From Squatina squatina (lineage: Eukaryota), in the NCBI GenBank assembly GCA_031763465.1, contig JARFOE010000115.1, positions 16,002,414-16,038,291 of the forward strand: a DNA stretch of 35,878 nt. Reading direction: 5' to 3'. This document shows, in pieces, positions 1 to 35,878 of the stretch. Position 1 is the first letter of the stretch. Each line of letters begins with the position of its first letter. A model generated the notes under the pieces. The model saw nothing but the letters and a program-made list of their open reading frames with translations. It ran no database searches and was not told the origin of the DNA. Position numbers and translations under genes: made by a program.

Positions 1-1184
1 TTCTTCCACCCGAATCTCATCCCCATAGCACTCATTTAGCGCTTCTGCTACTCAAAACTATTCGTGACTGCCACCCAGGTGAATAGATTCAAAATTCACA
101 GGTGAAACAACCTGGTCCTGGTTTGAACCTGGATTCAGTCTGCGTCGACACTCTAAATGTAACATATTTTTCATGTCAAAAGAACATATAAAACCGAACG
201 TAGCAGTCAGATAGTCGGGTAAGAAAGGAATAGTGGAGCAGTGCAACAGCATGGGGGAAAGCTTCAGAAGGCTTCAACAAGACAAGCTTTTTTGTCATGA
301 GATTAACCCAATCTGAAAGGAGAAAGCTATATCAAAGGCATCTGTCCAATTTCACCTCTCTCAACTCCACATCAGTAACATTTCTCACCTGCCCCAAGCC
401 TTTGGTCCTTTCCCCATCACAGAGAACGAACGGGCAATGAGAAAGCTTGATGGTGCTGCCGGTTTTTACAGCTTTTGCTCTCTCGGCTTCAAATCAGAGG
501 AGACACTGTGTTCCTCCACCATAAATGAAAGCATCAAAACATGTATTGATTTTATACAGCTGTGCTCTCAATTATGATTTCTTTTTTTTAGCTGGTGCGC
601 TTTACCGTGAGTTCAGAGTGACAAATGATACGAGGGAACATTTAAAAGCATTCACTACTTTCCTAATTGGACTGCAATGGTTGCCTCCCCTTGGGGCTAG
701 ATATGGAACATTCATCAAAGACTAGTTTATGGCGTCAGCCTGAAAGTCTTTGACAGTAGAGCAGTAAGTCCACACAAGACCAATGTTTCTCTCTTCAGTC
801 GAAGATTAAACTGTAACAAGCTTCGACATTTCTGACTAGCACATTTTTGTAGCAGGGGAAAATCCCATTTCCAGTTGTGATAGAAACGACAATAAGATTA
901 TTTTTTTTAGCTCTGTCATCCAGTCTGCTACGTTTTCCCCTCAGAATAAAAGGTTCAGAGCTTTGCCATACACCCAACAACATCCATTCCTCAATCTGTA
1001 ATGGAAGGCCAGCGCTAAATGAGAAAGTGAGCCAAACTAGTAGATCGCTTATCTACCTTGGTATAATTGTAATATGACACATCCCTGAGCCGAAAAATAA
1101 GAGAGACAAACATAGGATATTCGCTGTTTGGAACGTAAGCATTTAATACAATAGGCACACAAACTAAACGGGCAGATATCAAAA

Positions 1185-1477
1185 ACCTAAGCAATTGCAG
1201 CAACCGCTTTGTGTACAGCAAGGACCAACAACAGCAATGCAATGTAGGATCAGTTATTCTGTTTTTGATGGTGTTACTTGAGGGAGAAATGTTGGCTAGG
1301 ACACTGGGGCAAAACTCTCGGCTTTTCTTTGAATATTGCCATAGGACTTTCAACATCCATTCAAACAGGCAGATGAGGCCTCAGCCTAAATCGCAATTGA
1401 AGGATGGCATCTCCTATAATGCAGCATTCTATCTCTATTGCACTGAAGCCTCTGTCGAGACAATGTGCTCAAGTCCT
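1185..1477 (-). mobile_element. Decayed DeuSINE/SacSINE1-like SINE fragment
   Basis: Diverged copy of the 19576-19989 repeat (shared blocks such as cagcaag..caacagcaatg, ttgagggagaaatgttggctaggacac, gcagatgaggcctc, gtgctcaagtc). Truncated by an N gap. Confidence 0.65.
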
Positions 1478-2800
1478 NNNNNNNNNNNNNNNNNNNNNNN
1501 NNNNNNNNNNNNNNNNNNNNNNNNNNNNNNNNNNNNNNNNNNNNNNNNNNNNNNNNNNNNNNNNNNNNNNNNNNNNNGAGAACATTGTTTCTGTGGCCGA
1601 GCTGCGAGCAGCCGGATTTCATAAAAGTGAATCCATTTGAGCTGATTTCTCACATAAATTACAGTATTTAGCCCATTCAGCATAAAATCTTTCATGCAGC
1701 TTTTAGAGGTCATTTAACAAATTTAAATGGAAGATATTACTGATGAATGACTGGGGGTTTTAAGTATGGATGTTTTCCAGTGTTACAAAATTTACATCAG
1801 AAAAGCGTAATTAAATCATGCAGACACGAAAATATATGTGTGGGAATTGTAAACTTCGATTGCGGAATCCAGCAAAGAAAAAATCCTTCTATTACTTAAA
1901 TTTAGAATATTAAACATCGACAGTCTATGCTGCTCTTTTTAAGCCCAGTAAATATTGCAGAACAGAAACCAACTTCAGCACTACTCGTTAAAGGTCCACC
2001 GCCCCACAACTGGCCCTAAAGCTGTGCTTTCTGATGTAAAGTTGGGATTCGAAGAAATCTGCATCTTAATTTTTTCTCTCTTTCGAGCGCCATCCATCAT
2101 ATCGACTTTCAACCAGTCAGAGAGCAGGATATGTCTGTGCACTCGTGGTGTCAACCTGTTNNNNNNNNNNNNNNNNNNNNNNNNNNNNNNNNNNNNNNNN
2201 NNNNNNNNNNNNNNNNNNNNNNNNNNNNNNNNNNNNNNNNNNNNNNNNNNNNNNNNNNNNCTGAAGAATACTACGCATTCTAAAATATTGCCAAAGTAAA
2301 TTTAACATTTTGCTGAAACTAAGATTTACCAGTAAAAAAATTAATGTATTCCATTTTGTAAATAATTTGCGGATGACAGCCTGGCTGATCTACAGGAAGG
2401 TATGAAGCTTTAACCACCCTGCAATTCCTACACATAAACCATTTTGTTATTTTATGCACAGTACACACCAGTATCAGAGCATTCATTAAATAATGCATTT
2501 GTTTTGAAGCTAATTAACCTTTCGTCAGATAAATGTGAAAGATAGGACCATTTAAAGCTGCAGATCAGTGCAGTAGCTGACATGTATTGCAGCTATTGAA
2601 AGCGGTAGAGGAATAAGGATCAACCTTCATTTATATTCTGCTCTGCATCCCATAGGGCATACAATCTTGACCTATCCATTTAAGTAATTAAAGCTTCCAT
2701 TTGGAAACATCCTGCAGGAAGAGGTGAAGTTTGGGAGATAAATGCTTGCTTGCTTGATGCATTTAGCTAGTTCCATCACTTGATGGACTGTTTTAAATAG

Positions 2801-3052
2801 CCTGGGTTGCCAGGTCCTCAAGGACTTCCAGGAGATAATGGTGCCCCAGGAAATCCAGGGAGACCAGGTCCTCCAGGTATCGTTAGCAGACAAATAACAA
2901 AGGGGCTACCAGGTGCACCTGGACGAACTGGAGCAGAAGGTGCTCGAGGCCCACCGGGTCCTCCTGGTCCACCAGGTTTACCTGGTGAAATTTTTGTGCA
3001 GCCAGAAAAATCTGTGCAACCACCACCTGGATTGTTGAGTCCTATTCCAGCT
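2801..3052 (+). CDS. Collagen-like exon (interrupted Gly-X-Y plus Pro-rich linker; possibly C1q/COL8/COL10-like family), 3' end lost in gap
   Basis: ttttaaatag acceptor at 2791-2800, then an open frame [84 protein letters not shown]: 9 + 10 Gly-X-Y triplets with one interruption. Confidence 0.75.
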
Positions 3053-3204
3053 NNNNNNNNNNNNNNNNNNNNNNNNNNNNNNNNNNNNNNNNNNNNNNNN
3101 NNNNNNNNNNNNNNNNNNNNNNNNNNNNNNNNNNNNNNNNNNNNNNNNNNNNGGAAATGTACTTTCAGTGGTGCAGTGCGTGTCATGACTGTACTCCAAC
3201 TCAC

Positions 3205-3339
3205 CTTCCAGGCTATTCGATTTCCTTGTGAACCATGTTCCAGGGCAATAGGGAAATCGCCTCGTTTGTAGCATTTGCGAAATGCTGTAGGTGCACTGGG
3301 TCTCTCTCGAAAAGATCCTGCCGATGAAGGACCAACCAC
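3205..3339 (-). CDS. PACRG: Parkin coregulated gene protein, internal coding exon (135 bp, phase 0/0)
   Basis: Minus-strand ttttctag acceptor and AAG|gtgagt donor. Translates [45 protein letters not shown], matching human [50 protein letters not shown]. Divergent orientation to PRKN, as expected. Confidence 0.95.
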
Positions 3340-3653
3340 CTAGAAAAGCAATTAAAAAAAAATTGGACCTTTACAATTATCCTGACAAATACTGTTCGCA
3401 CAACTGTATAAACTTCATAACAGCATTGAAGATGCAGCTTCAGTCTATGAACTCACCTATAACAGTCCTATTTTACAGCATTTATCTGATAACTATAGAA
3501 GTGAAAATAAAATCTGGTTTATTTATTTCACAGGGTAAAGAACAATTTTCTGCTCAGTCTTCCTACCATTGCTTTTGCTTAATGTAATTCCTCCTTCCTT
3601 AAAAAAACTGTTACCGTGATGGCTACTATGTTGTCCCAAAATTAAGAGATAAT

Positions 3654-3811
3654 GGGTGTAATTGTAACTTTGGGTGATAGTGTAAAACAGGCGATATTAA
3701 ATCAGCCAGCCATTAAACATCTCCTCCCATTTTCAAACCAGAAGAGATTTGTAACAGGCGGCTGATCGGATATTGCCCAATTTACACTACCATCCAAAGT
3801 CAAATTACCCC
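3654..3811. mobile_element. Palindromic MITE (~158 bp)
   Basis: Left end gggtgtaattgtaactttgggtgatagtgtaaaacaggcgatatt closely matches the reverse complement of the right end (ggggtaatttgactttggatggtagtgtaaaattgggcaatatc). Confidence 0.7.
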
Positions 3812-4904
3812 GCTCCTGCCNNNNNNNNNNNNNNNNNNNNNNNNNNNNNNNNNNNNNNNNNNNNNNNNNNNNNNNNNNNNNNNNNNNNNNNNNNNNNNNN
3901 NNNNNNNNNNNNNNNNNNNNTCACATTTCCTTTTTAATCTTTTTCCTGCATGAAATTCCCTTTCGACCAAGGCTTGTAATAGTTTCCTTAAATTACTTGT
4001 TTAATTCTGGGAATTCCATAATAGCTTGCTGTGCTACATGTTCTCTGTGGAATACTTTCAGTGGTAACATATCCTCAAATCATTGGAGTAATTACAATAT
4101 CAGTAAAAGGTCCAAGATGAGATTACTGAAAGTAAATGTACAAAAAATGGGATTTTACTTGATCCAATTGGTCGGATTTGATTGCAGAATGCGAGGGCTG
4201 AGGGCGCATTGCAAGACAAATCAAAGGTCGCTGGCAAGTGATCTGAATGACAAAATCCTTTTTGTAGATTTTTTGACAGTGTGGTAAAAGAAAGTGGGAG
4301 AACAATTCTCAGCTCAACTGTTGTATGGAGAAAACAGTGTAATATCTGATCAACTTCTGTGTTCTTTGCTGAATGTTGGTTAAAGACACCTATGAAAGGA
4401 CAGATCATAATGGCTGCCAGTTTATTCTTGACCGTACTGAGAATTTTCTCACGCTTTGCCAATTAGAGAATTATTCTAAAAATTAAATTTCAAAGCAAGC
4501 TTCCTGTACGAGCAGATTAGTTGCAGTGATGGTCTTTTTGAGGGACTCTGTATGTAAAATATATTGTCAAATACTTCAGTAATATTTCTTTATATTACGA
4601 GTTATGATATAGAAGATACCGTAGGTATATTCTGAGACTGAAACCCTGAGGCAAATAAAGAGAAAATGTAAAGTTACACCCACTAGAGATATACATTCTC
4701 TATTTGTGAAGTGTTACAGTCAATAAGGTATAAAACAGAGGTTATGAGGTACTGAACTTGTCAGAGGTGTGGAATGGGGTATTCACTTATTTACGATCAC
4801 TGAANNNNNNNNNNNNNNNNNNNNNNNNNNNNNNNNNNNNNNNNNNNNNNNNNNNNNNNNNNNNNNNNNNNNNNNNNNNNNNNNNNNNNNNNNNNNNNNN
4901 NNNN

Positions 4905-4973
4905 GGGATGGGCAATAAATGCTGGGCTTGCCAACGACGCCCACATCCCGTGAACAAATATATTAAAAAAAAG
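4905..4973 (+). mobile_element. LINE/SINE 3' tail fragment
   Basis: gggatgggcaataaatgctgggcttgccaacgacgcccacatccc followed by an A-rich tail; resembles a common chondrichthyan CR1-group 3' end (from memory). Confidence 0.5.
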
Positions 4974-5715
4974 ATAGGTAGAAAGGATGGACATGTTTAT
5001 CACAGTACAAAAGCAGGTGTTAATCCCATCCTCTTTCATTGGACATTTCAAAGGTGAATATAAAATCTGTAGGCTAATTTAAGTCTCCAGGGAGAGTATT
5101 TCAGGTTGGCCGTATCTTAAATAATGCTCGCTATGTAGTTGTTGCAGAATCTGAAATGGTGTCACTTCTATTAATAGAAATTAAATGGAGTATAAAGTGG
5201 TAGAAATATTTCTTAGTTCCTGATCTTACATTATAGCTCGAGGCTGATGAATAGTGTGGTTTGGAATCAATTTCAGGATTGATCTGAAAGATAATCCTCT
5301 TCACAACTAGTTCCTGGGGTTTTACTGTCAGATGCTTAAATGAGTAGCAGTTGCTAAAAATGCTGGGGCCTATTGGGAAATAAATAGTTAAATTTTTGTA
5401 AAGCCAAACTGATGCAAGCTTTGTTTTTGAGACACTTCGAGAAATACATTTTCTTAATTGCTGAAAACTGCCTTTGAAGGTTATTTTTCTACCCAATCAG
5501 AAATGGAGCTGGCATGACCAGATAATCCTTTAATTTACTCATATGTGTCCAAACCAAGAAGGGAGCTGCTGAATTATCATAGTTGTCCATGATTATATGG
5601 CCCAAAAATGCCTGGTAAAGCAAACTCATTCACAGCATTTGAACAGATAATAACAGAGTTGTAAAAGAGTACATTGATAAGAGGCAGTGTATCTGCTATG
5701 CTATATATATTATAT

Positions 5716-5812
5716 ATAAACAAAAAATGCTGGAAAAACTCAGCTGGTCAGATAGCATCTGTGGAGAGAAAAACAAGAGTCAACATTTCAGGTCGATGAC
5801 CCTTCTTCTGAA
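5716..5812 (-). mobile_element. Penelope-like element terminal fragment
   Basis: aaacaaaaaatgctggaaaaactcagctggtcagatagcatctgtggagagaaaaaca..tttcaggtcgatgaccctt; a related copy lies at 22727-22820. Confidence 0.5.
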
Positions 5813-5964
5813 CCGAATAAATCCAGAAATGCCGCAGGTTTTCAAGCACCTGCAGGGACAGGGANNNNNNNNNNNNNNNNNNNNNNNNNNNNNNNNNNNN
5901 NNNNNNNNNNNNNNNNNNNNNNNNNNNNNNNNNNNNNNNNNNNNNNNNNNNNNNNNNNNNNNNN

Positions 5965-6004
5965 GCCCATTTAGTGCCAGAAAAAAAGGATGAATTGAGC
6001 GCCC
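5965..6004. mobile_element. PIF/Harbinger element end (TIR)
   Basis: aaaaaaaggatgaattgagcgccc followed by TAA is the reverse complement of the end at 24779 (gggcgcccaattcgtccttttttt). Confidence 0.65.
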
Positions 6005-6760
6005 TAAATGCTTCGTTTTATTTCCTATAGATTTTATTTCGCAGGAAAATATTCATGTGTTACATACTTTAACTTTAGATATTTGTAAACACAGTTTGTG
6101 CAAAATATAAAAGCTTTGATATTACTATTACTGAATGGATGGATTAGAGAGATTGCAGCCTAGGATATTATCTCAGATTTTAATGCCGGTTGTAGCTCAG
6201 TGCAACACGCAGAAGAGCTAGAAAATGTTTGCTGTAAGTAATCTAAAAAAAAATGTTTTATGTTCAGAATCTCAGGAGATCCATAATTTAAGGGATTTGG
6301 CTTAACTTGTGGGACAAGTAAGAGAAATTGTAGTGAATCATATGTAAAATAAATCTACCCATGTTTCCATTTGCAGGCTGTTGACGGCTTTCATTCATTT
6401 TTGCTGACTTAACAAATTGACAAGTGAGCAATAAAATATAAACTATGTTCAATGTTCAGGGACACAGATCTTAAAAACTGCCAATGAATGGCATAAATTC
6501 AGTGATGCACTGTTGTCTACTAGCTCTATTAACAGAGTGATTTAAAAGTTACAGCAGTTATAAAATATACATTTCTATTATTGAAAAACCTTAATGAAGA
6601 AGCAAAGCCCGTAGTAAACTACCAGGGGTTGAAAATAGTTGGAGAGAAGGTGGAGTAAATAAAAAAAATACCATTAGGGTGATAGTGTAAATCTTGGGTT
6701 TTAACAGCCTATTTATTAGAGGATAAAGGAGGGAGGGAATAAGTTACAGTATGCAACATT

Positions 6761-7154
6761 GGGGGCCTGAAATTGGGTACTTTTTAGCGCCTCTTTATTG
6801 CCAGACGCAGGCGTTATGGAGGCGCCAAGAAAACTAAGACGTAAACGGGCTGATTAGCTCCACACGCGAAATTCGGCTCCCGATTTTTGGAGGCGTTAAA
6901 AGTTAACGTCTCTGCGGCCCAGCGAGGTGCTATTCTTGGAGGCGCTAGCTGCTGGTGGCGTCATCACGGCACACAGTGCCTCCGCAGCGACACGCCAGAA
7001 AATTCACTACTCTTAACACCTCTGCTGGCCATGAGAAAACAGCACCAGAAAATCCTGTCGCTACACAGGGCTCCTGTGGCGCTGCTACATTTTGTTTCAT
7101 GGTATAAATGGCCAACTCATTGAGAGAACGGAGAGTGGGGGCAGGGGTGCGTGT
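6761..7154. mobile_element. Probable PIF/Harbinger-derived non-autonomous element, left part
   Basis: Starts ggggcctgaaattg; CpG-rich interior shares gcgaaattcggctccc with the 8548 element; ends at a gap. Confidence 0.45.
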
Positions 7155-8547
7155 NNNNNNNNNNNNNNNNNNNNNNNNNNNNNNNNNNNNNNNNNNNNNN
7201 NNNNNNNNNNNNNNNNNNNNNNNNNNNNNNNNNNNNNNNNNNNNNNNNNNNNNNCAATGGGCGCCCAGCTGAGAGTGGGAAGAGCGTAGCCTCTACCTCA
7301 GACTCTGCTACGGGTGCTTCAAAACACATCACTGGTGAATGCACAAGAGCAACCTGTGGCTGGTTCTTCCTCTGCTTGTTCCTCGCTCTCTGAGAAAACA
7401 CAAGGCCACTGCTCACAGCAATATTGCTGAGACCTGAATCTTTGTAATTTTGAGGACTGAGGCTACACATTAGGTCCTCCAGTGAAGTGCACCACCATGC
7501 CATTTCCTCTTTTTATTCTTAATTCCTTTATTTCTTACTTGTCTTAGGCTTTGGTCCATACTTTCATTTTTCATTGTCTTCATACAATTAAACTGCTTTT
7601 TTCTTTTCTAATTTCATCCTCTTTTTGTTTATTTTTTTCACACGAGAGCAGCCCATTGGCAACTCTCCATCTGTTTTTTCCCCCTCTCCTCTTTGGGGAA
7701 GTATTTGGCCTTCACTCTGGGCCTCCTCACAGCAACGCGGCTGAGACCAGCAGTCAGTAATCAAACATTCTGCTGCCNNNNNNNNNNCCATTAGGCACAC
7801 CGATCCTCACCGTACCCTGTCCCCACACTCCCGCCATTGGATACACCGATCCTAACTGTACCCGGCCCCCCCCGCCCCGCCCCAGTTCCCACTCCCTGGC
7901 ACTGTGCAATGGTATTCCAATGCGCAGTATCACTCCGCCACCCCGTTTCTCTCTTTCTTGAAGTGCAATTTCATGCTATTTCTGTCGTGCTCTTGTTTGT
8001 CAGTGAATGCCCAGTTTCCTTGTCTGTAATTGTGAAAGAGCTATCACTGGCTGTCACACGGATGCCATAAATGTGACAGAAACTGCTTTTAAGGAATCTC
8101 AAACTGACAAACTCTGGAAATTTCAAATCAACCCACACACAACATATCAAACGGAAGACAGAATCAGATGCTCAGACACAGAAACCCTCTGAGATTTTGT
8201 TAAAAGATTCAATCCTACTGCAGCAAATTGCTAAGGATCTAAAGTAGCAAGTGGAAAAGTGGTAGCCAAAATTTCAGTTCTGTGAGTTTCAAAACCCCTT
8301 ACGCCTGAGCATATGATAATGTATCAGTGAATCAGAATGAACTGGGCTATTGCAAATATGCATTTTGAGAAGGAACTTTGGATTCTGCATAGCCTTTAGT
8401 TTTTAAAAGTCCTGTTAGTTGTAAAAGCTTGATAAATTTGTGCCCCATAGTTTCATACACATGGGCATTGTTGGTTATCAGGATACTTATTGTGAAGAGG
8501 CTAATAATTCTTATGATAAATTGATATATTTACTTACCAGGTATTAA

Positions 8548-9241
8548 GGGCGCCCAATTCGAGGTAAAACTTCTAGCGCGAAATCGGTGCGAAACTGGCG
8601 TAAAGGTACTTTAGGCGCGAAAACGCGGGTGCAAAATTCGGCTCCCGTTTGCGCCGGCACAAAATGGGCGCAAGGCCCATAAGGCTCGAGGCACTGGCTT
8701 TAGAGTTATTGCGGCGCTGTGACGTCATAAGTGCGCGCACCACCCAAAATGGCCGTCCGTCCAAAATTGCACAGTGTCAGTGTGCACTAAATCCAGCAGT
8801 GACACCGCCTGCTTTTTTCAGTGGGGAAACAGGCCTCAGCTCAGATAATCCAGTGCAAGTGAGANNNNNNNNNNNNNNNNNNNNNNNNNNNNNNNNNNNN
8901 NNNNNNNNNNNNNNNNNNNNNNNNNNNNNNNNNNNNNNNNNNNNNNNNNNNNNNNNNNNNNNNNAGCCTGAGCAGTGAGAGCCGAGCCCGGACAGGGGAC
9001 TGTGTGCACCGAACACTGAACAGGGACTGTGTGAGCCCGGACAAGCTGTGGAATTTGCATCCACACCACGAATAGGTCAGTTCACTATGGGCCCTTTAAC
9101 ATTAATGTTTGCATGTGTTTGAATGCTCAAAATCTAAAGTGGCTAATTGGGGGCTTGAAGCAAAATTTTCAAAGAGTCCCATTTCCAGCACTAAGTTCGG
9201 CGCTTAGCGCAAGAAACTTTAAAAACCCGAATTGGACGCCC
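8548..9241. mobile_element. PIF/Harbinger element with TIRs and TAA target-site duplication (spans an N gap)
   Basis: TAA-GGGCGCCCAATTCG at 8545-8561 and CGAATTGGACGCCC-TAA at 9228-9244: 14-bp TIR with 1 mismatch and a TWA-type TSD. Confidence 0.75.
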
Positions 9242-9861
9242 TAAATCTTTTAAGTTTATTTAAAACAATCTGTAAATATTGCTAAGAAGCTTGTAGTTTG
9301 TGCACGTGCATAAATTGTTTTTCGTTCTTCAAGCGCTACTTTAAAACAACACTAACCTTCAGGGTCCTTTGCAGATATAGTTTATTTAATTTTGTCAGCA
9401 TTTGCAGTTTTTCTCTATTATTCTATACTGTATATTTGTGGCTTTCAAATTTTAACTTGTTGGGCGAGTTAGATTTATTGAAATTACATATTCATTTTTA
9501 TCCTGTGGGTAGTATTGTAGAACCAGTAGCTGACATGTTAGCGCTGTTTAGGGGAAGTGTTGGTCAGGCCTTGGATGGAAATTACTATTGAGTGCAATTA
9601 CAAGGTTAAGCTCATAGAGAACATGTGTCGGGGTTCTCAGCAGTGTTTGTTGAGATTATCAGTTTGTCCATTAGAGGGGCATCAGTCCTGTTATGATGTC
9701 ACCTGGCACATCACACAATTAAACTTTTTAGTTAATTTTACCTCGTTGGTATGTTATTCTTTGAAAACTTGTAAAAAGTCTAATAGTACTTATTGAATGA
9801 TAAACTATGCGATCTCCATTAATATTGATTTATTAAGTGTTAATTTGGTGTTTTGGGTCAG

Positions 9862-10025
9862 TGTTTGTTAGGTTCAATTCAAGCCATGGATTCCCGGTGG
9901 AGGTTGATGCAAATGCCAGCATCTTCCAGCTTAAGGAGGCAGTTGCTAAGAGACAAGGAGTTCCAATTGACCAGTTGTGCGTGATCTTTGCTGGAAAGGA
10001 GCTGAGGAACGACTTGACACTGCAG
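9862..10025 (+). CDS. PRKN: E3 ubiquitin ligase parkin, exon 2 (ubiquitin-like domain)
   Basis: ttttgggtcag acceptor, CAG|gtaggt donor, 164 bp (the length of human exon 2). (V)[54 protein letters not shown] is 47/55 identical to human parkin residues 3-57 by manual comparison. Confidence 0.97.
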
Positions 10026-10264
10026 GTAGGTCCCCCTTGGTTTTTTTCTTTTGTTTCTGGGCGGCTGCCAACTCGGGGGTTCATAGCTCTAATAATGCCT
10101 ATCTGACATTCAGATCTCAGATGTCATATAATAAACAGTGACTGGGGAGTTCTTGAACTTTATNNNNNNNNNNNNNNNNNNNNNNNNNNNNNNNNNNNNN
10201 NNNNNNNNNNNNNNNNNNNNNNNNNNNNNNNNNNNNNNNNNNNNNNNNNNNNNNNNNNNNNNNA

Positions 10265-12105
10265 AGCACTGGTGGATTGAAGACAGTCTCACAGTGCCGA
10301 AGGGCTACCTGGGAGGCCATATTATTGCTAAGGGATAAGTCAGTGAAAATAGTTAGCGATATGTGCCCTAACCCTGCAGAAAGTATCGCAGATATGGGGG
10401 AGGAACATGAATGAAAGGAAGCCATTAGCTCTGAAAACCCCAGCGGAGTCCAAGAGGAACCCCTCGAAAACACAGACCTCCCCCATTCGTGGATGGGTCG
10501 TGGAAGTACATAAACGGGGCTCCGAGAACGGGGTGGGCAGTGGTGAACAGCGAGGGCCTCATCGGGCGAGGGGGAAGGCTCCCAGGGGAACTTTCCGCAC
10601 AGGTTGCCGAATTGACGGCCCTCACCGTAGCCCTGAAGTTAGCTAAAGACCATATCGTGAACATCTACACTGACAGCAGATATGCCCTTGGGGTGGTCCA
10701 CGATTACATGATCGCCTGGAGTAGACGAGGCTATATAACCTCTAATGGGGGACACATACAGCACAAGGAGATAGTAAGAGAATTGGTTGAGGCGGCGAGA
10801 CTGTCCAGACAGGCCTCGGTAATAAAGGTCAAGGCCCATCAGAAGATCCAAGATGTCATACAAAGGGGAAGTCAGTGGGTGAACGAGGCAGTAAAGTGGG
10901 CTGTAGAGACAGGGACCCTGGAGCTGGTGGCAGCTTGCAGCATTTGTCCGGAGGAAATAAATGTGCAGATGCTGCATGAGGAAACGGCCGAAACAGAAAA
11001 GGAAGTTTGGAAAAGGAAAGGGGCAGGCAAGGATGAGCATGGGATCTGGAGAAAGAATGGACGAGTAGTAGCCCCTGAGTGTATACGGCAAAACTTGCTC
11101 AAGATCTATCATGGGAATCAGCACTCTGGGAGAAATGCTATGCTTGGGTGTATGGGGCGATGCTGGTGGTGGCCGGGAATGGGCAGGGACATAGCGAAAT
11201 ACTGCCAGAGATGTATTACCTGTGCCCAGTGTAACATCGGGAAGGCTGTCAAAATTAAACTGGCCCACCAACTGCGACCCAAGGGATCTTGGGAGCAGGT
11301 CCAGATAGACTTCACCGGGCCCCTGCTCCCTAGCCGAGGTAAGACGTATTGCCTAGTTGTGATAGACCAGTTCACCCGGTGGGTGGAGGCGTTCGCAACA
11401 AAGGATTGCTCCACTAGCACCGTTGCAAAGATCTTCACCGAAGAAATTATACCTCGGTGGGGAGTGCCACTACAAATAGACTCAGATCAGGGGATGCACT
11501 TCACATAATCAAGCAGACGTTTACCCTACTGGGGGTCAAGCAAGGGTTCCACATACCATACCATCCACACAGTCCAGGTATGGTAGAAAGAATGAATAAA
11601 ACTTTAAAAGCATCACTCTCAAAGGCTATTGCCATGACCGGCAAGGGCTGGGCTGACCTGCTACCTAGTTTCTTGATGAGACTGAGAGCAATCGTACGAC
11701 CGGGTTGACCCCATTTGAACCAATGACGGGACAGGCCATGAGGCTGCCCAAGGGCATGGCCACAGGCAGTGAGGACGTGGGACCAGCTCGGGAGAGGGTT
11801 AGATGATTTGTTGAGGAATTATGCAAGCAATTGCATGACCGAAGACAGGGGTCAGGAACCAGCAAATTGTCAGAGACATGGAAATGAAGGATGTAGAGGA
11901 AAAGCTGAGGTTGCCGGGAATAGGGGGTCGAGTGGTGGTTAGGGTCCTGTCCGCGAAACCAGGCTTAGCACCTCGCTGGCAAGGGCCTTATGAGGTCCTG
12001 ATGACCAGCGATACTTGCGCATGTGTGGATATGACAGGAAAGGGCCGGTGGAAAAACTGGACGCAGGTAAAGAAGTATGGAGGCACAAAGAATAATGAGG
12101 ACTAA
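10265..12105 (+). pseudogene. pol: Retroviral pol: tether/connection, RNase H, integrase (HHCC, DDE, GPY)
   Basis: Tether ...RRATWEAILL...CPNPAE...EHE*...EEPLENTDLP; frameshift near 10484; RNase H FVDGS...SAQVAEL...IYTDSRYALGVVHD...KVKAH; integrase YHGNQH...CITC, QIDFTGPL, IDSDQG, GMVERMN; then TTGLTPFE and PRWQGPYEV. Stops and frameshifts near 10412, 10484, 11506, 11690, 11803 and 11870. Confidence 0.93.
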
Positions 12106-12146
12106 ACCGGTGATGACCGGCGTCCATCATGTTTCCTCCTTACAGG
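12101..12146 (+). promoter_or_regulatory. env splice acceptor (branch point, polypyrimidine tract, CAG|G)
   Basis: actaaac at 12101-12107, tttcctccttacag|G with AG at 12144-12145, located between the pol stop (12105) and the env ATG (12150). Confidence 0.7.
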
Positions 12147-12149
12147 ATC

Positions 12150-14229
12150 ATGACATCTGTAGCGCTGCTGATATGTCTGGTCACTGCGATCACAGAAGGA
12201 GCCACATCAGTTGACCAAAGGGAGCAGCTAGGCCTGTATTACAAGAACCCGAGCGATGCCAATTGCGATCGGGAATGCGAGGCATTTACTGTCACGGTTG
12301 ATAAACCAGTGTATTTAACTTGTAGTTCTGGATTAACGGGCGTAAGCATATCTGACAACGAGCCAGGCGAAACAGGGGATATGGGTAGCACGGGGTTGTT
12401 TGTTAAATGGACAAACATGAGCACGATATGCTTCGGGAAGAAGAGTGATGATACATTGACATGCGTACAGGGAGAAACTGTGCAAGTAAGATGTGAGAAG
12501 AATTACACTCAGATCTCCGGGGTACACAAGCAGGGAGAAGGAGGATGGGAAATATGCTCAACCTCCAAGTGCACTAACTTTGATGGTTGGTGTTGGAAGC
12601 TGAATCCCCGAGATTGTCCCACCACACAACCACACTGACCTCCCCAGTATCAGCAGCCCCGAAGCCCACCGCTCAGTAAACGAAGGAACCCTTGAGTAGT
12701 CTGCAGCATAGCTCTGAACCCCAAGAGGGACTCGTGATCCGGGATTCTGATAAGCGCTTGTTTGAGAATGTACACCATGAGATAGTTTCGGTTGTCCTCA
12801 ATATTAGCCAGATGGGGTTGCCTGAGTGGTGTGAGGGGCACGTGCGGTCGAGCCTGTCTCGCCACAATAGGGACTTGGCAAATGACGTAGCCACCGGCTA
12901 TAGTGCGGGGACAGCTACAATTACTTCCCTGGACATAGTGGGGAATCGATATCAAGGTGAATCATTGAACATCCACACAAAGAGATCTCATGCTAAGGGC
13001 AAGTAAGCTGGAGGGACAACAGGGACAGGCCAGAAAAGACTTGGCCAAAACCCTATTAGAGTCCGTGTAAGTTTTGGGAAACCATGTCCATAGAGTTAAC
13101 CATGTCACCGCCACCCTGCATAACATAACTAATTGGGCCTCTAGGGGCCAAATGTGCATGGCCTACGGTGCATGACTAGTGGGGGAGGTGCGACATATCT
13201 AGCGCAGCTCCACAATGGAGATGTGCCGGATTGGATTACGGATAATACACTGCAAGAGAGCAGCAATTGCTCTTTGTGCACCCCATGAGGATTTATAAGG
13301 GTCTATCCGACCACTAAACATTGTGTCACCACTCACCTGAGGTTGATAGGAATGGTATTAGCTGTACCCAGTCTGGAGGAAAGGGAATCCAAGCCCTTCT
13401 ACGAGGTAGAGAATATCGGGATCATAAGAGATGGCAATTGGCTCAGATACCACCACACACCCAGATATGCAACCCAGAAAGGTTCCTTCTTGACGGGTAT
13501 CTCACTAGAGGGATGCAGAGAAAAGGGGAGCAACATCAACTGCCCACATCCTGTGGGGGTGGGGCCAGGAGTCATGTGCGGCTTCAACACCACCCTCAAC
13601 TGTACCCTTGAAATTTCCACTGCCCGCCATGTGCCAACGTGAACAGCACACCGGGGAAAAGGAAAATACTGCATGAGCGCCAGTGAATCTCAAAACTAGT
13701 ATGGTAACATCCAGTGCCCAGTGACCAGCTCAAATTTCTGCTTCCGCCCTCGGGCCCCACAACGATCGGACAGGCAAGCATAACCTACCTACAGTTGCCC
13801 CGCGAGGAACAGGCGAGTCCAATGGAGGACCTGAAGGACAGCATGCTCGAATATGTACTCCCTGAGGGGAAGGACATCCCGAAACTACCAGAACACCTGC
13901 TGGAACTGAGGAAAGAGGCCGGGGCGATAATTAAGCAGTATCACCGAGTTGAACAAGAGGTCAAACAACTGGGGAAGGATGTGGAAGCCAAGCTGGATGA
14001 TGCCTCATGGTGGCGGACAATTTGAGACTGGGGTATTAGAGTGGATATTCACCCCTGGATCAGAATTGCATCTCATGTATTGGTGGTGGTGCAGTTGCTA
14101 ATTGTCATCATACTTATGTTTGAGTATTGTACCTGATGTAAACGATGCCATAACCGAACCGTTGCTAAAGCCATTGTTAAAACACAGTATCGAGTGGGAG
14201 AGAAGCAGGGAATGTTAGAAGTAGTTTAA
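12150..14229 (+). pseudogene. env: Envelope glycoprotein, paramyxovirus F-like class I fusogen (disrupted)
   Basis: Signal peptide MTSVALLICLVTAITEG; 10-Cys domain; Pro-rich linker; F2-like GLVIRDSDKRLFENVHHEIVSVVLNISQMGLPEWC; RHNR|DLANDVATGYSAGTATITSLDI cleavage site and fusion peptide (12860-); heptad region; IGMVLAVPSL...TPRYATQKGSFLTGISLEGCREKGSNINC; C-terminal heptad; WW; TM IASHVLVVVQLLIVIILMF (~14065-14121); short tail ending in TAA at 14227-14229. Reconstructed across several stops and frameshifts. Confidence 0.85.
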
Positions 14230-14371
14230 GTAGCCACACCCATGCAAATCCAACCACCTGCCTGGCCAGCAATGATGGGGCGAGGAACACGGGCAGGTGA
14301 AGGGGATAAATAAAAGGAGCGATAGATAATTGGATCCATTAGTTGGCCATCTTGGGCTAACACCAAGGGCC

Positions 14372-14382
14372 AAAAAGGGGGA
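14372..14382 (+). other. Polypurine tract (plus-strand primer)
   Basis: AAAAAGGGGGA immediately before C-TG, the LTR start. Confidence 0.85.
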
Positions 14383-14383
14383 C

Positions 14384-14586
14384 TGAAGGGGTTAAAAGCT
14401 AGAGTTGAAAGGCAGATGTGAAGGAAACAGGATATAAGATTGTATATAAGCCAACTGCTTAAATATAAAAATTAGACACTCGTCTTGGCTGCAGCTGCGG
14501 GAGCCTCTCCCTGCACGTGCTTGATCAGAGAAAAAAATCCTTTTGTATCACTACTCCTGCCTCGTATCTCACAATACTCCACAACA
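14384..14586 (+). repeat. 3' LTR (approximate right boundary)
   Basis: Begins TGAAGGGG right after the PPT; TATA-like TATATAA near 14443; A-rich possible degenerate polyA signal near 14530; ends ...CTCCACAACA, followed by AT-rich flank. No 5' LTR is available to confirm the end. Confidence 0.6.
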
Positions 14587-16985
14587 ATTTAATTGATTCT
14601 GACGGTACCCAAGATATGGAGTTTCCCAGTGAACTGAAGCAGCAAGTATCCGAAAATGAAGAAGTTACCAGACCAATTCAAACAATCCAGAAACTTGTTT
14701 CATTGTCATTATTATATATTAATCCAAGTTTTGCACTTAGTTAATTCATGGATGGATATATGCCTCAAAGGGGTGATGTAATAAATCTTTTGTGCTAACT
14801 CAGTGAAACTCCTGTTAGTTACTCTTTTGGATTTTCCAGTTACTCTTTTGGAGAAACTCCTGTTAGTTTTGTTTTCACTTTGTCTCAGCAGCTGCAATGT
14901 GTATCTGCTCAAGGCTCCTACGTAGCACTAACAGCAAATATCTTATAGTTAATTACTTTCTGATTGCAGAAATCTTGCAACTTCACTAAACTCCTGTTTT
15001 GCTCTCAGTTGCTGCTGTGAAGTTAAAGAGAAACAGAATGGCCTTCCGTTCTCCTGAGCAAGGAGGTGCCAACCTAAGAGACACAGTTTGGCAATGGTAG
15101 TGATAGCTGCGGTGCCACTGGCCAGCATCAGAAAAGTATTAGTAGATAAGGAAGGCAAGCTCTGTGGTCACAGTTATTAGCAGTATGCAGTCTATCAGTT
15201 AATGACAGTGTCATAAAAAGAGCAAATGAAAAATATCAGGAAAAACAAATTTCAGCCTGACCATTTCTCTCAAATAAGTCAGAATCAGGGATTTTCCTTC
15301 CATCACCTTCCTGTATAGCTGGGGATTTCCTTTGCAGTCGGACACTGTCAGTTGCTCGGGAGAAGGCAAACATGCTGAAAATGTGAACTGAGGCCAGAAA
15401 ATACAAAAAAAAACCCACAAAATATGAACCTATCTTTTCTCGCTTCAGATGTGGACTAATCTGCTGTGTATGTGCAAAAATGTCAGTTTATATTTCAGGC
15501 TTTCAATCTCCATCTGCCAGAGCATTTTTAGTGATAGTTTTTTAAAAAATACTTTTTACTTCCATGTCAAGAAATAGAAAAATGTGCAAAAGCCTTACAA
15601 CAGAAATAAATGTATCTAGATTTTACTTTTATTTAAACTTCAACATCAAGAGATCCAAAAATGTGCAAAACTTTATAACAGAAATATTTGTACCTGGATT
15701 ATTGTTTTTTTTTACAAAAATAGTATTCAATTAAAAAATAGCAGACTGGAACAAAAAAACAGTTGCTGTTAATGCTGAGCGAAATGATCGGGTCACAACA
15801 GCGGCCTATTTATGTTAATATGACAGGTCTTTGGAGAACTGCTGCTCACTGCTTGGGGCCTCTATTCACTTCTGCTCAGCATGGGAGAAGTGTTTGATTG
15901 ACAGCATAATCAGGGAGTGAGGACAGCAGAGGCAAGAAATGTATANNNNNNNNNNNNNNNNNNNNNNNNNNNNNNNNNNNNNNNNNNNNNNNNNNNNNNN
16001 NNNNNNNNNNNNNNNNNNNNNNNNNNNNNNNNNNNNNNNNNNNNNCCGTAGAGAAGTTTCTGCCTGTGTCTCCGCGCAGGCCTCCACAGAATTCCATTTC
16101 CCCTTTAATTCTTCCCACACTGTGGCAATCAGGAGCCCAGGTGCACAGAGAGCTAATAATAATAATTAAGATTTGTTTATTCTGCTTCGGAAATCAAAAC
16201 TAAATGCTGCTGAGATCAGGCTGAAAATTTCAGCTTAATTCGTGATCTGGATTTTTATTGTTAAATGTATTTTTGACAAGTACAGTGATCATTGTAATTT
16301 GGAAATGGCAGCGTCCTTTTTGAAGATGACCTTGTTTGAAGTTTGCAAATTTAAACCCAGCCAACCAGAAATCTTTTACTTTTTAACAGTTCTCTCGGAA
16401 CAAACCCAGGTATCTGGTTGGCTGAGCTCACATTTTGTGAAATTGATGTGAAGGACCATTTGGAAAGAGCGATTGTCGTTTCTGATGAAGCTATTGCACT
16501 GCAATGGCATTTTTCTCATGTGTTTAATCCCTCGAGCTGACAGTCTCACATCTACTACAACATCTATCTTTTGACTTGTTGGCAAGGTTACTGTAGAAGC
16601 GAGCCTGAGTGTCAATTAGTCCTTGGTACGCAATGTAGCTTGAGTTCAATTGCTATATTATATGGAAAACATACTTTTGCTAATTATTCAACCGTGCTGG
16701 CTCTCTTGATTATTGAATTCCAGTGGAAGGGAACAAAAAAGAAAGTTAGACCAGCTTTCAGATTATATCAGAGTAGATTTGCCTCTGCCCTCGGTGCATC
16801 AGGTCTCCGTCCATTGTGCTGCCCTGGGATTTCCTCGGGTTTCCTCACAGGCCTGCACCTATTGTAGGCGCATGCCCAGTGTTGACAGTATAATGAGGCG
16901 GGAGGCTGCATTCCCAGACTCTTCTTTCCAAGGATGACGGCAGTTCAGCGACCCAGCACAGGGCGCCTGGTGCACGTTGTTGCCT

Positions 16986-17349
16986 TAGGGTTGCTGATTG
17001 TCCTGGAATTTCCAGGAATTAAAGATTAATATCCTGGCCACTGCTGCGAGCAACCAGGGAGAAAAATCAGAAGGGCATTAAAAAAAAATTGTGTTTGAAA
17101 AAAATTTTCTTTCAACACTTTTGTTCAATAGTTGGAAAAATATTTGAGATGGAGAAAAAAAGAGCTGTTTGACTGACAGTCAGGAATCATCCAGGCAGAC
17201 AACAAAGAGTGTTTCCATTTGGCCTGGGAAGGCAGCGCACCACAAGGATGGACATGTTTAGCGACTAACGGTGGGAACCTGGGGGTTGGAGGTGGGAAGT
17301 CAAGTGACAACACCCCGCTGAATTTGTCCCGCCAGAGGTGGCAGTCCTT
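16986..17349. mobile_element. Probable hAT (Blackjack-like) non-autonomous element
   Basis: Starts tagggttgc and ends gtggcagtcctt (degenerate inverted repeat); subterminal tcctggaatttccagga palindrome. Confidence 0.4.
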
Positions 17350-17924
17350 GCTTACCTCCAGATCACTACAGAGTGGAGATCAGCAGGAATCGTAGACGGC
17401 AGGCTGAANNNNNNNNNNNNNNNNNNNNNNNNNNNNNNNNNNNNNNNNNNNNNNNNNNNNNNNNNNNNNNNNNNNNNNNNNNNNNNNNNNNNNNNNNNNN
17501 NNNNNNNNACACGAGCATTTGTTGTACTAACAAGCAATCCCGTGAAACAGTTCTGTACCAAATCCTCATGGATTAGGTGACATATGGCAGCACAGATGAC
17601 TGAATGGTTCAAACTGACTGGTAAATGTGGTCTTATGTTGTTCATACTGAACGAGTCATAATTTTTAATAGTTTCAAAGGGAAAACATGGAAAAAGATTA
17701 AAGAATGTAATTTTTGTTTGGAGCATCGAGCCCTGAAACTAATTAAAGTAAACATATTGTATAGAAAATCCATGAATATGTATCTCCCATGAGTTTGTTT
17801 ACAGTCACAGCAGGTGGAACAGTGCTAAAGATTATTCTCATTTTGTTTAAAACTTTCATATAAAACCTACTTTTGGTTCTTTGCAACCTCTGTTGTTAAT
17901 TCTCTTTCTGGGACTCTTATCTCG

Positions 17925-18201
17925 AGAAAGAGGGTGACCTAACAGGTCTTTAAAATTTTGAAGGTGTTAGGAGAAGATGTTTCCACTCGTAGGGAGGTCC
18001 AAAACTAGGGGTCATAAATATAAGATAATCACTAATAAATCCAATAGGGAACTCAGGAAACTTCTTTCCCCAAATACGGTCAAATTGTGGAACTTTCTAT
18101 CTCATGGAGTGGTTGAGGCGAATAGCATAGATGTATTCAAGGGGAAGCAAAATAAGTACATGAGGGAGGAGGGAATAGAAGGATATGTTGACATGGTGTA
18201 G
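17925..18201 (+). mobile_element. CR1 LINE 3' end (ORF2 C-terminus), decayed
   Basis: FPLVGRSKTRGHKYKI...VKLWNFL...VVEANSIDVFK, a typical CR1 ORF2 tail. Confidence 0.85.
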
Positions 18202-18823
18202 GAAGGGAGTTTCCCTTGACTAACAGTTACAGAGTTCAGACTTCCAGAACAGACAACTTGGACAAAGATTAATTAATAAGTTTCTTTATTTTAAAAAAAG
18301 CTAACAGAAAGGTAAGCACCTGGTAATACCCCTTTACTCTTAAATAAGTTTTGTTTACTTAAAAAAAGGCAACAGAAAGGTAAGCAGCTGATAATATTAT
18401 CATGCAGTAATTCCTAATCACTTATACACATGCAGCTACCCTTTCGCCCTTAAAGATGTCCATGCTATTCAGCAAACTTATACATACAAACCCACCATCA
18501 AATGGTCAACTTCAACATGTGTTCTGATGTATCTTAAGCAGGTGATCAGACCGCGTCCGACTACACAGTAACTGAGACGTAATAGCCAGACATTTTTATA
18601 CCCAAAAACCTGGAAAATTGCCCATGTACATCCCATAATAATTTTCAATCCACTAAGAAGCTGAGCAATTGTTTTATAATCATTGTTACACATAGTTCAT
18701 CTGTGGGATACAAATCAAAACCTNNNNNNNNNNNNNNNNNNNNNNNNNNNNNNNNNNNNNNNNNNNNNNNNNNNNNNNNNNNNNNNNNNNNNNNNNNNNN
18801 NNNNNNNNNNNNNNNNNNNNNNN

Positions 18824-18960
18824 CACAAGAGTCACACTCACCTTCGCAACTCGCGTGAGATCATTACATTTCTTGCGGCATTGATTCCCGTTTCTTGGTG
18901 TAACATCCGTTGAACCCACTTCCGTCGCCGCGTTCCTCCAGGCTCTCCGTATCATCTTCC
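18824..18960 (-). mobile_element. PIF/Harbinger Myb/SANT-like (trihelix) ORF fragment
   Basis: RRAWRNAATEVGSTDVTPRNGNQCRKKCNDLTRVAK ending at an AAG|gtgagt donor; W...R...QC.KK..DL motif of Harbinger DNA-binding proteins. Confidence 0.75.
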
Positions 18961-19575
18961 CCTTAAATGAATCTCCGCCTCAACTACTCCTTGCGGTAGC
19001 AAGTTCCATATTCTAACCACTCTCTCTGGGTGTATACCATATCAACTGCAAAGAATTGGAAAAATAATGCTTCGAATTTAGCAAAAGCTGCCAATCTTTG
19101 TTGCTCTTATGATGAAACTGATGACTGTTAGGATCCTGTGCTGCAACTCACCGTAATATTGCAAAGAATGAAATAACATTTAAAGAGATTAAATCAACAA
19201 AGCTTTGCTGGAGGCTTAAAAACGGCAGTATCCCACCGAGACCAATTGTTCCAGTTTCAGGTTTTGAGAATGTCTTGTCTCTCAGCAGTCTAACAGCAAT
19301 TCCCACAAGTAGACTTTGTCAACTGCCATCCACAAGCTGTACATTTTCTACACTGTCTTCACAGAGGTCAATACCCCAAGGGCTAGCAATTACCCCATTT
19401 TCAATCTACTTATCAGATTTAATATAGTCTTGCAGTCCCTCACTAAACTCTTTTTAAAATGATGGATATTATCACATAGGACCAGAGGTTTACAGACTAA
19501 AGCTTCTAAGAACATTATGTACCATTAACTAATGAAATTAAGCACAAAGAAAATGCCAAATACAGATTAAAATAT

Positions 19576-19989
19576 AGAAACAAAGACTTGCATTTCTATA
19601 GCGCCTTTCACGACCACTGGAATTCTCAAAGCGCTTTACAGCCATTTAAGTACTTTTGGAATGTAGCCACTGTTGTAATGTGGGAAACGGGGCAGCCAAT
19701 TTGCGCATAGCAAGCTCCCACAAAGAGCAATGGGATAATGACCAGCAATGTGATCCTGATTTTATTATGTTGATTGAGGGATAAATATTGGCCTGGACAC
19801 CAGAGGTAAACTCCCCTGTTCTTCTTCAAAGTAGTGCTCTGGGATCTTTTACCTCCACCCGAGAAAGCAGATGGCACCTCGGTTTAACGTCACCTCCCTC
19901 AGCACTGCACTGGAGTGGCAGCCTAGATTTATGCACTCAAGCCCCTGGAGAGGGGCTTGAACTCACAACCTTCTGACTCAGTGTGCTAC
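19576..19989 (-). mobile_element. DeuSINE/SacSINE1-like tRNA-derived SINE, near full length
   Basis: L2-like tail (aaagacttgcatttctatagcgcctttcac), central Deu-like domain, B-box-like region (reverse complement of cttgaactcac) near 19960; homologous copies at 1185 and 30911. Confidence 0.8.
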
Positions 19990-20089
19990 NNNNNNNNNNN
20001 NNNNNNNNNNNNNNNNNNNNNNNNNNNNNNNNNNNNNNNNNNNNNNNNNNNNNNNNNNNNNNNNNNNNNNNNNNNNNNNNNNNNNNNNN

Positions 20090-20519
20090 TTTTTAAATCT
20101 AAATAGAGCTAACTATGTAGGTATGAGGGGCGAGTTGGCTAAGGTAACTGGGAAACTACATTAATAGGTATGATGGTAGCCAAGCATTTAAAGAACTAAT
20201 ACATAATTTACAAGAAGTTTACATTCCTTTAAGACACAAAACTCCCACAGGAAAAGTGGTCCAACCATAGCTAACAAAAGAAGTTATAAATAGTTTTAGA
20301 TCAAAGGAACAGTCTTATAATGTTGCGAAGAAGAATAGTAAGCCTGAGGATTGGGAGTATTTTAGAATTCAGCAAAGGAGGAGCAAGAAATTAATAAAGA
20401 AAGGGAAAATAGAATATGAGAGTAAACTAGTGAGAGGCATAAAATCAGAATGTAAATGCTTCTATAGGTATATAAAAAGGAAACGATTAGCAAAAGTAAA
20501 TGTGGGTCCCTTACAGGTG
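20090..20519 (+). mobile_element. CR1 LINE ORF2 internal fragment
   Basis: LNLNRANYVGMRGELAKV... and ...KSECKCFYRYIKRKRLAKVNVGPL. Confidence 0.75.
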
Positions 20520-21143
20520 GAGCTCCTCCCAGAGTCACAATGCCGATTCATCCATCAAGAAGCAAAATGGACATGATTTTCAGCATGTGGCAAGTCCAAG
20601 AAAAGTTCAGAGAGTAGCATCAACCTCTGTACGTGCCATTTTTTGATCTCACAAAGGCCTTCTACTCTGCCCACTGGGAGGAATGATGGAGGCTTCTCCT
20701 TAAATTTGGATGCCTGCAAAAATTCGTCACCATTCTCTGCCTGCTCCACAATGACGTGTAAGCTGTGATCCTCACCAGCGGTTCAACCACAGACCCAATA
20801 CAAGTACAAACTGGGGCCAAGCAAGGCTGTGTCATCGCACCAATGCTCTTCTCACTATTCCTTGCTGCAACACTTCACCCTATCTCCAAGAAGCTCCCCA
20901 CTGGACTGGAGCTAATCTACAGGATGAGCGGGAAACTGTTCAACCTCCGTCGCCTCCAGTCTAGAACTAAGATCGCTCCAACCTGTGTCATTGAGTTACA
21001 GTACCCAGACGACACTTGCATGTGTGAACACTTGGAGGCCAAGCTCCAAACCATCGTCGATTCCTTCACTGAAGCCTTAGGCTAAACATCCAAAAGACGA
21101 ATGTCCTTTACCAACTTGCCCCCTCCGCACAACACTGCCCCCT
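20520..21143 (+). mobile_element. RTE-clade LINE reverse-transcriptase fragment
   Basis: ELLPESQCRF..MDMIFSMWQVQEKFRE*HQPLYVPFFDLTKAF..TGAKQGCVIAPMLF..GKLFNLRRLQ..ELQYPDD; RTE/BovB-type RT motifs with disablements. Confidence 0.85.
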
Positions 21144-22726
21144 NNNNNNNNNNNNNNNNNNNNNNNNNNNNNNNNNNNNNNNNNNNNNNNNNNNNNNNNN
21201 NNNNNNNNNNNNNNNNNNNNNNNNNNNNNNNNNNNNNNNNNNNCCTCTCTTACACTGGGACATGGTTCTGGGAGTTCACCAAGTAACGATCTAGTGCATT
21301 GCCTCCTAACATAGGTTATTGTTAGTGGAATCAAACGCCACCCGCTGTTGTCTGGGATATATTAATTGAAAAAGCTGTCAGATGTAAAGCAGAATTTGTG
21401 GAGTTCAAATTTCATATTCAGATAAAAATGCCAGTCGGACATCACAGAATTAATTATATCGCCAAGAGAAGTCCCTTCCCTGCGCTGATTAAGCTAAACG
21501 TGAAAAAGTAAAGAGATCTAAGAAAAAGGATAACCTTGTCATATCTGTTGAGACTCAAGATACGGGGTGCACCTACCTGGATGCATTTATTCAATTAAGA
21601 ATTTGTATTGGATAATCATCTTTGACTGGTTGAAGGTAGTAAATATTCAAATAGTAAGCTGACCAAATAAACCAAGAGCGACAAAGTCACGAGTGAGCTG
21701 TGAAGGTCAACTCACTTGTTGAATATTTATGTTATTCCTCCAGTCTAAGATGGATATCCTAGTTATGCCATGACATTTTAATCAATTTACCCGCATACTA
21801 CTGTAGCAAAGTGTGTTTGCTTTCAAATCTAAGATGAAAAACGGGCACTTACATGAACAATATGTATTGTTGCCAGAAGTTCTTGTTTCTCTTTTGCTTT
21901 TAAGAGCCTAGATTTTCCAATCTTCGTTATTTCAATGCCGGCAGGAGTTACCACTGATNNNNNNNNNNNNNNNNNNNNNNNNNNNNNNNNNNNNNNNNNN
22001 NNNNNNNNNNNNNNNNNNNNNNNNNNNNNNNNNNNNNNNNNNNNNNNNNNNNNNNNNNTTTCCTGCATTTCCAGCTTTTGTTTCAGTCGTCAGGGTGTGT
22101 GTAATACAATGAGTGAAGAAATACTGCAGCACAGCAAGGGATGTGCTTCAAAAGGTTTGATAGACACTGAAAGAACAGGGAGCATGAATTAATCTAACAT
22201 GCATTCTCTGATTTCAACTTTTCATATCGTTATGACAGGAATGTCTCTGGCTACTACTTCTAGTTTGTCACAGTAACAGGCACTGTGGGATAATTATGTG
22301 TTTCTCTTGTTTGTGGTTCTTCAGAATCAGGGCATATCTTTCATACTTCCCTCAGCATCTGATCGATGGAGCTGCAGCTATAATGTAGTGTGTAAAATGA
22401 TATTCCTGTAACATTCACCAGCAAGAGGTACCTTCTTAGAATGAGAGAATTGCAACTCAATTGCTTTTGATAAAAGATTTATGAAGTGTTTTCATGTACA
22501 CCAGAAAATATTAATATAAAACTAATAAGAGAAGAGATGGTGTCTGTCTGGTGATCAAAGAAAATAAAGTTAGAACACTATGATTTTAATCAAAATATTC
22601 ATAACCTTTCTGTATTGTTACAGCATTGTAATGGGAAACAAAATTGTAGTTGAGAAAGTGTTCCAAAGTCTCCTTATTTGATCACTGACAAAAAGCTGTG
22701 GTGAAATCATCATCATTCCAGTTTGA

Positions 22727-22820
22727 AACAAAAACAAAAAGTGCTGGAAACACAACAGTACAGTTAGCCTCTGAAGAGTAAACAGACAAGTTTACTTGTC
22801 TTAGCTCCAGACCCTTCTTC
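22727..22820 (-). mobile_element. Penelope-like terminal fragment
   Basis: aaacaaaaacaaaaagtgctggaaacacaacag...agacccttcttc, similar to 5716-5812. Confidence 0.4.
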
Positions 22821-23522
22821 CAAACAGGCAAACACACATATTAATATAATCAGAAAATATTGATCGGTGCATAGATGGATAGGTAGATAGAAACACAGAA
22901 TAGAGAAAGGAATCATGAAAAGAATGAGGCAATATGTATATATTTTCTGTACATATATAAAAAATATTTGTCATGACATTTTAATTCCATCTCTTTCTCT
23001 CTGTATATAGAATGTATTTAGTGTAACCACTCACTCCGCTGCTGTGTTCATCAATATTTGTAAAATTCAAATTACATAATCCCTTTGGCCTATACTAGAT
23101 GACCTTTCAATCTTCCAGGTATAATACAAAATCCCTTTGCTTAACAGTGTTATACGCCCATCCCCAAAACATCCCAATCAGTCTTTGAATCTTCTCTGGC
23201 CCTGTAGGTAAATCTACTGAAAACATGGCACAGACTTTTCAAGGGCATTTTGATAGCTGGGTATGAATCAATCTCAATTTTCTATTTATAACCACAAGTG
23301 ACTTGTATTTAGAAACTATTTCAACACGTCTTACTGGATGCCCAATTCACCGCAGTAGGGTCGACTTTAGCTCAGCCCGTCCTGTGGTAATGGTGGACAG
23401 CGGGTGGTGGAGTTAAAATCTTNNNNNNNNNNNNNNNNNNNNNNNNNNNNNNNNNNNNNNNNNNNNNNNNNNNNNNNNNNNNNNNNNNNNNNNNNNNNNN
23501 NNNNNNNNNNNNNNNNNNNNNN

Positions 23523-23591
23523 TGGCATAGGCACGATGGGCTGAGCAGCCTCCTTCTGTGCTGTATCATTCTATGACTCTATGGTTCTATG
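23523..23591 (+). mobile_element. CR1 3' terminus with (ATTCTATG)-type microsatellite tail
   Basis: ggcacgatgggctgagcagcctccttctgtgctgtatcattctatgactctatggttctatg. Confidence 0.7.
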
Positions 23592-24439
23592 TGCTGTGAC
23601 CCAAAATAGTTCATTGTTAAAAAAGTTAATTGCTTTTACATTGTTATTTTCTGTTTTTTTCTTTCAGTACTTGCATAGACTTGAGTGTTTTTTTTTACTG
23701 TACTGTCTCATTAGATTTCTTACGCTTTTCTTTCTCTTACACCTTTCTGTGTGGCGATAACCTTCATTATACTTCCTACATTGCTCTCAGTGACATTAGA
23801 AATCGGTCATAGTCCAAAATATTCATAGAGAAACAGCCTTTTGACCTCATAGAAGATCAAGTGATTTTTGTAAAATATTAGCATAATGGAACCTTTTCAA
23901 TAAAGTGATAAATTACGTGCAGTTCAGAGGATATAAAATACAAATGGGTAGATTTATTGTGTTCAAGGACCAAGGGACAAAATCTCCTTTACTTGATGTT
24001 TAAAGTGCTTATGAGAATAATGCCATTTTCACCTTATAGGCCAGGCATGAGATTCAATCAGAAGAGATGTGCTCACTAATAGCTGTTGCATTTTGGGAAT
24101 GGTTGTCTTCTTTTGTCTTAATTAACTGTCAGAAATATGTCTAATTATCTGATTGTTACTGTGCTGTTCATGCAAATTGCGGACTACAACCATTTGTTTG
24201 CTCCCTAGTGCCGTTCAGCCATGTGTCCCAGTAGAAGGGGCATTCTGGTAGGTCAGGAAATGCATCACTTCTTTAAGGCAGCGGTTACTTAAATTCCATC
24301 AACTTACATCAGACAGCTTGCTTCCTCAGACTATGTAGGCATTTGCAGCGGTTATATATTTAATTCCCTGTAGCATGACAGAATGTAGACTTTCAAAAAA
24401 ATGCAACAAAATGGCAGTCAGAGGGCAAAGAGGGGGCGA

Positions 24440-24778
24440 GAAATGAACATAGCTGTAGATACTAAATGCAACAGCTAGAAATTCTTCCAGTATTATGACA
24501 GCAAGAGGGCCACCAGAAAAGAACTGAAATCCCTTAAGGATACAAACAGACTTGAAACTGATGATGAGCTAAAAAGTTAACATACTAAATGATTACTTCC
24601 AGGAAGTGTTCGTCATTCTATTAACACGCAGACTATCACAAAATGTTCTGCAACTCAACTTAGTAACTTTAATATCACTTGCAAGGAATACCCAGAAAGG
24701 CTGAAAGGGCTCAAATCAAGTAAATACACAGGTACGAATGGATTATAGCCAAGGATGCTACACGAGATTAGAGACAAA
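24440..24778 (+). mobile_element. Old CR1 ORF2 fragment, cut by a Harbinger insertion
   Basis: MNIAVDTKCNS*KFFQYY.., ILNDYFQEVF, and LKGLKSSKYTGTNGL*PRMLHEIRD (compare CR1 KSPGPDGIHPRVLKE). Confidence 0.6.
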
Positions 24779-25380
24779 GGGCGCCCAATTCGTCCTTTTT
24801 TTTCGGTGTCAAACTAGTGTTAAATTGGCGTTAAGGGCTTAACACTGATTTTGGGCGCTAAATTTAACATTGCGAAATGTGTCCCCCCCTTAACGTTAGC
24901 GCTAAATGGGCGTTAAACCATTAAGGTCAAAAACTCAACGTTCAGCGTTAGAGGCCCTCAATGACATCATCAGTGGGTGCAATGCCCAAAATGGCGCTTC
25001 AGAAAGGAGGTCTGCTGTATGCTGCACAACCTTGCCATCATGCGCAGTCAGCCACTTCTACAGGCCAATGTTGAAGATGAAGAAGCGGACAATGAACAGA
25101 ATAACCAAGACGATAGCGACCAACAGGCCCTCTCAACCAAGGAGAATGAGGTACAACCCCCTCAGGAGCCTCAAGGAGGGCATGGACGCCGTGTTCGGCC
25201 AGACACGGCAGCTACTCATACACGAACGATTCACATAGCCTCCCCTATCACATAACGTTACCTTCACACCAGCAGCCATTTCATCCAGATCACGTGCTTA
25301 ACTCCACTAATCCCTCAAAGTTACAATAAAAGATTGCGCAAATTAAACCTCAACTCAAAACTTTTATTTACATCACTTAT
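24779..25380 (+). mobile_element. Internally deleted PIF/Harbinger element (TIR joined to transposase C-terminus)
   Basis: TIR gggcgcccaattcg at 24779; VCCMLHNLAIMR, acidic tract and RQLLIHERFT* typical of Harbinger transposase ends; AATAAA near 25326. Confidence 0.8.
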
Positions 25381-25619
25381 NNNNNNNNNNNNNNNNNNNN
25401 NNNNNNNNNNNNNNNNNNNNNNNNNNNNNNNNNNNNNNNNNNNNNNNNNNNNNNNNNNNNNNNNNNNNNNNNNNNNNNNNCTCGTCATCTGCCACACTTA
25501 GTGCCCTCCTTCTGCCAATGACATCAATGGCTGCCTCCTCCATTCATGTCAAGTCTTGAATTGCTGATGATCATTCTTTGGTTTTGAAAGAAATTGCTTT
25601 GATTGTATCTCATCTCGGC

Positions 25620-25830
25620 TTCTGTGCGCCACATGTGCAGGGATTAGTTTTTGTCCCCAAGAAGCCAGCCTCTCACCCAATGGTTTGACTGAAAAAGGAG
25701 AAATTGAGGACTGGCACAGGCTGAAGGCATCATGACAACTGCCAGGATACCTGACATAGATCTGTATGAGGCACTGCACGTTGTCACACACTGGCTGCAC
25801 ATTTAGTGAATGGAAGCCCTTCCTGTTCAT
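25620..25830 (-). mobile_element. Harbinger (HARBI1-like) transposase fragment
   Basis: [15 protein letters not shown]...RYPGSCHDAF, then GWLLGDK in another frame. Confidence 0.85.
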
Positions 25831-26587
25831 AGAAAAACATAGAAAACATAGAAAATATGTCTTGTGTTGGAGCATGCAAGGCTATGTGTGTGTGCAGTCA
25901 CGATGCCTGCACTCCTGACAAAGCCCAAAGCCCAAAGCCCTGACTTCCAGCTTAGTAGCCTCCATATGGGACAAAATTAAGTCGTTGGCTCTGGCTGAGC
26001 ATATCTGTGAAGGCAGTGGAAAAGAAAATTGGGCAGGGTGTAAAACGCCCGGTTTGTGGTATTGCTCCAGACTAATTTCACCCCCACAGATTCCAGCTGA
26101 GTCCAGCTGTTTCAAATTAGCTACCGATTAAAGGGAGAAAGTTATCTTGGGTCCCAATCTGAGGCCAGATCTCTAGTTCTGGGTGCCATTCATGCTGACT
26201 GGTGATTGCGTCAAATGTGCTAGCCCATAATGGCAAAGCAATCAAAAATAATTAAGGACTTAACATTCCTTTTGTGAATGCTCCAGCATTGTCAAAAACT
26301 TCTATGCTGCCGTTTTTAGAAATTCAGAGTGGGTTGTTAAGGGTGTTAATGGCCTTCACAATAGCCGCAAGAAATGCCTTCTCCCATCCATTTTGCTATT
26401 ATCTTTGATTAAATGTATTCACTGGGGCTTTTACAGTGTTCAAATGTAAAAATGGGACATTACTGTCACACAGATAACAGCTTTTAGNNNNNNNNNNNNN
26501 NNNNNNNNNNNNNNNNNNNNNNNNNNNNNNNNNNNNNNNNNNNNNNNNNNNNNNNNNNNNNNNNNNNNNNNNNNNNNNNNNNNNNNN

Positions 26588-26670
26588 ACCAGGGTGTTGC
26601 GGAGGGAGCAGTCCCTTCAGAATGCTGAAAGGGGAGAGGAGGGAAAGATGTGTTTGGTAGTGGGATCACG
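26588..26670 (-). mobile_element. Penelope-like element ORF fragment
   Basis: Reverse translation RDPTTKHIFPSSPLSAF*RDCSLRNTL resembles the Penelope RT-to-GIY-YIG linker. Confidence 0.6.
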
Positions 26671-27698
26671 ATCCCAATGAGGGTGTGCTAAACAATGTGT
26701 GTTTAAAGAAACACAGCATATCCTGTATTCTGACAGTCTTTGTTATTTGAAATCCCCATGGGTGAAACCGTTGACTTCACCACGAAGGAAGCATTAGCTG
26801 CTGTGAGGGGAAACTTGCATGAATCATTCATATTGTGTTCATTAATCATTTACATTCAGCTGTAGTGTATTTTGTTGAACAGAATACAATGCAGCGCCGT
26901 GACCTTTAACTATAGTTTCAAACAAGGCAACTGTAAATTCAATCGATATTCTTTGACTGTTTTGAAGTATACAAGTCTCCTAAATACGCAGATTTTTCAG
27001 GGGACATTTCATAAATTATTATATCACCTCAGCTGTCTAGGTCAAATGGGGCCCCATCCCTTTAAAGTTCAGTTTAGAGTTTTTCCATCTCATTTTCCCC
27101 CGTGTTCTCTTTTCTCGCTCCTCTCTTTCTTCCTTCAGTCTCTCGCTCCTTGCTCGTCTCTTGCTCTCTTTTACCACCGCACCTCCCCACCCCCCAAACC
27201 CCTACTACCACTACTTTCCTATAAGCTAGAGGATGACACCTGGTGGTGAGAGGTCTGTGCAATACATACTTATAAGAAAAGCTGTCCATTTTCTTTTGAA
27301 TAGTGGAAAGGATCCTGATAATTAATGGCTTAGTGACTAATAATGTGAACTCGGATTTAACAAACTCCAGAAAAAAAGGGTTTTAACCGTACAAAAAAGG
27401 TAATGGTGCATAGTATATGCAACTAAAAAGACAGTATCAATGGTATTTATGACAGAGTGCTGCATTTACAAATGAAGTAGGAAGTCACCATTAATGTATC
27501 CAGGGTGAAAAGGGTTGGAAAAGGTAGTATGAGACATTGTTCCATAAGGTGGATAGTAAGTAGGTGTGTAATCGATAAGAAAACCCTCAGTGTTTTTCAT
27601 TATAGCATGTTACAGGATCTAATTTATCTAAATGATTAAAACTACCAGAGTAATGAATATTGTAACAGTATGCTGTATGCAAATGTTTGTTATACTGA

Positions 27699-27821
<123 letters not shown>

Positions 27822-28544
27822 TAATTGTAGGTCTCGAATCAGCAATGCTGAGGGGAAAGCCAATGTTTATAACTGAAGTCCATCTGCACTAGACTATTTG
27901 TAAAAGGTACTCAAGGAGTTTGACTTTGAAGCTAATCACGGGGAATATTGAGCACGTGGTCACATTAAGGGTGCAGTTGTTTATTGCATTGATGCACTTT
28001 GCTAGGACTTCATATAGCAACAGAATAAATTATATATTTGGTAAATTTATGCAAATATACCAGTTTTGAGCTCACAGTTGTAACATAACAGCTTTACTTG
28101 GTTAATTAGTATTTGTAAATCAACAACTTAATTGTAAGCATGCTTTATCATTGCCCTTGTTGTGACACAAGATACATTGGTGTTTTCATTGTTTTAGAAA
28201 GGTAACTGGATTGATAGAAACTAGAAAATGGCAAAGTGCCAACAGTACATATACGAACAGATGAACCTTGCTAATGGTAACTTTAAGCCAATATAGCAAA
28301 CAGTCCACAGATTTCCCTAGAAATTATAACAATTTGAAAAATAAACTGGTTTTAATTACTTAATGGGAAATCAGTGTCATTTTTTGTTCATCAGCTGGAG
28401 TCCCATTTTTTAAAATTTTATCCTGTTTCCCTGATGTTTCCTAANNNNNNNNNNNNNNNNNNNNNNNNNNNNNNNNNNNNNNNNNNNNNNNNNNNNNNNN
28501 NNNNNNNNNNNNNNNNNNNNNNNNNNNNNNNNNNNNNNNNNNNN

Positions 28545-28831
28545 AAAAAGTTAGAGGTGGAACAGTTTATCAGCAAGTACAGAGCTAGAGAAAGGAGGAC
28601 AGGGAGGAGGGCGGGAGTGACTAAATGACAAAAAGGAGGATGGTGCAAGGCAAAAAGGGGCGGCAATGGGACTAGTAAAGTTCAGGGGAGGTGTAAATGG
28701 TTACAGCAGAACCATTACCAGCAACTGCTGTACGAGGAAATGGGAGTGGCAGTTATGATTTAAAGCTGGTGAACTCAAAGTTGAGTCTGGAAATCTGGAA
28801 AGCACCTGTCAAGATGAGGTGCTGTTCCTCC
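28545..28831 (-). mobile_element. Penelope-like element 3' region
   Basis: Reverse strand EEQHLIL.../RLNFEFTSFKS* resembles the GIY-YIG C-terminal EEQHLIFRLG..GLNIEF motif, followed by pyrimidine-rich UTR. Confidence 0.6.
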
Positions 28832-28938
28832 GACCTGATATTTGGTTGGGCCATTTTTCAGGTCTCCCTGGCGGCCACCTAAAACAGGCATTAGGTCCCT
28901 TACATATTTAAATAAGGGCCTAACACCTCTTTTAGACC

Positions 28939-29144
28939 TAGGGTGACCAGATTTTTAAAATGGAAAACCAGGACAAAACTTACCTTCCAGTCTGCGCATG
29001 CGCAGTCAGTTCTCCGTCGGGACTGCACACGCCCAGTCAGTTTTCCGTTCTCGCTCGCTGGAAGCTGGGACATTTCAGCGATTTACAGTTAAGTGTCGGG
29101 ACACCGGGACGTTTACTGAAAAAAAGGGATGCCCGGGCACCCTA
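28939..29144. mobile_element. hAT-Blackjack-like MITE (~206 bp)
   Basis: TIRs tagggtgacc / gggcacccta; flanks tttagacc and tttaggac (6/8 match, decayed 8-bp TSD); repeated gggaca subterminal motifs; central tgcgcatgcgca palindrome. Confidence 0.7.
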
Positions 29145-29819
29145 TTTAGGACTCTTGCAGAAATTGGGTTGCAATGACCACAGAAGGCATCGGTCCTGTT
29201 CCATCAGGATTGTTCAGTGAGATCTGTGGTCTAAACAGCAGCCTCAACTCCACAGTATTTGCAATTGGCCCCAGCACCGTTACACTCCATTACCCCCTCC
29301 CTGGCCTTTCCTCAGGACTGGCGAGGAAAGTGGCTTGACACACGTCTATTTAAAAGGGGTGAGCTGCCTAAAGAGGCATCACTGTCATCAGCAGCTTGTC
29401 CAAATAATGTAACTGAGGCCCAAGGCCCAATTTCGGCCTACCTGTTAAGGCACGCAGTGGCAAAAATGGGCCATAACCAATTGTTGCCCCAAGATACCTT
29501 CTTCAAAGAGATTAGGAGGGAGAAGAGAAGGAAAATTGGAGTGGAAGTCAATCGGTGCAGTAATCAGTATAGGTCAGTAGCTCACAAACTTGATCGAGGA
29601 ATCGCATGTGGTGCATATACCATCATTCTGATATAGTTAACGTCAATGGTGAGCTCGGTTGTTGATTAAAATATATTTTACCAAATTAGCGCCATGTATC
29701 ATCGGCAGATGGAAAATATAAAATGATTGATGGATTCCAATCACTTAGCCTTAAGCGAATAGGAAAAAAACCATATTATTCGTTATAATGTGCCCATAAC
29801 CTGTGTTTACATTTTACAG

Positions 29820-29935
29820 GAGTTTTACTTCAAATGTGGAAAACATCCAACCTCTGAGAGCGACACCTCAGTGATTTTGAACTTAATTACTCCAAACAGG
29901 CAAAACATTCCATGTATAACCTGTACTGACACTGT
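29820..29935 (+). CDS. PRKN: Parkin exon 6 (end of RING0 to start of RING1)
   Basis: ttttacag acceptor, GT|gtaagt donor, 116 bp (the length of human exon 6). [38 protein letters not shown] matches human [38 protein letters not shown]. Not present in the ORF track. Confidence 0.96.
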
Positions 29936-30910
29936 GTAAGTATAATATTCATCCAACTGCTTTATTGATGATCAAGGGTTTTGATAGAGTAAATAAGGAG
30001 AAACTGTNNNNNNNNNNNNNNNNNNNNNNNNNNNNNNNNNNNNNNNNNNNNNNNNNNNNNNNNNNNNNNNNNNNNNNNNNNNNNNNNNNNNNNNNNNNNN
30101 NNNNNNNACCCATCCCCCCCGCCCCCAGCCCCCACCCGCACCATTCCTGATGGGCAGGGCGCCGATAAAATCGGACCTTAAGGTTCCAATGTGAAATAAG
30201 TTTGGGTTGTCTCAATCTGGTATCCAGTGGGCTTGAGCCTATATCACAAAATTCGGCACTAATTGGCTGTTTGGCTCAAAGAGACCACAGGAAATGGGAA
30301 TAAAATGTCACGCTGATGCAGCAAGGGGATGCTTTTCTGGGTTGGAGTTGGAGCAGAGAGGAAAGACGTTCCCTGTATATCTGGCCATGTCATATCTGAC
30401 CTGGGAGTACTTGATTGGCTGGTTGGCTGAAATAGGAATAGTTCCAGTTTCCAGCGATAAAATCCTCACTCTGATGAACACAAAAAGTTTTTTTCAAAAA
30501 AGGTACACAAAAAAACAACCTACTTAAATCATAATACAGCTGTGATAACTGTCTTTCACACATCTCAAGGAGCTAGCAAGCCATTTAAACGATGTAATTG
30601 ACAAAAATGTTGTTTAACAAGCTATGGATCCTGCAAAACTTTTTAGTATTGGCTCAGCATTAAGTACAGAAAGCCTTCTTCACAGACTGGGCCATGGGGC
30701 TCCTAGTAGATTGCTTCAAGGATAAATAAGATAATCTTAGTGCAGCAGGGCAACCCACAAGCTTACTTAATAGAAACAGAGAGTGTGATAATATGTTGCA
30801 GGGCATGTGCAGTCAGGATCAACCATTGTGAGGAGCTACAAGGAGGTACTGAAGAACTGTTATGGCTTGAAAGGTATTACTGTAAAGCAGCAGCAAATGA
30901 GAGCTATGCA

Positions 30911-31100
30911 AAAGAAAGACTTGCATTTATATAGCGCATTTCACTACCTCAGGATGCCACAGAGCACTTTACAGCCAATAAATTACTTTTTGAAGTGTGG
31001 TTACTGTTGTAATGTAGGAAATGCAGCAGCCAATTTGTGCACAGCAAGTTCCCACAAACAACAATGCGATAATGTCCAGATAATCTGTTTTAGCGATGTT
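30911..31100 (-). mobile_element. DeuSINE/SacSINE1-like SINE, 3' half, truncated by Harbinger element
   Basis: Colinear with 19576-19770 (aaagacttgcattt...gcagccaatttg...cccacaaa..gatgtt); similarity stops abruptly at 31100. Confidence 0.8.
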
Positions 31101-32331
31101 GGCCAGAATTTTTCTACTGCCATGCCTACGGGATTGGAGGTGGGTTGGCAGTAAAAATCAGAGAAAAATGGAACGCGTCAGGAACCTGCCATCATCCCAC
31201 CTCCTCCCTTTAACTCAGGCGTGTTTGCTAACGCAGCATGGACCTGAACGGCTGAGGCAGGCAACCGAATTTAGCTCATTGAAACCTTGTTGTCAGACCC
31301 TTAACAGTGTTTTTAACCAGACCTTTTGAATTTCAATGGATGACCACAGGAATCACGCAGCTCGGGAACCACATCTGTTAACCTGTGGCGGAAGCTCAAT
31401 GGCCATTGAGCGAGGCCATTAATGAAGAGCATTGAAATCCCAATATATACTCCCACATGACACCTTCCTACTTGGCTAAATGTTGGGTGCATTTTGTGCA
31501 CTGATTTATGTGTCTAGACTATGCAAGTCTTTCCTGCAACTTTGGAAGCCACTCTCACCTCATTGCTACTAACTATCATACCATTGACAGATTGCTCCTC
31601 TGATCTGTATTTGACCTGCCAGCTATTACAGCAGCATGGTTGCCACTTATACTGTCTTACCATGGTTCTCAGAATCGAACCAAGATGAGTCCCAACACCA
31701 GCAGCTTCAGCAACCCCAACAACCTTCTCCTCAACGACCTGATGCTCCACAGGACAGAGGGTATCAGTGCAGGGCTGGACCGCGCCGAAGGCGATACCCC
31801 CAATACAGGGTATACAGGCAAAGGATGAGCTTCCTCAACATGACTGAACAGCAGTCCCAATGGAGGCTCAGGCTATCGTGCCAGGTCGTCGTAGACATTT
31901 GCAACTTTGTGGAATAAAAGCTGCATCCAAGAGGTCCTGGTGGACACTCCTTACCAGTGGCTGTCAAAGTAACCAGTGCTATCAACTTCTTCACCTCAGG
32001 CTCCTTCCAGGGATCTGCAGCAGACATTTGCGGCATCTCGCAGACAGCCGCCCACAGATGCATCACACAGGTCACCGATTGCATCTTTGGCATGTCAGCC
32101 AATTATATCAACTTTGCCACTGATAATGCCAGTTTTACTGAGCCGGCGCTGGGCTTTGCCGCTCTGATGGCTTCCCACGGGTGCAGGGCATCATTGACTG
32201 CACACATGTGGCCATCATCACCTCGGAGTATTTGTGAACCGCAAGGGCTTCCACTCCCTCAATGTGCAGTTGGTCTGCAACCATAGGAAGATCAACATGC
32301 ATGTGTGCGCCAAATTCCCTGGCAGCTGTCA
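31101..32331 (+). mobile_element. PIF/Harbinger DNA transposon with decayed HARBI1-like transposase
   Basis: TIR-like ggccagaatttt at 31101; [46 protein letters not shown]..; [15 protein letters not shown] (first catalytic Asp); [19 protein letters not shown]. Contains stops and frameshifts and ends at a gap. Confidence 0.9.
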
Positions 32332-32880
32332 NNNNNNNNNNNNNNNNNNNNNNNNNNNNNNNNNNNNNNNNNNNNNNNNNNNNNNNNNNNNNNNNNNNNN
32401 NNNNNNNNNNNNNNNNNNNNNNNNNNNNNNNCACATTGCTTAGGGTGGATGAAAAGTTCTAAAGAATAGCTTCACTACACTAAGGAATAATGGTAATAAA
32501 GACTATTATTTTGGCTTGCACACCCTTCAGTGTTGTCACTGGGCATATCTAGCATATTGGTATTATCATTTTGGGGGAAAAAGCATATCATACCAATACA
32601 TTAGATATGCTCAGTGACAAAATTGGACACATCTAACGCATGGACAGATCTTAGTCCAATACACTTGAATATTATACAATAACCTTAGGTGATATTTTTA
32701 AGGTATCATCTCAATTTGGTCCCATTACTAGCACCAGTGATAATTGTAACTAACAGTACTTCACCCTAGTTTATACAGCTTAAAATGCTTGCTCCAGATA
32801 TAACAGGGGTTTGCAAACTCAAAATATATTGTACTGCTTTTCAGAACCTTTAAATAGCTATGATGCAAATATTTTACTCA

Positions 32881-33304
32881 TCAACAACAAGTATATATAT
32901 AGCACCTTTTACATAGCAAAACAACCCAAGACGCTTTACAGGAGCATTATACAAGAAAGAATTTGAGCCACATAAGAAGAAATTAGGGCAGGTGACCAAA
33001 AGCTTGGTCAAAGAAGTAGGTTTTAAGGAGCGTCTTAAAGGAGGAGAGGTTTAGGCAGGAAATTCCAGAGTTTAGGGCCTAGACAACAGAAGGCACAGCC
33101 ACCAATGGTTGAGCAATTATAATCAGCGATGCTCAAGAGGCTAGAATTAGAGGAGCGCAGACATCTCGGGGGATTGTGGGCTGAAGGAGATTACAGAGAT
33201 AGAGATGGGCGAGGCCATGGAGGGATTTGAAAGTAAGGATGAGAATTTTGAAATCGAGGCGTTGCTTAACCGTGAGCCAATGTAGGTCAGCGAGCACAGT
33301 GATC
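32881..33304 (-). mobile_element. L2 LINE 3' end
   Basis: Reverse strand ITVLADLHWLTVKQRLDFKILILTFKSLHGLAHLYLCNLL; the tail (aaagcgtcttgggttg...gctatata..ttgttgttg) resembles the SINE tails. Confidence 0.85.
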
Positions 33305-33827
33305 TGATACTGCGTGTTTTATACCACCGCCAAGATGGATTTCTACCACCTAATGTCTCAAATATTTGTGGAGTGGCATGATTAAAAGATTGTGATGTAA
33401 GGAAATCTATGATATGAATCATGTGGCTTGCAGAATTTGTTTACAGTGCACAGAAAAGAAAATAATAGAATTAAGGGAAAAGCGAATCACAGAACTCTGT
33501 TTTTGCTCATCAAGGCCACGGCTGTCTGTGCAAGAGAATGGAACACTTTTCTATCTTTCATACCTCACCTTAAACACCCCAGATCAGGTACAGCATGAGC
33601 CAGAGGCAGAGTAAAGGTTCATTGTTCTGGAACTCCCTATGCCCCAGACCCTTCGAGCAGCAATCCTGATGACAACAAAATTAATTTTTAAATTTCCCAT
33701 ACCAGCCATCCATGCTATTGATATCAGAGTGCAAATGTTGTGACAGTTTGTGCCAAATTATCTCAAGTGGGCTAGATTACAAAGGGGAGAAAGTTATGCT
33801 TCAGTTGTATAGTGCCTNNNNNNNNNN

Positions 33828-34150
33828 TGGTTTGAGCACAGAACGTGGCCATTTGGCCCATTGAGCCTGTGCTAGCTCTTTACAAGAGCACTTCAGCTAG
33901 TCTCACTCCCCCTCCCTTTCCCCATAGCCCTGCACTTTTTTTTCTTCAGGTACTTATCCAACTCCCTTTAGAAAGCTGTGATTGAGTCTGCCTCCAACAG
34001 CCTTTCAGGCAGTGATTTCTAGATACTAACCGCTCACCACGTAAAAAAGTTTTCCCTCATGTCGCCTTTGGTTCTTCTGCCAATCACCTTAAATCTGTGT
34101 CCTCCAGTTCTCAACCCTTCCACTCTATCCACTCTGTCCAGACCCCTCAT
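33828..34150 (-). mobile_element. CR1 LINE 3' end
   Basis: Reverse complement of the CR1 C-terminal region (aggcagactcaatcacagctttc..ttggataagtacctgaag..ggctatggggaaagg) and 3' UTR. Confidence 0.75.
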
Positions 34151-34607
34151 TTCCATTTTTATAGCACTTATAGCTGTATTTTAACTCTNNNNNNNNNNTC
34201 AAACCGTGCTGAACATTATAAGCTGGAATATTTATCATAAAACAAGTTAGGATGAGTTCTGAGATGTCTTTCGTGGTTCTATTAATTTGAAGCAGTAGCT
34301 ATTTGAATTTAGGCTGCTTTAAAGCCCGTTCAATGTATTGAGATTCGGATGGCGTGAATGTGCCATTGCAGTAAGTGCAGCTTTGTGCTCTCTGGGTACA
34401 GGTGTAGCAGCTTTAAAAAGCACAGTGCATTACGAGAGAGATTGAGAAACAATCTATACCTGATAAACTGAGCTCTGCATCTAAACCTTATGTTTTGAGC
34501 AAGCATCATTTGTCAGCCAAGGGTGGTCTGTAATACTGATGCTCTCCTTTGACTGTTGGTATTTCATTTGGATTGACCTTAATTGCTCAGATTCCAGTAG
34601 AGGCCAG

Positions 34608-35344
34608 GGAGGGCGAAATTTCCCTAATTTCTTGCCCTGTTAGCACCTCTAAGGGGCGTTAATGGGGCTGAAATCAAAAAAATGATGGCAGGAGGTGGCT
34701 ATCTGGCCTCCCGGGCAATTATCCGGGGGGGTCCCCGAAGCGTGTGCCTCGCCCGGGGAATTCCGCGACGGGTCGGTGGCCACGTCATCAAATTGCGTGC
34801 TAACCTTTTTGCGCCGCGCCCTCACTTCGTCCATGGGCGAAATTCCCCTGCGGGATGCATGGGCCACTGCGCCCTTTAAAGGGGAGGGCCCGAGCGCCGG
34901 CAATTGCCAACTTTAATTGTCGGCTGACTCTGCGGTCAGCTGACTGATGGCAGGCCGCACCACGACCGGGCTGTCATTCCCTTACCCAGCAAGCCTACTG
35001 GCCTGCCGGGCTGGTGGCCCAGTCAACGGTCTCCCGGGTGCCCAGTGGCCGGCTGCAGGGAACCATTGCGGCAGCTGGTGGTCCTCAAAGGAGTAGGTGG
35101 GACTGCGGATGGCATCAGTGCACCGTGGCGCACTGGCCTCGGCAGCGTCACACTGACGTTATCAGCACCACTCTGACGACACACCCGGCCTCACGCCAGC
35201 TGAGCGCCAGCACAGCACCCTGGGAGCGAGGCAGACAGTACGGGGAATACCGCAGCCGGGGTGCAGTTTTGGGAGCCTCCACAAAAAATGCCCATTCCCA
35301 AGCTTCACCCCTCCGGAATGGGGCGGCAGGGAATTTCGTCCACC
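34608..35344. mobile_element. GC/CpG-rich non-autonomous DNA transposon with TIRs (Harbinger-like)
   Basis: Left ggagggcgaaatttccc versus the reverse complement of the right end ggtggacgaaattccc; sharp GC boundary with AT-rich flanks. Confidence 0.65.
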
Positions 35345-35878
35345 GGATTTCAACACAGATTGCGCAGTCAGTTTTTGAAATACCACAGCACTAAGTCATC
35401 CTTGATCAAACAATTCGCCTCATACGTGAGATAATATTGACTGTAGCATGTGGTTTCCTGCAGAAATTTTATTTTCAAAACTGGATGTTTGCGTACATTT
35501 TTCGTCCGATTCTCTGCAGATCTTACTATATGACTGGGATTAGGATTGAAGATGCTCTATCAAAACAGATATTGGATATGTAAAAACGTCCAAGTAATTA
35601 GAGTTGGGAATTTGAGCACTTTAAGGAATTGGGTTTGAAATATTATACAAATTGTAAATTAGAATTGGGATTTAGAAAAACTTGATACCAAAGGCAGGGA
35701 CTGGATTAGCCCAACACCAACCTGACGTTTCTTCACCAGCATTCGTTAGGAGTTTGTTTGATTATCAATCTGGCTTCTTCCAAGCTGTTTGATGTCTTGC
35801 TTTCTTAAGGGAGCTTATCAAATTTTAATTAAACTTTAAAAAAACCCAACAAAAGTTCACCTCAGTTGTTCGCTGTTA

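Follow-up and report, generated by a model that had tools for sequence, protein, structure and literature searches.

A dead endogenous retrovirus of Squatina squatina, probably snakehead-retrovirus-like, with an envelope predicted to be of the paramyxovirus F type

The window analysed here is a stretch of 35,878 nucleotides from the genome of the cartilaginous fish Squatina squatina (contig JARFOE010000115.1). Positions 10264-14586 on its + strand, the strand of all genes and signals described below, correspond to the 3' portion of a dead provirus, comprising RNase H, integrase, env and a shortened LTR. Three-frame translation and Pfam gave the order RNase H, integrase, env, polypurine tract and LTR. 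Upstream, in the same orientation, lies a host exon for the ubiquitin-like domain of parkin (9862-10025), whose best single-domain PDB matches are parkin (E 4.6e-21). A GT donor follows this exon at 10026; it is plain in the sequence, and the choice of acceptor is presumptive. The exon and the provirus are separated by an assembly gap of 100 N (10164-10263), and the assembly lacks this copy's 5' LTR, gag, protease and RT. Because of this gap, neither a 5' LTR nor a target-site duplication of this copy was found in the window, and LTR dating is precluded. With the parkin exon just upstream, the provirus would lie in the sense orientation within an intron of parkin if the scaffold is right. The copy is no longer functional and is probably a neutral intronic passenger.

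The remaining pol begins with the frameshifted end of the RT connection or tether (10264-10434), recognised by tblastn to residues 550-621 of the sister pol L051. An open frame of 357 codons (10435-11508) then encodes RNase H, the integrase zinc finger and the start of the integrase core (Pfam RNase_H 1.2e-16, Integrase_H2C2 6.8e-13 and rve 4.6e-12). The rest of integrase (11509-12105; rve_3 E 0.0011, MLVIN_C E 0.00049) is broken by frameshifts and stops. A pyrimidine tract and AG at 12130-12145, four bases 5' of the env ATG, make a likely env splice acceptor, judging from the sequence. Beyond env, a polypurine tract (14371-14383), found in the same pre-LTR position in the env-bearing copies L002, L004 and L008, precedes the 3' LTR (14384-14586). 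This LTR is bounded by TG...CA and has 203 bases, about 300 fewer than the family LTRs of about 515.

The env gene runs from an ATG at 12150 to a stop at 14227-14229 and is broken. Seven premature stops lie in the homologous frames (13068, 13173, 13286, 13640, 13697, 14023 and 14134), the frame switches four times (about 12632-12680, 12950-13000, 13196-13200 and 13732-13765), and about 60 bases are missing near 12832 relative to the copy L013. The gene was read in its natural frames only, with X at stops. Its layout is a signal peptide, an extra N-terminal domain, an F2-like strand, a basic site, a fusion peptide, HRA, beta domains, HRB and a TM helix. The start and signal peptide (12150-12212) show a hydropathy peak of 1.75 at 12156. 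The extra domain (12213-12635) is Cys-rich and beta-rich, with strands in the predicted model, and is a candidate receptor-binding module. It is homologous across several env families of the same genome (28-83% identity) and matched nothing in Pfam or the Atlas. Some relatives have an Ig-like look in this domain (the UniRef name of P0174; V-set at E 0.045 for P0197), which we record as a lead only.

The F2-like segment, a long beta strand and a helix (12680-12859; model residues about 187-245), falls within the range aligned to F. RHNR marks the basic cleavage-site position at 12860-12871; read by eye from the alignment, R-x-K/R-R stands at this position in 9 of the 23 rows that span it. The fusion-peptide-like stretch of small residues that follows (12872-12945) reaches a hydropathy peak of only 0.85 and aligns with the Loki-type fusion peptide. 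A long heptad helix resembling HRA (12945-13199; profile positions 141-226, helices in the model) carries two stops, and Cys-rich beta domains matching F domains I/II in Pfam, PDB and fold comparison (13196-13765) carry three. The last segment (13732-14229), with two premature stops, holds an HRB-like helix, a Trp-rich membrane-proximal stretch, a TM helix (about 14065-14121; hydropathy 2.8 at 14065) and a short tail.

These observations bear on an earlier note, made from the DNA alone, which had described an endogenous retrovirus with an F-like envelope. Its account of env held in each particular. The RHNR site is present at 12860-12871 and is followed by a small-residue stretch, albeit a weakly hydrophobic one. 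The distance from cleavage to TM, put at about 395 codons, measured about 398, with the TM from near 14065, and the Cys-rich block placed at 13343 was found to start at 13343-13346. The note had seen neither CKS-17 nor CX6CC, and a search of all three frames of the window env gave neither CX6CC nor [LA]xNRxxLD. Across the 93 aligned rows of the env family, CX6CC occurred once and the immunosuppressive motif in none. Two control envs of the same genome (L048 and L049) carry CX6CC and match TLV_coat. The immunosuppressive-motif pattern is a weak test because these controls lack it too.

The env belongs to a multi-copy family. A DNA search of the genome with the window piece gave 24 matches; 21, the piece itself among them, reached 79% or more. 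The family LTR had 49. With the divergent env L043 as query, at least 133 protein matches were found, mostly at 24-37% identity; this is a lower bound, as it is the scored part of 1200 candidates. This Env type has therefore radiated into many families in this genome. In a FastTree of the 67 of 93 rows that cover the core, the window piece grouped with L013, L010 and L011 (support 95), and this group nested in one of 47 rows (96) whose identified members are from the same genome or from sharks.

Relatives were also found outside this genome. A profile of 36 own-genome Env rows recovered 69 among 1.84 billion proteins. Twenty were looked up, of which 17 could be named, from sharks, a skate, a coelacanth, an eel, cyprinids and frogs. 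Nearly all were annotated 'uncharacterized' or 'hypothetical', and no named virus was among the 20. The nearest named Pol and Env relatives are from Mustelus, Heterodontus, Pristiophorus and Rhinoraja. They suit a cartilaginous host, as do a globin exon whose best single-chain match in PDB is the stingray haemoglobin 1cg5 (66.7 bits, with 53.4 for the next) and several V-J joined light-chain frames in the genome, a trait of cartilaginous fish. Word-based protein searches with the window piece and with L013 gave no match, nor did a scan of viral contigs with a sister RT.

We then assessed the fold of this Env. Taken alone, the window piece gave weak top matches to F proteins, namely Fusion_gly in Pfam (E 0.1) and an F0 chain in PDB (E 0.59), and the F likeness was clear only once relatives and fold were added. 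The profile of 36 own-genome rows matched no F protein in PDB. Three of these 36 rows matched Fusion_gly (best E 0.00082), and a first model built from them, weak at pLDDT 58, ranked foamy postfusion Env and the F proteins of henipavirus, RSV, hMPV and hPIV3 first. In the Atlas, the neighbours of Env were Baculo_F, Gypsy Env and Fusion_gly. A second alignment had 93 rows, made up of 39 from this genome, 50 of the 69 relatives and 4 cluster members, with no paramyxovirus row and one Loki-type row. Its profile placed six F0 chains first in PDB (best E 2.7e-4). The corresponding second model reached pLDDT 70, and mostly above 90 in the Cys-rich beta domains (residues 421-560). The sequence folded was that of the same-family copy L013, not the window's own, and was modelled as a monomer.

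When the L013 model was compared with 48,161 solved chains, the top nine matches (Z 9.0-11.3), the only ones with a Z of at least 8, were all paramyxovirus or pneumovirus F. Newcastle disease virus F was the best (Z 11.3, rmsd 16.1, 368 residues aligned), in agreement with the by-eye alignment to this protein in the earlier note. RSV F scored Z 10.3 (rmsd 5.1, 265 aligned) and foamy Env Z 7.8. TM-scores were low (0.2-0.4) and the best rmsd values lay at 5-16 A; a monomer model of a trimer that refolds can be expected to give such values, but they limit the comparison. F domains I-III with HRA and HRB are present in the predicted model. In BFVD, 52 entries matched the Env model at E<=0.001. The top match is unnamed; the best 50 of the 52 include paramyxovirus and pneumovirus F, baculovirus F, and lispivirus, foamy and walleye-retrovirus glycoproteins, and none of these 50 is named as a gamma-type Env. 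Lispivirus, baculovirus F, paramyxovirus F and WEHV-1 Env proteins matched with E values as low as 1e-13. We attributed to chance a glucocerebrosidase match to L013 (E 0.0085) and the coiled-coil matches that the profile of 36 own-genome rows produced. The Env is predicted from its model to be a fusion protein of the paramyxovirus F type (class Ib).

The polymerase was placed with the help of related copies. In PDB, the window RNase H matched XMRV and MLV best (E 3e-20), with no foamy RNase H chain among its 22 matches; this is a similarity test, not a tree. The nearest solved structure to the window integrase was that of PFV. Over RT and RNase H together, MLV/XMRV scored 371 bits, foamy 203 and Ty3 128. 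One copy, L106, is 89% identical to the window in DNA and extends into RT; its RT fragment is 56-64% identical to the sister RTs L045, L051 and L053, and all four have the ordinary retroviral PQGF-type motif. In an RT tree, the sister RTs were joined in one clade by proteins of Heterodontus, Mustelus and Pimephales (SH-aLRT 98), which fell within the retroviruses (100) and outside a 25-row gamma/epsilon clade (100). This clade did not join the group of L044 and L083, and the deep forks are open. The tree was a quick one of 68 of 119 rows, drawn after removal of one duplicate and of 51 near-redundant rows of the gamma-like and Gypsy types, with REV as the sole named virus. Many unrelated ERV pols bear 'NYNRIN-like' names.

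Further characters came from relatives within the genome. L044 and L045 have a Cys-His Gag (zf-CCHC), and an in-frame stop separates gag and pol in L044, L045 and L083. A long charged, helical-looking stretch precedes the capsid in L044 and L083; some lokiretroviruses have an smc-like gene, and the 5' region of the window copy falls in the gap. Behind the family LTRs L122, L129 and L178 stands a site that corresponds to the 3' end of host tRNA-Ser genes; its 13-base core occurred 50 times, against 9 in the control. The L083 tandem array links this Env type to a second RT group. By eye, the L083 RT motif resembles a partial SnRV row, and N-terminal RT motifs are also like the SnRV row. No Env of the length of SnRV Env was among the 69 Env relatives, and none was named as such among the 20 looked up or the BFVD rows. 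Published work reports snakehead-like ERVs (CmiERV lineage I) in the elephant shark (PMC4422223) and clade Huo in all vertebrate groups (PMC6001957). ERV-S class III proviruses are described with a tRNA-Ser primer, in-frame gag-pol and a gamma-type Env (10.1101/2024.03.17.585361).

Given an RT outside gamma/epsilon, a Cys-His Gag, an in-frame stop, a tRNA-Ser primer, the L083 array and the published elephant-shark and clade Huo reports, we place the element in or beside the snakehead-like group. The primer and the in-frame gag-pol are supportive of an SnRV-like or class III origin and are not unique to that group. Because the RT tree was drawn without SnRV, ERV-L/S, foamy or Loki references, the snakehead-like assignment rests on motifs and exclusion. 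Overall, we consider it probable that the window holds a dead copy of a multi-copy ERV, likely snakehead-retrovirus-like (clade Huo, class III), with an Env predicted to be of the paramyxovirus F type. The central claim of the earlier note, an endogenous retrovirus with an F-like Env in a cartilaginous fish, is thus borne out, with an RT outside the gamma/epsilon clade and a model that matches F. Its suggestion of an otherwise undescribed basal lineage survived in part: the pol group is probably the known clade Huo (PMC4422223), and it is the F-type Env that appears undescribed in the literature searched.

Alternatively, the element could belong to a deep, as yet unnamed branch of ordinary retroviruses that lies between the snakehead-like group and class I, is separate from both and has retained an F-type Env. 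The support for the sister-RT clade (98), which stands apart from the more SnRV-like L044/L083 group, would suit this, as would RT and RNase H scores far better with MLV/XMRV than with foamy or Ty3 and the finding that no Env or Pol relative looked up was a named virus. Against it, the deep forks are open in a tree without references, clade Huo as described is broad enough to hold such branches (PMC6001957), and the tRNA-Ser primer fits class III (10.1101/2024.03.17.585361). We judge a separate lineage unlikely and prefer the snakehead-like placement.

A lokiretrovirus, or a recombinant with an env taken from one, is very improbable. The Env family is homologous to the Loki-type Env (345 columns, hhalign probability 96, E 3.6e-9; library E 1.9e-5), and the signal peptide, basic site and F likeness agree with the part of the Loki description that covers Env (PMC7947760). 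The Loki-type Env in our set, P0230, by eye closely resembles the one printed in the supplement of that paper and matches Fusion_gly at 4.7e-6. However, it ranks 62nd of the 69 relatives on a branch of 2.3 changes (a placement from one Loki row), is no closer than the frog or cyprinid relatives, and lacks the N-terminal domain. The two Envs are therefore distant kin and the element is not Loki. The Loki group is defined by its RT, with an RNase H near foamy viruses and an integrase near CGIN1 (PMC7947760). By contrast, the RNase H here is MLV-like, not foamy-like, and L106 and the sister RTs are PQGF-type, where 12 Loki RT rows are PFG-Y-type (CPFG in 11 of 12; read by eye). A Loki pol is contradicted, and for the recombinant version the Env result, from one Loki row, is against a Loki-derived env. 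The 'lokiretrovirus-like' label of the earlier note is not supported. An F-like Env does not identify a lokiretrovirus. The published screen found Loki in none of six chondrichthyan genomes (PMC7947760). Elsewhere in this genome, a worn Loki-like env fragment (L185) matched only the Loki-type Env and none of 104 other family sequences, and a genome search for the Loki-type RT pattern gave 10 matches, none encoding RT, against 18 in the control.

Walleye-type epsilonretroviruses also have an atypical Env. In BFVD, WEHV-1 Env was the third-best match (E 3.5e-13) and WDSV Env also matched (1.8e-8), and the RNase H of the element is MLV-like. An origin in this group is nonetheless scarcely credible, since the RT falls outside the 25-row gamma/epsilon clade (support 100), L051 shares only 35-39% identity with epsilon-like RTs from its own genome, and walleye Envs are about twice as long, at 12-14% identity. 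The walleye proteins do correct a premise of the earlier note, that gamma- and epsilon-type Envs alike carry the CKS-17 and CX6CC motifs. This fails for epsilon, as walleye epsilonretrovirus Envs are described as lacking gamma-type hallmarks (PMC9967133, PMC3758190) and WEHV-1 Env matches the model.

That the element is a fish foamy-like ERV is just as hard to credit. Foamy Env has an F fold (PMC11468914) and matches the model, and the integrase is nearest PFV in PDB. Yet the relatives L044 and L045 have a Cys-His Gag, where fish foamy-like ERVs are described without one, and the primer is tRNA-Ser, where theirs is mostly tRNA-Lys (PMC5210030). Moreover, the relatives have gag and pol in one frame, and there is no large insert before the cleavage site, with only about 70 residues from the F2-like strand to the site. 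A class I ERV with a gamma-type Env was rejected, as the env here has no CX6CC or immunosuppressive motif and the same-family RT lies outside gamma/epsilon in the quick tree.

If the snakehead-like reading with an F-type Env is right, the ancestral virus may have worked as follows. Pol would have been made by read-through of the in-frame stop after Gag, as suggested by the relatives L044, L045 and L083. The sequence layout points to an Env made from spliced RNA and cut by furin at the basic site. The extra N-terminal domain could then have bound the receptor, a candidate role that in paramyxoviruses falls to an attachment protein distinct from F. Fusion would have proceeded as in F, with the long HRA helix driving the fusion peptide into the target membrane and HRB folding back to fuse the two membranes. 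F has been presented as a minimal scaffold onto which receptor-binding modules can be built, either N-terminally or between the subunits (PMC11468914), and the N-terminal domain here is a natural candidate for such a module.

The interest of the locus lies in the Env class and in the origin of env, and not in this copy, which is dead and unremarkable. In the full-text literature searched, no description of an F-like Env was found for snakehead-like or shark ERVs; subscription papers, preprint supplements and Repbase may hold one. The class of F-type Env found here appears undescribed, and the results suggest that F-like entry proteins are common among aquatic retroviruses. F-type Envs have also been described in invertebrate elements in a paper that leaves vertebrates to a separate report (PMC13524379). 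Four scenarios for how retroviral env arose were left open in the Loki paper (PMC7947760), and the structure of foamy Env has been taken to set foamy viruses apart from orthoretroviruses (PMC11468914). An F-type Env on ordinary-type polymerases in hosts from sharks to frogs, where intact natural genes bear no annotation beyond 'uncharacterized', would speak for an ancestral Env of the F-like kind, which is testable by phylogeny and structure. We tentatively raise the possibility, itself still doubtful, that the F type is the ancestral retroviral envelope. It would have been kept by Loki, foamy, at least two deep ordinary lineages in cartilaginous fish and walleye epsilonretroviruses, with gamma- and beta-type Envs as later replacements. 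The element would then stand for an extensive Env class, so far undescribed, whose N-terminal receptor-binding domains can be exchanged.

Among known systems, the element resembles the snakehead, clade Huo and class III retroviruses in its deep-branching ordinary RT outside gamma/epsilon and in its occurrence in cartilaginous fish, but the published passages on that group give no F-like Env for it (PMC4422223; PMC6001957), and the described ERV-S elements have a gamma-type Env where this one is F-type. With lokiretroviruses it shares a signal peptide, basic cleavage site, fusion peptide, TM, F-like Env, detectable Env homology and a dual RNase H. It differs from them in RT signature, RNase H type and the extra N-terminal Env domain, and Env identity is only about 19%. 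The walleye Envs (WDSV, WEHV-1) likewise have no gamma-type hallmarks and their predicted structure matches the model, but they are about twice as long and the walleye RT is class I. To paramyxovirus and pneumovirus F (PF00523), the Env is alike in its fold, in the order of its domains and in having a fusion subunit of similar length, with Newcastle disease virus F the best structural match. It differs in that structural alignments give 6-13% identity and its Pfam matches fall short of the cut-off, in its extra N-terminal domain and in being encoded by a retrovirus. Foamy Env ('class Ib') shares the F-type core of domains I-III, but carries a leader peptide and has the domain that binds the receptor inserted between its subunits, whereas the extra domain here is N-terminal, the arrangement described for the coronavirus spike (PMC11468914).

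Further env loci lie elsewhere in the same genome. The tandem array at locus L083 (1-8970), ordered integrase-env-LTR-gag-pol-integrase and with two ends that are 95% identical, ties a second RT group to the F-type Env; its primer site differs from that of the window's family. Locus L037 carries an open env of 572 codons (2972-4687, minus strand) downstream of an epsilon-like pol. It encodes two furin-type sites, lacks the gamma-type CX6CC motif and a TLV_coat match, and is matched only over a short stretch by the F-type profile. The L037 env is an additional, unclassified Env. Finally, a worn fragment at L185 (G000:C351372, about 196-692, plus strand) matched the Loki-type Env P0230 at 28-33% identity (genome E 1.6e-4); this was its sole match, and it matched none of the other 104 sequences of the window's Env family. 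L185 may be the remnant of a genuine lokiretrovirus in a chondrichthyan genome.

Within the window, a parkin exon (9862-10025) lies approximately 140 bases upstream of the gap preceding the provirus. Parkin splicing could be affected by this insertion, through its LTR and its putative env splice acceptor, both on the sense strand. An interspersed repeat is present in two copies (19578-19745 and 30911-31079; 81-83% identical) and was also found in further loci.

Among database relatives, numerous intact, near-identical copies of the window's Env type form clusters P0201, P0205, P0209 and P0221 (16, 3 and 32 members in frogs, 444 in cyprinids), annotated as uncharacterized. These clusters may reflect recent or ongoing activity, or else co-option. 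In the predicted proteins P0188, P0199 and P0185, Env pieces are joined to cadherin or F-box domains, or are Niban-like by name; these are probably gene-model fusions with intronic proviruses.

In relatives P0174 (by its UniRef name) and P0197 (V-set E 0.045), the N-terminal part has an immunoglobulin-like appearance, unlike the window's N-terminal Env domain, and putative receptor-binding modules may have been swapped among Env relatives. Two reviews (PMC9967133, PMC3758190) describe walleye epsilonretrovirus Env as 'distinct'. In BFVD, the predicted WEHV-1 and WDSV Env structures (Q9WHI8 and A4GTG3) matched the F-type model, with E values of 3.5e-13 and 1.8e-8, respectively.
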